This document shows, one piece after another, positions 1 through 64,000 of a stretch of 64,000 nucleotides of DNA; within the stretch, counting starts at the first letter, position 1; each line of letters begins with the position of its first letter. The notes beneath the pieces were generated by a model. The model searched no databases. It was not told where the DNA came from and saw nothing but the letters and a program-made list of their open reading frames with translations. Source of the DNA: Candidatus Fervidifonticultor secundus (GTDB lineage Bacteria > Sysuimicrobiota > Sysuimicrobiia > Sysuimicrobiales > Humicultoraceae); assembly GCA_031459385.1 (NCBI GenBank), contig JAVKIP010000016.1:1-64000 (forward strand), given 5' to 3'. Both the position numbers and the translations under genes were made by a program.

Positions 1-1
1 A

Positions 2-1057
2 CCCGCGGGTACCCAGGGTATCGTCGACGCCGCCGAGTGGAAGACGAACTTCAAGAAGTTCAGCGTGCCCCTCTCGGAGATCCGCGCGGGGGGACCGCCC
101 AAGGACGGCATTCCCGCCATCGACCGGCCGAAGTTCATCGCGCCGGCCGAGGCCTCGCAGTGGCTGCGCCCCAACGAGCCGGTGATCTTCCTCGAGCGCG
201 GGACGGACGCCCGCGCCTACCCGCTGCAGATCCTGATCTGGCACGAGATCGTCAACGACACCGTGGGCGGTACGGCGGCGATCGTGACGTTCTGCCCGCT
301 GTGCAACACCTCGCTGGTATACGACCGCAGGCTCGGCGACCGCGTCCACGACTTCGGCACGACCGGGCGCCTCTACAAGAGCGCGCTGGTGATGTACGAT
401 CGGCAGACCGAGTCGTGGTGGTGGCAGGTCTCGGGGGAGGCGATCGTGGGAGACCTGACCGGCACGCGGCTGGTCCTGCTGCCGTCGCAGATCGTGTCCT
501 TCGAAACCTTCCGTCAGGCCCGGCCCGGCGGCAAGGTGCTCTCCCGCGAGACCGGCCACAGCCGCCCCTACGGCCGCAACCCCTACGTGGGCTACGACGA
601 CATCAACGCCTCGCCGTTCCTGTACGCGGGCCTGCCCGACCCCCGCCTGCGGCCGATGGAGCGGGTGGTGACCGTCTCGCTGCGCGGAGAAGACGTCGCC
701 TACCCGTTCAGCGGCCTGGCCAGGGTGGGCGTCGTACACGATACCGCAGGCGGCGTTCCCATCGTCGTCTTCTACCAGAAGGGCACGGCCTCGGCGCTGG
801 ATGCCGGCGACATCGCGGCAGGCCGCGATATCGGCGCGGCGGCGGTGTTCTCGCCGGTGGTCGACCGGCGCCGTCTGACGTTCGCGGCGCGCGGCGGGCG
901 GTTCGTCGACACCACGACGCGCAGCGCCTGGAACATCCTGGGCCAGGTGACGGAGGGACCGCTGGCCGGGCGGCGGCTGGAAGCCATCCCCCACGGCAAT
1001 CACTTCTGGTTCTCGTGGGCCTCGTACCGGCCGCAGACGCGGATCTGGAAGCCGTAG
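2..1057 (+). CDS. DUF3179 domain protein (5'-truncated by window)
   Basis: Frame open from position 2 (PAGTQGIVDAAEWKTNF...). Family-typical GGPPKDGIPAID, TFCPLCNTS (CxxC, both TGC), MYDRQTESWW, YGRNPY and FWFSW motifs. Confidence 0.85.
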   Translation, partial: PAGTQGIVDAAEWKTNFKKFSVPLSEIRAGGPPKDGIPAIDRPKFIAPAEASQWLRPNEPVIFLERGTDARAYPLQILIWHEIVNDTVGGTAAIVTFCPLCNTSLVYDRRLGDRVHDFGTTGRLYKSALVMYDRQTESWWWQVSGEAIVGDLTGTRLVLLPSQIVSFETFRQARPGGKVLSRETGHSRPYGRNPYVGYDDINASPFLYAGLPDPRLRPMERVVTVSLRGEDVAYPFSGLARVGVVHDTAGGVPIVVFYQKGTASALDAGDIAAGRDIGAAAVFSPVVDRRRLTFAARGGRFVDTTTRSAWNILGQVTEGPLAGRRLEAIPHGNHFWFSWASYRPQTRIWKP

Positions 1058-1167
1058 GCCGTCGGGTCGGCCGGCGCGCGGGTCCGGGCCCGGGCGGCCG
1101 GGCGACCGGCGGGTCCCCGCGCGCGGCCAGGTGCCCCTGGGCGGGCATTCCGGCACCAGCGGCGATA

Positions 1168-2142
1168 CTGACGCTTGCGGCCCTCGCAGTGCCGGCGTGC
1201 GCTCTGGTTCTGGCGGGCACCCCGGTGGGGCCACGCGGCCATCTGCTCGAACTGCTCCGGCCGCCTCGCGTCCAGGCCCATCGCCTCGGCCGGCCCGTGC
1301 CCGAAGTCACGGTGCTGCCCCGGCCCACCGAGCAGATCACCTGGCTGCTCTCGGTGCGCGTGGTCGACGACGATGCCCGCGACCCCGTGCGCGGCGCCAC
1401 GGTCCGGGTGGTGCCCTCGATGGCCGAGCCGCACCGGATGGTCCTGTCGGCCGTGACACTGGAGGAAACCCCGTTCATCCCGGGTCTCTACAGCGGGACG
1501 GTGACGTTCCTCCATCCTGCGCGGTGGACGCTGGCGGTGGAGGTCTCTGGGCCGGTGGTGCCGGTCCGGAAGATCGTGGAGGTTGACGTGACACCGGCCG
1601 GCAGCGCGCCGCGCGAGGGCGCCGCGCGCGTCACCGATGTGGTGACGACGGCCGCCGCGATCCGGCTCGCCCCACAGGAGTGGGTGACCCTCGCCGTGCT
1701 CGCCGTGCACCTGTGCACCGGGGCCGCGTGGGTGGGGGGGCTCGCCCTGGCCGGGGCGCGCCCGCCGGCGCCCGGGCGGCTTCGCCGGATCGTGGCGCTG
1801 TCGTGGGCTGCGGCCGCCGTGGTGGTGGCGACCGGCGTCTACAACTCGATCTACGCGATGCCGGTGCGGGTCGAGTGGTTCCGGGGCGGGGTGGGGGCGC
1901 ACCTGGCCGCGTTTGCGCGCGTACCGTTCGGCACGAACTACGGTCTGCTGCTGCTGGCCAAACATGCGCTGATCGCTACGCTGCTGGCCGTGCTGGCCGG
2001 CCTCACGCTCCTCGCCCGACGCCCGGGGGCCTCAGCGGCGCGGGCGGCGCTGTGGCTGCGGCTGGCCGCAGGTCTCGGCGCGGTGGTGCTGCTGCAGAGC
2101 GTCGGGCTCGGCTACCTGCACCGGCTGATCGCGCACTTCTAG
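1168..2142 (+). CDS. Membrane protein: YtkA/FixH-like beta domain plus CopD-like transmembrane region; start uncertain
   Basis: 3' part of the frame-1 ORF: hydrophobic N-terminus, PGLYSGTVTFLHPARWTLAVEV, then AVHLCTGAAWVGGL, ATGVYN and YGLLLLAKH (CopD-like). No clear RBS or start (CTG 1168, GTG 1189). Confidence 0.55.
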   Translation: MTLAALAVPACALVLAGTPVGPRGHLLELLRPPRVQAHRLGRPVPEVTVLPRPTEQITWLLSVRVVDDDARDPVRGATVRVVPSMAEPHRMVLSAVTLEETPFIPGLYSGTVTFLHPARWTLAVEVSGPVVPVRKIVEVDVTPAGSAPREGAARVTDVVTTAAAIRLAPQEWVTLAVLAVHLCTGAAWVGGLALAGARPPAPGRLRRIVALSWAAAAVVVATGVYNSIYAMPVRVEWFRGGVGAHLAAFARVPFGTNYGLLLLAKHALIATLLAVLAGLTLLARRPGASAARAALWLRLAAGLGAVVLLQSVGLGYLHRLIAHF

Positions 2143-2293
2143 CGCCCTGCCTGCGGCGGCTCTCCTCCCCGCCGGCCCGCTGGCGCGACTCCGCGTCAGC
2201 CCAATGGACGACGGCGTGCAACCGGGCAAAGAGCCCCTGCGATGGACGCCTCGCCGCGCTGGCGCTGCGATGGCTGCCCGCCAACACCCGGCG

Positions 2294-2320
2294 GTAGGAG
2301 CCGGGACGCTGCCCGCGAAC
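2294..2320 (+). promoter_or_regulatory. Putative sigma-H-like promoter (GTAGG-N18-GAAC)
   Basis: Lies 18 nt before the ATG at 2339. The same motif and spacing recur upstream of six other genes in the window. Confidence 0.5.
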
Positions 2321-2338
2321 GTATCAACGGTATCTACG

Positions 2339-3148
2339 ATGCAACACCTGCGCCTGCACCGCCCGCTCGTCTTCATCGACCTGGAGACCACGGGGATCAC
2401 CCCCACGGCCGACCGGATCGTGGAGATCGCCATGATCAAGGTACATCCCGACGGGCGCCGCGAGACCTACGTGCGCCGCGTGCATCCGGGGATGCCGATC
2501 CCGCCGGAGTCCACGCGGTTCCACGGCATCACGGATGCCGACGTGGCCGGCGCGCCGCCGTTTGCGGAGATCGCCGGGGAGGTCCTGGCCTTCATCGGCG
2601 ACGCGGACCTGGCGGGGTTCAACATCCAGCGGTTCGACCTGCCCATGCTGCGCCGCGAGCTGTCGCTGGCCGGGTACCGGCTCGACATGGACGGGCGTGC
2701 CGTGGTGGACGCGCAGATCATCTACCACCGCAAGGTGCCGCGGGACCTGGCCGCTGCCTACCAGTACTACTGCGGGAAGGATCTGACCCAGGCCCATAGC
2801 GCGGGCGCCGACATCGCGGCATGCGTGGAGGTGCTGGACGCGCAGCTCGCCACCTACCCCGACCTGCCGCGCACCCCGCACGAGCTCGACGCGCACTTCA
2901 CGCCGCGCGACCCCAGCTTCATCGACCCCGAGGGCCGGTTCATCTGGCAGGGCGACGAGGCCATCGTCAACTTCGGGCCCGATGGCATCCGGGGCCGGCC
3001 GCTGCCCGACGTGGCCCGCCGCGACCCCGGCTTCCTGCAGTGGATCCTGCGGAAGGACTTCCACCCCGAGATCAAGCTGATCGCCCAGGACGCCCTGGCT
3101 GGCCGGTTCCCGACGCGCCGCGGCGCGCCCGGCGGCGTGCCGGCATGA
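2339..3148 (+). CDS. DEDDh 3'-5' exonuclease (DnaQ/epsilon-like)
   Basis: FIDLETTG (ExoI), AGFNIQRFD (ExoII), AHSAGADI (ExoIII); C-terminal FG...DPGFLQWI extension. Confidence 0.88.
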   Translation: MQHLRLHRPLVFIDLETTGITPTADRIVEIAMIKVHPDGRRETYVRRVHPGMPIPPESTRFHGITDADVAGAPPFAEIAGEVLAFIGDADLAGFNIQRFDLPMLRRELSLAGYRLDMDGRAVVDAQIIYHRKVPRDLAAAYQYYCGKDLTQAHSAGADIAACVEVLDAQLATYPDLPRTPHELDAHFTPRDPSFIDPEGRFIWQGDEAIVNFGPDGIRGRPLPDVARRDPGFLQWILRKDFHPEIKLIAQDALAGRFPTRRGAPGGVPA

Positions 3149-3627
3149 TAGCCCTCGGCCCGGCCAGCGAGCGGGTGGCGGCAGCCCTGCGCGCGGCCGG
3201 CATCGCCGCAACGATCCGGGAATTCCCCCAGGGCACGCGCACCGCGCAGGACGCGGCCGCGGCCATCGGCACGTCCGTCGCGAAGATCGTGAAGTCGCTG
3301 GTCTTCCTGGCGGACGGGCGGGGGGTGCTGGTGCTGGCGTCGGGGGCCAACCGGGTCGACCCCGGACGCGTCGCCCGGGCCCTGGGGGCCGCGCGGGTCG
3401 AGCGCGCCGACGCCGACCGCGTGCGGGCGCTGACGGGCTTCGCGATCGGCGGGGTGCCCCCGCTCGGCCATGCCACGCCGCTGGAAGTGCTCATCGACGA
3501 GGACCTGCTGGCCTACGACGTCGTCTACGCCGCGGCGGGCACGCCCACCGCCGTGTTCGCGGTGGCGCCGGCCGACCTGGTGCGCGCCACGGGCGGCCGT
3601 GTGGTGGCGGTGGCCCAGCCCCGGTAG
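3145..3627 (+). CDS. YbaK/EbsC family aminoacyl-tRNA deacylase
   Basis: TRTAQDAA, IVKSLVF, TGFAIGGVPP, AAAGTP motifs; ATGA overlap with the exonuclease stop. Confidence 0.88.
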   Translation: MIALGPASERVAAALRAAGIAATIREFPQGTRTAQDAAAAIGTSVAKIVKSLVFLADGRGVLVLASGANRVDPGRVARALGAARVERADADRVRALTGFAIGGVPPLGHATPLEVLIDEDLLAYDVVYAAAGTPTAVFAVAPADLVRATGGRVVAVAQPR

Positions 3628-3740
3628 GGCGGCAACGAGGAGTTCGCGGCGGCCTCGCGGGACCTCCCCGTCGCCCAGCTGCACACCGGCCTGTTGCGCC
3701 CGCGTGCCGGCAGCGTACGCACCGGTGGCCGCCCGCAGGT

Positions 3741-3768
3741 GCAGGAGGCCGCACGGACCCCGCCGAAG
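3741..3768 (+). promoter_or_regulatory. Putative sigma-H-like promoter (GCAGG-N19-GAAG)
   Basis: About 50 nt upstream of the ABC substrate-binding gene start; matches the recurring motif. Confidence 0.45.
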
Positions 3769-3817
3769 CCAGCCGCAAGAAATCCACCAATTGCATACTG
3801 GCGGGGGAGTGGTGGAG

Positions 3818-5476
3818 ATGCGGCACCTTCGCGTGGCAGGACCCGTGGCGTGGAGCCTGGTCCTCATCCTGGGCATTCCCCTCGCGGCCGGGCCAGCTGG
3901 CGCACCGGAGGAGCGGCCGAAGTACGGCGGCTCGCTGGTGAAGACCGACATCTACGGCGATCCCCAGAACCTCGACCCCATGGTCGGCGTGCGCGTCGCC
4001 ACCATCATGGTGACCATGAACATCTACGACGGGCTGGTGAAGTTCGACCCGGTGCGCGGCCGCATCATCCCCGATATCGCCGAGCGGTGGACGACCAGCC
4101 CGGACGGCCGCATGTACACCTTCACGCTCCGCCGCGGCGTGCTCTTCCACAACGGGCGCGAGGTCACCGCCGAGGACTTCAAGTATTCGTTCGAACGCAT
4201 CGCCCATCCTGACAACGCCTCACCCTATCTGCCGCGGCTGGCCTTGCTGGGCGTCTCGGGAGTCGGCGAGTACCAGGCGAAGCGGGCCCGCGAGATCACC
4301 GGCCTCCGGGTGCGCGACAAGTACACCCTGGAGGTGGCGCTGGACAAGCCCAACTGCCTGTTCATCTACGATCTGGGGAGTGCCTGGGCGTCGGTCGTCC
4401 CCCGGGAGGAGGTCGAGCGGCTCGGCCGGGAGTTCGGCTCTCGCCCGGTGGGCTCCGGGCCGTTCGTGTTCGACTCCTGGGTGCGCGACAGCCAGGTGGT
4501 GCTCAGGAAGTTCGACAAGTACTGGCGGACCGACCGCTGGGGGAACAAGCTGCCCTACCTGGACCGCGTGACCTTCCGCGTCATCAAGGAGATGGCCACC
4601 ACCGAGGCCGAGTTCGAGGCCGGGAACCTCGACTTCTCGGTGATGCTCGACCCGCAGTACCGCAAGTACAAGCAGCACCCGGTCTACAAGAACCACATCA
4701 TCGAGGTCGCCGAGCTCTTCACCCGGCACATCGGCTTCAACCTGGACGCCCCGGGCCGGCCCTGGCAGGACAAGCGGGTGCGGCAGGCGATCAACCACGC
4801 CATCGACCGGGCGGCCATCGTCGAGAAGGTGCTGCATGGCAAGGCGTTCCCCGCCGTCGGGATTCTGCCGCCCACGATCGCCGGCCACAACCGCAACCTG
4901 CGGGGGTACGACTACAACGTCGACAAGGCGAAGCGCCTGCTGGCCGAGGCCGGGGTCGGCGGCGGCTTTGCGGCCAGGATCATCACCACCGACCATCCGG
5001 CCTGGGGCCTGCCGGCGGTGGAGGCCGTCATGGGCTACCTGGTCCAGGTGGGCATCCGGCTGGAGCCCGAGCTGATGGAAGGCGCCACCCTGATCCGGCG
5101 CATGCAGGAAGGGCAGTTCGAGTGGTTCATCTCGTCCACGGGGGGCGACACGCACCCGCTGGCGTACCTCCAGCGGCGGTTCCACTCGCGGCAGGCCGGG
5201 CCGCCCGGGAACTACGCCCGCTACCGGAACCGGACCGTCGACGACCTCCTGGACCGCGCGGCTGAGGATACGCGGTGCGGCGACGCGATGATCAGCCTGC
5301 TGCGGCAGGCCGAGGCCATCATCGTGGACGAGGCGCCCTGGTGGTTCTACAACTACAACAAGGCCGTCATCGCCCACCAGCCGTACGTGCGCGGTCTCAA
5401 GCCCGTGCCGACCGACATCGACTACCAGGACCTGGACGAGGTGTGGTTCGCCTCGCCCCCGCCGCGGCGGCGCTAG
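3818..5476 (+). CDS. Peptide/nickel ABC substrate-binding protein (family 5)
   Basis: Signal peptide; LDP...YDGLV, SPDGRMYTFTLRRGVLFHNG, PVGSGPF, VRQAINHAIDR. Confidence 0.92.
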   Translation: MRHLRVAGPVAWSLVLILGIPLAAGPAGAPEERPKYGGSLVKTDIYGDPQNLDPMVGVRVATIMVTMNIYDGLVKFDPVRGRIIPDIAERWTTSPDGRMYTFTLRRGVLFHNGREVTAEDFKYSFERIAHPDNASPYLPRLALLGVSGVGEYQAKRAREITGLRVRDKYTLEVALDKPNCLFIYDLGSAWASVVPREEVERLGREFGSRPVGSGPFVFDSWVRDSQVVLRKFDKYWRTDRWGNKLPYLDRVTFRVIKEMATTEAEFEAGNLDFSVMLDPQYRKYKQHPVYKNHIIEVAELFTRHIGFNLDAPGRPWQDKRVRQAINHAIDRAAIVEKVLHGKAFPAVGILPPTIAGHNRNLRGYDYNVDKAKRLLAEAGVGGGFAARIITTDHPAWGLPAVEAVMGYLVQVGIRLEPELMEGATLIRRMQEGQFEWFISSTGGDTHPLAYLQRRFHSRQAGPPGNYARYRNRTVDDLLDRAAEDTRCGDAMISLLRQAEAIIVDEAPWWFYNYNKAVIAHQPYVRGLKPVPTDIDYQDLDEVWFASPPPRRR

Positions 5477-5518
5477 CGGCCGTGTCCAGGAGATGGCGAG
5501 CGTCGTGAGGGCCCACAC

Positions 5519-5547
5519 CCCCCAGCGCTGCACAGCAGCGCTGGGGG
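5519..5547 (+). terminator. Perfect 13-bp stem-loop between SBP and permease genes (mRNA stabiliser or partial terminator)
   Basis: CCCCCAGCGCTGC-ACA-GCAGCGCTGGGGG; no U-tract. Confidence 0.55.
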
Positions 5548-5567
5548 CCTAGGTTGCGCGCCGGACC

Positions 5568-6503
5568 GTGCTGCGGTACGCGCTGCGGCGCCTGGTGCTC
5601 GCCATCCCCATCTTCCTGGGGATCACCCTCATCACGTTCGTCCTCATGTACCTGGTGCCGGGCGATGCCACGGTGATCTTCATCGACCCGCAGATCGGCA
5701 TGATGGACCCGGCGGCGGCCGCGGCCATCAGGAAGAAGTGGGGGCTGGACGATCCGCTCCACGTCCAGTACGTGCGCTTCGTGTGGAACGTGGTGCGGGG
5801 CGACCTGGGGATCTCGTACCGCACCAACCAGGACGTGACCCGCGCCGTGCTCGAGCGCATCCCGGCCACGGCCACACTGGCCTTCGCGGCCATGGCGATC
5901 GCCACGGTCATGGGCGTCAGCGCCGGGGTCTTTTCCGCCGCGCGGCGGGGCTCGCTGTTCGACACCGCGTCGATGGTGGTGGCGCTGTTCGGCATCTCCA
6001 TGCCCGTCTTCTGGCTGGGGCTCATGCTCATGTGGTTCATCGGTGTAAAGTGGCCGGTGCTGCCGCCCTCGGGCTACGGGCAGGGGCAGCTGGCGTATCT
6101 GGTCCTCCCGTCGCTCACGCTGGGGCTGGCGTTGACCGGGGGCATCGCCCGCATGACCCGGTCGGCGATGCTGGACGTGATCCACCGGGACTACGTGCGC
6201 ACCGCGCGGGCCAAAGGCGCGGACGAACGCGCCGTCATCGGCCACCACGCGCTGCGCAACGCGCTGATTCCCGTGGTCACGCTGCTGGGCATCGAGACCG
6301 GCACCGTGATGGCCGGGGCGGTGATCACGGAAACGGTCTTCTCCTGGCCGGGGATCGGCCGGCTGCTCGTGGACTCCATCAACCAGCGCGACCTGCCGCT
6401 CGTGCTGGGATGCGTCGTCTTGTTCGCCGTGATCTTCATCGCGGTGAACCTGGTTGTCGATGTGGTCTACGGCCTGCTCGACCCGAGGATCCGCTACGCC
6501 TAG
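5568..6503 (+). CDS. ABC permease, DppB/OppB type
   Basis: PGD, GDLGISY, SMPVFWLG, DYVRTARAKG, HALRNAL, ETVFSWPGIG, DPRIR. Confidence 0.93.
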   Translation: MLRYALRRLVLAIPIFLGITLITFVLMYLVPGDATVIFIDPQIGMMDPAAAAAIRKKWGLDDPLHVQYVRFVWNVVRGDLGISYRTNQDVTRAVLERIPATATLAFAAMAIATVMGVSAGVFSAARRGSLFDTASMVVALFGISMPVFWLGLMLMWFIGVKWPVLPPSGYGQGQLAYLVLPSLTLGLALTGGIARMTRSAMLDVIHRDYVRTARAKGADERAVIGHHALRNALIPVVTLLGIETGTVMAGAVITETVFSWPGIGRLLVDSINQRDLPLVLGCVVLFAVIFIAVNLVVDVVYGLLDPRIRYA

Positions 6504-6584
6504 GCGGCGCGGGGCAGGGGCACGCGCGATGGACGGGGGTGAACGCCAGGCGGGCGCGAGCGGCGCGCACGACGCGATGGGGCG

Positions 6585-7484
6585 ATGGCGCGCGTCGTAG
6601 CAGGCGCCCGGCTCGTCCCGGCACCCGGCGCGCTGCGCCCGCTTTCCCCCCAGGCGCTCCTGTGGCGGCGCCTGCGTCGGACCCGCAGCGCTGCCATCGG
6701 TGCGGTGGTGGTCGGCATCCTGGCTCTGGCGGCCGTGGCCGCGCCCTGGCTGGCCCCGCACGATCCGATCCGGAATGACCTCTCCCGCACCCTGGCCCCG
6801 CCCGGCGCGCCCGGGCACCTGCTCGGCACCGACAACCTGGGCCGGGACATCCTGAGCCGGATCATCTTCGGCAGTCGCATCTCGCTCACCGTGGGCCTGG
6901 TGGTGCAGAGCGCCGCGGTCGGCATCGGCACGGTGCTGGGGCTGCTGGCCGGCTACTACGGCGGCTGGCTCGATGACGGCGTCTCCGGTCTGACCAACAT
7001 CATGTTCGCGTTCCCGCGCTTTCTGTTCGCGCTGGCCATCATGGCGGTGCTGGGCGCGAGCCTCTACAATGTCTTCATCGCGCTGGGCGTGGTGGGCTGG
7101 CCCACGATCTGCCGCCTCGTGCGCGGGGAAGTGCTGGCGCTCAAGGCGGAGGACTTCGTGGAGGCGGCGCGGGCGAACGGGGCGTCGGATGTGCGCATCA
7201 TGGTCCGCCACATCCTCCCCAACACCCTGGGCCCCATCATCGTCGCCGCGACCCTCGGCGTGGCGGGCGCCATCCTGGCCGAGGCCAGCCTGAGCTTCCT
7301 CGGGTTGGGCGCGCAGCCGCCGGCGCCGAGCTGGGGCTCGATGCTGAGCCGTGGCCGCGCCTACATCTGGAGTGCGCCGTGGATGACGTTTTTCCCGGGC
7401 CTGGCGATCTTCGTGGCGATCCTGGGGCTGAACCTGCTGGGCGACGGCCTCCGGGACGTGCTCGACCCGCGGATCCGGCACTGA
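6585..7484 (+). CDS. ABC permease, DppC/OppC type
   Basis: HLLGTDNLGRDILSR, FVEAARANG, EASLSFLGLG, PSWG, NLLGDGLRDVLDP. Confidence 0.93.
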   Translation: MARVVAGARLVPAPGALRPLSPQALLWRRLRRTRSAAIGAVVVGILALAAVAAPWLAPHDPIRNDLSRTLAPPGAPGHLLGTDNLGRDILSRIIFGSRISLTVGLVVQSAAVGIGTVLGLLAGYYGGWLDDGVSGLTNIMFAFPRFLFALAIMAVLGASLYNVFIALGVVGWPTICRLVRGEVLALKAEDFVEAARANGASDVRIMVRHILPNTLGPIIVAATLGVAGAILAEASLSFLGLGAQPPAPSWGSMLSRGRAYIWSAPWMTFFPGLAIFVAILGLNLLGDGLRDVLDPRIRH

Positions 7485-7784
7485 AGGAGGAGCACGCCCC
7501 CTTTCGGCGTCTGCGTCAGCGCGAGGTCCAGTCGTACGATGCGTCGTGCGGGCTGCCCGGGCGCTGCCCAGGCCGACCAGCACGACGAGCAGGGCGAGTC
7601 GCATCTGTTCCACGATCGTACCGGGGTCGGGCCAGGGGGTGCCCATCGCCGCGTGGCCCCGGGGGATCCTGTGGCGCCGTCGCCAGCCGGTGCGCGGAAA
7701 GACCGCGTGCCGCCGGGGAATGGAAACATGGAGGTCGTCGGCTGCGTTATACAGTGCATGGCAGCGAGGGGGCACCTGACGTCG

Positions 7785-9119
7785 ATGCACCCGACACAAG
7801 TGCAGCGCCCCGTGGCAGCGCACTCGGCCGCCCCCCAGCGGCTGCTGGCCGCGATCGTCGCGCTGGCGATCGCTCTGGCCTTCGCACCCGCGCAGGCGGC
7901 TGGGCCCGCAGCGCAGCCGCCCCCCGAGGCGCCCTCAGGCGCCCAGGCCTTCGCGCACGTCCAGCACCTGGCCGGCGTCATCGGCCCGCGCCCTGCCGGT
8001 ACACCCGCCGAGCGCCAGGCAGCCGACTACCTGGCCGCGACCCTGCGCCAGCACGGCTATCCGGTCGAGATGCACGCCTTCCCATTCCCTTTCTTCGAGG
8101 CGCGGCGGGTCGATGTGCAGGTGGCGGGCGCGACTCCCCGCACGCTCGCGGCCCAGGCCCTCTTCCTCTCGGCGGCGACACCGCCCGGCGGGGTGGAGGC
8201 CGACGTGGTCGTCGCCGGGCTGGGGCGGCCCGAGGACTACGAGGGCCGTCGCGCCGACGGGGCGATCGTGCTGGTGGAGCGTGGCATGATCACCTTCCGC
8301 GAGAAGGTGACCCACGCGGCAGCGCGCGGCGCGGCGGCGGTGGTGGTCTACAACAACCAGCCCGGCCTGGTGGCGGGCACGCTGGGGCAGCGCAGCGAGA
8401 TCCCGGCCGTCATCGTCTCGCAGGACGACGGCCGCGCCCTGGTCGAGGCCGTGCAGCGCGGCGGCCTGCGGCTGCGCCTGGTGGTAGACGCCGTGCACGA
8501 GACCCGCACCGCCGCCAACGTCGTGGCCACCAGGCGCGGGGCGACGCAGCCCGACGCGATCGTGGTGGTCGGCGCGCACTTCGATTCGGTGCCGGGCAGC
8601 CCGGGCGCCAACGACAACGCCTCGGGCGTGGCGGCGGTGCTGGAGGCGGCGCGGGTGCTGGCGGACGCGCCGCTGGCCCGCACGGTGCAGTTCGTGCTGT
8701 TCTCGGCCGAAGAGCTCGGACTGCACGGCTCGGCGGCCTTCGTGAGCGAGCGGCGCGCCGGCGTGATGGCCATGGTCAACCTCGACATGGTCGGCTGGGG
8801 CGACCGCCTGATGGCCGGCAACGGCTCGGGGCGCGATGACGGTCCCGTGGGCGCGGCGCTGGAGGTGGGGCGGCGCCTGGGCATCGAGATCACGCGCTTT
8901 CGCGCCACGGCCAGCGACCACACGAGCTTCGAGCGTGCCGGCGTGCCCGCCGTGTTCCTGCACCGCGGCGTGGATCCGCACCACCACCGGCCGACCGACG
9001 TGCCGGCGAACATCGCCCCCGGCCACCTGGAGGAGGCGGGACGGCTCGTCGCGGCGCTGGTGCAGGAACTGGCGGGCGCGCGCAGCGCGCGGCGTCCTCC
9101 GGCGCGGGTGCGGGGCTGA
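7785..9119 (+). CDS. Secreted M28 family aminopeptidase with PA domain
   Basis: Signal peptide; PA domain (LVERGMITFREK, AVVVYNN); GAHFDS, GANDNASG, AEELGL, NLDMVG, SDH. Start approximate. Confidence 0.88.
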   Translation: MHPTQVQRPVAAHSAAPQRLLAAIVALAIALAFAPAQAAGPAAQPPPEAPSGAQAFAHVQHLAGVIGPRPAGTPAERQAADYLAATLRQHGYPVEMHAFPFPFFEARRVDVQVAGATPRTLAAQALFLSAATPPGGVEADVVVAGLGRPEDYEGRRADGAIVLVERGMITFREKVTHAAARGAAAVVVYNNQPGLVAGTLGQRSEIPAVIVSQDDGRALVEAVQRGGLRLRLVVDAVHETRTAANVVATRRGATQPDAIVVVGAHFDSVPGSPGANDNASGVAAVLEAARVLADAPLARTVQFVLFSAEELGLHGSAAFVSERRAGVMAMVNLDMVGWGDRLMAGNGSGRDDGPVGAALEVGRRLGIEITRFRATASDHTSFERAGVPAVFLHRGVDPHHHRPTDVPANIAPGHLEEAGRLVAALVQELAGARSARRPPARVRG

Positions 9120-9137
9120 CGGCTCAGGCCCGGTCGG

Positions 9138-9809
9138 CTACCACCAGGTGTGCCGGTCGGCGTAGTACTCCGCCGGCGCCGTGGGGTGCTCCGCGCGGAA
9201 TGCCCGGTAGGCGGCCAGCAGGCGCCGGTACCGTGCATCCGACGAGCGCAGCTGCCGGTGCGGGTAGTCGATGAGGAAGCGCTCGACCTTCCACATGTTG
9301 CGGCGGTTCAAGCGCCAGTCGTAACCGCCCAGCGCGCGCAGATCGACCACCGCGTATCCCACCACGCGCCCCGTAAAATCCACGTAGGGCGGGTAGTAGC
9401 TCCAGACCATGTCGCGGATCGAGCGGAATACGGGCCGCCGGCCGTGCAGGCCCGCGTCGCGCGAGCGCCCCACCGCACCCCAGCGGCCTCGATGACGGAA
9501 GACGAAGACGACGTGGTCGAGGTTGTCCTTCGACTCGAGGCTGAGCACGAGCGGCGGGTAGCCGTGCTGCTCCATGATGACGGTGGCCGCCAGCGCGGCC
9601 TCCAGGCAGTGGGCCTCGCCGGCGCGCACGACCTCGCGAAACGAGCGCAGCGTGGTCCCCACACAGTGGTGGCAGTAGCGCAGGGACCGCAGCCACCGCT
9701 GGACCTGCCGCGGAGTGCGATGGGCCTCGATGATCGCGCATTCCTTCCGGGTGAACGCGTCGCGGGGCGGGGGGCCCGGTGACCTGGGTGCGCTGTGCCG
9801 GTCAGACAA
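9138..9809 (-). CDS. Conserved hypothetical protein, possibly transglutaminase-like fold
   Basis: Compositionally realistic 223-aa ORF with AHCLEAAL, DHVVFVF and WGAVGRS; TTG start uncertain. Confidence 0.65.
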   Translation of the reverse strand: MSDRHSAPRSPGPPPRDAFTRKECAIIEAHRTPRQVQRWLRSLRYCHHCVGTTLRSFREVVRAGEAHCLEAALAATVIMEQHGYPPLVLSLESKDNLDHVVFVFRHRGRWGAVGRSRDAGLHGRRPVFRSIRDMVWSYYPPYVDFTGRVVGYAVVDLRALGGYDWRLNRRNMWKVERFLIDYPHRQLRSSDARYRRLLAAYRAFRAEHPTAPAEYYADRHTWW

Positions 9810-10039
9810 CGCCGACGGGGACCACGCGGCGGAACGGGTAGAGGATCCGGCCGTCCGGGCGGGAGGGAGAGGCGTCGCGCAGGCGGCGCCGGTCAGGGGC
9901 CCGGCGGGTGCCGGCGATCTCGCCCTGGTGCACGTGCTTCGGCATGCGACCTCCCATCGGGCGCCGGGCTCCGGATCGGAGTCCGCGCGCCGGGGCGTTG
10001 TTCGGCGGACACCGGGCCGTCCCTGCGGGCGCCGCGCCG

Positions 10040-10068
10040 TTGCCCGTCGCGGCGCTGGATGCTACACT
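10040..10068 (+). promoter_or_regulatory. Sigma-70/A promoter of the rib operon
   Basis: TTGCCC-17 nt-TACACT with extended TG at 10060-10061, just upstream of the riboswitch. Confidence 0.65.
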
Positions 10069-10090
10069 GGCCCCAGCCAACTTTATAGCA

Positions 10091-10240
10091 GACCTTCGGG
10101 GCAGGGTGAGCCGGGCCGCACGCGTGTCCGGCAATTCCCGATCGGCGGTAGAGCCCGCGAGCCAGCCGCGTTGCACAGGCGCGGCGGCAGGATCCGGTGA
10201 GACTCCGGAGCCGACGGTACAGTCCGGATGGGAGAAGGTC
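10091..10240 (+). ncRNA. FMN riboswitch (RFN element)
   Basis: P1 GACCTTC/GAAGGTC; conserved GGGGCAGGGTGA..AATTCCCGATCGGCGGTA, AGCCCGCGAGC, GATCCGGTGAGACTCCGGAGCCGACGGTACAGTCCGGATGGGAGAAG; upstream of ribD. Confidence 0.97.
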
Positions 10241-10337
10241 CAGCCCCCACGGGGCGAGGTGGCGTGTGGCGCCGTCTTGCACCGTGACGGCGGTGTGTCC
10301 GCGCCCGGGAGGTCTGTCACCCCGGGCGTGAGCGTTT

Positions 10338-11525
10338 GTGGCCACGGGTGCCCGTGACATCCAGCGCGCAGACGACCTCCGCTACATGGAGGAGGCCCTG
10401 GCGCTGGCCGCGCGCGCGGCTGGCCGCACGAGCCCTAACCCCATGGTCGGCGCCGTGGTGGTCGCCGGCGGCGAGGTCGTGGGCCGCGGCTTCCACGCCA
10501 GAGCGGGCGAGCCGCACGCGGAGATCCTGGCGCTGCGCGAGGCCGGCGCGCGGGCCCGCGGCGCCACGGTGTACGTGACCCTGGAGCCCTGCGCGCACCA
10601 GGGCCGCACGGGCCCCTGCGCCGAGGCGCTGATCGCCGCGGGCGTGCGCCGGGTGGTGGCGGCCATGGCGGACCCCGATCGCCAGGTGCGCGGCCGGGGG
10701 TTCGAGCGCCTCCGCGCGGCGGGCGTCGAGGTCGAGGTGGGGCTGCTCGAGAACCGGGCGCGCCGGCTGAACGAAGCCTTCGTCAAGCACCGCGCCACGG
10801 GCCTGCCCTTCGTCACGCTGAAGTGGGCGATGAGCCTGGACGGGCGCATCGCCGGTGCCGGCGGCCGGCCGGTGGCGATCACGGGCGAGGCCGCCCGGCG
10901 CTTCGCGCACGGGCTGCGGGACACGCACGACGTGGTGCTGGTCGGCGTGGGGACGGTGCTGGCCGACGACCCGCTGCTGACCTGCCGCCTGCCTGGCGGG
11001 CGCAACCCGATGCGCGTGGTCGTGGACTCCCGGCTGCGCACACCGCCCACCGCGCGGGTCGTGGCCACGGCCGCCGAGACCCCGACGCTGGTGGCGACGA
11101 CGGCCGCGGCGCCTGCAGAGCGCGTCGCCGCGCTCCGCCGCGCGGGCGTGGAGGTGCTGGTGCAGGCGCACGCGGAGCCCCGCGTGCGCCTGTCGTCCCT
11201 GCTGGAGGAGCTGGGCCGGCGCGGGGCACTGGCCGTGCTGGTGGAGGGTGGGGCCGAGGTCCACGCGGCCTTCCTGGCAGCGGGGCTGGCCGACAAGGTG
11301 ATCGCGCTGGTGGCGCCGGTGCTCATCGGGGGTGCGGGCGCGCCGGCGGCAGGGGTGCAGCCGGCCGGTCTGGACGCCGGGCCTCCCGCGGCGCGGCGTC
11401 TGCGCGACGTGCGGGTGATCACCGGGCTCGACGGCGACGTGGCGATCGAGGGGTACCTCGGCAGTCTCCCCGGCCCGGACGGCGGCGGCGACGACGGTGA
11501 CCGTCGGCCCGACGGGGAGGCGTGA
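10338..11525 (+). CDS. ribD: Bifunctional riboflavin deaminase/reductase
   Basis: PNPMVGAV, HAE, TLEPCAHQGRTGPC, KWAMSLDGRIA, DDPLLT, VEGG. Confidence 0.96.
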   Translation: MATGARDIQRADDLRYMEEALALAARAAGRTSPNPMVGAVVVAGGEVVGRGFHARAGEPHAEILALREAGARARGATVYVTLEPCAHQGRTGPCAEALIAAGVRRVVAAMADPDRQVRGRGFERLRAAGVEVEVGLLENRARRLNEAFVKHRATGLPFVTLKWAMSLDGRIAGAGGRPVAITGEAARRFAHGLRDTHDVVLVGVGTVLADDPLLTCRLPGGRNPMRVVVDSRLRTPPTARVVATAAETPTLVATTAAAPAERVAALRRAGVEVLVQAHAEPRVRLSSLLEELGRRGALAVLVEGGAEVHAAFLAAGLADKVIALVAPVLIGGAGAPAAGVQPAGLDAGPPAARRLRDVRVITGLDGDVAIEGYLGSLPGPDGGGDDGDRRPDGEA

Positions 11526-12133
11526 TGTTCACCGGGATCGTGGAAGCGCTGGGCGAGGTGGTAACGGTCGAACCCGCGACGGGCGGTGGCGGTGCCCGCC
11601 TGCGCGTGCGCGCCGGCGGGCTGGCGGAGGGCGCACGCGCGGGCGACTCGATCGCGGTCGACGGCGTCTGCCTGACCATCACGGCCCAGGACGGCGGAGT
11701 CTTCACCGCCGACCTGGCCGCCGAGACCCTGCGCCGGACCACGCTGGGACGCCTGCGGCCCGGCGACCGCGTGAACCTGGAGCGGCCGCTGCGCGTGGAC
11801 CAGCGTCTGGGCGGGCACATCGTGCAGGGTCACGTGGACGGCGTCGGGACCGTGGCGGCGGTACGGCCCGAGGGCGACGGTGCCTGGATGGAGATCACGC
11901 CGCCGCCAGCGCTGCTGCGCTATCTCGTCGAGAAGGGCTCGGTGGCCGTCGATGGCGTCAGCCTCACGGTGGCGGCGCTGCCCGCGCCCGACCGCTTCGC
12001 GGTGGCGCTCGTTCCCCACACGCTGGCGGCCACCACGCTGGGCCGGCGCCGGCCGGGCGATGCGGTGAACCTGGAGGCGGACATCCTGGCCAAATACGTG
12101 CAGCGGTTGCTGGAAGGAGCGCGTCAGCCATGA
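11525..12133 (+). CDS. ribE: Riboflavin synthase (alpha)
   Basis: MFTGIV N-terminus; GDSIAVDGVCLT, VNLER, GGHIVQGHVD, KGSVAVDGVSLTV. Confidence 0.96.
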   Translation: MFTGIVEALGEVVTVEPATGGGGARLRVRAGGLAEGARAGDSIAVDGVCLTITAQDGGVFTADLAAETLRRTTLGRLRPGDRVNLERPLRVDQRLGGHIVQGHVDGVGTVAAVRPEGDGAWMEITPPPALLRYLVEKGSVAVDGVSLTVAALPAPDRFAVALVPHTLAATTLGRRRPGDAVNLEADILAKYVQRLLEGARQP

Positions 12134-13356
12134 ACGAGACATCGGAGGTCGCCACGCGGCCGTTCGCGACCGTCGAGGAGGCCGTCGAAGAGATCCGCGC
12201 GGGGCGGATGCTCATCGTGGTGGACGACGAGGATCGCGAGAATGAGGGCGACGTGGTGATGGCGGCGCAGTTCGCCACGCCCGAGACGATCAACTTCATG
12301 ATCACCCACGCGCGCGGGCTGGTCTTCGTGCCCATGACGGCCGAGCGGTGCGAGCAGCTGAAGCTGCCGCCGATGGTCACCGAGAACACGTCGCTGTTCG
12401 GCACCGCATTCACGGTCTCGGTGGACGCGCGCAGCGCTACGACCGGCGTCTCGGCCTACGAGCGGGCCGTGACGGTGCGCCTCCTGGCCGATCCGGCCAC
12501 GCGGCCCGACGACCTGGTACGGCCCGGGCACGTCTTCCCCACGAGCGCCGCGCCCGGGGGCGTGCTGCGGCGCGCCGGCCACACCGAGGCGATCGTGGAC
12601 CTGACGCGCATGGCCGGCCTGCACCCCGTGGGGGTGGCATGCGAGATCGTCCACGACGACGGCACCATGGCCCGCCTGCCCCAGCTGCAGCAGTTCGCGG
12701 CGCGCTGGGGCCTGAAGATCCTCCTGCTGCGGGACCTGATCGCCCACCGTCTGCGCACCGATCGCTTCGTCCAGCGCGAGGGGACCACCAGGCTGCCCAC
12801 GGTCGTCGGCGAGTTCACGGCCGTCGTCTACGACAACCTGCTGGACGGCTCCGAGCACCTGGCGCTGGTCAAGGGGACCGTGGACGACGGCGCGCCGGTG
12901 CTGGTGCGCATGCACTCCGAGTGCCTCACCGGCGAGGTCTTCGGCTCGTTGCGCTGCGACTGCCGCGAGCAGCTGCAGGCGGCGATGCGCGCTGTGGAGC
13001 GCGAAGGGCGCGGGGTCATCGTCTACATCCGCCAGGAGGGCCGGGGCATCGGCCTGGGCAACAAGATCCGGGCCTATGCGCTGCAGGACCAGGGCCGCGA
13101 CACGGTGGAAGCCAATGAACTGCTGGGCTTCCCTCCCGACCCGCGGGACTACGGGGTGGGCGCGCAGATCCTGGTGGACCTGGGCGTGCGGCAGATCCGC
13201 CTGCTGACCAACAACCCGCAGAAGCGCGCGGGGCTGGAGGGCTACGGGCTGCAGATCGTCGAGCGCGTGCCGCTGGAGATCGCGCCGAACCCCGAGAACT
13301 ACGCGTACCTCAAGGCGAAGCGCCACCGGCTGGGCCACCTGCTGACCATCGAGTAG
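12130..13356 (+). CDS. ribBA: DHBP synthase / GTP cyclohydrolase II
   Basis: DDEDRENEGD, RPGHVFP, RAGHTEA; RMHSECLTG...RCDC, QEGRGIGL, LLTNNP. Confidence 0.96.
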   Translation: MNETSEVATRPFATVEEAVEEIRAGRMLIVVDDEDRENEGDVVMAAQFATPETINFMITHARGLVFVPMTAERCEQLKLPPMVTENTSLFGTAFTVSVDARSATTGVSAYERAVTVRLLADPATRPDDLVRPGHVFPTSAAPGGVLRRAGHTEAIVDLTRMAGLHPVGVACEIVHDDGTMARLPQLQQFAARWGLKILLLRDLIAHRLRTDRFVQREGTTRLPTVVGEFTAVVYDNLLDGSEHLALVKGTVDDGAPVLVRMHSECLTGEVFGSLRCDCREQLQAAMRAVEREGRGVIVYIRQEGRGIGLGNKIRAYALQDQGRDTVEANELLGFPPDPRDYGVGAQILVDLGVRQIRLLTNNPQKRAGLEGYGLQIVERVPLEIAPNPENYAYLKAKRHRLGHLLTIE

Positions 13357-13363
13357 GACGACG

Positions 13364-13861
13364 ATGGGCCAGGTCTACGACGGCAGCGACGACGCCACCG
13401 GCCTGCGCTTTGCGGTCGCTGTCAGCCGCTACAACGAGGCGATCACCGCGCGCCTGCTCGCCTCGTGTCGCCGCGTCCTCGAAGCGCGCGGGGCGGCTGC
13501 GGTGGACGTGGCGTGGGTGCCGGGGGCCCTGGAGCTGCCGCTGGTGGCGCGGCGCCTGGCCGCCACTGGCCGCTACCACGCCGTGATCGCGCTGGGCTGC
13601 GTCATCAGGGGCGAGACGCTGCACTTCGAGCTGGTGGCCCGCGAGGCAGCGGCGGGGTTGAGCCGGGTGGCGCTGGAGACCGGCGTGCCGGTCATCAACG
13701 AGGTCCTGGCGGTCTACGCGCCGGCGCAGGCCCACGAACGGGCGGGCGGCCGGCTCGACCGCGGCGTGGAAGCCGCACAGGCGGCCGTCCACATGGCCAC
13801 GCTGATGCGGCAGCTCGCGGCGGCGAAGCCGGGGCCCGCCGAGCACGGGTGCCAGCCGTGA
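13364..13861 (+). CDS. ribH: Lumazine synthase
   Basis: SRYNEAIT, VPGALELP, LGCVIRGETLHFE. Confidence 0.93.
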   Translation: MGQVYDGSDDATGLRFAVAVSRYNEAITARLLASCRRVLEARGAAAVDVAWVPGALELPLVARRLAATGRYHAVIALGCVIRGETLHFELVAREAAAGLSRVALETGVPVINEVLAVYAPAQAHERAGGRLDRGVEAAQAAVHMATLMRQLAAAKPGPAEHGCQP

Positions 13862-15555
13862 GCGAGAGCACCGGCGTCACCCTGTTCCTGCACGGCCGCG
13901 TGCACGCCGACGCCGGATCCGCCCCGGCCGCGGGCGCGCACGGGGCGGACGGCGGGCTCGCCGTGGCGGGCGGGCGGGTACTCGCCGTCGGGCCGGCAGC
14001 CGACCTCCGCGAGGCGTTCCCCCGCGCGCACCGCGTCGACCTGGGCGGCCGGCCGGTCTTCCCCGGCCTCGTCGACGCCCACGTCCACCTTGTGGCCTGC
14101 GGGTTGAGGCTGCTCCACGTCGAGCTGCGCGGCACACGCTCAATCGCCGACGCGGTGCGCCGCCTGGCCGACGCTGCCGCGCGCCTGCCGCCCGACGCCT
14201 GGGTCCTCGGCCGGGGCTGGGACAAGAACATCTGGGTGGAGGATCGCTTCCCCACCCGTGCCGATCTCGACCCGCTGCTCCCTGACCGGCCGGTGGCGTG
14301 CACGAGCAAGGACGGGCACCTGCTGTGGGTCAATACGGCGGCGCTGCGCCGGGCGGGCATCACGCGCGAGACCCCCGACCCGCCTGGGGGCGCCATCGGC
14401 CGCGGCCCCGACGGCGCGCCCGACGGCCTCCTGAAGGAAGAGGCCGGCAGGTTGGTGCGGCGCGCGATGCCGCCGCCGTCGGCTGCCATGCGTGAGGCGG
14501 CGATCCGGGTGGCCACCGCCGAGTTCCACCGGCTCGGGCTCACGGGTGTGCACGCCTTCACCGGCGGGGGCGACGAGGGCGCCGAGCAGTTCGCCGCGCT
14601 GCAGGTGCTGTGGGCGCGCGGGGACCTCGCGCTGCGCACGGTGGCCACGATCCCCGACCACCTGCTGGACGCGGTGGTGGCGGCCGGCCTGCGCACGGGC
14701 TTCGGTGATCCGTTGCTGCGCCTGGGGCCGGTGAAGATCTTCGCCGACGGCACGCTGGGCTCGCAGACTGCGTGGATGCTCGAGCCGTTCGAGGGGCAGC
14801 CGCAGAACACGGGGATCGTCGTGCGCACCCCCGACGAACTGGACGCGCTGGTGCGGCGCGCGGTGGCCGCGGGCGTGGCCACGGCCACCCACGCCATCGG
14901 CGATGGCGCCATCCGGGCGGTGCTCGACGTCCTCGAGCGGCATGCGGTGGCCTCCGCGCGCGCCGGCGTGCGCCACCGCATCGAGCACGTGCAGCTGCTC
15001 CACCGCGACGACCTGCCACGCCTGGGGCGGCTGGGGGTGGTGGCCTCGATGCAGCCGATCCACGCCACGGCCGACCGCGACGTGGCCGAGCGCTACTGGG
15101 GCAGCCGCGCCCGGTGGGCGTACGCCTGGCAGTCCCTGCTCCAGACCGGGGCGGTGCTGGCCTTCGGGTCGGACGCGCCGGTGGAAACGCCCGACCCCTG
15201 GCGCGGGCTCTTCGCGGCGGTGACGCGCCGGCGCGAGGACGAGCCCGGTGCGTCGCCCTGGGTCCCCGACGAGTGCCTGACCCTCGAGCAGGCGCTGCGG
15301 GCCTACACCCAGGGCGCGGCGTACGCTGCCGGTGCCGAGCGCGACTGGGGGCGGCTGGCGCCGGGCTGCGTTGCCGACTTCATCGTGCTGGACCGCGATC
15401 CGTACGGGAGCGCGCCCGACGACCTCCTGCGGGTGCAAGTGCTGGCCACGGTGGTCGACGGCCGGGTCCGCTACGCCGCCGGGCCGCTGGCGGGCCTGGA
15501 AGGCGCGCCGGGTGCCGGCGCCGGGGCGGCGACCAGAGGAGGAGGCGACCTGTGA
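13858..15555 (+). CDS. Amidohydrolase 3 (YtcJ/NfdA-like)
   Basis: PGLVDAHVH, GHLLWVN, KIFADGTLGS, HAIGD, HRIEH, SMQP, GSDAPV, ADFIVLD; GTGA overlap with ribH. Confidence 0.9.
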   Translation: MSESTGVTLFLHGRVHADAGSAPAAGAHGADGGLAVAGGRVLAVGPAADLREAFPRAHRVDLGGRPVFPGLVDAHVHLVACGLRLLHVELRGTRSIADAVRRLADAAARLPPDAWVLGRGWDKNIWVEDRFPTRADLDPLLPDRPVACTSKDGHLLWVNTAALRRAGITRETPDPPGGAIGRGPDGAPDGLLKEEAGRLVRRAMPPPSAAMREAAIRVATAEFHRLGLTGVHAFTGGGDEGAEQFAALQVLWARGDLALRTVATIPDHLLDAVVAAGLRTGFGDPLLRLGPVKIFADGTLGSQTAWMLEPFEGQPQNTGIVVRTPDELDALVRRAVAAGVATATHAIGDGAIRAVLDVLERHAVASARAGVRHRIEHVQLLHRDDLPRLGRLGVVASMQPIHATADRDVAERYWGSRARWAYAWQSLLQTGAVLAFGSDAPVETPDPWRGLFAAVTRRREDEPGASPWVPDECLTLEQALRAYTQGAAYAAGAERDWGRLAPGCVADFIVLDRDPYGSAPDDLLRVQVLATVVDGRVRYAAGPLAGLEGAPGAGAGAATRGGGDL

Positions 15556-16316
15556 AGGACTCCGTGCTCCTGGAAGAGCTCTCGTGGCCCGAGGTGGAGG
15601 AGGCGCTGGCGCGCGGCGTGCGCACCGTGGTGATCGTGACGGCGTCGACCGAGCAGCACGGCCCGCACCTGCCCCTGGGGACCGACGCGGCCATCGGCCA
15701 GGCCGTGGGCGAGCGGCTGGCGCGCCGGCTGGGCGGGCTGCTGGCGCCGGTGATCCGGCCGGCCTGTTCGGATCACCACCTGGCCTTTCCCGGCAGCCTC
15801 TCGCTCCCGCAGGAGGTGTTCATCCAGACAGTGATGGCCTGCGTGCGGTCGCTGGTCCCGCACGGCTTCGAGGTGTTCGTGCTGCTCTCGTCCCACGGCG
15901 GCAACTTCGGGCCGCTCGAGATTGCGGCGCGGCGCCTGCGCGAGGAGTACGCGCAGGCCAACGTCCGCATCGTGGCCGTCGCCGGCGGGGAGGCGTTGCT
16001 GGAGATGGTGCGCGTGATGGTGGACACCGCCGCGGCGCTGGGCGCGCCGCAGGACGTGGACGCGATCCACGCCGACGCCTGCGAGACGTCGATCATGATG
16101 GCGCTGCACCCCCACCTGGTGGACGCCGCGGGGCGCGCGCGGGGCTACCTGGGCCGGATCGACACCGAGGAACTGTTCCGCCGAGGGCTGCGGGCGATCA
16201 CGCCCAACGGCATCCTGGGGGACGCCACCGTCGCCAGTCCCGAGATCGGCCGCGCTGTCCTGGACCGGCTCACAGACCACCTGGCGGCCGCGGTGGAACG
16301 GCAGCTGCAGGCATGA
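15552..16316 (+). CDS. Creatininase family amidohydrolase (ArfB/MftE-like)
   Basis: STEQHGPHLPLGTD, SDHH..FPGS, SHGGN, HADACETS, NGILGD; RBS GGAGG; GTGA overlap. Confidence 0.9.
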   Translation: MKDSVLLEELSWPEVEEALARGVRTVVIVTASTEQHGPHLPLGTDAAIGQAVGERLARRLGGLLAPVIRPACSDHHLAFPGSLSLPQEVFIQTVMACVRSLVPHGFEVFVLLSSHGGNFGPLEIAARRLREEYAQANVRIVAVAGGEALLEMVRVMVDTAAALGAPQDVDAIHADACETSIMMALHPHLVDAAGRARGYLGRIDTEELFRRGLRAITPNGILGDATVASPEIGRAVLDRLTDHLAAAVERQLQA

Positions 16317-16338
16317 CGGTCGCGCGATGGGCCCGGCG

Positions 16339-16515
16339 CTAGGAACGCAGCGGCTGCTGGACCTCGTCGTCGGGCGTCTCGAAGCGCGCGCCCCGAGGAA
16401 TCGCCCGGTGCCCGCAGATCGGACACTCGTACCAGACGTAGTCCGGCATGTGGAGGAAGTAGCGCAGGTCCATCACCGTCTCGCAGTTGGGGCAGGTCAG
16501 TTCCTGCGGAGGCAT
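16339..16515 (-). CDS. Small zinc-ribbon protein (58 aa), absent from ORF track
   Basis: MPPQELTCPNCETVMDLRYFLHMPDYVWYECPICGHRAIPRGARFETPDDEVQQPLRS*; two CxxC; SD AGGAGGG upstream. Confidence 0.75.
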   Translation of the reverse strand: MPPQELTCPNCETVMDLRYFLHMPDYVWYECPICGHRAIPRGARFETPDDEVQQPLRS

Positions 16516-16546
16516 GACCAGCCCTCCTGGGCTCCCCGGCGGGGTC

Positions 16547-16574
16547 GTTCGTGACCGCCGGGCCGGCCTCCTGC
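16547..16574 (-). promoter_or_regulatory. Putative sigma-H-like promoter (GCAGG-N19-GAAC)
   Basis: About 30 nt upstream of the small zinc-ribbon ORF on the same strand. Confidence 0.5.
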
Positions 16575-16636
16575 CGGACGTGCTGCAACCTCGCCCAGGC
16601 GGCGTCGCCGCGGGAGGCGGCGACCCCGCACCCTCC

Positions 16637-17266
16637 TCAGCGCTGCTTCATCCCTGCCTGCGCGGCGGCGAAGTAGCGCGCGACCTCGTCCCAGTTGACG
16701 ACGTTCCACCAGGCCTGCAGGTAGTCGGCCCGCCGGTTCTGATACTTGAGGTAGTAGGCGTGCTCCCACACGTCTACGCCCAGCACCGGCGCCTGCCCGT
16801 CCATGATGGGGGTATCCTGGTTCGGCGTGCTCACCACGGCCAGCGTGCCGTCCAGTCCGAGCACGACCCAGGCCCAGCCGCTCCCGAACCGGGCCAGGCC
16901 CGCGGCGTTCACCGCCTCCTTCATCTTGTCCACCGAGCCGAAGGCCGCGCTGATGGCGTCGGCCAGGGCTCCCGAGGGCGCCGCCGGGCCGCCGGGCTTC
17001 ATGATCTCCCAGAACATCGTGTGGTTGTAGTGCCCGCCGCCGTTGTTGCGCACGGCGGTCCGGATGCTCTCGGGGACTGCGGTCAGGTTGGCCAGCAGGT
17101 CCTCGATGGACCGGCCGGCGAGTTCGGGCGCGCTCTCCAGCGCCTTGTTGAGGTTGGTGACATAGGTGCCGTGGTGCCGGTCGTGGTGGATCCGCATCGT
17201 CAGCTCGTCGATGTGCGGCTCGAGCGCGTTGTACGCGTACGGCAGCGGGGGCAGTTCGAACGGCAT
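16637..17266 (-). CDS. sodA: Superoxide dismutase [Mn/Fe], Mn-type signature
   Basis: [48 protein letters not shown]. Confidence 0.96.
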
Positions 17267-17345
17267 GGGCTTCTCCTCCTCCAAAGCGTCGCGCCCCTGG
17301 CGCCGCGCCAGGCCCGGAACTATCCGCGCAGGGGACAGGTGACAG

Positions 17346-17373
17346 GTTCGCGGCGGGCGGCGGTCCTCCCTGC
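17346..17373 (-). promoter_or_regulatory. Putative sigma-H-like promoter (GCAGG-N19-GAAC)
   Basis: About 80 nt upstream of sodA on the same strand. Confidence 0.45.
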
Positions 17374-17447
17374 CTGGGCACGCGGTGGCCAGGCGGGGAC
17401 TAAACGCAGGCGCCCCGACGCAGTGTTACAGTAAGTAGGCGAGAGGG

Positions 17448-18005
17448 ATGGGGATGCACGCGGAGGACCAGCGGTTGCTGGAGGCGTTCCGGCGCGGGGA
17501 GGAAAGCGCGTTCTCCGCGCTCGTCATCAAGTACCGCGAGACGGTCTACCGGCTCGCCCGTCGGATGCTGGGGAACCACGAAGATGCTGCGGACGCCACG
17601 CAGGAGGTGTTCCTCCGCGCCTACCGCGCCCTGGCGCGCTTCGACGGCCGCTCGAAGCTGTCGACCTGGCTGTACCGCGTGACCGTGAACCTCTGCCTGG
17701 ACATGCGGGAGCGGGGCGCGCGCCAGCCCGTGGTTGTGGAGGTCGAGACCGCGGCGGAGGCGGCGCTCGGGCCCGGCCTGGCAGACGAGGCTGCCGGCCG
17801 CGAGACCGGCCGCCTCGTCCGCCGGGCGATCGCGGGGCTCCCGCCGCGGCAGCGGGCCATGGTAGCCCTGCGGCTCTACCACGACCTGCCCTACCAGGAG
17901 ATCGCACGCATCATGAGATGCTCGGAGGGCACGGTGAAGGCCACGATGTTCGCCGCGCTGCGCACGCTGCGTCGTGCGCTGGCGGCGCAGGGGGTGCGCG
18001 GGTGA
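17448..18005 (+). CDS. ECF sigma factor
   Basis: DAADATQEVFL, LSTWLYRV (region 2); LPPRQR, YQEIA, EGTVK (region 4). Confidence 0.93.
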   Translation: MGMHAEDQRLLEAFRRGEESAFSALVIKYRETVYRLARRMLGNHEDAADATQEVFLRAYRALARFDGRSKLSTWLYRVTVNLCLDMRERGARQPVVVEVETAAEAALGPGLADEAAGRETGRLVRRAIAGLPPRQRAMVALRLYHDLPYQEIARIMRCSEGTVKATMFAALRTLRRALAAQGVRG

Positions 18006-18508
18006 GCCTGCCCTGCCGGGAGGCGCTGGAGCGCGCGGTGGAGATGGTGACGGGATCGGTTCCGCCCGATGCGCGGGCGCCCGTGCTGGCGCACCTGGCT
18101 TCGTGTGCGGCGTGCCGGGACGAGGTGGCGGCGCTGGAGGCGACCGCCGCGTTCCTGCGCCGGCACGCGCCGGACGCGCCGCCGGGGTTCTGGCCCGGCT
18201 TCATGGGGTGCCTGGAGCGCCGCCTGGCCCGCGAGCGCCTGCCGGCCGGCGTTTGCCTGCGGCGCTGGCTCGCCGCCCCGTCGCGCGCGTGGGCGGTCGC
18301 GGCCGCTGCGGTGGCGACCGTTGTCGGGCTCGCGGTCGCCGTCCGCGTGGTCCCGCCGGCGCCAGCGGGCGATCCCGATCTGGCGCGGGCGCGCGGCCTG
18401 GTGACCGAGACGATGACCACCACGCTGCCCGCACTGGACGAGACGCTGGACCTCTGGCGGCTGGGACTCACCGAGCCCACCGCGGTGTTCGCCCGCGGAG
18501 ACCGCTAA
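18002..18508 (+). CDS. Zinc-binding anti-sigma factor (ZAS) with TM helix
   Basis: HLASCAAC (HxxxCxxC); single TM; GTGA overlap with the sigma gene. Confidence 0.85.
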   Translation: MSLPCREALERAVEMVTGSVPPDARAPVLAHLASCAACRDEVAALEATAAFLRRHAPDAPPGFWPGFMGCLERRLARERLPAGVCLRRWLAAPSRAWAVAAAAVATVVGLAVAVRVVPPAPAGDPDLARARGLVTETMTTTLPALDETLDLWRLGLTEPTAVFARGDR

Positions 18509-18509
18509 G

Positions 18510-19037
18510 GTGCGCACGGCGCGCCCCGCGCTCCCCGGGACCGGAGGCCAGCCAGCGCGCCTGACGGCCGCGGTGCTGGTCGCGCTGGTCGCGCTGGCCC
18601 TGCCGGCGGTCGGCCAGGAGCCGCGCTCGACGCCACCGCGCCCCGAGCGCATCATCGAGGCGCTGCTGATCTGGCGCCTGGTGGATGAGCTCGACCTCAC
18701 CGAGGGGCAGATCGCCCGCATCTTCCCGCGCCTGCGGGCGCTGAAGGAGATCCGGCTGGAGATGGGCCGGCGCATCCGGCCCCTCGTGAAGGACCTGCGC
18801 CAGCTGCTGGCCGCGCAACCGCGTGACGAGGAGCTGATCCGGGCCCGCATGGCCGAACTGAACCAGCTGCGCGCCGAGATGGAGCGGCGCCGGCGGGAGC
18901 AGCTCCAGGGCATCGCCGAGGCGCTGTCGCCGCACCAGCAGGTCCGCTTCATCCTGATCCAGGACACCTTCGAGGTCGAAACCCTGCGCCTGCTGGACGC
19001 GGCGCGGCGGCTGGCGGAAGAGCAGAGCCGCCGCTAG
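18510..19037 (+). CDS. Exported Spy/CpxP-like helical protein
   Basis: Signal peptide; LDLTEGQ and LSPHQQ (LTxxQ-like) motifs; follows ECF/anti-sigma pair. Confidence 0.65.
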
Positions 19038-19125
19038 GCCCCGCCGCCGGTGCCGGCGCGCCGCACCGCCCACCCGCCCCGGTCCCACAGGAGACGCCCC
19101 CCGCCGCGGTGTAGACACCCTGCGC

Positions 19126-20733
19126 ATGGAACGCATCGCCTCGCGCGTCGATCTACGCAGCCCGGAGTTCGAGGCCAACCGCCGCCACCACGAGGCCCTG
19201 GTCGCGCAGCTGCGCGCGCGTCTGGACCTGGTGCGCCAGGGCGGCGGCGAGCGGGCCCGGCGCCGGCAGCGCGAGCTGGGCAAGCTGCCCGTGCGCGAGC
19301 GCGTCGACTTGTTGCTGGATCCCGGCTCGCCGTTCCTGGAGCTGTCGCCGCTGGCGGCGTGGGAGATGTACGGCAACGAGGCGCCGGCGGCCGGGATCGT
19401 CACCGGCATCGGCCGCGTCGCGGGCCAGGAGATCATGATCGTGGCCAACGACGCGACGGTGAAGGGCGGCACCTACTACCCCATGACGGTGAAGAAGCAC
19501 GTCCGGGCCCAGGAGATCGCCCTGGCCAACCGCCTGCCCTGCGTCTACCTGGTGGACTCCGGCGGCGCGTTCCTCCCGCTGCAGGCCGAGGTCTTCCCCG
19601 ACCGCGACCACTTCGGCCGCATCTTCTACAACCAGGCGCGGCTGTCGGCTGCGGGCCTCGCGCAGATCGCGGCCGTGATGGGCTCGTGCACCGCGGGCGG
19701 GGCCTACGTGCCCGCCATGAGCGACGAGGCCGTGATCGTCAAGGGGACCGGCACGATCTTCCTGGGCGGCCCGCCGCTGGTGCGGGCCGCGACCGGCGAG
19801 GACGTCACGGCGGAGGACCTGGGCGGCGCCGACGTGCACGCCCGGCGCTCGGGCGTGGTGGACCACTACGCCGTCGACGACCGCGACGCGCTGCGCATCG
19901 TGCGTCACATTGTGAGCACGTTGAACCGGCGGAAGGCGCCGGAGGCGGACATCGTCCCGCCGGAGCCTCCTGCCTACGATCCGCGGGAGCTCTACGGGAT
20001 CGTTCCCGCCGACCTGCGCCGGCCCTACGACGTGCGCGAGGTGATCGCCCGCATCGTGGACGGCAGCCGCTTCCACGAGTTCAAGGCGCTGTACGGGACG
20101 ACGCTGGTCTGCGGCTTCGCCCGCATCCATGGCGTGCTGGTCGGGGTCGTCGCCAACAACGGCGTGCTCTTCGTCGACAGCGCCGAGAAGGGGGCGCACT
20201 TCATCGAGCTGTGCGGTCAGCGCCGCATCCCGCTGGTCTTCCTGCAGCACATCACCGGGTTCATCGTGGGCCGGCAGGCCGAGGCGGCGGGGATCGCGCG
20301 GGCCGGGGCCAAGATGGTGCACGCCGTGGCGACCTGCGGGGTGCCCCGGTTCACGGTGATCATCGGCGGGTCCTACGGCGCGGGCAACTACGCCATGTGC
20401 GGCCGAGCCTACGAGCCCCGCTTCCTGTTCATGTGGCCCAACGCCCGCATCAACGTCATGGGCCCCGAGCAGGCCGCGGGGGTGCTCGTCACCGTCAAGC
20501 GCGAGCAGCTGGCGCGAGAGGGAAAGACCCTGGCCCCGGAGGACGAGGACGCCATCGTGCGGCCGATCCTCGAGAAGTACGAGCGCGAGGGCAGCCCGTA
20601 CTACAGCACCGCGCGCCTGTGGGACGACGGCGTCATCGATCCCGCCCAGACCCGCGACGTGCTGGGACTGGCCATCTCGGCGGCGCTGAACGCCCCGGTC
20701 GAGGCCGCCCGGCCCGGCGTCTTCCGGATGTGA
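19126..20733 (+). CDS. liuB: 3-methylcrotonyl-CoA carboxylase carboxyltransferase subunit
   Basis: [56 protein letters not shown]-terminus. Confidence 0.93.
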
Positions 20734-20737
20734 GCCC

Positions 20738-21544
20738 GTGAGCGACGTGCTCCGCCTCCTGCGCCAGGGCCCCGCTCTGCACGTGCTGCTGGCGCGGCCG
20801 GAGGTCCACAACGCCCTCGACGCCCGGCTGATCGCCGCGCTGACAGAGGCGTTCACGGCGGCCGCGGCGGATCCGGCCGTGCGCTACGTGGTGCTGGCGG
20901 GCGAGGGTCCGTCGTTCTGCGCGGGCGCCGACCTGGGCTGGATGCGCGCGTCCCTGGACCTCCCCGCTGACGAGAACCGCGCCGATGCGGCGCGGCTGGC
21001 GGCGATGCTGGACGCGCTCGTAGCCTGCCCGAAGCCGGTGATCGCGTCGGTGCACGGCGCGACGCTCGGCGGCGGCGTGGGTCTGGTGGCGGCCTGCGAC
21101 CTCGCCGTGGCGACGCCCGATGCGACGTTCGGCCTCACAGAGGTGCGATTGGGGCTGGTGCCCGCCATGATCTTCCCGTTCCTGCTGCGCAAGGCCGTCC
21201 GGCACCTGGTGCTGCAGGCCGCGTTGACCGGCGAGCGGTTCGGCGTGGCGCAGGCGCAGGCGATGGGGCTGGTCAACGCCGTTGCGGAGGACCGTGGGGT
21301 TGTGATCGCGCGCTGGGCGCAGGCGGTCCTCGCTGCCGGCCCGCAGGCGCTCGGCGGCGTCAAGGCGCTGTTCGCTGCCGTGCCACAGCTGTCGTGGGAG
21401 GACGCGCGGCGGTACACGGTGGACCTCATCGCCCGCGTGCGCGCCGGGGCGGAGGCGCAGGAGGGGATGCGCGCGTTCCTCGAGCGGCGTCGGCCGGCGT
21501 GGGGCTCCGACGAGACCGGTGCTGCCGGCCCGGGCGGGCGCTGA
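20738..21544 (+). CDS. liuC: Enoyl-CoA hydratase (methylglutaconyl-CoA hydratase-like)
   Basis: RPEVHNA, FCAGADL, GGGVGLVAACD, LTEVRLGLVPA; liu context. Confidence 0.85.
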   Translation: MSDVLRLLRQGPALHVLLARPEVHNALDARLIAALTEAFTAAAADPAVRYVVLAGEGPSFCAGADLGWMRASLDLPADENRADAARLAAMLDALVACPKPVIASVHGATLGGGVGLVAACDLAVATPDATFGLTEVRLGLVPAMIFPFLLRKAVRHLVLQAALTGERFGVAQAQAMGLVNAVAEDRGVVIARWAQAVLAAGPQALGGVKALFAAVPQLSWEDARRYTVDLIARVRAGAEAQEGMRAFLERRRPAWGSDETGAAGPGGR

Positions 21545-23034
21545 TGTTCTCCACGGTCCTGGTTGCCAACCGCGGCGAGATCGCCGTGCGGATCATCCGC
21601 ACCTGCCGGGAGCTCGGCGTCCGCGCTGTGGCTGTCTACTCCGAGGCGGACGCGGCTGCGCCGCACGTGGCCCTCGCCGACGAGGCGATCCCGATCGGCC
21701 CGGCCGAGCCCGCCCGGTCGTACCTGGACGGCGCCCGCCTCATCGACGCCGCGCGGCGCGCCGGGGCGGAGGCGGTGCATCCAGGCTACGGGTTCCTGGC
21801 CGAGGATGCCGGGTTTGCGCGGGCGTGCGCGGACGCCGGCCTGGTCTTCATCGGGCCGCCGGCCGAGGTCATCGCGCGCTTCGGCGACAAGACCGCAGCG
21901 CGGCGCCTGGCCACCGAGGCCGGGGTGCCGGTGGTGCCGGGCGTGGAGGAGGCGCCCGACGACGGCGCGCTGTGGGACGCAGCGGCGCGCCTGGGCTTTC
22001 CGCTGCTGGTGAAGGCGGCTGCGGGCGGGGGCGGACGCGGGATGCGCGTGGTCCACCGGCCCGACGACCTCCCGGCGGCCGTCGCTGCCGCGCGGCGAGA
22101 GGCCCGGGCGGCGTTCGGGAGCGACGCGGTCTTCCTCGAGCGGCTGCTGGAGCGGTGGCGCCACGTCGAGGTGCAGGTGCTGGCGGACGCGCACGGGGGC
22201 GTCGTGCACCTGGGCGAGCGCGAGTGCAGCGTGCAACGCCGCTACCAGAAGGTCGTCGAGGAAGCGCCGTCGCCCGCAGTGGACCCGCCGCTGCGGGAGG
22301 CGCTCGGCGAAGCCGCCGTACGCCTGGCGCGGGCCGCCGGCTACGTCAACGCCGGGACGATCGAGTTCCTGGTCGATGGCCGCACGTTCTTCTTCCTCGA
22401 AGCCAACACCCGGCTGCAGGTCGAGCATCCGGTCACCGAGCTGGTGGCCGGGGTCGACCTGGTCGCCGCCCAGCTGCGCATCGCGGCCGGCGAGCCGCTG
22501 GCCTGGCGGCAGGAGGATCTCGCCCCGCGCGGGTGGGCGATCGAGGCGCGCGTCTACGCCGAGGATCCCGAGGCGGAGTTCGCCCCATCGCCCGGTCGCG
22601 TGTTGCACCTGGCAGAGCCGCACCTGCCCGGCGTGCGCATCGACTCGGGCGTCGCCGCAGGGGTGGAGATCCCGCCGTTCTACGATCCGCTGCTCGCGAA
22701 GCTCATCGCCTGGGGCACCGATCGGGAGCACGCGCGGCGCCGCCTGGAGCGGGCGCTGGCCGAGTACGTGATCCTCGGGCCGCGAACCAACGTCTCGTTC
22801 CTGCGGGCCGTCGTGGGCCATCCCGCGTTCGCGGCGGGCGCGCTGACCACCGGCTTCCTGGCCGAGGAGTTCGCCGGCTGGCGGCGCCCCGAACCGCCCG
22901 AGGCCGTCGTCGCCGTCGCTGCGGTGCTGGCGGCCGTGCACGAGACGCCGCCCGCACCGCCCGGGCGCGGCGTGCGCCCGGGGCCGACTTGCGCCGACCC
23001 CTGGGCGTACCTCACCGGCTGGCGCCTGGGATGA
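21544..23034 (+). CDS. Biotin carboxylase (MCC alpha, N-terminal part)
   Basis: ANRGEIA, HPGYGFLAE, GGGGRGMR, ERECSVQRR, NTRLQVEHPVTE, YDPLLAK. Confidence 0.93.
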   Translation: MFSTVLVANRGEIAVRIIRTCRELGVRAVAVYSEADAAAPHVALADEAIPIGPAEPARSYLDGARLIDAARRAGAEAVHPGYGFLAEDAGFARACADAGLVFIGPPAEVIARFGDKTAARRLATEAGVPVVPGVEEAPDDGALWDAAARLGFPLLVKAAAGGGGRGMRVVHRPDDLPAAVAAARREARAAFGSDAVFLERLLERWRHVEVQVLADAHGGVVHLGERECSVQRRYQKVVEEAPSPAVDPPLREALGEAAVRLARAAGYVNAGTIEFLVDGRTFFFLEANTRLQVEHPVTELVAGVDLVAAQLRIAAGEPLAWRQEDLAPRGWAIEARVYAEDPEAEFAPSPGRVLHLAEPHLPGVRIDSGVAAGVEIPPFYDPLLAKLIAWGTDREHARRRLERALAEYVILGPRTNVSFLRAVVGHPAFAAGALTTGFLAEEFAGWRRPEPPEAVVAVAAVLAAVHETPPAPPGRGVRPGPTCADPWAYLTGWRLG

Positions 23035-23684
23035 GTACGCGCGTCGTGCTGCAGGTCGGCACGCAGACGCTCACCGCTGAGGTGCGGGGCGATTTCGCCG
23101 CGGCGCACGAGCGCTCCGCCGGGCCTCTGTCTGCGGCCGGACACCCAGCCCTCGCCCAGGGCGTACGGGCCGAGGTCGTGCTGGCCGGGGGGACGACACC
23201 GCTGCGCGTGGCCCTGCAACAGCTGGGACCGGGCCGGTACCTGGCGACCGTCGACGGGCAGACCCTGCTCGTGCACCACGCCGCCTGGGGCACGGTGCAC
23301 CATGTGCACGCCGCGGGCGCGGACTTCACCTTCCGCCGCGTGCACCCGCACGCCCCGGACGCGGCTGCGCTGGGGGGTGGCGATGCGCCACCATACGTCC
23401 CCGTCGCGTCGCCGCCGGCGGGCATCACGGCCGGTGCGACACCGTCGCCTGCAGCCGGCGCCACCCGCCAGGCGCGTGCCCCCATGCCCGGCGTGGTGAC
23501 ACGCGTGCTGGTGGCCGAGGGGCAGGCCGTCGCCGCCGGCCAGCCGCTCTGCGTCCTCGAGGCCATGAAGATGGAGACCCTGGTCGAGGCGCCAGCCGCC
23601 GGGCGAGTGGTGCGCATCACCGTCGCGCCGGGGACGCAGGTCGACGGCGGGGCGGTACTCGTGGACCTCGAGGCGCCGGCGTGA
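23031..23684 (+). CDS. Biotin carboxyl carrier protein (BT-like plus biotinyl domain)
   Basis: APMPG and EAMKME biotinylation motif; ATGA overlap. Confidence 0.88.
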   Translation: MSTRVVLQVGTQTLTAEVRGDFAAAHERSAGPLSAAGHPALAQGVRAEVVLAGGTTPLRVALQQLGPGRYLATVDGQTLLVHHAAWGTVHHVHAAGADFTFRRVHPHAPDAAALGGGDAPPYVPVASPPAGITAGATPSPAAGATRQARAPMPGVVTRVLVAEGQAVAAGQPLCVLEAMKMETLVEAPAAGRVVRITVAPGTQVDGGAVLVDLEAPA

Positions 23685-24601
23685 GCCTGCGCTATCCGGG
23701 CAGCGTGCGCGTGGTCGAGGTCGGGCCGCGCGACGGCCTGCAGAACGAAGCCGGCGTCGTGCCGGTCGACGCCAAGGTGCGCTTCGTCGAGCTGCTGGCC
23801 GACGCGGGGCTGCCCGTCATCGAGGTCGGCGCGTTCGTGCGCCCCGACCGCGTGCCGCAGATGGCCGACACCGACCAGGTGCTCCGTCGGCTTGCCCCCC
23901 GCCCCCACACCACCTACGTCGTCCTGGTGCCCAACCGCCGCGGCCTGGAGCGAGCGATCGCAGCCGGCGCCCGCACCGTCGCCGTCTTCACGGCCGCCTC
24001 CGAGGCGTTCGCCCGGGCCAACATCGGCATGTCGGTGGACGCATCCCTCGACGTCTTCCGCGACGTCGTTCGGGAGGCGGCGGCGCAGGGGATCGGCGTC
24101 CGCGGCTACGTCTCCACGGCCTGGTGGTGCCCGTACTCGGGCCCCGTGGCCCCGGAGGCCGCGCGCCGGGTGGCCCTGGCCCTGGCCGAGATGGGGTGCG
24201 ACGAAGTGGGGCTCGGCGACACTATCGGCGCGGCCACGCCCGGCGAGGTGGCGCGGCTGCTCGAGGTCGTACTGCGCGACCTGCCCGCCGGGCGGCTGAC
24301 GGTGCACTTCCACGACACGCGCGGCACCGCCCTGGCCAACGTCCTGGCCGCGCTGGACGCCGGGGTGGCCACCGTGGACGCGTCCGCCGGCGGACTCGGC
24401 GGGTGCCCGTTCGCGCCCGGCGCGCTCGGCAACGTCGCCACCGAGGACTTGCTCTACATGCTGCACGGCATGGGCATCGCCACCGGCGTCGACCTGGAGG
24501 CCGTGCGGGCGGCGGCGCGCTACATCGAAGGCGTCCTGGGCCGGCCGCTGCCCGCGCGATACCTGCGGGCCGGGCCGCCGGGCCCGGCCGCGCCGCGCTA
24601 G
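23681..24601 (+). CDS. liuE: Hydroxymethylglutaryl-CoA lyase
   Basis: EVGPRDGLQNE, DTIG, HFHDTRG, GGLGGCPFAPGA..NVATED. Confidence 0.94.
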   Translation: MSLRYPGSVRVVEVGPRDGLQNEAGVVPVDAKVRFVELLADAGLPVIEVGAFVRPDRVPQMADTDQVLRRLAPRPHTTYVVLVPNRRGLERAIAAGARTVAVFTAASEAFARANIGMSVDASLDVFRDVVREAAAQGIGVRGYVSTAWWCPYSGPVAPEAARRVALALAEMGCDEVGLGDTIGAATPGEVARLLEVVLRDLPAGRLTVHFHDTRGTALANVLAALDAGVATVDASAGGLGGCPFAPGALGNVATEDLLYMLHGMGIATGVDLEAVRAAARYIEGVLGRPLPARYLRAGPPGPAAPR

Positions 24602-24831
24602 CAATCCGTGGGCGCACGCGCACCGTCGCCGCGCATGCCCCGGCGGTGGGGCGGTGCAGGCCGCAGCGTGTAGTCGGCCTTTCGGTACGTGGCCCGCACC
24701 CCGCAGTGGGGGCAGGTGTGGTAGTTCGCGGCGAGCGTGCCACGCTCGAACGATGCGCGGTCCATCCGCAGCCCGCTGTCGAAGGGCCGGCGGCAGGCCG
24801 TGCAGGAGACCCACAGGGCGAACCCGGCCAC
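24598..24831 (-). CDS. Small zinc-ribbon hypothetical protein (77 aa)
   Basis: CTAC...CPHC; 6 nt downstream of the co-oriented HTH-like gene. Confidence 0.65.
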   Translation of the reverse strand: MAGFALWVSCTACRRPFDSGLRMDRASFERGTLAANYHTCPHCGVRATYRKADYTLRPAPPHRRGMRGDGARAPTDC

Positions 24832-24837
24832 GGCCGA

Positions 24838-25197
24838 TCACGTCCCGGGCCGGGTGGCCCGGTAGCGTGCCACGTCCTCGGCGCGCCAGATGCGCCGGTG
24901 ACCCGATGCGAACAGGGGCGCGGGGAAGTCGGGGCGCGCGGCCACCTCGTCCAGGAAGCGCCGGGGCGGCAGGCCGAACTGCTCTGCCGCCTCCACCGCA
25001 CTCACGATGGGGATACCCTCGGCGACGGCGCGGCACACGGCGGCGATCAGCGAGTCGGAGGCCTGCGGGCGGCTGAGGACCAGGCGCAGCGCGGAGATGC
25101 CCCGCGGGTGGGCCTGCTTGATGAGGTTGCTGTAGTGCCGCAGGTCCTCGGTGTAGCCCCGCAGGTGAGTCAGGACCTTCGCGTCGTCTCCCAGCAT
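24838..25197 (-). CDS. Hypothetical protein with C-terminal AlpA/excisionase-like HTH
   Basis: IVSAVEAAEQFGL...PDFPAPL...RRIWRAEDV resembles the AlpA/Xis winged HTH; start ATG 25197 or GTG 25209. Confidence 0.6.
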   Translation of the reverse strand: MLGDDAKVLTHLRGYTEDLRHYSNLIKQAHPRGISALRLVLSRPQASDSLIAAVCRAVAEGIPIVSAVEAAEQFGLPPRRFLDEVAARPDFPAPLFASGHRRIWRAEDVARYRATRPGT

Positions 25198-25279
25198 GGG
25201 CTCGGCCACGCCACCTGAGTTCGCGGAATAGACCCTCCGTGCCTCTCGTTGGCGCGGGAGGGAGAGCAGGAGGGACGCG

Positions 25280-25990
25280 ATGCCGTTACTCAACGACCAG
25301 GATGCGGCCTTCGTTCGCAAGCGGCTGCGCGAGGAACTGGAGCACGACGTGCGGCTCGTGTTCTTCGCGCCGAGCCTGGGCGGACTGGCGGTGCCCGGCG
25401 CGGACTGGGAGATGGCCGAGTACACCCGGCGGATCTTGCAAGAGTTTGCCGCGCTCTCGGAGCGCGTGCACCTGGAGGAGCACAGTCTGGCGGGCGAGCC
25501 CGAGCTGGCGCGGCAGTATGGCGTCGCGCGCACGCCGGCCACGCTCATCATCGGCGCCGAGGACTACGGCGTCCGCTTCTACGGCGCGCCCGCCGGCTAC
25601 GAGTTCGTGACCCTCCTGGAACTGGTGCTGGACGTCTCGAAGGGTCGCGCCCCGATCGCCGAGGCGACCCGCGCGGCCCTGCAGGCGCTGCCCGGCGACG
25701 TCCACCTCCAGGTCTTCGTCACGCCCACCTGACCCCACTGCCCTCGGGCGGCCAGGCTGGCCGCCGATCTCGCGATCGCGTCGCCGCGCGTCCGCGCCGA
25801 CATCGTGGAAGCCAGCGAGTTCCCCGACCTGGCCCAGCGCTACAACGTCTATGCCGTGCCCAAGACGGTCATCAACGACGTCCGCGAGGTGGTGGGCGCC
25901 GTGCCGGAGGCGCAGCTGGTCGCCGCGCTGGCGGAGGCCGTGCGGCCCGGGGCAGCGGCGTCTGCAGCGTCCGACGTGCCCTCTGCCTGA
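25280..25990 (+). CDS. Protein-disulfide oxidoreductase (AhpF-N/PDO double thioredoxin fold), probable selenoprotein (UPHC)
   Basis: ORFs 25280-25732 and 25805-25990 are in the same frame, separated only by TGA 25730-25732 in VFVTPT-U-PHCPRA. Also FYGAPAGYEF and EASEFPDLAQRYNVYAVPK. SD AGGAGG. Confidence 0.88.
25744..25767 (+). promoter_or_regulatory. Bacterial SECIS-like hairpin
   Basis: UC(G)GGCGGCCA-GGC-UGGCCGCCGA; stem starts 11 nt after UGA, with one bulged G and a G-rich apical loop. Confidence 0.7.
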
Positions 25991-26032
25991 GCCGGGTGCC
26001 GGCGCTGCGGAATTTGCTACGATAGAGGAGCC

Positions 26033-27277
26033 GTGGGCGCCGTTGACTCCGATGTCGTCGTCACCGGGCTAGGGGCGATCACGCCTCTCGGCCTGTCCGC
26101 CGCGGAGACCTGGCAGGGCTTGGTCGAGGGCCGCTCTGGTGTGGCGCGCATCGCGCAGTTCGATCCCCAGGACCTGCCGGTGCAGATCGCGGCCGAGGTG
26201 AAGGGCTTCGACCCGGCGCCCTACATCGACGCCAGGATGGCGGGCCGACTCGAGCGGTTCGCGCAGTTTGCCGTGGCGGCCTCCATCCAGGCCCTGGCCG
26301 ATGCCGGCCTCACCCCCAATGGCGAGACCGCCGACCGCATCGGCGTCGTGATGAACACCGGCGGCGGCGGCATGCCCCTGGTGGAGCGCGAGCGGCTGGT
26401 CCTGCTGGAGAAGGGGCCGCGCCGCGTCAGCCCCCTGTTCGTGCCCATGATGATGCCGAACATCGGCGCCTGCCAGGTGTCGATCCAGCTGGGCCTGCGC
26501 GGGCCAGCCGTCACCGCCACCGCCGCATGCGCCTCCGGCGTCCAGGCCATCGTAGACGCCCTGCGCCTCATTCGCGACGGCGATGCCGACGTGATCATCG
26601 CCGGGGGCAGCGAGGCAGCGCTCACGCCGCTCTCCATTGCGGCCATGGCCAACATGCGGGCGCTGTCGCGGCGCAACGACGAGCCCGAACGCGCCAGCCG
26701 GCCCTTCGACCTGGATCGCGATGGCTTCGTCTTCGGCGAAGGGGCCGTGGCACTGGTGCTCGAGCGCCGCGCCCACGCCGTCGCGCGCGGCGCGCGCGTC
26801 TACGCCGTCGTGCTGGGCGGTGCCATGACCGCCGACGCCCACCACATCACGGCGCCCGACCCCGAGGGGCACGGCGCCGCCCGTGCCATGAGCCGCGCCC
26901 TCGCGCACGCCGGCCTGCAGCCGGGGGACGTGGACTACATCTGCGCCCACGCCACCGCCACGCCCATCGGCGACGTCGCCGAATGCCGCGCGATCCGCCG
27001 CGTGTTCGGCGCGCATGCCGACCGCCTGGCGGTGAGCGCCCCGAAGTCCATGGTGGGCCACCTCATGGGCGCCGCCGGGGCGCTGGCGGCGCTGGCGGCA
27101 GTGAAGACGGTGCAGGAGGATCTCATCCCGCCGACGATCAACCTGGACAGACAGGATCCGGAGTGCGACCTCGACTGCGTGCCCCACCGCGCGCGCCGCG
27201 CCCGCGTGCGCGCGGCCATCGCCAACGGGTTCGGGTTCGGCGGGCAGAACATCGTGGCGGTGTTCGCGAAGGCGTGA
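26033..27277 (+). CDS. fabF: 3-oxoacyl-ACP synthase II
   Basis: VVVTGLG, TAACASG (catalytic Cys), SRPFD..RDGFV.GEG, AHATAT, KSMVGH, NGFGFGGQN. Confidence 0.93.
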   Translation: MGAVDSDVVVTGLGAITPLGLSAAETWQGLVEGRSGVARIAQFDPQDLPVQIAAEVKGFDPAPYIDARMAGRLERFAQFAVAASIQALADAGLTPNGETADRIGVVMNTGGGGMPLVERERLVLLEKGPRRVSPLFVPMMMPNIGACQVSIQLGLRGPAVTATAACASGVQAIVDALRLIRDGDADVIIAGGSEAALTPLSIAAMANMRALSRRNDEPERASRPFDLDRDGFVFGEGAVALVLERRAHAVARGARVYAVVLGGAMTADAHHITAPDPEGHGAARAMSRALAHAGLQPGDVDYICAHATATPIGDVAECRAIRRVFGAHADRLAVSAPKSMVGHLMGAAGALAALAAVKTVQEDLIPPTINLDRQDPECDLDCVPHRARRARVRAAIANGFGFGGQNIVAVFAKA

Positions 27278-28578
27278 GCTCCTCCGACGACCTGCTGCGG
27301 CGCTACGGGGACGTGGCGGTCCCGGCGATCTACCGCTACACTGATCTGACGTTCGTCCGCGGCGAGGGCGTCTACCTGTACGACGCCGACGGTGCCCGCT
27401 ACCTGGACCTGGCGGCCGGCATCGCCACCATGGCCGTCGGCCACTGCCACCCGCGCGTCGTGGCGGCGGTCACCGAGCAGGCGCGCACGCTCCTGCACGG
27501 CGCCGCTCACATCGGGGTCATGGACCCGTACGTGGCGCTGCTGGAGCGGCTGCGTGGGCTGGTGCCCGCGCGGCTGCGCCAGGGCCGGGGGCTGCTGCTG
27601 AACAGCGGCAGCGAGGCGATCGAGGCCGCTGCCAAACTGGCCCGCTACGCGACGGGCAGGCCGATGCTTATCGCGTTCCACCACGCGTTCCACGGCCGCC
27701 CCATGGGCGCGTTGAGCCTGACGGCCAGCGTCGCGGCGTACCGCCGGCGGCTGTCGGGCCTGCTGCCCGGCGTCTACCACGCCGTCTACCCGGCACCGCA
27801 CCTGCCGCTGGGCGCGACCCCCGAGGCCCGGGGTGCCGCGGCGCTGGCGCTGCTGGAAGACGCGCTGCGCACCGTCGTGCCGCCCGAAGACGTGGCGGGC
27901 ATCGTGGTGGAGCCCATCGTGGGCGAGGGCGGCTACCTCGTGCCGCCGTCGGGTTTCCTCGAGGGCCTCTGGGCGCTGGCACGCCGGCACGACTTGCTGG
28001 TCATTGCCGACGAGGTCCAGACCGGCCTGGGGCGCACCGGGCGGTGGTTCGCGGTCGAGCACTGGGGGCTGGAACCCGACATCCTGGTCCTGGGCAAGGC
28101 CCTGGGCGGCGGCCTCCCGCTGGGCGCGGTGCTGGCGCGCCGCGAGATCGCGGACGCCTGGCAACCCGGGGCCCACGGGTCCACGTTCGGCGGCAACCCG
28201 GTGGCGTGCAGGGCCGGCCTGGCCACGATCGACGTAATCGAGGCCGAAGGCCTGCTGGAACGCGCCCGCACCGTGGGCGCGTTCATCGCCGATGCCCTGC
28301 GCGCCGCCCGCGCCGACGTCCCGGTGCTGGGCGACGTCCGGGGGCTGGGGCTCATGATCGGGGCCGACGTGGTCGATCCCGCCACCGGCCGGCCGGATGC
28401 GGCGCGCACGCGCGCGGTGCTGGCGGCCACGCCGCGCGCCGGACTCGTGCTCACCAAGTGCGGCGAGGCCACGGTGCGCATCTCGCCGCCGCTCATCCTC
28501 ACCCGGGAGCAGGCCCAGGGTGCGGTCGAGGCGCTGCTGGGCGTGCTGCGGCAGGTCGGCGGCACCACGTCGCTCTGA
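27274..28578 (+). CDS. Class III PLP aminotransferase (GabT/ArgD-like)
   Basis: NSGSEAIE, FHGR, EPIVGEGG, DEVQTGLGRTG, LGKALGGG, HGSTFGGNP. Confidence 0.92.
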   Translation: MSSSDDLLRRYGDVAVPAIYRYTDLTFVRGEGVYLYDADGARYLDLAAGIATMAVGHCHPRVVAAVTEQARTLLHGAAHIGVMDPYVALLERLRGLVPARLRQGRGLLLNSGSEAIEAAAKLARYATGRPMLIAFHHAFHGRPMGALSLTASVAAYRRRLSGLLPGVYHAVYPAPHLPLGATPEARGAAALALLEDALRTVVPPEDVAGIVVEPIVGEGGYLVPPSGFLEGLWALARRHDLLVIADEVQTGLGRTGRWFAVEHWGLEPDILVLGKALGGGLPLGAVLARREIADAWQPGAHGSTFGGNPVACRAGLATIDVIEAEGLLERARTVGAFIADALRAARADVPVLGDVRGLGLMIGADVVDPATGRPDAARTRAVLAATPRAGLVLTKCGEATVRISPPLILTREQAQGAVEALLGVLRQVGGTTSL

Positions 28579-29597
28579 TGCTGGTGGTGGTCAAGGAGCG
28601 CGAGGGTCCGGGCTTTGCGCTCCGGACCGTCCCTGTGCCCGTGCCACCGCCGGGCTGGGTGCGGGTGCGCGTACGCGCCGCCGGCATCTGCGGCTCCGAC
28701 CTGCCGATCTTCGACGGGCGGCGCCGGGTGCCGTTGCCGCTCATCCCCGGGCACGAGGTCACGGGCGAGGTCGAGCGCCTCGGGCCCGGCGTAGACGGGT
28801 GGACGCCGGGCGACCGCGTGGCCGTGGGCATGGTCGTGGCCTGCGGCCGGTGCACGGCGTGCGCCGCCGCGCAGCCAGAACTCTGCGATGCCCTGGTCGA
28901 GCTCGGCATCGACGCCCCTGGCGGCTTCGCCGACTACATGGTGGCGCCTGCCGCCAACCTCCACCGCCTGCCTGCCGGGCTCTCGTTCGTGGAGGCCACG
29001 GCCGCCGACCCCCTGGCGTCGACCCTGCACGGCCTGGCGCCGGCGCAGATCACCCCCGACGACGTCGTGGCGGTCTTCGGGCTGGGTGCCATCGGCCTGT
29101 ACGCCGTGCAGGTGGCCCGGTCCGCAGGTGCGCGGCGGGTGGTCGCCCTCGGCCGCCGCGACGACGCGCTGCAGTTGGCCCGGGAGCTCGGGGCGGAGGC
29201 GGTGGACCTGCGCGGCCGCGACGCGCCGGCCGCAGTGCGCGCCCTGGCGCCGGGCGGGGCCTCCGTGGTCGTCGAGGCCACCGGCGCGCCGGCGGTGGCC
29301 TCGCAGGCCGTGGCGAGCGCAGCCAAGGGTGCCCGCGTGGTCGTCCTCGGCGTCTTCTATGAGCCGGTGCCGATGGACCTGGGGGCCCTCGTCCGCCGAG
29401 AATTGCGGGTGTTCGGCCGCCTGTGCTATACGTGGGACGAGTACGAGCAGGCGCTGGCACTGCTGGCGTCTGGCCGGATCCGGCCGCTCGTGAGCCATAC
29501 GTTTCCCCTGTCCGAGATCTCCCGCGCCCTTGACCTGCTCCGCAGCCGCGGGACGATCAAGGTGGTCGTGGAACCAGCACCGCAGGAGGAGGGCTGA
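28578..29597 (+). CDS. Zn-dependent alcohol dehydrogenase (TDH/sorbitol DH-like)
   Basis: GICGSD, GHE, CGRCTAC..C, GLGAIG. Confidence 0.9.
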   Translation: MLVVVKEREGPGFALRTVPVPVPPPGWVRVRVRAAGICGSDLPIFDGRRRVPLPLIPGHEVTGEVERLGPGVDGWTPGDRVAVGMVVACGRCTACAAAQPELCDALVELGIDAPGGFADYMVAPAANLHRLPAGLSFVEATAADPLASTLHGLAPAQITPDDVVAVFGLGAIGLYAVQVARSAGARRVVALGRRDDALQLARELGAEAVDLRGRDAPAAVRALAPGGASVVVEATGAPAVASQAVASAAKGARVVVLGVFYEPVPMDLGALVRRELRVFGRLCYTWDEYEQALALLASGRIRPLVSHTFPLSEISRALDLLRSRGTIKVVVEPAPQEEG

Positions 29598-29599
29598 GA

Positions 29600-31174
29600 G
29601 TGAACAGAGTCCTGGGACTTGTGCTCGTGGTTGTGCTCGCGGCAGGGACGGCTCTGCAGGCCGCGCCCGGCGGTCGCGCGCTGGTCATGGCCAGGGCCAA
29701 GATGGACATCCGCACGCTCGACCCGCACCGCCAGTACGAGATCTCGCCGCCGCAGATCATCCGTGCGGCCTACGAGACGCTCGTCACCCTGGGGGAGCAG
29801 GGACGGAACCTCACCAGGCTGGAGCCGCTGCTGGCGGAGTCGTACACGATCTCGCCGGACGGCAAGACCTACACCTTCCGGCTCCGGCGGGGCGTGAGGT
29901 TCCACACCGGCGGCGTCATGACGGCCCAGGACGTCGTCTTCTCGTTCACGCGGCTGGGCAACCTCAAGGACAACCCGGCGTGGCTGTTCAGCGACCACGT
30001 GGCAGCTATCACGGCCGTCGACCCCCAGACCGTGCGGATCACGCTCAAGGAACCCAACGCGGCCTTCCTCTCGATGCTCGTCTCGCCCAACTTCGCCGTG
30101 GTGGACAGCAAGGCGGTGCGCGCCCGCGGGGGCACCGACGCCGCGGGGGCCGACAAGGCCGACCGGGCCACCGACTGGCTCGACCAGAACTCGGCTGGCA
30201 CCGGGCCGTTCATCTTGCGCAGGTGGACGCGCGGGGTCGAGGTGGTGCTGGAGCGCAATCCCGCCTACTGGCGGGCGCCCGCGCCGGCGGCGCGCATCGT
30301 CGTGCGCGACATCCCCGATCCGGCCACGCAGCTCGAGCAGGTGGAGCGCGGCGACGTGCACGTCGCGCAGAGCCTGGACGCCGACCTCATCGCCCGGTTT
30401 CGGCGGTCCGGCCGGGGCCAGGTGGTCGAGGGGAACACGCTGGACATGATCTACCTGGCGATGACCACCAACGTGCAGATCTCGTCGGCCCTGGCCGACC
30501 GGCGCGTCCGGCAGGCCGTCGCGGCCGTCATCGACTACGATGGCATCATCAAGGGCCTGATGCGCGGCGCCGCCATCCAGATCCCGTCCATCATCCCCGT
30601 AGGGCTGCTGGGCACCGACGCCAGCCTGGCACCCCGGCGCGACCTGGCGCGCGCCAGGGCGCTCATGGCCGAGGCCGGGTACCCCAACGGCTTCACGGTG
30701 AAGATGGTCTATCCGACCTACGTGCTGGTCGGCGGCCTCGCAGCCGAGACGCTGGTGACCAAGCTCCAGGCCGACCTGGCGCAGATCGGTGTGCGGCTGC
30801 AGCTCGAGCCGCGAGAGACGGTACAGTGGCGCGCGGACTACCGCGGGGGGAAGCTGGCCATCACCATCGCCGACTGGACGCCGGACTTCGCCGACCCGCA
30901 TGGGTGGGCGGTGCCGTTCGCCGTGAAGGGGGCCGCGGCGGCCCGACGCGTCTACTACGACAATCCGCGGGCCGCGCAGCTGGCGACCGAGGCCGGGCGC
31001 CTCACCGACCCTGCCCGGCGGGCCCAGATGTACCTGGAGCTGCAGCGTCTCCTCATCGCTGACGCGGCGTTCGTCGGGTTGATCCAGCCCAAGGTCCATC
31101 TGGCCCTGGCGCCGGGGGTGCGCGGCATCGTGTACAACCCGGTCTACTTCATGGACTACTACTACGTGCGCTAG
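29600..31174 (+). CDS. Peptide ABC substrate-binding protein (family 5)
   Basis: Signal peptide; TLDP, YETLV, SPDGKTYTFRLRRGVRFH, GTGPF. Confidence 0.92.
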   Translation: MNRVLGLVLVVVLAAGTALQAAPGGRALVMARAKMDIRTLDPHRQYEISPPQIIRAAYETLVTLGEQGRNLTRLEPLLAESYTISPDGKTYTFRLRRGVRFHTGGVMTAQDVVFSFTRLGNLKDNPAWLFSDHVAAITAVDPQTVRITLKEPNAAFLSMLVSPNFAVVDSKAVRARGGTDAAGADKADRATDWLDQNSAGTGPFILRRWTRGVEVVLERNPAYWRAPAPAARIVVRDIPDPATQLEQVERGDVHVAQSLDADLIARFRRSGRGQVVEGNTLDMIYLAMTTNVQISSALADRRVRQAVAAVIDYDGIIKGLMRGAAIQIPSIIPVGLLGTDASLAPRRDLARARALMAEAGYPNGFTVKMVYPTYVLVGGLAAETLVTKLQADLAQIGVRLQLEPRETVQWRADYRGGKLAITIADWTPDFADPHGWAVPFAVKGAAAARRVYYDNPRAAQLATEAGRLTDPARRAQMYLELQRLLIADAAFVGLIQPKVHLALAPGVRGIVYNPVYFMDYYYVR

Positions 31175-31261
31175 CGCCATCGTTCGCGCCTGGCCCGCAG
31201 GCCGCCGACCCCGGGGCGGCGTCGCGGCCGGACCACCGCGTGGGCGGGGACGGGGGGTCGC

Positions 31262-32284
31262 GTGACGAGCTTCTGGTGGTTCGTCGCACGCCGGGTGCTC
31301 GTCACCCTCCCCCTCCTGGTGCTGGTCACGCTGCTGGGGTTCGTCCTCACGTACTTGATCCCGGCCGATCCCCTGGCGATGGTGCTCTCGGAGCGGGCCA
31401 TGGCGAACCCCGAGATCGTCCGCGCATACCGCGAGCGCTGGGGCCTGGACCAGCCGCCGCACCTGCGGTACCTGACCTACGTCGGCAACCTGCTGCGAGG
31501 CGACCTGGGCACCTCGATCGCTACCCAGCAGCCGGTGCTCAGTGACCTCAAGGCGTTCGTCCCCGCGACGGTCGAGCTCGCGCTGGCCGCCCTGTGCGTG
31601 GCCGTCGCCGTCGGATTGCCGCTCGGAGTGATGGCCGCGGTGCGCCGCGACCGCGCTGCCGACCATCTGGCGCGCGTCGGCTCGCTGGTGGGCGTCTCGA
31701 TGCCGGTCTTCTGGCTGGGCCTGCTGGCGCTGGCGGTCTTCTACTACCGGCTGCAGGTGGCGCCCGGCCCCGGCCGGCTGGATGCCCAGATCGTCCCGCC
31801 GGAGCCGCTCACGGGGCTGCTGATCGTGGACAGCCTGGTGCGCGGGCGGTGGGACGCCCTGGCGGACGCGCTGTCCCATCTCGCGCTCCCGGCGCTGGTG
31901 CTGGGCGCGTACGTCATGGGCACGATCACGCGCGTGACCCGCTCCAGCGTGCTCGAGGTGCTGGCGCAGGACTACGTCCGCACCGCGCGCGCCAAGGGGC
32001 TGGCCGAACGGGTGGTCATCGGCCGGCACGCGCTCCGCAACGCGCTGATCCCCACCGTCACCGTCGTCGGTCTGGCCTTCGGCAACCTGATGGCCGGAGC
32101 GGTGATGACCGAGACGATCTTCGCCTGGCCGGGGATCGGCCGCTACGCGGTCGAGGCCGCCAGCAAGCTCGACTTCCCGGCCATCATGGGCGTGACGCTG
32201 TTCGTGGCGGTCGTCTACGTGGGCGTGAACTTCCTGGTCGATCTCACCTACGGGTTGCTGGACCCGCGCATCCGGCTCGGTTAG
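31262..32284 (+). CDS. ABC permease DppB type
   Basis: GDLGTS, SMPVFWLG, DYVRTARAKG, ETIFAWPGIG, DPRIR. Confidence 0.93.
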   Translation: MTSFWWFVARRVLVTLPLLVLVTLLGFVLTYLIPADPLAMVLSERAMANPEIVRAYRERWGLDQPPHLRYLTYVGNLLRGDLGTSIATQQPVLSDLKAFVPATVELALAALCVAVAVGLPLGVMAAVRRDRAADHLARVGSLVGVSMPVFWLGLLALAVFYYRLQVAPGPGRLDAQIVPPEPLTGLLIVDSLVRGRWDALADALSHLALPALVLGAYVMGTITRVTRSSVLEVLAQDYVRTARAKGLAERVVIGRHALRNALIPTVTVVGLAFGNLMAGAVMTETIFAWPGIGRYAVEAASKLDFPAIMGVTLFVAVVYVGVNFLVDLTYGLLDPRIRLG

Positions 32285-32286
32285 GC

Positions 32287-33111
32287 GTGGGGCGGGAGCT
32301 GCGGCGCAGCCGCGCGGCGGTGCTGGGCCTGGCGGTGGTGGGGCTGTGGGCGCTGGCAGCGATACTGGCGCCCTGGCTGGCGCCGCACTCCCCGACCGAG
32401 CAGCACCTGGCCGACCGCCTCTCACCGCCGTCGGCGCGCTACCCGCTGGGGACCGACGAGCTGGGGCGCGACGTGCTGAGCCGGGTGCTCTACGGTGCGC
32501 GCCTGTCGGTGCCCACGGCGCTGGGCGTCGTGGCGCTCACGGCACTGCTGGGGACGGTGCTGGGAGCCGTGAGCGGTTTCGCCGGCGGGCTCGTGGACGA
32601 GACGCTCATGCGGGTGAGCGACGCCGTGCTGGCCTTCCCCTCGCTGATCCTTGCCATGGCCATCACGGCGGCGCTGGGGCCCGGACTGCGCAACGCGCTG
32701 CTGGCCATGGTCCTGGTGCTGTGGCCCGAGTACGCCCGCATCGTCCGTGGACAGGTGCTCAGCATCCGCGAGATGGAGTACGTCGTCGCCGCCCGCGCGC
32801 TGGGCGCGCGGGATGGGCGCATCCTCCGCCGGCACGTCGCGCCCAACATCGCCTCCCTGGCCCTGGTGAAGGCCAGTCTCGACGTCGGCAACGTGATGAT
32901 CATCGCCGCGGCGTTGTCGTTCGTGGGGCTGGGCGCCACCCCGCCCGCGCCCGAGTGGGGCGCGATGGTGGCCGCCGGCCGGCAGAAGTTCTTCGAGTGG
33001 TGGGTGGGCACGTTCCCGGGGCTGGCGATCTTCACCGCCGTGATGGGTTTCAACTTCCTGGGTGACGGCCTGCGCGATGTGATGGACGCCCGGCTACGCG
33101 GCGTGCGCTGA
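32287..33111 (+). CDS. ABC permease DppC type
   Basis: LGTDELGRDVLSR, YVVAARALG, LSFVGLG, PEWG, NFLGDGLRD. Confidence 0.92.
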   Translation: MGRELRRSRAAVLGLAVVGLWALAAILAPWLAPHSPTEQHLADRLSPPSARYPLGTDELGRDVLSRVLYGARLSVPTALGVVALTALLGTVLGAVSGFAGGLVDETLMRVSDAVLAFPSLILAMAITAALGPGLRNALLAMVLVLWPEYARIVRGQVLSIREMEYVVAARALGARDGRILRRHVAPNIASLALVKASLDVGNVMIIAAALSFVGLGATPPAPEWGAMVAAGRQKFFEWWVGTFPGLAIFTAVMGFNFLGDGLRDVMDARLRGVR

Positions 33112-33159
33112 GGTGGTAGGCTGTCATGGTGTGTGCACACTGAGGAAGAGGAGGCTGCG

Positions 33160-33675
33160 ATGGATCCCGTCCGCATCTACGACTACCTGACCCAGGCGCG
33201 GGCCCGGCTCTTCGCCTGGGTGCGCCCGCTGGGCCAGGAGCAGTACACGCGCGAGTTCCCGTTCGGGATGAAGACGCTGCGCGCCACGCTGGTGGAGATG
33301 GCCAGGGGCGAGTGGGCGTACGCGCACCGCCTGGCCGGCGAGGCGCTGCCGCCGGCCGACCAGTGGCCGGTGCGGGAGGACCGGCTGCCGGCGTTCGCTG
33401 ACCTCGAGCGCTTCTGGGCCGAGATGGCCCCGCGCACCCGCGCGCTGCTGGCGGGCATCGGTGACTGGCAGACTGAGGTCACCTATCGGCTCGCGCGGCC
33501 GGGCCAGCCGGCGGTGTGGATCACGGCCACCAAGACCGACCTCGCGACGCAGCTGATCCTCCACGAGGTGCACCATCGGGCGCAAGCCATGGCCATGCTG
33601 CGCCAGCTCGGGGTCGCCGCGCAGAACCTCGACTACTCGGCCCTGATGTTCCGCCGCCGGGAGGAGTCGGCATGA
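33160..33675 (+). CDS. DinB family protein
   Basis: TLRATLVEMARGEWAY and HEVHHRAQ; SD GAGGAGG. Confidence 0.8.
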   Translation: MDPVRIYDYLTQARARLFAWVRPLGQEQYTREFPFGMKTLRATLVEMARGEWAYAHRLAGEALPPADQWPVREDRLPAFADLERFWAEMAPRTRALLAGIGDWQTEVTYRLARPGQPAVWITATKTDLATQLILHEVHHRAQAMAMLRQLGVAAQNLDYSALMFRRREESA

Positions 33676-35456
33676 GCGCACGGGGTGCCTGCGTCTGCCG
33701 GTGCGGGTGAGCCGTCCGGTGCGGACGCGCCGAGCGGAGCCGCTGAGCCTCCTGGGGCGGACGAGCCGGCCGGAGCCGGTGAGCCTCCCGGGGCGGACGC
33801 GCCGAGCGAGGCGTAGGCGGCCGCTCCTGCCGGGGTCACGTACCCCTCTTGGAGGTCGCGCGCCAGATCTTCGGGACGCCGCCGGGCAGGGTCGCCGTAG
33901 CCGCTGCCGCCGGAGGTCTCCAGGACGATCTCCTGTGCGGGCGCGCGCAGCTCCACCAGCTCGCTCCACTGGGGCTCGGCGACGACGTGACTTCCTTCCA
34001 TGATGCGAACCCGCGCACGCTGCCCGGGCTGGCCGCCGTACAGCCCGGGCTGGCTGACGCGGGCGCCGATGGGGTGCACGTCCACCCAGACCGGCAGCCC
34101 ATCGTCGTGGAGCTTGCGCAGCCGCAGCCGCTGCCCCAGGCCGCCGCGGTGCGCGCCCGGCCCGCCCGAGTCGGGGATCAGCTCCTTGGCCAGGACGACG
34201 AGGGGCGTCCGCTGCTCGAACATCTCCACCGAGACGGTGCCGGCGGAGGTAGGGTACAGCAGTGCCGACCTCCCGTCGCCGTGGGCGCTGGCGCCCTGGC
34301 CACCGCCCAGGAGGATGTGGGCGTTGAACGTGCGCCCGTCGGCGTCGTGGCCATAGGCGCCCGCGTAGGATGGCAGGCCCGTGAACGCCTGGACCGCCTG
34401 CGGCAGGACCGGTGCCAGCGCCCGGAAGATCGCCGGGCCGCAGAACCAGCCGGTCATCGTGCGCTGGTTGACCGCGGCCGGGCGCCGGCAGTTGAGGAGG
34501 CTGCCCTCCGGTGCCCGCACGTGCAGCGGCCGGTAGCAGCCGGCGTTGGAGGGGATCGCCGGCGTCAGGATCGACTTCAGCGCGTAGACGGTGTGCGCGG
34601 CGGTGTAGGTGTAGGTGCAGTTGACACCGCCGCGCGGAGACTGAGGGGGCGCACCGCTCCAGTCCACGGTGATCTCGTCGCCGGCGACCGTGACGGCGCA
34701 GGGCAGGTGCTGCGGCCCCTCGACGCCGTCGATGGTCACCTGGCTCCGGTACACGCCGTCGGGGACCGCGCGGATGGCAGCCCGCATCGCCGCCTCGGCG
34801 CGGTCCTGCACCTCGCGGGCCAGTGGGGTCAGCCGGTCGAGCCCGTACTCGTCCATGAAGGCCCGCAGGCGCTCGGCGCCCACGTGGCACGACGACACCT
34901 GCGCCTGGATGTCGCCGAAGACCCCTTCGGGGCGCCGGACGTTGGCACAAAGGACGGCTGCCAGGTCCTGGTTCAGCCGCCCCGCCTCGTACAGCCGCAG
35001 CGGCGGGATCTGCAGGCCCTCCTCGTAGATGTCGCGCACGCGCTCCGGGTCCCGTGTGCCGCCGATGTCGGAGCAGTGGGCGATGTTGCCGACCAGGCCC
35101 ACCAGCGTGCCGCGGTGGAAGACCGGCAGGACCACGGCCAGGTCGAACAGGTGCCCGGCGCAGATCCACGGGTCGTTCGTGATGAGCACGTCGCCCTCGC
35201 GCAGCGTCTCCGGCGGGATGTGCCGCAGCATCGCCTGGACCGCCAGGGGCAGCGTCAGGTTGAAGACGGGCATCGAGCGGGGTGAGTGGGCGATAGAGCG
35301 CGCCTCGGCGTCGAACAACTCACACCCGAAGTCCTGGGCCTCGCCGATGATCGTCGAGAAGGCGGTGCGCCAGATGGTCACCCAGCACTCCTCGGCGATG
35401 TTGATCAGCCGGCTCCACATGATCTCCAGCGTGATGGGGTCGAAGGGGGCGCTCAT
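33633..35456 (-). CDS. Hydantoinase B/oxoprolinase family protein
   Basis: DPITLEI, TAFSTII, GDVLITNDPW, GHLFD, HCSDIGG, EEGL, SGGPGAHRGG, GGSGYGDP. Confidence 0.92.
   Translation of the reverse strand: MSAPFDPITLEIMWSRLINIAEECWVTIWRTAFSTIIGEAQDFGCELFDAEARSIAHSPRSMPVFNLTLPLAVQAMLRHIPPETLREGDVLITNDPWICAGHLFDLAVVLPVFHRGTLVGLVGNIAHCSDIGGTRDPERVRDIYEEGLQIPPLRLYEAGRLNQDLAAVLCANVRRPEGVFGDIQAQVSSCHVGAERLRAFMDEYGLDRLTPLAREVQDRAEAAMRAAIRAVPDGVYRSQVTIDGVEGPQHLPCAVTVAGDEITVDWSGAPPQSPRGGVNCTYTYTAAHTVYALKSILTPAIPSNAGCYRPLHVRAPEGSLLNCRRPAAVNQRTMTGWFCGPAIFRALAPVLPQAVQAFTGLPSYAGAYGHDADGRTFNAHILLGGGQGASAHGDGRSALLYPTSAGTVSVEMFEQRTPLVVLAKELIPDSGGPGAHRGGLGQRLRLRKLHDDGLPVWVDVHPIGARVSQPGLYGGQPGQRARVRIMEGSHVVAEPQWSELVELRAPAQEIVLETSGGSGYGDPARRRPEDLARDLQEGYVTPAGAAAYASLGASAPGGSPAPAGSSAPGGSAAPLGASAPDGSPAPADAGTPCAHADSSRRRNIRAE
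33697..33804. repeat. Degenerate tandem repeat, 6 x 18 nt (3 x 36 nt), in the hydantoinase B C-terminus
   Basis: gccggtgcgggtgagccg / tccggtgcggacgcgccg / agcggagccgctgagcct / cctggggcggacgagccg / gccggagccggtgagcct / cccggggcggacgcgccg. Confidence 0.75.
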
Positions 35457-37540
35457 GCGTGGCCTCCGACGGCGATGAGCAGGTGTCCGTGGGGGTCAAC
35501 GGTCAGGCGGTCGCCCGGCGCGACCACCGTGGTGGCCTCGCGCTCCTCGATGATCGCCGGCCCGGCGATGGCGGCGCCCGCGGGCAGGCGGTAGCGGTCG
35601 AAGACTGGCACCTCGACGAAGCCGCCGCGCTCGGGGAAGTACGCGCGGCGCACGCCCTTCCGCGGCTCGCCAGGGGTGGGCGTCCATGCCGCCACCAGCG
35701 CGGCCTCGGGCCGGCTCCCGGTGACGAGCACGCGCCAGTTGAGGGCCTGCACGCGGTAGCCGTCTAGCGAGTGGCCGTACAGCGTGCGGTAGGACGCTAC
35801 GAACTGGCGCTGGAGGTCTGCGGCCCCGCCGTCGGCTAGCGGGCCCGGGGGAAGCGGTACCGCGATGTCGTGGAACTGGCCCGCAAAGCGCATCTCGGCC
35901 CGTCGCTCGACGCGGACCCCTTCGGGGGCGACGCCGGCCTGGGCCAGCAGCGTCCGGCCGCGCGCCTCCAGGTCGGCGAGCAGCGCATCCACGGCGTGCC
36001 AGTCGAGGGCATCGAGCTCTCCGGGCAGTGAGCGGGCCACCTCCACGCTCGCCGGCGCCACCAGGAACCCGATGGCGGACGCCACGCCAGGCGCCGGGGG
36101 GATGACGACCTCGCGCATGCCCAGGATGCGCGCCACGTGCGCCGCATGGGCGGGGCCGGCGCCCCCGAACGCCATCAGCGCGAACCGGCGCGGGTCCTCG
36201 CCCCGCTCGATGAGGTGCACGCGGGCCGCCGCCGCCATGTTCTCGCAGGCGATGCTGTAGACGCCCCAGGCGGTCTGGACGGGGTCGAGGCCCAGTGGCG
36301 CGCCGGCGCGGGCCAGCGCCGCCTCGGCCGCGGCCGCGTCCAGAACCATCGCGCCGCCCAGGAAGTAGTGCGGGTCGAAGTACCCCAGCGCCAGGCACGC
36401 GTCGGTGACGGTAGCCTCGACGCCGCCGAAGCCGTAGCACGCCGGGCCGGGCACTGCGCCGGCGCTGTCGGGCCCGACCTTGAGCAGTCCCAGCGCATCG
36501 ACGCGCGCGATGGAGCCGCCCCCCGCGCCGATCTCGATCATGTCCACCACCGGGATCGTGATGGGGATCCCCGAGCCGCGTCTGAACCGGTGGACGCGTG
36601 CGACCTCCACGACGGGCCGCACGTCGGGCTGGCCGCCGCGCACCAGCGCGATCTTGGCCGTGGTGCCACCCATGTCGAACGCCACCTGCGCCGGGCGTCC
36701 CGCACGCTCGCCGAAGAACGCCGCGACCAGTGCACCGCCTGCGGGCCCGGATTCCAGCAACCGGATCGGGTACCGGCGCGCGGCGTCCGGGGCGAGCAGG
36801 CCACCGGAGGACTGCATCAGGTAGAATCGCCCCCGAAAGCCGCGGGCGGCCGTTGCCTCGGCGAGCCGGTCCAGGTAGCCCGCGACCAGCGGCTGGACGT
36901 AGGCGTTGGCTACCGTGGTACAGGTGCGCTCGTACTCGCGGATCTCGGGGGCGACCTCGCTGCTGATCGAGACGGCCAGGTCCGGGAACTCGGCCAGCAG
37001 GAGGTCGCGGGCCGCCTGCTCGTGGGCGGGGTTGCGGTAGGCGTGGAGGAAGACCACCGCCAGCGCCCGGACGCCCTGAGCGACCAGCGCGCGGGCCGCG
37101 GCGCGCACCTGCGCAGGGTCCAGGGGGCGCAGCACCGCGCCGTCGCGGCTGCACCGCTCGTCGACCTCCAGGCGCCAGCGGCGCGGGACCAGCGGCTCGG
37201 GGTAGCGCAGGAACAGGTCGTAGATGTCGTAGCGTTGCTCGCGGCCGATCTCCAGCACGTCGCGGAAGCCGCGGGTGCACACCAGCCCCGTGGGCGCGCC
37301 CCGGCGCTCGATGATGGCGTTGGTGACCAGCGTAGTGCCGTGCACCAGCAGGTCGACCCCCGCCAGCGGCACGCCGGCGCGCAGGCAGAGCTCGTCAAGC
37401 CCGCGCAGGGCGCCGGCAGCAGGGTCGTCGGGCGTGGTCAGGACCTTGTGGGTGGCGAGCCGGCCCGTGGCGGCGTCGTGGAGAGCGAGGTCGGTGAATG
37501 TCCCGCCGATGTCGAAGGCGATGCGGTAGCGCGTCGTCAT
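35453..37540 (-). CDS. Hydantoinase A/oxoprolinase family protein
   Basis: DIGGTFTD, HGTTLVTN, ESGPAGG, DMGGTT, GAGGGS, VGPDSAGA.PGPACY, AFGGAGP. Confidence 0.93.
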   Translation of the reverse strand: MTTRYRIAFDIGGTFTDLALHDAATGRLATHKVLTTPDDPAAGALRGLDELCLRAGVPLAGVDLLVHGTTLVTNAIIERRGAPTGLVCTRGFRDVLEIGREQRYDIYDLFLRYPEPLVPRRWRLEVDERCSRDGAVLRPLDPAQVRAAARALVAQGVRALAVVFLHAYRNPAHEQAARDLLLAEFPDLAVSISSEVAPEIREYERTCTTVANAYVQPLVAGYLDRLAEATAARGFRGRFYLMQSSGGLLAPDAARRYPIRLLESGPAGGALVAAFFGERAGRPAQVAFDMGGTTAKIALVRGGQPDVRPVVEVARVHRFRRGSGIPITIPVVDMIEIGAGGGSIARVDALGLLKVGPDSAGAVPGPACYGFGGVEATVTDACLALGYFDPHYFLGGAMVLDAAAAEAALARAGAPLGLDPVQTAWGVYSIACENMAAAARVHLIERGEDPRRFALMAFGGAGPAHAAHVARILGMREVVIPPAPGVASAIGFLVAPASVEVARSLPGELDALDWHAVDALLADLEARGRTLLAQAGVAPEGVRVERRAEMRFAGQFHDIAVPLPPGPLADGGAADLQRQFVASYRTLYGHSLDGYRVQALNWRVLVTGSRPEAALVAAWTPTPGEPRKGVRRAYFPERGGFVEVPVFDRYRLPAGAAIAGPAIIEEREATTVVAPGDRLTVDPHGHLLIAVGGHA

Positions 37541-37579
37541 GCGTACACCGTGCCGCGACCGCCCGCGCCGGGCCGGCGG

Positions 37580-38434
37580 CTAGCGCGGCCCGCCCCAGTA
37601 GACGGACTCCAGCCCGACCAGCCGCTCGATGAGGATGATGATGACGACGCTCAGCACGATGCTCACGGTCGACACGGCCGCGGCGGCGGGGTCGAACGAG
37701 AACCGCAGGTAGTCGAAGAGCTGGATCGGCAGCGTCGTGTTCCCCACGCTGATGAGCAGCAGCGACACGGGAAACTGGTCGAATGACGTGATGAACGCGA
37801 AGAGCGCCCCGGAGATCAGCCCGCCCTTGATCAGCGGCAGCGTGATGCGCCAGAACGTCACCAGCGGGCCCGCACCTAGCGACCGGGCGGCCTCTTCCAG
37901 GGACCGGTCGAACCCCACCAGCACCGTAGAGACGGTCAGGAAGACGTAGGGGAGCGCGACCAGCGTGTGGCCGATGAGCAGCGCGCGCATGCCGCGCGTG
38001 CCGAGCCCGGTGGCGTAGAAGAAGATCAGCAGGGCGATGCCCGTGAGGATCGCGGGGAACTGCAGCGGCGCCACCAGCAGCAGGCGCAGCAGGTCCCGCG
38101 CCCGCCGCGCATACCGCACGACGAACAACGCCGCCGTCGTCCCCAGCAACGTGCTGGCCAGCGTGGCCAGCACGGCCAGCCGCAGGCTGAACTCGAACGC
38201 CCGGACGAAGGGCCCGTGTTGCGCAGCCTTCACGAACCACCGCAGCGAGAGCCCCTCGGGCGGGAAGCGCAGGTAGTCGCCGGCGTTGAACGCTGCGATC
38301 ACGACGATGGCGATCGGCGCCAGCAGGAAGGCGTAGACCAGCGCGACCACCAGCGGCAGCAGCCAGGCCCGGTGCGCCGGAAGGCGCGGGGCCCGCCGCG
38401 CCGCGGCGGCCGGCAGGGCTACGGTGTGGTCCAT
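37580..38434 (-). CDS. ABC permease (PotC-like)
   Basis: FPPEGLSLRWF, LEEAARSLGA, ITLPLIK, FITSFD. Confidence 0.9.
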   Translation of the reverse strand: MDHTVALPAAAARRAPRLPAHRAWLLPLVVALVYAFLLAPIAIVVIAAFNAGDYLRFPPEGLSLRWFVKAAQHGPFVRAFEFSLRLAVLATLASTLLGTTAALFVVRYARRARDLLRLLLVAPLQFPAILTGIALLIFFYATGLGTRGMRALLIGHTLVALPYVFLTVSTVLVGFDRSLEEAARSLGAGPLVTFWRITLPLIKGGLISGALFAFITSFDQFPVSLLLISVGNTTLPIQLFDYLRFSFDPAAAAVSTVSIVLSVVIIILIERLVGLESVYWGGPR

Positions 38435-39318
38435 CGCAGCGTCCGGTTCATGAGCTTCACGTAGGCCCAGACCGCCAGCGCTGTGAGCCCGAACAGCACC
38501 ATAGAGAGCGCCGACCCCAGGGGCCAGTTGAAGGCATCCAGCAGTTTCTGCACGATGATGATGGGCATGACCAGCACGTTGTTGCCGCCCAGGAGGATCG
38601 GGATCACGTAGGAGCTCACCGCCAGCACGTACACCAGCAGCGTGCCCGCGAAGACGCCCGGCAGCGACAGCGGCCAGGTCACCCGGCGGAACGTCGCCCA
38701 CGGCGACGCGCCCAGCGAGCGGGCCGCCCGTTCGAGGTCGGGCGGGATGTTCTGCAGGGCGCCGGCGACAGACAGCGCCATGAACGGCAGGTAGACGTGC
38801 ACCAGGCCCACCACGATGCCGAAGACGTTGTACATCAACGGCAGCTCGGGCCCGCCCAGCCACCGCACCAGGGTGTTGACCAGCCCCACCCGTCCCAGGA
38901 TGATCATCCAGCCGAAGCTCCGGATCACGACGCCGACCAGCAGCGGCGAGATCAGCAGCATCAGCAGCCACCCGCGACGCCGCGTCGGGGCCCGGGCGAT
39001 GTAGTAGGCCACGGGGTAGCCGAGGACCAGGGTGATGGCGGTGGTGAGCAACGCGTACCAGAACGTGTTGAGCAAAATCCGCCAGTAGAACAGATCGCCC
39101 AGGGCCTGCGCGTAGTTGTCCAGCGTGAAGACCCGCAGGTACGGGCCATCGGGCGGCTTGAAGAGGAAGCTCATGTAGACCATGTTGGCGTAGGGCACCG
39201 CGAAGAACGCCAGCAGGAACACCAGCGTCGGGGCCATGAGCAGGCCGTTCCAGGCGCCGCGCCGCCGCGCCGCCTGCGGGAGCGGCGCCCGGGTGGTGGC
39301 AGACGCCGCGCGGGCCAC
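38419..39318 (-). CDS. ABC permease (PotB-like)
   Basis: LGYPVAY, VIRSFGW, YLPFM, LERAARSLGA, NWPLGSA. Confidence 0.9.
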   Translation of the reverse strand: MARAASATTRAPLPQAARRRGAWNGLLMAPTLVFLLAFFAVPYANMVYMSFLFKPPDGPYLRVFTLDNYAQALGDLFYWRILLNTFWYALLTTAITLVLGYPVAYYIARAPTRRRGWLLMLLISPLLVGVVIRSFGWMIILGRVGLVNTLVRWLGGPELPLMYNVFGIVVGLVHVYLPFMALSVAGALQNIPPDLERAARSLGASPWATFRRVTWPLSLPGVFAGTLLVYVLAVSSYVIPILLGGNNVLVMPIIIVQKLLDAFNWPLGSALSMVLFGLTALAVWAYVKLMNRTLRWTTP

Positions 39319-39320
39319 GC

Positions 39321-40373
<1,053 letters not shown>

Positions 40374-40383
40374 CGGCGCGCTC

Positions 40384-41451
40384 CTAGCGGAGGATCTCCC
40401 GGTTCCAGCGCTCGATCATCCGCTCGCGGTTGCCGGCGTTGACCCAGTCCCAGTCCCACTTCATGATCTGCCGGATCTGGGCCTGGGTGTGGACGGGAAT
40501 CGCCTGCGCCAGATCTCCCGTGATCTTCACCTTGCGGTTGGCGGGGGTCCAGAAGTACTGGCGCGCCCACTTCTCCTGCACCGGCACCGACAGGAAGTAG
40601 TTCACCCAGGCGAAGGCCAGGTCCTTGACCTTCGAGCCGGCGGTGACGTTCGTGTCCTGCTCGAACATGAAGACGCCCTCCCGCGGGAAGACCCACTCGA
40701 GGGGCACGCCCTGCCGCTTCAACCGGGCGGCGGCCGGCGCGTCGAGGATGCCCACTGCGGCCTCGCCGCGCGTGAGGATGATCTCCATGTCGCCCGAGAA
40801 GTCGGTCTGGCGGAAGGGCTTGAGCTCCTGGATCTTCTGGAAGGCGACGTCCATGTTCTTGTCGTCGCCAGCGTAGATCCGCGAGATGAGCATGAGGAAC
40901 ATGGGCGTGGCCGAGTTGGCGATGCTGTAGATGACCAGCTTGCCCTTGTACTCGGGCTTCCACAGGTCCTTCCAGCTCTTGGGCGGGCTCTGGATGACGT
41001 CGGTCCGGTAGGCGATGCCCAGTGGGCCGACCAGGGTGATGACGCCCACGTCGCCTTTGTAGCGCAGATCGGGCCAGACGTCGACCAGGTTGGGGACTTT
41101 CTGCGGGGTCAGCGTTTCGAAGAAGCCCTCTTTGCGCACGGCCGAGACCCAGGTGGTGTTGGCGATCACCACGTCGTAGGGCGGGTTGCCCCGGCCGGCC
41201 GCGCGGAGCTTGGCCACCCAGTCGCGCGAGAGGCCCACGGCCAGCTCCACTTTCGCGCCGGTCTCCGCCTCGAAGCCGGGCACGATCTCCTTGCGCATGA
41301 ACTGCTCCCACGTGCCGCCGTAGCTGGTGACGATGAGCGTCTGGCCGGCGAAGCGCGGCTGGGCGGGCGCGGGCAGGGGGCCGCCGAGGAGCACCAGGGC
41401 TGCGAGCAGGGCCAGGACCGTTGCCGGTCCCCTGCGGGCTGCGAATCGCAT
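40384..41451 (-). CDS. ABC substrate-binding protein (PotD-like)
   Basis: Signal peptide; TSYGGTW, PPKSWKDLWKPEYKGK; SD GGAGGAGG. Confidence 0.88.
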   Translation of the reverse strand: MRFAARRGPATVLALLAALVLLGGPLPAPAQPRFAGQTLIVTSYGGTWEQFMRKEIVPGFEAETGAKVELAVGLSRDWVAKLRAAGRGNPPYDVVIANTTWVSAVRKEGFFETLTPQKVPNLVDVWPDLRYKGDVGVITLVGPLGIAYRTDVIQSPPKSWKDLWKPEYKGKLVIYSIANSATPMFLMLISRIYAGDDKNMDVAFQKIQELKPFRQTDFSGDMEIILTRGEAAVGILDAPAAARLKRQGVPLEWVFPREGVFMFEQDTNVTAGSKVKDLAFAWVNYFLSVPVQEKWARQYFWTPANRKVKITGDLAQAIPVHTQAQIRQIMKWDWDWVNAGNRERMIERWNREILR

Positions 41452-41515
41452 GGTACGGGCCACCTCCTCCGGTACGGATGCGTGCTTCTTCATGCTATGC
41501 AAGCCAGCGGCGGGA

Positions 41516-42346
41516 TCACGAACGGACCGCCGGCGCGGCCGAGGCAGCCGCGACGGCCGCGTCCCACGGGCGATCGCCTGCGATGGCCCGGGCGATGCCA
41601 GCGGCGGCGACCTGCAGCGCGGCCACGACAGCACCCACGCGCTCCGGGCCCAGGCGCGACGCAGGACCGGCCACCGACAGGCCACCGATCAGGAGGCCGT
41701 CGGCCAGGATCGGCACCCCCACGCCCGCGACGTCGGGCGTCAGTTCGCCGACACTGTAGGCGTACCCGCGCCGGCGCGTCGCCTCCAGTTCGGCTGCGAG
41801 CGCCGCCGGGTCGGTGAGCGTGTGGGACGTGACCTGCTCCAGCGGCCGCGCCAGGTAGGCCGCGACCTGCTCCGGCGGCAGGTAGGCCAGCATCGCGCGG
41901 TTCGACGCGCCGGCGTGCAGCGGCCAGGGCCTGCCGACCGGCAGCGTGAGCTTCAGCGGATGTCCGCTCTCCTCGACGTCGATGACGATCGCCGAGGCGT
42001 CCTGGGCCACCAGGAGGAACGCCGATTCGCCTGTTTCGCGGGCCAGGCGCGCGAGGTACCCTCGCGCCACCGCGCGGAGGTCCACGCTCCGCCGCGCGAT
42101 GTCGCCCAGACGCGCCAGGCGCAGGCTCAGGCGGTACTCGCGGGCCCGGCGGTCGTAGACCAGCAGCCCGCCGCCCTCCAGGGAGGCCAGCAGGCGGTGG
42201 GCGGTGCTCCTGGGAAGCCGCAGCAGCGCGGCGACTTCCGGCAGCCCCACGGCCCGACGCCCGTCGTCGAACAGCCAGAGCAGTGAGAGGGCGCGCTCCA
42301 CAGTCTTCAGCCGGCTGGTCTCGGCTCCGCGGCGTGGTCTCGGCAC
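41516..42346 (-). CDS. IclR family regulator
   Basis: TVERALSLL, LPRSTAHRLL, PLHAGAS, LEATRRRGYA, SVAGP. TATAAT on the minus strand at 42378-42383. Confidence 0.93.
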   Translation of the reverse strand: MPRPRRGAETSRLKTVERALSLLWLFDDGRRAVGLPEVAALLRLPRSTAHRLLASLEGGGLLVYDRRAREYRLSLRLARLGDIARRSVDLRAVARGYLARLARETGESAFLLVAQDASAIVIDVEESGHPLKLTLPVGRPWPLHAGASNRAMLAYLPPEQVAAYLARPLEQVTSHTLTDPAALAAELEATRRRGYAYSVGELTPDVAGVGVPILADGLLIGGLSVAGPASRLGPERVGAVVAALQVAAAGIARAIAGDRPWDAAVAAASAAPAVRS

Positions 42347-42501
42347 AGCCTATTCCTCATAGTGAGATACCGATCCCATTATATGCCGACAGTTCGCGTC
42401 AGCACAGAGGACTCCTCTCGCAGCCCGGCCTGCCCTTGCTCAGCAGGGAAGCGCCTCCGCGTGGCCAACCACATCAAATATCCTGCCTTGGGGGTGGTCC
42501 G

Positions 42502-44169
42502 ATGACCAACGACCGCACTGCAGGAACCCGCGCGGTGTTCCGGCGCGACCTCCTGCGCTACGGCGCAGCTGGCGCCGGCGCCCTCCTCACGTCTTCCGCT
42601 TCCGCGTGGGCTCGCCTGGCGCTGGCGGGCCCTCAGCCAGCCGCCGAGCCGAAGAAAGGCGGCACGCTGGTCATCGCCTGGGAGGCCGACCCGGGCGTGC
42701 TGGTGCCCGGGCTCTCCACCGGCGGCGCCACGGTGCGCGCCCTGGTGCTGATGTACGACAGCCTGGTGCACGAGGACCTCACCAAACCCGCGGGACAGGT
42801 CGACTCGCCACCCATCACCCCGGGGCTCGCCGAGCGCTGGACCATCTCGCCCGACGGGATGACCTACACCTTCACGCTGCGGCGCGGCGTGAAGTTCCAC
42901 GACGGTACCGAGGTGGACGCCGAGGCGGTCAAGTTCAACTTCGACCGGGCGATCGACGAGCGCCATCCGTTCTTCGACGCCACCCTGCGCTCCATCAACT
43001 TCTCCCTGGTCGGCTACCGCGTCATCAAAGAGACCCGGGTCGTCGACCGGTACACGTTCCAGCTGCTCCTCACCGAGCCGTTCCCGTCGCTGCTGCGCAA
43101 CCTGGCGACCCGCACCACCGGCATCGTCAGCCCCACGGCGATACGTCGCCTGGGCAAGGACCGCTTCGCGCTGGCGCCGGTGGGCAGCGGGCCGTTCAAG
43201 TTCGTGGAGCAGGAACGCGGCGTGAAGGTGGTGCTCGAGCGCAATCCCGACTACTGGGGCGGTGCACCGCTGCTGGACCGCGTCGTCATCCGGCCCATCA
43301 TCGAGGCCGCCTCGCGCGTGGCCGCCCTGGTGGCCGGCGAAGTCGATGTCATGGTGGTGATCCCGCCCGACTCCGTGCACCAGCTCCGGTTCAACCGCAG
43401 CATCCAGGTCGCCTTCGCAGGCCCGCCGCACATCTGGTTCTGGATGCTGAACTGCCGCGCGACGCCCACGCGGGACCGGCGCGTCCGCCAGGCGCTGAAC
43501 TACGCCGTCAACCGCGAGGGGCTGGTGAAGGACATCCTGCGCAACACCGCCACCGTCGCCCGCGGTCCGTTCCCGCCGGGCAACCCGGGCTACGCCAAGG
43601 ACAACGTCGCGGGGTACACCTACGACCCGGCGCGGGCGCGCCGGCTGCTGGCCGAAGCCGGATTCCCCCAGGGGTTCGAGATGAAGTGCTTCTACCCCGC
43701 CAGCGGCACCGGCATGATGGTGCCCACGCCCATGAACGAGTACATCCAGGCCAACCTGCGCGACGTGGGCGTGCGCGTCAGTTTCGACGTGCTGGAGTTC
43801 GGGGCGTTCATCGCCAAGGCGCGCCTGGGGCTCGACGACGAGACCGGGGCACTGCAGACCTCGTGGAGCAGCAACGACCCGTGGTGGCTGGAGAGCATGT
43901 TCCACTCCGATCTGCACCCGCCCAAGGGCAACGTGCGGACTTGGTACAAGAACCCGGAGGTGGACCGGTTGCTGGACCAGGCCCGGCGCGAACTGAACGA
44001 AGCGCGGCGCCTGCAGCTCTACCGGCAGGCCGAGAAGATCATCGTCGACGACGCGCCGTGGATCTTCGTCTGCCACGACCGGAGCCCGATCGCGTACCGG
44101 GCCAAGGTGCAGAACTTCGTGGCGCCGCCGTCGTGGAACTTCGACCTGCGCCAGGTCTGGTTGCGGTAA
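42502..44169 (+). CDS. Tat-exported peptide ABC substrate-binding protein (family 5)
   Basis: FRRDLL twin-arginine leader; SPDGMTYTFTLRRGVKFHDG, PVGSGPF, VRQALNYAVNR. Confidence 0.92.
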   Translation: MTNDRTAGTRAVFRRDLLRYGAAGAGALLTSSASAWARLALAGPQPAAEPKKGGTLVIAWEADPGVLVPGLSTGGATVRALVLMYDSLVHEDLTKPAGQVDSPPITPGLAERWTISPDGMTYTFTLRRGVKFHDGTEVDAEAVKFNFDRAIDERHPFFDATLRSINFSLVGYRVIKETRVVDRYTFQLLLTEPFPSLLRNLATRTTGIVSPTAIRRLGKDRFALAPVGSGPFKFVEQERGVKVVLERNPDYWGGAPLLDRVVIRPIIEAASRVAALVAGEVDVMVVIPPDSVHQLRFNRSIQVAFAGPPHIWFWMLNCRATPTRDRRVRQALNYAVNREGLVKDILRNTATVARGPFPPGNPGYAKDNVAGYTYDPARARRLLAEAGFPQGFEMKCFYPASGTGMMVPTPMNEYIQANLRDVGVRVSFDVLEFGAFIAKARLGLDDETGALQTSWSSNDPWWLESMFHSDLHPPKGNVRTWYKNPEVDRLLDQARRELNEARRLQLYRQAEKIIVDDAPWIFVCHDRSPIAYRAKVQNFVAPPSWNFDLRQVWLR

Positions 44170-44235
44170 GGGCACGGGCGGGTCAGGCACCGCCGGCGAG
44201 GCACATCGGACGGGCGGGGGCGCGGGAGGGAGGCG

Positions 44236-45186
44236 GTGGGCCGATACGTCGTCCATCGGCTGGCGCTGGCGGCCCCGGTGCTGTTGGGGATCTCGGTCGT
44301 CGTCTTCTTCATGCTGAAGCTGGTCCCGGGCGATCCGGCGATCGCCCTGCTGGGCCCCCAGGCCGAGCCGCGAGACATCGAGATGCTCCGGCGGGCCTGG
44401 GGGCTCGACCGCCCGCTGCATGCGCAGTACCTGACGTGGCTCGGCCACGTGCTCCGGGGCAACCTGGGCCTCTCGCTGGAACAGCGCGTGCCCGTGGCCG
44501 ATCTCGTGCTGACCCGATTCAAGAACACGGCTATCCTGACCGTCGCCAGCGTGCTCCTCTCGCTCGCCCTGGGCCTCACGGCGGGAGTCGTGAGCGCCAC
44601 GCGGCCCCGGTCCCTGTTCGACCGGCTGACCATGGTGGCGGCGCTCTTCGCCAACAGCATGCCGGCGTTCTGGCTGGGCCTGGTCCTGATCTTCATCTTC
44701 TCGCTGCGGCTGGGCTGGTTTCCCGTCAGCGGCATGTCCTCGGTCCGCGGCGAAGGAGGCCTCGCCGACCTGCTGCACCACCTGGTCCTCCCGGCGGTGA
44801 CGCTGGGCGGTGCCACGACCGCCATCGTGGCGCGGCTCACGCGCTCCAGCATGCTGGAAGTCATCCGGCAGGACTACGTGCGCACGGCGCGCGCCAAGGG
44901 GCTCGTCGAGCGCCGCGTGGTGGTGGGACACGCGCTGCGCAACGCGCTCCTGCCCGTGGTGACCGTCGTGGGGCTGCAGGTCGGGTTCCTGCTGGGCGGG
45001 GCGGTCCTGACCGAAACCGTCTTCTCGTGGCCGGGCGTCGGCCTGCAGCTCTACCGGGCGATCTCCACCCGCGACATCCCGCTGATCCAGGGCAGCGTGC
45101 TGCTCATCGCGGTGACGTTCGTGGTGATCAACCTGGTGGTGGATCTGCTCTACGCGCTGCTGGACCCACGGATCCGGTACGCTTAG
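44236..45186 (+). CDS. ABC permease DppB type
   Basis: PGDP, SMPAFWLG, DYVRTARAKG, ETVFSWPGVG, DPRIR. Confidence 0.93.
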   Translation: MGRYVVHRLALAAPVLLGISVVVFFMLKLVPGDPAIALLGPQAEPRDIEMLRRAWGLDRPLHAQYLTWLGHVLRGNLGLSLEQRVPVADLVLTRFKNTAILTVASVLLSLALGLTAGVVSATRPRSLFDRLTMVAALFANSMPAFWLGLVLIFIFSLRLGWFPVSGMSSVRGEGGLADLLHHLVLPAVTLGGATTAIVARLTRSSMLEVIRQDYVRTARAKGLVERRVVVGHALRNALLPVVTVVGLQVGFLLGGAVLTETVFSWPGVGLQLYRAISTRDIPLIQGSVLLIAVTFVVINLVVDLLYALLDPRIRYA

Positions 45187-46106
45187 GTACCGCGCAGGCG
45201 CGGGTCGAGCGCGTCCCGCAGCCCGTCGCCGAGCAGGTTGAAGCCCAGCGTGACGATGAAGATCACCAGGCCCGGGATCGTGGCCACGTGGGGCGCCACG
45301 GCCAGCACCTGTCGGCCAGCCGCGAGCATGGCGCCCCAGTCGGCGGCCGGCGGCTGCACACCCAGGCCGAGGAAGCTGAGCCCCGCGGCGAAGATGACCA
45401 CGCGCCCGGTCTCCAGGGTGGCGTAGACGATCACCGACGGCAGCACGTTGGGCAGCACGTGGCGCATGACGATACGCACGGTACTGGCGCCCAGGCAGCG
45501 CGCGGCCTCGACGTACTCGCGCTCGCGGACCGAGAGCACCAGGCCGCGGACCAGCCGCGCGAAGATCGGCACGGAGACCACCACGATGGCCATGACGACG
45601 TTCTGCAGGCCGGGGCCCAGGGCGGCCGCGATGCCGATGGCCAGCAGGATCGAGGGAAACGCCAGGACGACGTCGAGGGTCCGCATGGCGACCTGGTCGA
45701 TCCAGCCGCGGGCGTAGCCGGACGCCAGGCCCAGCGCGAGGCCGAGCGTCCCCGAGATGAGCACGGGGAAGAAGGCGACCCACAGCGAGATGCGCCCGCC
45801 CCACAGCAGCCGGCTGGCGATGTCGCGGCCGATGTCGTCGGTGCCGAGCAGATGTCCCGACGTGCCCGGCGGCAACAGGCGCGCGGCCGCATTCACCCGG
45901 TAGGGGTCGTGGGGCGCCAGGTAGGGCGCGAACACCGCGCCCAGCACGGCCAGCAACACCACCGCGAGCCCGGCGACTGCGAACCGGTCCCGGCGCAGGC
46001 TGCGCCAGACGATGGCGGTTTGCGAGACCACCGGCCGCGCCATGAGGTCCGCAGCCTGGGTGGTGGCCTGCTCGTCCGCGCGGGGGAGCATGAGGGGCGC
46101 ACGCAT
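45183..46106 (-). CDS. ABC permease DppC type, convergent with dppB
   Basis: HLLGTDDIGRD, YVEAARCLG, LSFLGLG, NLLGDGLRDALDP; start 46106 or 46043. Confidence 0.92.
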   Translation of the reverse strand: MRAPLMLPRADEQATTQAADLMARPVVSQTAIVWRSLRRDRFAVAGLAVVLLAVLGAVFAPYLAPHDPYRVNAAARLLPPGTSGHLLGTDDIGRDIASRLLWGGRISLWVAFFPVLISGTLGLALGLASGYARGWIDQVAMRTLDVVLAFPSILLAIGIAAALGPGLQNVVMAIVVVSVPIFARLVRGLVLSVREREYVEAARCLGASTVRIVMRHVLPNVLPSVIVYATLETGRVVIFAAGLSFLGLGVQPPAADWGAMLAAGRQVLAVAPHVATIPGLVIFIVTLGFNLLGDGLRDALDPRLRGT

Positions 46107-46139
46107 GGGATCGGCGTCTCCGGTGGATCGAATCGAAAG

Positions 46140-46166
46140 GTTCCACAGCGGCGGGCCCCGTCCTGT
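46140..46166 (-). promoter_or_regulatory. Putative sigma-H-like promoter (ACAGG-N18-GAAC)
   Basis: Upstream of the inverted dppC-type gene on its own strand. Confidence 0.5.
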
Positions 46167-46191
46167 TACCGGCGGGCTCCGAGGAGGGATC

Positions 46192-46386
46192 ATGGATACG
46201 CCTGACGAGCAGGTCGCGCGGATCGTGCTGGCCGCGGCCGTGAGGCTGTTTGGCCTCCCCCTGGCCGCCGACGACGAGGCCCGGGTGGGCAGGGAGTGGG
46301 CCGAGTTCCTGACCGATGGTCGGCGGATCGTGGCCGCGCTGCCGGCCGATGCGGAGCCAGCGCCGACGTTCTCTGCGGGGGAGTAG
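46192..46386 (+). CDS. Small AtzG/HpxX/GatC-like amidase partner (64 aa)
   Basis: SD GAGGAGG; MDTPDEQVARIVLAAAVRLFGLPL...LPADAEPAPTFSAGE; stop 1 nt before the amidase GTG. Confidence 0.7.
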   Translation: MDTPDEQVARIVLAAAVRLFGLPLAADDEARVGREWAEFLTDGRRIVAALPADAEPAPTFSAGE

Positions 46387-46387
46387 C

Positions 46388-47845
46388 GTGCCCCCGGAGG
46401 TCCCACCGCCGGATACGATCGCCGCCGCCGGCCTGGCCCTGGCCCGGCGGGCGCTCTCGCCGGTCGACCTGGTGGAGGCCTGTCTGGCCCGCATCGCGCG
46501 GTATGACGGCATGCTGCGCGCCTACGTCACCGTCACGGCCGACCGCGCCCGGGCCCAGGCCCGCGCCGCCGAGCAGGAGATCGTACGCGGCGGCTGGCGC
46601 GGCCCGCTGCACGGCATCCCGCTGGCGCTCAAGGACATCGTGCAGACCGCCGGGATCCGCACCACGTGCGGGTCCCGGGTGCTCGCGGACTGGGTGCCGG
46701 GCGAGGATGCCACGGTCTGGCGCCGGCTGGCCGCAGCCGGCGCGATCCTGCTCGGCAAGCTCAACATGCACGAGTTCGCGTTCCGCGTGCCGCATCCCGA
46801 CTTCCCCACGCCGCGTAACCCGTGGGACCTGGAGCGATCGTGCGCGGGGTCGAGCAGCGGCTCGGGCGCTGCCGTGGCCGCGGGCCTGTGCCTGGGCGCG
46901 CTGGGCACCGATACCGGCGGCTCGATCCGGCTCCCCGCGGCGTACTGTGGCATCGTCGGGTTGAAGCCGACCTACGGCCTGGTGAGCCGCGCCGGCGTCG
47001 TGCCGCTGGCCTGGACGCTCGACCACGTGGGACCGATGGCGCGCACCGTCGAGGACGCCGCCATCCTGCTGGAGGCGATCGCGGGGTACGATCCTGCCGA
47101 CCCGGCGTCGGCGCGCCGCGCGCCCGAACCCTACCGGGCCGGACTGGGGCGAGACCTGCGGGGGGTGCGGGTTGGCGTCGTGCGGCAGCTGCTGGAAGGT
47201 GTCGTGGCGCCGGAGGTCGTGGCGGCTACCACTGGGGCGGCCGGCGTCCTGCGCGATCTTGGACTGCGGGTCGAGCCCGTGGAGCTGCCGCGGCTCGACG
47301 ACGCGCTGACCGCCTATCGGACCATCGTCTTCTCCGAGGCCGCAGCCTACCACCAGGCGCAGCTGGCCGCCCGCGCTGGCGACTACGGCCCGCGGCTGCG
47401 GGAGCAGCTGGCCCTGGGCCTGGCAATCCCCGCAGCGCAGTACGTGAACGCGCAGCGCCTGCGCCGCGAGGTCATCCGGGCGCTGGGCGCGCTGCTGCAG
47501 CAGGTCGACATCCTGCTGTGCCCGAGCGCCCCCGCCGAAGCGCAGCCCATCGGGCAGCAGGGTGTGGCCATCGATGGGGTGCTCCACGACAGCCCCGTGG
47601 TGATCTCGCGGTTCACGAGCGTCTTCAACATCGCCGGGCTCCCGGCGATCAGCGTGCCGTGCGGATTCTCGCCGGGCGGCCTGCCGCTCGGCCTCCAGCT
47701 CGCCGGCCGGCCGTTCGCCGACGGCCTCGTGCTGGCCGTGGCCTGGGCCTACGAGCAGGCCACCGGCTGGACCGGGCGGCGGCCGCCGCTGGGGCCCGGG
47801 CTCATGACCGGGCGACCGGCCAGGCCCGGCAGCGGCCACCGCTGA
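46388..47845 (+). CDS. Amidase signature enzyme (GatA/AtzE/HpxW-like)
   Basis: GPLHGIPLALKD, GKLNMHEFA, AGSSSGS, GTDTGGSIRLPAAYCG, GLKPTYG. Confidence 0.93.
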   Translation: MPPEVPPPDTIAAAGLALARRALSPVDLVEACLARIARYDGMLRAYVTVTADRARAQARAAEQEIVRGGWRGPLHGIPLALKDIVQTAGIRTTCGSRVLADWVPGEDATVWRRLAAAGAILLGKLNMHEFAFRVPHPDFPTPRNPWDLERSCAGSSSGSGAAVAAGLCLGALGTDTGGSIRLPAAYCGIVGLKPTYGLVSRAGVVPLAWTLDHVGPMARTVEDAAILLEAIAGYDPADPASARRAPEPYRAGLGRDLRGVRVGVVRQLLEGVVAPEVVAATTGAAGVLRDLGLRVEPVELPRLDDALTAYRTIVFSEAAAYHQAQLAARAGDYGPRLREQLALGLAIPAAQYVNAQRLRREVIRALGALLQQVDILLCPSAPAEAQPIGQQGVAIDGVLHDSPVVISRFTSVFNIAGLPAISVPCGFSPGGLPLGLQLAGRPFADGLVLAVAWAYEQATGWTGRRPPLGPGLMTGRPARPGSGHR

Positions 47846-47857
47846 ACGGCCGCGCGA

Positions 47858-48184
47858 TCACCGCCCCGGGGGCGCGTACCTGACCTCCCTGGCCTTGGCC
47901 GCCGCGCGGTCGAACTCCTCGGGTGTCAACAGGACAGTGGTCGTGCCCCGAAACGCGCCGGCGGCGCCGATGGCCAGCGACAGCGCCGCGGCCGACGCGT
48001 TGTCTGGCGCGTCCACCAGCACGACCACGTCGTCGGTCCCGAAGGCGAAGTAGAACGCTTCCATCTTGGCGCCCGCGCTCTCGATCGCCTGGCGGGCAGC
48101 CTCGCGGCGCTTCGAACCGCCATCGCTGAGGACGCCGCGCACACCATCCAGCGTGTACGACCCGTGGAACAGGTATTTGGGCAT
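47858..48184 (-). CDS. GYD domain protein
   Basis: MPKYLFHGSYT..G, YFAFGTDD, TTVLLTPEE; typical size (108 aa). Confidence 0.8.
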   Translation of the reverse strand: MPKYLFHGSYTLDGVRGVLSDGGSKRREAARQAIESAGAKMEAFYFAFGTDDVVVLVDAPDNASAAALSLAIGAAGAFRGTTTVLLTPEEFDRAAAKAREVRYAPPGR

Positions 48185-48275
48185 GGGATGACCCCCCTGG
48201 CGCCGGTGTGCTCCCGGCAGGCAGCGGCAGCGAGACGCCGAAGAGCACTGTCTGGCAACGGGAGCCACCGGAGCC

Positions 48276-48302
48276 CTTCGGGGCGATAGTGACCGTTCCT
48301 GC
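48276..48302 (-). promoter_or_regulatory. Putative sigma-H-like promoter (GCAGG-N18-GAAG)
   Basis: About 90 nt upstream of the GYD gene on the same strand. Confidence 0.5.
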
Positions 48303-48391
48303 CGTTCGCGAGCCCGGCCCGGAGGCCGACGGCGCGCCGGACCTGCTGGCGGCCGCGGGCGCCACCTGCGATTCGAGCCAGGCGCGTCGGG

Positions 48392-48902
48392 TCAGCGGTG
48401 CCGGGCCATGCGCAGCCACGCCAGCATCCCGGCGAGCCCCAGCAGCGTGCACGCGTAGTGCACAGGGTATAGAAAGCACCCGCCACGAAGAGGGGGTCGC
48501 CGGCACGAGCGGCCACAGCGGCGTGATGTCGGCATGGATGAGCGCGTCCAGGAGGACGTGGGAGATCCCCCCTGCGGCACCGCTGGCCACGGCTGCGTCG
48601 GGGCCGATGGGGACCAGCGCCGCCCCCATCCACGCCGGGAGGTCCGGCTGCTTCCGTCGAAGCCAGGCTGTGACCACGTTGAGGGCGGGCCGGCCGAGCA
48701 CGGCGGCCAGGACGCCGATGAGCATCGCCCCGATGAAGCTGTGGACGGGGCCATGGTGAGGCTCGACGCCGAAGAGCAGCGCCCGCGCCGGCTCCAGATC
48801 CAGGGCGACCTGCACGAGAGCGAAGATGCGGAGGCTGAAGCGCCGGCCGGTCAGGGGCTTCGCCGCGATGGCCGGCCCGAGGTGAAAGGGCGTCAGCGGC
48901 AC
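48392..48902 (-). pseudogene. Membrane-bound metal-dependent hydrolase-like gene (DUF4184/YdjM-like) with apparent frameshifts
   Basis: PLTPFHLGP, DLEP, HHGPVHS, SHVLLDALIHAD..PLWP; plausible C-terminus continues in two other frames (GDPLFVAGAFY; PVHYACTLLGLAG..*). Confidence 0.6.
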
Positions 48903-48957
48903 GGGATCGTGTGTGTCACCCACTCGGGCGCGTCGCCCACCACCGTCGCCGGTGCGA

Positions 48958-49045
48958 TGGTGCGGAAGGGGAGATTTGAACTCCCACGGGCTTGTGGCCC
49001 ACAGGCTCCTGAGGCCTGCGCGTCTGCCAGTTCCGCCACTTCCGC
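48958..49045 (-). tRNA. tRNA-Leu(CAG)
   Basis: GCGGAAG acceptor stem, TGGCGGAACTGGCAGACGC D-arm, CAGGC-CTCAGGA-GCCTG anticodon arm, long variable arm, GTTCAAATC, encoded CCA. Confidence 0.97.
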
Positions 49046-49091
49046 GCGATGGACGGGAGCCGTGCGCGGCACGGCCAGCCGCAGCACCCTG

Positions 49092-49121
49092 AGGATAGCC
49101 CGGGCGCCGGGACGCCGTCAA
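49092..49121 (-). promoter_or_regulatory. Sigma-70/A promoter for tRNA-Leu
   Basis: TTGACG-18 nt-TATCCT on the minus strand. Confidence 0.6.
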
Positions 49122-49204
49122 GGCGACGTGCGCCGGGCGCCATCCGCCACCAGGCCGCGGCGCTGCGCGGGGTAGGGCTGCGGGGCAGACTATACTGGAG
49201 ACCG

Positions 49205-51499
49205 ATGGACTTCGGCGCGCTCCTCGACGACCTGCGCGCGCGCCCCGGCTACGGTGGCCAGATCGTGCACGTTCGGTTCCTCCCGCCCCGGCCGCCGCGC
49301 CACGCCGACCTGGCGCCGCCGCTGCCGCCGGCGCTCGCGGCCCGGCTGCGCCAGCGGGGCATCGAGCGCCTGTACACGCACCAGGTGGCGGCCGTGGAGG
49401 CAGCCCGCCGCGGCGAGCACCTGGCCGTGGTCACCTCCACGGCCAGCGGGAAGACGCTGTGCTACACGCTGCCGGTGCTGGAGGCGCTGCTCGCCGACCC
49501 CAGGGCCTGCGCCCTGTTCCTCTTCCCCACCAAGGCGCTGGCCCAGGACCAGCTGGACAGCCTGCGGGCGTTCGAGCTCCCTGACCTGCCGGTGGAGACC
49601 TACGACGGCGACACCCCGGCGCGGCAGCGGGCCGCCATCAGGGACCGCGCGCGGATCCTGCTGACGAACCCGGACATGCTGCACATCGGGATCCTGCCGC
49701 AGCACTTCCGGTGGCGGCGATTCCTCGGAGGCCTGCGGTTCGTGGTCGCAGACGAGATGCACGTCTACCGCGGCGTCTTCGGCTCGCACGTGGCCAACGT
49801 CCTGCGCCGCCTGTGGCGGGTCTGTCGCTTCCACGGCGCAGCGCCCCAGGTGATCTGCACGTCGGCGACCGTGGCCAACGCGCGGGAGTTCGCCGAGCGG
49901 CTGCTGGGCGTACCCGTGACGACCATCGCGGCGGACGGCGCGCCCGCGGGCCCGCGGTGGTTCGTGCTGTGGAACCCGCCGCTGCGGGAGGGTGCCGCGG
50001 GCCGGCGCAGCGCGCTCGGCGAGGCCACGGCGCTGTTCAGCGAGCTCACAGCCCGCGGCGTGCGCACCATCGCCTTCACCAAGGCCCGCAAGGTCACCGA
50101 ACTCATCGCCCGCTATGCGACGCGGCGCCTGCGGGAGACGGCGCCGGAGGCCGCCGCGCGCATCAGCCCCTACCGGGCCGGCTACCTGCCTGCGGACCGC
50201 CGGCGGATCGAGCGTCGCCTGTTCCACGGCGAGCTGTACGGCGTTGTGGCCACCAGCGCGCTCGAGCTCGGCATCGACGTCGGCGGGCTGGACGCCGCGG
50301 TGCTGGTGGGCTTCCCCGGCACCATCGCCTCCACCTGGCAGCGCGCGGGGCGGGCCGGACGTGGGGCCGCGCCGGCGCTGGCGGTGCTGGTGGCGGGAGA
50401 CGACGCGCTCGACCAGTACCTGATGCGCCATCCCGACTACCTCTTCGACCGGCCGTGCGAGCACGCGATCATCGATCCGGAAAATCCGTATATCCTGGCC
50501 CGCCACCTCCGGTGCGCGGCGGCGGAGCTGCCGCTGATCGAGGCGGACACCACGCTGTTCGGCGCGCGCACCCGCGAACTGCTCCCGCTGCTGGTCGAAG
50601 CCGGTGACCTCGTGCCGCGCCGGGGGCGGTGGTACTGGGTCGGCCGGCAGCGGTACCCCGCGCAGGAGGTGGACCTCCGCGCGGCGTCGGGCGTCACCTT
50701 CCGCATCGTCGCCCCGCGGCGCGTGACGATCGGGACGGTCGACGACGCCCGTGTCTTCGAGCAGGCGCACCCCGGGGCCATCTACCTTCACCAGGGCGAG
50801 ACCTACCTGGTGCGCGCGCTCGACCTGCACGGGCGCACGGTGCACGTGGAGCCTACGGCCGCCGACTACTACACGCAGCCGCGCACGGTCATCGACCTCA
50901 CGATCCGCGCGCCGCGCGCAGCCAGGCCGTGGGGGCCCACGACGCTGCACTTCGGCGATGTGGACGTCACCACGCAGGTGATCGGCTTCGCCCGCAAGCA
51001 GCTCTTCACGGACACGACGCTGGGGGTCGAGCCCCTGGACCTGCCGGCCCGGACGCTGGCCACGACGGCCCTGTGGGTGCCGGTGCCCCAGGACCTGGAG
51101 CGGCGTGTGCGCGCGTCCGGTGGCGACTTCGCCGGCGCCATCCATGCCGTCGAGCACGCCGCCATCGGGGTGCTCCCGCTGTTCGCCATGTGCGACCGGT
51201 GGGACCTGGGGGGCGTCTCCTACCCTCAGCACCCTCAGGTGGAGGGGCCGGCAATCTTCATCTACGACGGGCACCCGGGTGGCGTCGGCATCACCGAGCA
51301 GGCCTACCGCCTGATCGACGCCTTGATGGCCGCGACCCGCGAGGTGATCGAGGCGTGCCCCTGCGAGACGGGCTGTCCGTCGTGCATCCAGTCCCCCAAG
51401 TGCGGCAACCTGAACGAGCCGCTGGACAAGCGCGCCGCGCTGCTGCTGCTGGACGGCCTGCTGGCGCGCGCGCCGGTCGCCGGCGCGGAACGCGCGTGA
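49205..51499 (+). CDS. SF2 helicase with C-terminal DUF1998 Zn domain (MrfA/SftH/Hrq1-like)
   Basis: LYTHQ, TASGKT, PTKALAQDQ, DEMH, TSAT, ALELGID, QRAGRAGR; C..CPCETGCPSC. Confidence 0.93.
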   Translation: MDFGALLDDLRARPGYGGQIVHVRFLPPRPPRHADLAPPLPPALAARLRQRGIERLYTHQVAAVEAARRGEHLAVVTSTASGKTLCYTLPVLEALLADPRACALFLFPTKALAQDQLDSLRAFELPDLPVETYDGDTPARQRAAIRDRARILLTNPDMLHIGILPQHFRWRRFLGGLRFVVADEMHVYRGVFGSHVANVLRRLWRVCRFHGAAPQVICTSATVANAREFAERLLGVPVTTIAADGAPAGPRWFVLWNPPLREGAAGRRSALGEATALFSELTARGVRTIAFTKARKVTELIARYATRRLRETAPEAAARISPYRAGYLPADRRRIERRLFHGELYGVVATSALELGIDVGGLDAAVLVGFPGTIASTWQRAGRAGRGAAPALAVLVAGDDALDQYLMRHPDYLFDRPCEHAIIDPENPYILARHLRCAAAELPLIEADTTLFGARTRELLPLLVEAGDLVPRRGRWYWVGRQRYPAQEVDLRAASGVTFRIVAPRRVTIGTVDDARVFEQAHPGAIYLHQGETYLVRALDLHGRTVHVEPTAADYYTQPRTVIDLTIRAPRAARPWGPTTLHFGDVDVTTQVIGFARKQLFTDTTLGVEPLDLPARTLATTALWVPVPQDLERRVRASGGDFAGAIHAVEHAAIGVLPLFAMCDRWDLGGVSYPQHPQVEGPAIFIYDGHPGGVGITEQAYRLIDALMAATREVIEACPCETGCPSCIQSPKCGNLNEPLDKRAALLLLDGLLARAPVAGAERA

Positions 51500-51573
51500 G
51501 ATGGCCCGCAGCACGTGAGATGGCCACGGGGCGCGGGTGCGAGGGCCATCGGCGCGGCAGGACCGTGACGCCC

Positions 51574-52515
51574 ATGTCGGGCACGCTGTACCTGGTCGCC
51601 ACGCCTATCGGCAACCTGGAGGACCTCACGCCGCGAGCGGCACGGGTCCTGCGCGAGGTCGCGCTGGTCGCCTGCGAGGACACGCGGCGGACGCGCGGGC
51701 TGCTGGCCCACCTGGGCGTGCGCGCCCGGGTGGTGAGCCTGCACGCGCACAACGAGCGCGCCCGCGTCCCCGAGCTGCTGGCGCGCCTGCGCGACGGTAC
51801 GGACGTCGCGGTCGTCTCCGACGCCGGCATGCCGACGATCTCCGACCCGGGGGCCCACCTGGTCGCCGCCGCCGCGGCGGCGGGCATCCCGGTGGTGGCC
51901 GTGCCGGGTCCGAGCGCGGTGACGGCCGCCGTGGCGCTCGCCGATTTCCCCGCGGAGCGGTTCGTCTTTGCCGGGTTCCTGCCGTCCCGTGCGCCGGAGC
52001 GGCGCCGGGCGCTGGCGGCGCTGGCGCCGCTGCCGATGGCGCTGGTGCTCTTCGAGGCACCGCACCGCGTGCGCGCGACGCTGCGCGACCTGGCTGCGGT
52101 GCTGGGCGATCGCCCGATGCTGATGGCGCGAGAGCTGACCAAGGTGCACGAGGAGGTGTTGCGCGGCACGGCGCAGGAACTCCTCGACCGGCTGCCCGAG
52201 CGCATCCGCGGCGAGATCACGCTGGTGGTGGCCGGCGCGCCGACGTCGGCGGGCGCCCGCGGGCCCGCGGCTGCCAGCGAGGAGGCCGGCGCCGCGACGG
52301 CTGCGTCTGGCGCGGCGCCGCAGGCGATGATGTCCCCCGAGGCGTTCCTCCAGCGTCTGCGCGCCGCCGGGCTCTCGCGCCGTGACGCGGGGCGGGCGCT
52401 GGCCGTGGCGTACGGCCTCCCGCCGCGCGCAGCCTACCGGCTGGCGGCGCGCGCGGACGGTGAGCCCGGCGGGCGCCGCAGGTCCACGGCGGATGCTTCC
52501 GGGGAGGGATTCTGA
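51574..52515 (+). CDS. rsmI: 16S rRNA C1402 2'-O-methyltransferase
   Basis: LYLVATPIGNLED, CEDTRRT, VSDAGMPTISDPG, PGPSA, FEAPHR, RELTKVHEE. Confidence 0.95.
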   Translation: MSGTLYLVATPIGNLEDLTPRAARVLREVALVACEDTRRTRGLLAHLGVRARVVSLHAHNERARVPELLARLRDGTDVAVVSDAGMPTISDPGAHLVAAAAAAGIPVVAVPGPSAVTAAVALADFPAERFVFAGFLPSRAPERRRALAALAPLPMALVLFEAPHRVRATLRDLAAVLGDRPMLMARELTKVHEEVLRGTAQELLDRLPERIRGEITLVVAGAPTSAGARGPAAASEEAGAATAASGAAPQAMMSPEAFLQRLRAAGLSRRDAGRALAVAYGLPPRAAYRLAARADGEPGGRRRSTADASGEGF

Positions 52516-52516
52516 C

Positions 52517-52801
52517 GTGCGCCTGTGGCCGCCGCCGCGCGACCTGGTGACCGTGTACGAGGCGACCAGCGAGTTCGAGGCGATCGCCGTGCGCGATGTC
52601 CTGGAAGCCGCAGGCCTGCGGGTGATGGTGCGGTCGCGCCGCATCCCCGGGTACGAGGTCCCGGCCATGCGCGGGAACCAGGCGGGCATCTGGGCCGACG
52701 TCCTGGTGCGGCCCGAGGACGAGGGCGAGGCGCGGCGCGTGGTGGCAGAGTACCTGGCGTCCCTGCGACCGGCGGACAACGCCGACGCCACGACCCCATG
52801 A
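52517..52801 (+). CDS. DUF2007 family small protein
   Basis: VTVY...EAIAVRDVLEAAGL...VLVRPED..EARRVV. Confidence 0.75.
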   Translation: MRLWPPPRDLVTVYEATSEFEAIAVRDVLEAAGLRVMVRSRRIPGYEVPAMRGNQAGIWADVLVRPEDEGEARRVVAEYLASLRPADNADATTP

Positions 52802-53571
52802 GCCGCCCGCGCGACTGGTGGCGCGATGTCTTCGACCGCCCCGCCTTCTTCGAACTCTACGAGCGCTCCGACGTCGAACGCGCCGCCCGGCAGGTGGACC
52901 AGGTGCTCCGGCTCCTGGGCGACGGCGAGTCGCTGCAGGCGCCGGCCCACATCCTCGATGTCTGCTGCGGCTACGGCCGGCATGCCGTGGAGCTGGCCCG
53001 CCGCGGCTTCCAGGTCACCGGCGTGGACATCTCGCCGCGGCAGATCGCCCGTGCCAGGCACCGGGCAGCCGAGGCGGGCGTGGCGGCGCGCTTCGTGGTC
53101 GGCGACGCGCGGGCGTTGCCGGTGCGCGGGCCGTGCGACGCCGCGATCAACATGTTCCTGTCGTTCGGCTACTTCGCCACCGACGAGGAGAGCCAGGCGA
53201 TGCTCCACGGCATCGCCCGCGCGCTGCGCCCCGGCGGCCGCTTGCTGATCGACTTCTGGAACCGCGAGTACGAGCTGCGCAACTTCCAGCCCGTGGTGGT
53301 CGACCGCCGCGCCGACGGGATCATCGAGATCGAGGACTGGTCGTTCGACGCCCTGGGCGGCCGGCTCAACTGGACCAACACCGTGATCTTCCCCGACGGC
53401 CGGCGCGAGGCCTGGGCCCACTCGATCCGGGCGTTCACGGTCGCCGAGATCCGGCGGATGCTGGAGGCGGCCGGGTTCGGCCGGGTCGCCGTCTACGGGA
53501 GCCTGGACGGCGCCCCGTACACCATGGACGCAGAAGCGGCGGTATTCGTCGCGACGCGGTCACGCGCGTGA
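52798..53571 (+). CDS. Class I SAM-dependent methyltransferase
   Basis: ILDVCCGYGRH, GVDIS, GDAR, SFGYF, LRPGG. Confidence 0.9.
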   Translation: MSRPRDWWRDVFDRPAFFELYERSDVERAARQVDQVLRLLGDGESLQAPAHILDVCCGYGRHAVELARRGFQVTGVDISPRQIARARHRAAEAGVAARFVVGDARALPVRGPCDAAINMFLSFGYFATDEESQAMLHGIARALRPGGRLLIDFWNREYELRNFQPVVVDRRADGIIEIEDWSFDALGGRLNWTNTVIFPDGRREAWAHSIRAFTVAEIRRMLEAAGFGRVAVYGSLDGAPYTMDAEAAVFVATRSRA

Positions 53572-53628
53572 ATCGTCGGATGCCCGGGCCGCGCCGGCCA
53601 TGCTGGTGCGCCGGGCCCCGGCGCTTCG

Positions 53629-53657
53629 TTGACACTGCCATCGGGCGTCTCTACAAT
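53629..53657 (+). promoter_or_regulatory. Near-consensus sigma-70/A promoter
   Basis: TTGACA-17 nt-TACAAT directly upstream of the T-box leader. Confidence 0.8.
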
Positions 53658-53678
53658 GAGGCCAGTTCGAAACCGACA

Positions 53679-53946
53679 GGGCGATGACGGAGCGGGAGTA
53701 GGCGGCAGGGCCGGTCGGAGCGAGCCGGGGCGGGTGCGAGCCGGTGACAGGACGCCGCCGAACATGGCTTCCGAGCGTTCAGGCGAACGCAGCGCGCGAC
53801 CGCCAGTAGCCTGAACGGGGTGCCCCCGAGAGCGGGCAGGGGTGGTCGCACGCCACCCCCCGAGGTGTCGGCCGCGAGGTCGGCGCGAATCCTGGTGGTG
53901 CCACGGAACCCTTCCGTCCAGCGTGGGCGGGAGGGTGTTCGTTTCT
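53679..53946 (+). ncRNA. T-box riboswitch, Met specifier (AUG)
   Basis: Stem I: GCGATGA, AGTA, AGCGAG, GGTGCGAG, GAA-C-ATG (53764-53766). Stem II GTTCAGGC..GCCTGAAC with GAA/AGTA. Antiterminator CTGG-TGGTGCC-ACGGAA-CCC-TTCCGT-CCAG (53892-53921); competing hairpin 53907-53939. Confidence 0.9.
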
Positions 53947-53961
53947 GACGGGGAGGACGGC

Positions 53962-54918
53962 ATGCCGGCAGCACATCTCGTGGGAATCTTCCCGCGCTCG
54001 GAGCGCGTGGTCGAGCTGAGCCGCGCCGTGGACCGCGGCCGCGCCACGCCCGACGAGCTGGCCACGGCCGTCGCCGAGGACGAGCGGGCGGTCATCGCCC
54101 TGCAACAGGAGGCCGGGCTCGACTACGTGCTGGACGGCCTGCTGCGGTGGCAGGACCTGCTGCGGCCGATTGCCAGCCATACCCCGGGCATGTTCCCGGG
54201 CGGCATCGTGCGGTGGTTCGACAACAACACGTTCTACCGGCGGCCGGTGATCACGGGCCCCCTGGAGCCGACCGGACGCGCGGTGCTGGCGGTGGTCAAC
54301 CTGCCGGCGCTGGCCGGCCTCCGGTGGAAGGCGGTGCTGCCATCGCCGTTCGCGCTGGCAGCCCTGGCCGACAACCAGTCGGGCCGGACCTTCGACCAGG
54401 TACTGGCCGACTGCAGCGCCGTCGTGCGGGCCGAAGCGCAGGCGCTGGTCGCGGCCGGCTGCGCCTACGTGCAGTTCAGCGACCCCGCGCTGGTGACCCG
54501 CGCGGCGCCTGAGGACGTGGGCCGCGCGCGCGCCGCGCTGGAGCGCGCGGTAGACGGGCTCGGGGTGCGCACGGCGCTGCATACCTTCTTCGGCAACGCA
54601 GCGGCCTGGCTGGACGATCTCGTGCGGTTCCCGGTGGACGAGATCGGCGTGGACCTGTACGCGTGGGAGGCCGACGGCGTGCGGCCCGCCGCGCGCGGCA
54701 AGACCGTGCTGGCCGGGGCGCTGGACGGGCGCAACTCGCTGCTGGAGGACGTCGCCCTGCTGGTAGATCAGGCCGTGCAGTTGTGGCGCGACCTGGGCGC
54801 GGACGACGTGGCCCTGGTACCCAACTGCGACCTGGAGTTCCTGCCCTGGGACGTGGCGGTGGCAAAGACGCGCCGCCTGGGCGAGGCCGCGGCGGCCCTG
54901 CGGGCGCAGGGGAGGTGA
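53962..54918 (+). CDS. Cobalamin-independent methionine synthase, N-terminal half (split MetE subunit 1)
   Basis: GIFPRS, QQEAGLD..DG..W.D, VRWFDNNTFYRRP, LDGRNSLLE; no HxC Zn motif. Confidence 0.8.
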   Translation: MPAAHLVGIFPRSERVVELSRAVDRGRATPDELATAVAEDERAVIALQQEAGLDYVLDGLLRWQDLLRPIASHTPGMFPGGIVRWFDNNTFYRRPVITGPLEPTGRAVLAVVNLPALAGLRWKAVLPSPFALAALADNQSGRTFDQVLADCSAVVRAEAQALVAAGCAYVQFSDPALVTRAAPEDVGRARAALERAVDGLGVRTALHTFFGNAAAWLDDLVRFPVDEIGVDLYAWEADGVRPAARGKTVLAGALDGRNSLLEDVALLVDQAVQLWRDLGADDVALVPNCDLEFLPWDVAVAKTRRLGEAAAALRAQGR

Positions 54919-54923
54919 GCGAC

Positions 54924-56036
54924 GTGGCGACCAAGCTGTTCCCGACGCAGGAGATCGGCAGCCTGGCCAAGCCGGGCTGGCTGGTCCGGGCGACCCGCGG
55001 GCAGCCCGCGACCGACGCCGACCTGGCGGAGATCGACCGGTGGGCGCCGGTGCTGGGCATCGAGGGGGTCGACGACCTGAAGGCGCTGCTGCGCGCGCCG
55101 TCGCCCGACCGCGAGCGGGTGCGCGACTGGGCGGCGCTGTTCGCGATCCGGTTCCTGGAGGCTGCCGGGCTCGACGTGGTCTACGACGGCGAGGCCCGCC
55201 GCGTCGAGATGTACGAGTACGCGGCCCGGCGCATTCACGGCTTCCGCTTCTACGGGCACGTGCGGTCGTTCGACAACAAGTACTACCGGAAGGCCGCGGT
55301 GGTGGACCGCGTGCGCCTGACCGAGCCCTTCCATGTGGACGAGCTGCGGTTCGTGAAGTCGGTGGCGCGCCGGCCCGTGAAGGTTCCGGTGACTGGCCCG
55401 TACACCCTGGCCGACTGGTCGTTCAACGAGTACTACCTGCGGGCGCACGACGGCGGGGCGCGGGACCTGAAGCGCCGCACCTGGGAGGCCAAGCGAGCGT
55501 TCACGCTGGATCTGGCGCGGGAGGTGCTGAACCCTACGCTGCGGGCGCTGGCCGCGGCGGGCGCCGACTGGATTCAGGTCGACGAGCCGGCGGCCACCAC
55601 GCATGCCGACGAGGTGCCGATCCTGGTCGAGGCGTTCAACGACGCGGTGCGCGACGTGCCGGCCAAGATCAGCATCCACATCTGCTACAGCGACTACCGG
55701 CTGCTCTACCCGCACATCCTCACGATGCGGGTGGACCACCTGGCCCTGGAGTTCAAGAACACCGGCGACTACAACATCGTCTCGATCTTCAGGGACTACG
55801 GGGACACGCGGGAGCTGGGCCTGGGCGTGCTCGACGTGCACTCCGACCTGATCGAGACGCCCGAGGAGATCCGGGACAAGCTGCTGGACGCCGCCCGGGT
55901 GCTGGGCCCGGAGCGGATCTGGGCCAACCCCGACTGCGGACTGCGCACGCGAACGTGGGACGTGGCGTTCGCCAAGCTCCGCAACCTGGTGGAGGGCGCG
56001 CGGCTGGCCCGCGAAGCGGTGGGCGCGGCCCGCTGA
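54924..56036 (+). CDS. metE: Cobalamin-independent methionine synthase, catalytic half (split MetE subunit 2)
   Basis: TQEIGSL, DGEARR, TGPYTLADWS, IQVDEPA, HICYS, LEF, LGVLDVH, NPDCGLRTR. Confidence 0.88.
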   Translation: MATKLFPTQEIGSLAKPGWLVRATRGQPATDADLAEIDRWAPVLGIEGVDDLKALLRAPSPDRERVRDWAALFAIRFLEAAGLDVVYDGEARRVEMYEYAARRIHGFRFYGHVRSFDNKYYRKAAVVDRVRLTEPFHVDELRFVKSVARRPVKVPVTGPYTLADWSFNEYYLRAHDGGARDLKRRTWEAKRAFTLDLAREVLNPTLRALAAAGADWIQVDEPAATTHADEVPILVEAFNDAVRDVPAKISIHICYSDYRLLYPHILTMRVDHLALEFKNTGDYNIVSIFRDYGDTRELGLGVLDVHSDLIETPEEIRDKLLDAARVLGPERIWANPDCGLRTRTWDVAFAKLRNLVEGARLAREAVGAAR

Positions 56037-56073
56037 CGGCGCCCCGCGCCGGGGCGGGGGAGGAGGAGCGGCC

Positions 56074-58113
56074 ATGGAGCGGTTCTTCATCACCACGGCC
56101 ATCGACTACGTCAACGCCAGCCCGCACATCGGGCACGCCTACGAGAAGATCGTGGCCGATGCGCTGGCGCGTTACCACCGGCTGTTCGGACACGCGGTGT
56201 TCTTCCTGACCGGTACCGACGAGCACGGGCAGAAGAACGTCACCTCGGCCCGGGCCGCAGGCCGGGACGTCCGCGAGTTCGTGGACGCCAACGCTGCCCG
56301 GTTCCGGGAGCTGATCGACCTGCTGCACCTCTCCGTCGACGACTTCATCCGGACCACCGAGGCCCGCCATGCGGCCGGCGTCCGCGCGATCTGGACCCGC
56401 GTGGCGGCCGCCGGCGACTTCTATAGGAAGAATTACCGCGCCCTCTACTGCGTGGGGCACGAGGCGTTCGTCACTCTGAGCGACCTGGTCGACGGCCGGT
56501 GCCCCGACCACGGCACCGAGCCGGTGGTCATCGAGGAAGAGAACTATTTCTTCCGCCTCTCGAAGTACCGGCCGCACCTGCGCCGGCTCTTCGAGAGCCG
56601 TCCGGACTTCGTCCTCCCGGCCACCCGCCACGCCGAGATGCTGAACCTGATCGATACCCTCGAGGACATCTCGGTCTCGCGGCCGGTGGAGAAGCTGGCG
56701 TGGGGGATCCCGGTGCCCGGCGACCCCTCCCATGTCATCTACGTCTGGTTCGACGCGCTGACCAACTACATCTCGGCGATCGGCTTCGGCAGCGACGAGG
56801 CGCGCTTCCGGCAGTGGTGGCCGGCCCATCACCTCATCGGGAAGGACATCAACCGGTTCCACTCGCTGCTGTGGCCGGCCATGCTCCTCTCGGCTGGCCT
56901 GGAGCCGCCGCGCCAGGTGCTGGTGCACGGCTTCCTCACGGTCGAGGGGCAGAAGATGAGCAAGACGCTGGGCAACGTCGTCGACCCGGGTGAGGCGGTC
57001 CGCGCGCTGGCCGCGCGCGCCGGCACAGAGGCGGCCGTGGCGGTGGACGCGCTGCGCTACTTCCTGCTCCGCGAGATCCCGTTCGGCGAGGACGGTGACT
57101 TCAACCGGGCCGGCCTGGTCCAGCGCTTCAACGCCGACCTGGCCAACGACTACGGCAACCTGTTGCACCGGACGTTGTCGCTGGTGGCGCGCGACTTCCA
57201 GGGCCGCGTGCCCGCCCCGGGCGCGGAGGAGGGCGGGGACCGCGCGCTGCGGACGCTGGCGCGTGCTGTGGCGGAGGCGCTGCCCGAGCACGTGGCGCGC
57301 GTGAACCTCTCGCAGGCGCTGGCCGAGGTCTGGCGGCTGCTGGGGGCGGCCAACAAGTACCTCGACGACGAGGCGCCGTGGAGCGTGCGCGCGCAGGGAC
57401 GGCCGGAGCGCGCGGGGGCGATCCTCTACAACACGCTGGAGGCGGTGCGCATCGCGACGATCCTGCTGCACCCGGTCCTGCCGGTGGCCACGCAGCGGAT
57501 CTGGCGCCAGCTGGGGGTGGCAGCGCCGCTGGAGGGGCAGCGGCTGGACGACACCCGGCGGTGGGGGGGCCTGGAAGCGGGCCAGCCGGTGGCGCCCGGC
57601 GCCCCGGTGTTCCCACGGATCGACGTACGGCGGCCCACAGCCGCGGCGGTGCCCTCCCCGGCGGGAGCACCCGTGGCGGGGCCGTCCGCGGCGGTGCCAG
57701 CCGCAGGGGGGCGCAGCCCGGATCGCGCCGGGGCGCTGGTGCCCACACGGCGCGCCGTGGCCACAGGCGAAGGGGGGAGCGGGGTGACCGAGATCAGCAT
57801 CGAGGAGTTTCGCCGCATCGACCTGCGCGTGGCCGAGGTCACCGCCGCCGAGCGGGTGCCCGGCACCGACAAACTTCTGCGGCTCGTGGTCGACCTGGGC
57901 GACGAGGTGCGCACGGTGGTGGCCGGCATCGCCGCCCAGTACACGCCCGCCGACCTGGTCGGCCGGAAGATCGTCGTCGTCGCCAACCTCCAGCCGCGCC
58001 GCGTGCGCGGCGTCGAGTCGCGCGGGATGCTGCTGGCGGCCACCTGGGGCGACGACGAGGTGGCGATCCTCGGCGTGGATGCCCGGGCGCCCAAAGGGGC
58101 GCGGGTGACCTGA
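56074..58113 (+). CDS. metG: Methionyl-tRNA synthetase with C-terminal tRNA-binding OB domain
   Basis: HIGH, TGTDEHGQK, YVWFDAL, GKDI, KMSKT; C-terminal DLRVAEV...NLQPR..RGVESRGM. Confidence 0.96.
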   Translation: MERFFITTAIDYVNASPHIGHAYEKIVADALARYHRLFGHAVFFLTGTDEHGQKNVTSARAAGRDVREFVDANAARFRELIDLLHLSVDDFIRTTEARHAAGVRAIWTRVAAAGDFYRKNYRALYCVGHEAFVTLSDLVDGRCPDHGTEPVVIEEENYFFRLSKYRPHLRRLFESRPDFVLPATRHAEMLNLIDTLEDISVSRPVEKLAWGIPVPGDPSHVIYVWFDALTNYISAIGFGSDEARFRQWWPAHHLIGKDINRFHSLLWPAMLLSAGLEPPRQVLVHGFLTVEGQKMSKTLGNVVDPGEAVRALAARAGTEAAVAVDALRYFLLREIPFGEDGDFNRAGLVQRFNADLANDYGNLLHRTLSLVARDFQGRVPAPGAEEGGDRALRTLARAVAEALPEHVARVNLSQALAEVWRLLGAANKYLDDEAPWSVRAQGRPERAGAILYNTLEAVRIATILLHPVLPVATQRIWRQLGVAAPLEGQRLDDTRRWGGLEAGQPVAPGAPVFPRIDVRRPTAAAVPSPAGAPVAGPSAAVPAAGGRSPDRAGALVPTRRAVATGEGGSGVTEISIEEFRRIDLRVAEVTAAERVPGTDKLLRLVVDLGDEVRTVVAGIAAQYTPADLVGRKIVVVANLQPRRVRGVESRGMLLAATWGDDEVAILGVDARAPKGARVT

Positions 58114-58225
58114 CGGGTGGGTGCGGGCTGGCGCTGCAGCGGGCGGATGCAGAGGACCGCGCTGATGCGCGAAGGCCGTGGCGCGCGAGTTGCGCGGCGT
58201 CGCGGGCGTCCGGTACACTGGCACA

Positions 58226-59014
58226 GTGATCCTCGAGCTCGTTGACTCCCACGTGCACCTCGACGACGCCGCGTTCACCACAGACCTGGACGCGGTGCTG
58301 GCCCGCGCGCGCGGCGCGGGGGTCTGCGGGTTCGTCAGCATCGGGACGTCCGTCGCTTCCAGCCGCCGCGTCGTGGCGCTGGCCGCGCGCCACGACGACG
58401 TCTACGCGGCCGTGGCCATTCACCCCCACGAGGCGGCGGACGCGACGCCCGAGGCGCTGGCCGCGCTGGCCGACCTGGCACAGCATCCGCACGTGGTCGC
58501 CGTCGGTGAGACCGGCCTCGACTGGTACCGCGACTTCGCGCCGCGGGAGGCGCAGGTGCGCGCCCTGCGTGCGCACCTCGACCTCGCCCGGCGCGCCGGC
58601 CTGCCGGTCATCATCCACTGTCGGGAAGCGTACTCCGACGTGCTGGGTATCCTCGCCGAGCACCCGGTGGGGCGCGTGATCATGCACTGCTTCTCGGGAC
58701 CGCTGGACGTGGCGCGGGTGTGTCTCGACCGCGGCTACTACCTGGGGCTTGGCGGTCCGGTCACGTACCGCAACGCCCGGCGGGCGCTGGAGGTGGCGCG
58801 CTACGTCCCGCCCGACCGCCTCCTCCTGGAGACCGACGCGCCCTATCTCCCGCCCGAGCCCCACCGGGGGCGGCGCAACGAGCCGGCCTACCTTCCCCTC
58901 ATCGCGTGGGCGGTGGCCCACGCGCGTGGCGTCGCGCCCGGGACGGTGGCCGAGATCACCACCGCCAACGCCCGCGCGGCCTTCGGGCTGCCGCGGCCGG
59001 CGGTCCGCGACTGA
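58226..59014 (+). CDS. tatD: TatD family DNase
   Basis: DSHVH, IHPH, VGETGLD, IIHCR, MHCFSG, ETDAPYL, RNEP. Confidence 0.93.
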   Translation: MILELVDSHVHLDDAAFTTDLDAVLARARGAGVCGFVSIGTSVASSRRVVALAARHDDVYAAVAIHPHEAADATPEALAALADLAQHPHVVAVGETGLDWYRDFAPREAQVRALRAHLDLARRAGLPVIIHCREAYSDVLGILAEHPVGRVIMHCFSGPLDVARVCLDRGYYLGLGGPVTYRNARRALEVARYVPPDRLLLETDAPYLPPEPHRGRRNEPAYLPLIAWAVAHARGVAPGTVAEITTANARAAFGLPRPAVRD

Positions 59015-59025
59015 GCGGCGTCCAC

Positions 59026-60111
59026 GTGCGTCGCAGCGTCTTCTGCCTGCTGAGCGTCGCCCTGGTGCTGGTGGCCGCGCGGCCCGACGGCGCGCGCGCT
59101 GCGGCGTCGGACGACTACGAGATCCGCATCGGCCGCCAGGGCGCCGCCACCCTGGAGGCGCGGTTTGCGGTGGTCGCAGACCAGGCGGTCCAGGACCGGT
59201 TGAACCGGATCGGCCGCGCCATCACCCCGCACACCGAGCGCCCGCGCCTGCCCTACACGTTCAAAGCCGTCCAGGTGGCGCAAGTCAACGCCCTGGCGCT
59301 GCCCGGCGGCTTCGTCTATGTCACGACGGGGCTGCTGGAGTTCGTGCGCACGGACCACGAACTCGCGGCAGTTATCGCCCATGAGGTCGCCCACGCGGCG
59401 CGAGGCCACGGGCTCGAGATGATGCGCCGGGCCAACCGCGCGGCCTTCGTCACCATTCTCATCGCGGTGTTCACCGGCGATCCGGCGCTGGGCGCCGGCG
59501 CTCAGGTGGTCGCGACCGGCCTGCTGGCAGGCTACACCCGCGACCTGGAGCGCGACGCCGACCTGGCCTCGATCGCTTACCTGACCAGGACGCCGTACAC
59601 GCCCGCGGGAGTGCTCACGGTGATGGAGCGGCTCCGCCGGCTCGAGCAGCTCAGCCCCCGGCCCGACCCGGGCGCGTTCGCCGACCATCCGACCGTCGAG
59701 GAGCGGATCCGGTACGTCGAGGCGGAACTGCGCGCGCGCCGGATTCCGATCAACCGGCGGCTGGCCGCGAACTACCTGGCCCTGACCGTGAAGGAAACGA
59801 CCGAGGGCGGCGTGACCTACGCCGAGCTGTCCGTCAACAATCGGCCGATCGTGCGGCTGCCGGACGTGGCCCGAATCCGCGAGGCCGCCGACCTCCTGGA
59901 CCGCCTCTTCGATCAGGACCTGGAGCCGTACGAAGTCCTGCTGCGCGAGTCCCAGGGGGGCTGGGCGATCCTCGCCCGCGGCTGGCCGGTGCTGCGCTTC
60001 ACGGCCGCCGATGCCCCGGGCGGCTCCGTCCGGGAACTGGCCGCGGCGGTGCACTTCCGCCTGCGGGCCGCGATCGAGGACGACATTCGCCGCCGCAAGC
60101 TTCAGGGCTGA
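59026..60111 (+). CDS. Exported M48 family metallopeptidase
   Basis: Signal peptide; VNALALPGG, ELAAVIAHEVAH (HEXXH), ERDAD, DHP..EERI. Confidence 0.88.
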   Translation: MRRSVFCLLSVALVLVAARPDGARAAASDDYEIRIGRQGAATLEARFAVVADQAVQDRLNRIGRAITPHTERPRLPYTFKAVQVAQVNALALPGGFVYVTTGLLEFVRTDHELAAVIAHEVAHAARGHGLEMMRRANRAAFVTILIAVFTGDPALGAGAQVVATGLLAGYTRDLERDADLASIAYLTRTPYTPAGVLTVMERLRRLEQLSPRPDPGAFADHPTVEERIRYVEAELRARRIPINRRLAANYLALTVKETTEGGVTYAELSVNNRPIVRLPDVARIREAADLLDRLFDQDLEPYEVLLRESQGGWAILARGWPVLRFTAADAPGGSVRELAAAVHFRLRAAIEDDIRRRKLQG

Positions 60112-60128
60112 ACGGAACGCTCTCATCG

Positions 60129-60174
60129 TTGACACCGCCTGCCCGGGCGTGTAACTTACTAAACGTTCAGCAAG
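60129..60174 (+). promoter_or_regulatory. Sigma-70 promoter overlapped by a palindromic candidate TetR operator
   Basis: TTGACA-17-TAACTT; imperfect inverted repeat CTTACTAAACGTTCAGCAAG (60155-60174, 16/20 symmetric). Confidence 0.65.
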
Positions 60175-60221
60175 CAACATGCGGCCCGCAAGCACGCGGC
60201 GGACCGCGAGAGGCCCACACG

Positions 60222-60875
60222 ATGCCCGCGACGCCACCCCACGTACGCCCCGTGCGCCGCCGGCGGAATCCAGCCGCCACGCGCGAGGCCATCCTCGACG
60301 CGGCCGAGCGGCTGTTCGCGGCGAAGGGCTACGAAGGAACCAGCCTGGGCGAGATCGGCCGCGCCGCCAGAGTCTCGCGCGGCACGCCCGGCTACTTCTA
60401 CGGCTCCAAGGAGCGGCTCTACCGCGCGGTGCTGGAGCGCGCGCTCACAGCGGCGCGGGAGGTCCTGACGCAGGCGCGGGCCAGGGCGGCCACGGCAGGC
60501 GGCGCCCCCGAGGCCCTGCTGCGCGAGGCGATCGGCAGCTATCTCGCGTTCCTGGCAGCCCGCCCGACGTTCGTGCGCCTCATCGAGTGGGAAACGCTCT
60601 CGGGCGCGCGATTCCTGGGCGCCTCTCCGGCGCACATCGGCGGCCTGCGGGAGGCCCTGGCAGTGACGCAGGAAGAGCTGGCGCGCGGTGCCCTGCGCTC
60701 CGTGGACCCCGCGCACCTGCTGCTGAGCGTCATGGGCCTGTGCTGGTTCCCGTTCGCCCACGCAGACTCCCTGACCCGCTCCCTGAAGCTGGATCCGCGC
60801 ACGCCGGCGTTCCTGGCGGCCCGGCGGGCGCACATCGTCGACCTGCTCCTGTACGGGCTGCTGCCGCGCAGCTGA
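60222..60875 (+). CDS. TetR family regulator
   Basis: TREAILDAAERLFAAKGYEGTS..IG...VSRG..YFYGSKERLY. Confidence 0.92.
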   Translation: MPATPPHVRPVRRRRNPAATREAILDAAERLFAAKGYEGTSLGEIGRAARVSRGTPGYFYGSKERLYRAVLERALTAAREVLTQARARAATAGGAPEALLREAIGSYLAFLAARPTFVRLIEWETLSGARFLGASPAHIGGLREALAVTQEELARGALRSVDPAHLLLSVMGLCWFPFAHADSLTRSLKLDPRTPAFLAARRAHIVDLLLYGLLPRS

Positions 60876-60957
60876 GGCATGGTGGCGTGGGGGTCAGGTC
60901 CGTCGGTGGCGGGGTGATGCGGTGCCGGCGCATGCGGTGAGGAGGAGGCACGGGTCA

Positions 60958-62295
60958 ATGCGTCGCTGGTGGATCGTGGTGCTGCTCGTGGGGGTCGTCG
61001 CCGGGGTGTTCGGGCTGCGCGGCCGCCGGCCGGCGGTAGCCCCCGTGGTCGCCGAGCCGGCCGCGGTGCCGGTGGAGGTCTCCGCCGTGGCGGTCGGCCC
61101 GGTGGCCCGCACCGTGGAGATCACGGGCACGGTCACCTCCGCGCGGCTGGCCGAGCTCTTCCCGAAGATCAGCGGCCGCGTGGCCCACGTGTACGTGCAG
61201 GATGGCGCGCAGGTGGCGGCCGGGGCGCCGGTGGTCGCGCTGGAGGCCGCGGACCAGCGCGCCGAGGTGGCGCAGGCCGAGGCAGCCGTGGCAGCTGCAC
61301 AGGCCCGGCTGGCCGCGCTGCAAGCCGGCCCGCGGCCGCAGGAGAAGCGGGTCGTCCTCAATGCCGTGGCCCAGGCGGAAGACCAGGTCAGGCTGGCCGA
61401 GACCCAGCTAGCCGTGGCTCAGGCGGCGCAGCGCCTGGCCGAGGACACCCTGCGGCGCCAGGAGCAGCTCTACCGCGACGGCGCCGTGGCCCAGGTGCAG
61501 GTGGACCAGGCCCGGCTCCAGGCCGACGAAGCGCGGGCACGGGTGCGGGCCGCGCAGATGCAGCTGGAGATCGCCCGGACGGCGCTGGACTCCGCGCGCC
61601 AGCAGTGGTCGATGGCCGAGACGGGCGCGCGCGAGGAGGAGATCCGCGCAGCCCGCGCCCAGGTGGCGCAGGCGCAGGCCGCGCTGGCCTTCGCCCGGCA
61701 GCGCCTGGCCAGCATGGTGATCCGCGCCCCGTTCGCCGGCCGCGTCTCCCACGTGACCGCCAGCGTCGGCGACTATCTGGTCGCGGGCGACTTCGCAGGG
61801 CGCGGGGGCTTCGTGGCCATCGTCTACGACGACCGGGAGATGGAGGTGGAGGTGCAAGTCGGCGAGCGCGACCTCCCGCTGCTGGCACCGGGCCAGCCGG
61901 CATCGCTGCGCCTGGAGACCGCGGCGGCGGCGCCGGTGCCGGCCGTGGTGCGGGTGATCTCGCCGGCCGCGAATGCTGCGACGCGCACGGCGACCGTGCG
62001 CCTGCGGCTGCAGGCGGCCGTGGACGCGCGGCCCGGGACCTTCGCCCGCGGCGTGATCGTCGTCGAGCGCCGCGAGCGGGCCCTGCTGGTGCCCAGGGCT
62101 GCCGTGGTGGGCGACGGGCGGCCGGTGGTGCGCGTGGTCGCGGGCGACGTGGTTCAGGTGCGCCCAGTGGTCCTGGGCGTCGCGCAGGGCGACCGCGTCG
62201 AGATCCGGGAAGGGGTCGCCGCCGGCGAGCAGGTCGTCGTGCTCGGCCCGGAGGCGTTGCCCGCGGGCACGCGCGTCCGCGTGGTGCGCCGGTAG
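60958..62295 (+). CDS. RND efflux periplasmic adaptor (MFP)
   Basis: N-terminal TM, lipoyl-like halves (ISGRV..V.V.DG; IRAPFAGRV), long coiled coil; SD GAGGAGGAGG. Confidence 0.9.
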   Translation: MRRWWIVVLLVGVVAGVFGLRGRRPAVAPVVAEPAAVPVEVSAVAVGPVARTVEITGTVTSARLAELFPKISGRVAHVYVQDGAQVAAGAPVVALEAADQRAEVAQAEAAVAAAQARLAALQAGPRPQEKRVVLNAVAQAEDQVRLAETQLAVAQAAQRLAEDTLRRQEQLYRDGAVAQVQVDQARLQADEARARVRAAQMQLEIARTALDSARQQWSMAETGAREEEIRAARAQVAQAQAALAFARQRLASMVIRAPFAGRVSHVTASVGDYLVAGDFAGRGGFVAIVYDDREMEVEVQVGERDLPLLAPGQPASLRLETAAAAPVPAVVRVISPAANAATRTATVRLRLQAAVDARPGTFARGVIVVERRERALLVPRAAVVGDGRPVVRVVAGDVVQVRPVVLGVAQGDRVEIREGVAAGEQVVVLGPEALPAGTRVRVVRR

Positions 62296-62316
62296 CCGGG
62301 TGAGGTGACGCGGGCC

Positions 62317-64000
62317 ATGTCGCTGTCGGCGCTGGCTGTCCGGCGTCCCGTGCTCACCCTGATGATCACCAGCGCCCTGATGGTGCTGGGGCTGGTGGCC
62401 TACACGCGCCTGCCCGTGGAGCTGTTCCCCAACGTGCAGTTCCCCTTCGTGACCGTGACCGTCGTCTACCCCGGGGCGGGCCCCGAAGAGATCGAGCAAC
62501 TGGTGGCCAAGCCGCTGGAAGAGCAGCTCTCGAGCCTGGCCAACGTGCGCGAGGTGCGCACGCTGGCCAGCGAGGGCACGGTCCTGGTCGGCGTGCAGTT
62601 CGAGCTCGGAACCGATCTCGATGCGGCCACCGCCGACGTGCGGCAGCGCGTCGACATCGCCCGGGCCCGCTTCCCCCGCGACGTCCAGCAGCCCATCGTC
62701 CAGAAGCTGGACATCGGCGCCCAGCCGGTGATGAACCTGGGCATGGGCGGTGCGCGCTCCCCGCGCGAGCTGCGTCGTCTGGCCGACGAGGTGGTGAAGC
62801 CGCGGCTGGAGCGCACGCCCGGCGTGGCGGCCGTCAGCGTGACCGGAGGCCTCGTGCGCGAGATCCGCGTCGAGGTCGACCTGGACCGCCTGCGGGCCCA
62901 CGGGCTGACCCTGGCACAGGTCGAGGACACCTTACGGGCCGAGAACCTCAACGTGCCCGGCGGCAAGATCACCGAGGGACCGCGCGAGCAACTGGTGCGG
63001 CTGACCGGGCAGTTCGCCAGCCTCGACGAGATCGCGAGCCTGCGCGTCCTGCGCCGCGACGGCGCCACAGTGCGGCTCGGCGACGTGGCCGCCGTCCGCG
63101 ACGTGGCCCGCGATCCCGAGCAGTTCACCCGCCTCAATGGCCGCGACAGCGTGGGGATCAGCATCCAGAAGCAGGCCGGGGCGAACACCGTGGCGGTGGC
63201 CGACGGCATCCGCAGGGCCCTGGCCGACCTGCGCCGCACGCTGCCGGGCGACGTGACGTTCGGCGTGGCGCAGGACCAGTCGCTGTTCGTCCGCTCCTCG
63301 GTGGCCGACGTGCAGGGCAATCTGGCGCTGGGCGCCGTGCTGGTGGCAGTGGTCGTTTTCCTCTTCCTGCACAACGCCCGCAGCACGCTCATCATCGCCC
63401 TGGCCATGCCCACGGCCATCGTCGCCACCTACCTGCCTATGTTCTTCTCGGGCTTCACCATCAACATCATGTCGCTGCTGGGGCTGGCGGTGTCGGTGGG
63501 CGTGCTGGTCGACAACGCCATCGTCGTCACCGAGAACATCAACCGGCACCTGACCCTCGAGGCCACGCCGGCTGACGCCGCGCGCGAGGGCGCCCGGGAG
63601 ATCGAGGCCGCCGTCATGGCCAGCGCCATGACCAACGTGGCGGTGTTCGTGCCCATTGCGTTCACCCGGGGCATCGTCGGACAGTTCTTCCGGCAGTTCG
63701 GGCTGACGGTGGTCTTCGCCAACCTGCTGTCGGTATTCATGGCCTTCACGCTGACGCCGATGCTCTCGGCGCGGTGGCTGCGGCGGCCCGACCCGCGCCG
63801 TACGCGGCTGGCGCGGGTCTTCGACGGGTGGGACGCGGCCTACGAGCGGCTGACCGTGCGCTACCGCGGCGGCCTCGCCTGGGTGCTGCGGCACCGGTGG
63901 ATGGCACTGGGCGCGGCGGCCGCTGCTTTCGTGGGGAGCCTGATCCTCCTGGCATCGCCGCTGGTGGGCAAGGAGTTCTTCCCGACCGCCGACACCGGGG
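62317..64000 (+). CDS. AcrB/AcrD/AcrF family RND permease (3'-truncated by window)
   Basis: MSLSALAVRRPV..LPVELFP..YPGAGPEEIE..PLEE; GFTINIMSLLGL, GVLVDNAIVVTENI. Missing from the ORF track because it has no stop in the window. Confidence 0.92.
   Translation, partial: MSLSALAVRRPVLTLMITSALMVLGLVAYTRLPVELFPNVQFPFVTVTVVYPGAGPEEIEQLVAKPLEEQLSSLANVREVRTLASEGTVLVGVQFELGTDLDAATADVRQRVDIARARFPRDVQQPIVQKLDIGAQPVMNLGMGGARSPRELRRLADEVVKPRLERTPGVAAVSVTGGLVREIRVEVDLDRLRAHGLTLAQVEDTLRAENLNVPGGKITEGPREQLVRLTGQFASLDEIASLRVLRRDGATVRLGDVAAVRDVARDPEQFTRLNGRDSVGISIQKQAGANTVAVADGIRRALADLRRTLPGDVTFGVAQDQSLFVRSSVADVQGNLALGAVLVAVVVFLFLHNARSTLIIALAMPTAIVATYLPMFFSGFTINIMSLLGLAVSVGVLVDNAIVVTENINRHLTLEATPADAAREGAREIEAAVMASAMTNVAVFVPIAFTRGIVGQFFRQFGLTVVFANLLSVFMAFTLTPMLSARWLRRPDPRRTRLARVFDGWDAAYERLTVRYRGGLAWVLRHRWMALGAAAAAFVGSLILLASPLVGKEFFPTADTG

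Follow-up and report, generated by a model that had tools for sequence, protein, structure and literature searches.

Protein disulfide oxidoreductases (PDOs) of archaea and Aquifex (P. furiosus 1a8l, P. horikoshii 1j08, A. aeolicus 2ywm/2ayt and A. pernix 2hls) are proteins of approximately 230 residues that consist of two thioredoxin folds. In 1a8l both active sites are cysteine pairs, CQYC in the first fold and CPYC in the second, and 1j08 is alike at the C-terminal site; the remaining chains (2ywm/2ayt and 2hls) presumably have cysteines at both sites as well. The same double thioredoxin fold is found in the N-terminal domain of AhpF (1zyn, 1hyu, 4o5q; E. faecalis 5h29/6il7). This domain carries a redox CxxC in its second fold only. 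In AhpF, which uses Cys and not Sec, the domain is joined in one chain to an FAD/NAD(P)H module of ~300 residues that resembles thioredoxin reductase.

A selenocysteine (Sec) form of the PDO family is present in the lists of prokaryotic selenoproteins, with members in Carboxydothermus hydrogenoformans and Symbiobacterium thermophilum (Zhang et al. 2006, PMC1794560). The family is also listed in two reviews (PMC9312934, PMC13188914), in one of them as “predicted with high confidence”, and the later of the two adds Asgard archaea. Going by the review tables, the family has the status of a prediction that is not experimentally shown. The published members, as described in the parts of these papers that concern the family, have UxxC at the second active site and one Sec per protein. 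The lineage studied here is not named for the family in the same parts of the three papers, and a full-text literature search, in which few subscription journals are covered and papers were judged by title and abstract, yielded no other paper on the family in this lineage or on loss of the first active site.

The locus described here was found in the window, i.e. the whole 64,000-nucleotide stretch of DNA that was analysed. Its predicted product has the same UxxC at the second active site and a single Sec, as in the published members, but belongs to a clade that has no first CxxC, and the host lineage is uncultured, with relatives labelled Armatimonadota by NCBI. The family itself is already known. 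What is added here is this lineage as a user of the family, with modest features at the level of the clade: a single redox centre, retention of the gene form throughout the order, and systematic truncation in public annotation.

The open reading frame and its internal TGA

The gene is complete and lies at positions 25280–25990 on the + strand (236 codons plus stop). The frame opens with an ATG at 25280, runs through 150 sense codons to a TGA at 25730–25732 (codon 151), continues for 85 sense codons and closes with a second TGA at 25988–25990. The internal TGA stands in the context VFVTPT-TGA-CCC-CAC-TGC. If read as Sec151, it is the first residue of a U-P-H-C motif (25730–25741).

Annotation programs do not read through this codon. 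An ORF lister splits the gene into a 150-aa open reading frame (25280–25732) and a 61-aa remnant (25805–25990), and in databases 91 of the 120 best relatives are called with a length of exactly 150 aa, under the names “hypothetical protein” or “AhpF”. An earlier note on this DNA, which described a gene split by one TGA at the first Cys of the second motif, is correct in coordinates and description on re-reading. The term “hidden selenoprotein” used there is apt for the annotation, given the 150-aa calls among the best relatives; it does not fit the family, which is a published prediction and carries the NCBIfam name PDO_seleno_TRX.

It is considered highly probable that the gene product is a cytoplasmic thiol-disulfide oxidoreductase of 236 residues, a homologue of PDOs and of the AhpF N-terminal domain, and that UGA151 is decoded as Sec.

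Family and fold

The read-through protein, with Cys in place of residue 151, was used as the query against TIGR02187 (“PDO_seleno_TRX, protein disulfide oxidoreductase”, an equivalog model). The score of 226.6 bits is above the cut-off (185), with residues 6–219 aligned to model positions 2–208/209. Thus the protein is a stand-alone PDO of this family. With Pfam, the match is to Thioredoxin_3 over residues 142–217 only, a segment that covers the part behind the TGA.

By sequence, the nearest solved chains are the PDOs 1a8l (E 4.9e-34), 1j08 and 2ywm (E 5e-34 to 8e-33), and the AhpF N-terminal domains come next. An AlphaFold2 model, computed from a 14-row alignment, displays two thioredoxin folds (pLDDT 90.9, pTM 0.87). 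Foldseek aligns it with 1a8l at E 1.9e-22 and TM 0.84/0.88, and TM values against 1a8l, 2ywm and 1j08 are 0.81–0.89 over 218–234 columns. For the whole set of archaeal and Aquifex PDOs, the values are E 5e-34 to 1e-21 by sequence and TM 0.79–0.89 by fold. The conserved segment VFVTPTCPYCP forms the C-terminal site of the PDOs, and codon 151 falls on the column of the first CPYC cysteine of the solved structures. The C-P-x-C that a classical PDO has in its second fold is therefore present as U-P-H-C, with TGA replacing the first Cys codon. In the model, residue 151 is just ahead of a predicted helix at 154–167, the usual place of the active site in a thioredoxin fold.

The isolated N-terminal domains of AhpF are also close in fold (TM-to-target 0.86–0.90), and the arrangement of the window protein, with a single redox site in the second fold, is the one known for that domain. 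The protein is not an AhpF: scores for TIGR03140 (57.1 against 502.9 bits) and TIGR03143 (76.8 against 687.65) are far below the cut-offs, and there is no reductase module, the gene ending at residue 236 with a FabF gene behind it.

Conservation of the TGA codon in the phylum

A six-frame search of 94 species genomes of the phylum (E <= 1e-20) gave a match in 71. At the column of codon 151, where the earlier note had proposed that homologues be compared for Cys or TGA, 68 matching genes were read: 56 have TGA (one per genome) and 12 have TGT or TGC. These are referred to below as Sec forms and Cys forms. Two fragments in G093 that have no active-site motif (L062 and L088) were left out of the counts, and 11 stop-free matches stand outside the Cys-form count. 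Two of the 56 TGA genomes (G016 and G024) are flagged unpublished, and no statement made here rests on either.

The 56 Sec-form genes have 43%–86% protein identity to the window gene, and the frame is open past the TGA in all of them, i.e. down to 43% identity. A selA gene is found above the cut-off in 50 of the 56 genomes; the six that have none are 59%–93% complete. Four genomes of genus g29 that have no selA show only stop-free matches, and the one of these that was read (G085) has TGT at the column.

Codons behind the TGA evolve under purifying selection. The median dN/dS is 0.23 for codons 152–220 and 0.31 for codons 1–150 (29 pairs, each against the window gene), which shows that the part behind the TGA is translated and constrained. 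Decay downstream of the TGA, suggested previously as a sign against read-through, is thus absent. A sequencing error and a pseudogene are ruled out on this basis.

A Cys paralogue with two CxxC motifs is present beside the Sec form in six genomes (G005, G006, G007, G038, G039 and G062). The window genome displays one family match only and hence has no back-up copy.

The Thr codon that precedes the TGA (25727–25729) is ACC in 52 of the 56 Sec forms. The Cys forms share this preference (10 of 12), and the codon therefore does not represent a context signal specific to Sec.

The hairpin behind the TGA

Bacterial SECIS elements (E. coli fdhF type, bSECIS consensus) are hairpins within the coding sequence, a short distance downstream of the UGA, that have G residues in a small apical loop. 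A hairpin with these properties is found in the window gene at 25747–25765 (+ strand). Its core is an 8-bp stem (25747–25754 paired with 25758–25765) closed by a GGC loop (25755–25757). The stem begins 14 nt behind the UGA, and the hairpin is encoded by Arg156-Ala-Ala-Arg(AGG)-Leu-Ala-Ala162, with the AGG codon of loop residue Arg159 at 25754–25756. The E. coli fdhF element has its own spacing from the UGA, a bulged U and a GGUC loop. The core in the window gene is a plain GC-rich 8-bp stem with a GGY triloop and no conserved bulge.

The fold energy of the single sequence is no better than that of shuffled sequences (z = 0.29), the DNA being GC-rich; support for the hairpin is consequently comparative and not energetic. 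Among the 56 Sec-form sequences (55 distinct), standard pairs occupy 94.8% of 440 cells, versus 19%–54% when the 3′ arm is slid by 1–3 columns, and none of 500 shuffles reaches the observed pairing or the observed covariation score. Compensatory changes, which had been named beforehand as a thing to look for, are present at three pairs. Pair 18–36 is CG in 22 sequences and GC in 16, and involves synonymous third positions of Arg156 and Ala162. Pair 19–35 is GC in 46 and CG in 4; the CG state occurs in a single genus only, where it entails two amino acid replacements (Ala to Pro and Ala to Gly). Pair 21–33 is GC in 50 and AU in 4. The other five stem pairs are invariant or nearly so, and these are uninformative by covariation alone.

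The hairpin is a property of the Sec forms. In the same register, 7–8 of the 8 pairs are formed in 51 of the 56 Sec forms, and 5 or fewer in all 12 Cys forms. In four more sequences, from family f4, the bottom of the stem is replaced by a different, bulged pairing. The loop codon AGG is found in 55 of the 56 Sec forms but in only 1 of the 12 Cys forms. AGG accounts for 4.7% of 41,766 Arg codons in the high-GC3 long frames of the genome, so the remark in the earlier note that this codon is uncommon holds for the genome at large.

Choice among synonymous codons is also restricted here. In the 30 closest orthologues, the synonymous-codon entropy at codons 157–161 is 0, 0, 0, 0.23 and 0.21 bits, with a mean of 1.26 at the 54 other conserved four- or six-fold columns used for comparison, one of which is also 0. 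The hairpin is thus maintained as RNA in the face of synonymous drift. Part of the nucleotide conservation could be due to the conserved AARLAA peptide; the Cys forms, in which similar peptides are specified by different codons, speak against this.

The earlier note placed the start of the hairpin 11 nt after the UGA and included a bulged G and two lowest pairs, 25744–25767 and 25745–25766. The comparison does not sustain this part: the conserved stem starts at 14 nt, and the two positions are paired in only 19 and 15, respectively, of the 55 distinct orthologues. A possible ninth pair, 25746–25766, was likewise rejected (paired in only 12 of 29 distinct rows). A scan of positions 25600–25900 against Rfam, with E-values up to 10, gave no SECIS family, and its three hits are at chance level (lncRNA and snoRNA models, 8–14 bits).

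Selenocysteine machinery and the use of TGA as a stop codon

The window genome consists of 59 contigs (97.6% complete, 5.51% contamination). All four of the genes selA, selB, selC and selD, which the first reading of this DNA had named as the genes to search for, were found in it. On contig C12, selA (155655–157010, 548.9 bits) is directly beside selB (153751–155619, 367.6 bits), and the tRNA-SeC with anticodon tca (151486–151577) is ~2 kb from selB on the same contig. The selD gene (locus L009) is on the – strand of contig C1 at 104038–104961 (388.2 bits). Because none of these genes is on the contig of the window and the bin is slightly contaminated, a four-contig genome of the same genus (G001) was also examined; it carries the PDO orthologue and selA on one contig.

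The selD gene has an in-frame TGA of its own (VACAG-TGA-ASKLPP); the hairpin downstream of it looks unlike that of the PDO gene.

TGA is not reassigned genome-wide. It closes 1079 of the 1833 stop-to-stop frames of 500 codons or more, and selA and selB have no internal stops. The terminal stops of the 56 Sec-form orthologues are TGA in 28, TAA in 15 and TAG in 13. The window gene itself ends with a TGA (25988–25990, + strand) that has no SECIS behind it, and TGA is therefore still an ordinary stop in this organism.

Another in-frame TGA was seen outside the window, in a peroxiredoxin-like (AhpC-TSA) frame on contig C36 of the same genome (G000:C36, ~4583–5330, + strand), which reads FGSFT-TGA-PYC. 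The UxxC motif makes it probable that this frame, too, encodes a selenoprotein, one of the “Prx-like thiol:disulfide oxidoreductase” type known from the literature. It is located directly behind an ordinary peroxiredoxin gene.

Alternative readings of the TGA

If the internal TGA were a true stop, the product would be a single thioredoxin fold of 150 residues with no redox Cys, and the 3′ part would be decaying or would form a separate 61-aa open reading frame (25805–25990). This is how the ORF lister and the gene callers present the locus, and UGA decoding as Sec does compete with termination. The 69 codons downstream, however, are constrained as strongly as those upstream, the frame is open in every one of the orthologues, and the thioredoxin domain responsible for the family match is downstream of the TGA; the 150-aa piece alone has no CxxC at all. 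A true stop is consequently regarded as very improbable. Even less credit is given to the insertion of one of the standard residues Trp, Cys or Gly, through a genome-wide change of code or near-cognate suppression. Any inserted residue would restore a full-length family member, but TGA is the stop codon of most long frames in the genome and of half of the orthologues of this very gene, selA and selB are free of internal stops, and the full Sec machinery is present. Nor would this reading account for a TGA placed exactly on the redox Cys with a hairpin behind it that is specific to Sec forms.

Sec insertion in bacteria is incomplete and depends on selenium. It can therefore be imagined that the locus yields two products, namely the full-length Sec enzyme in the presence of selenium and an inert first fold of 150 residues in its absence, with the UGA acting as a selenium-dependent switch. 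This would add to the reading as a Sec enzyme and not replace it. The Cys paralogue with two CxxC in the six genomes mentioned above could serve as a back-up, but the window genome, with its single family match, has none, and it is hard to see what a free first fold that lacks a redox centre would be used for. A switch of this type is thought unlikely, though less so than either of the readings in which no Sec is inserted. Decoding of UGA151 as Sec is the interpretation followed below.

Loss of the first active site

At the place of the N-terminal CxxC, the window protein has W43-E-M-A (25406–25417, + strand). In alignments, W43–A46 correspond to C35-Q-Y-C38 of P. furiosus PDO 1a8l, and in the structural model W43 is the first residue of helix 43–57, the first helix of thioredoxin fold 1. 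The CxxC that a classical two-site PDO has in its first fold is thus lacking, and the reading WEMA given in the earlier note is supported by this alignment. The protein differs from 1a8l at both sites, having WEMA for CQYC and UPHC for CPYC.

The change is widespread among the Sec forms. CxxC is absent from the first site in 46 of the 56, where the first position is W, A, Y, F, V, G or S. The 10 that keep the site all belong to family f4 (CRYC, CLYC, CRSC, CQTC or CETC). Among the 12 Cys forms, the first CxxC is present in 11.

A maximum likelihood tree was computed from 137 distinct proteins (145 rows, with 8 identical duplicates merged) by a quick LG+G4 search, with midpoint rooting only and with the first-site columns kept in. 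The window protein falls in a clade of 49 rows, all of them Sec forms with no first site (SH-aLRT 95). This clade is joined to six Sec forms that keep the first site, with an SH-aLRT of 84, a value that is not strong. The most economical reading is a single loss of the first site in an ancestor that already used Sec. Since the tree is a quick, midpoint-rooted one that includes the columns of the trait, and since the joining node has an SH-aLRT of 84, this order of events is a reading and not a result. A database protein with 67% identity (P0003) has CPHC together with AEMA, and represents a Cys form inside or near the group that has no first site.

Proposed function, partners and gene neighbourhood

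According to the proposed mechanism, SelB carrying Sec-tRNA(Sec) (anticodon UCA) would bind the conserved hairpin (8 bp, GGY loop), whose stem starts 14 nt downstream of the UGA, and would deliver Sec at codon 151 in place of termination. U151-P-H-C154 would then be the only redox pair of the protein, cycling between a selenolate/thiol and a selenenylsulfide. The first fold, with WEMA, may have been retained as a structural scaffold or docking domain, as suggested by analogy with the AhpF N-terminal domain. By analogy with the PDO/thioredoxin-reductase and AhpF/AhpC systems, the electron source would most likely be an NAD(P)H-dependent flavoprotein similar to thioredoxin reductase, and the acceptors may be protein disulfides, peroxiredoxins, or both.

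Candidates for such partners are present in the genome. There is one gene for a flavoprotein similar to thioredoxin reductase (C58:124479–125399), which scores 167.4 bits against the TIGR01292 cut-off of 343.45, and no thioredoxin reductase that reaches this cut-off was found in the 97.6%-complete genome. The disulfide reductase that feeds the PDO may be an unusual one. Seven AhpC/TSA-family matches exceed the Pfam cut-off. Neither the flavoprotein gene nor any of the AhpC/TSA genes is near the PDO gene.

Two genes on the – strand are divergent from the PDO gene. The gene for a 119-aa protein with no Pfam family (24838–25197) keeps its position in 26 of 29 related loci, and that for a 77-aa protein with weak zinc-ribbon hits (24598–24831) in 25 of 29. 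A FabF gene is found downstream in 15 of the 29 loci and an HMG-CoA-lyase-like gene upstream in 8. A search for redox partners among the conserved neighbours in these 29 loci suggested no reductase or substrate.

Sec forms outside the phylum

In named public genomes, 80 loci were examined; TGA is present at the column in 28 of them, and 18 of these are outside the lineage of the window. Nine of the 18 carry the label Chloroflexota or one of its classes, seven Acidobacteriota/Terriglobia, one Bacillota and one Methylomirabilota.

Five Sec forms from Acidobacteriota (L115, L133, L145, L147 and L149, with UPHC) and a Cys relative (L152, with CPHC) show the first CxxC replaced by LEYG or LELG. As they form a separate clade in the tree, this points to a loss of the first site in the Acidobacteriota Sec forms that is independent of the loss in the window clade. 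These five genes display no GGCCAGG hairpin in the register used here, and their SECIS must therefore differ or be located elsewhere.

In five other Sec-form loci, from Bacillota, Chloroflexota and Terriglobia (L109, L113, L120, L142 and L164), the apical sequence GGCCAGGYUGGCC, which also occurs in Sec forms of the window lineage, or a one-base variant of it is found at the same distance from the TGA. This hints that the Sec allele and its SECIS share an origin or were transferred together.

Discussion

The analysis leads to an annotation fix within a known selenoprotein family; no new mechanism is involved. The gene has been mis-called systematically, with the effect that a conserved redox enzyme, present in 56 of the 94 species genomes, is absent from the annotated proteomes of an uncultured lineage. 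In addition, a well-supported SECIS is supplied for a selenoprotein family that has so far been a predicted one.

In the clade to which the window protein belongs, a single U-x-x-C centre must account for the whole of the redox activity. With the two-centre sister forms and the Cys paralogues beside it, this clade offers a ready comparison for enzymology.

An ordered evolutionary path is suggested tentatively, and is considered possible but not probable. Sec would have been gained first, as is seen in the f4 sisters, which have UPHC and an intact CxxC. The first CxxC would then have been lost once and never regained in at least 49 species, the selenenylsulfide centre having made the other redox site dispensable. 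In this path the Acidobacteriota loss would be an independent event, and the Sec allele with its SECIS would have moved between phyla. If the path is true, the family represents a natural series, from two Cys sites through Sec plus a Cys site to Sec only, that could be used for asking what a thioredoxin-fold enzyme gains from Sec.
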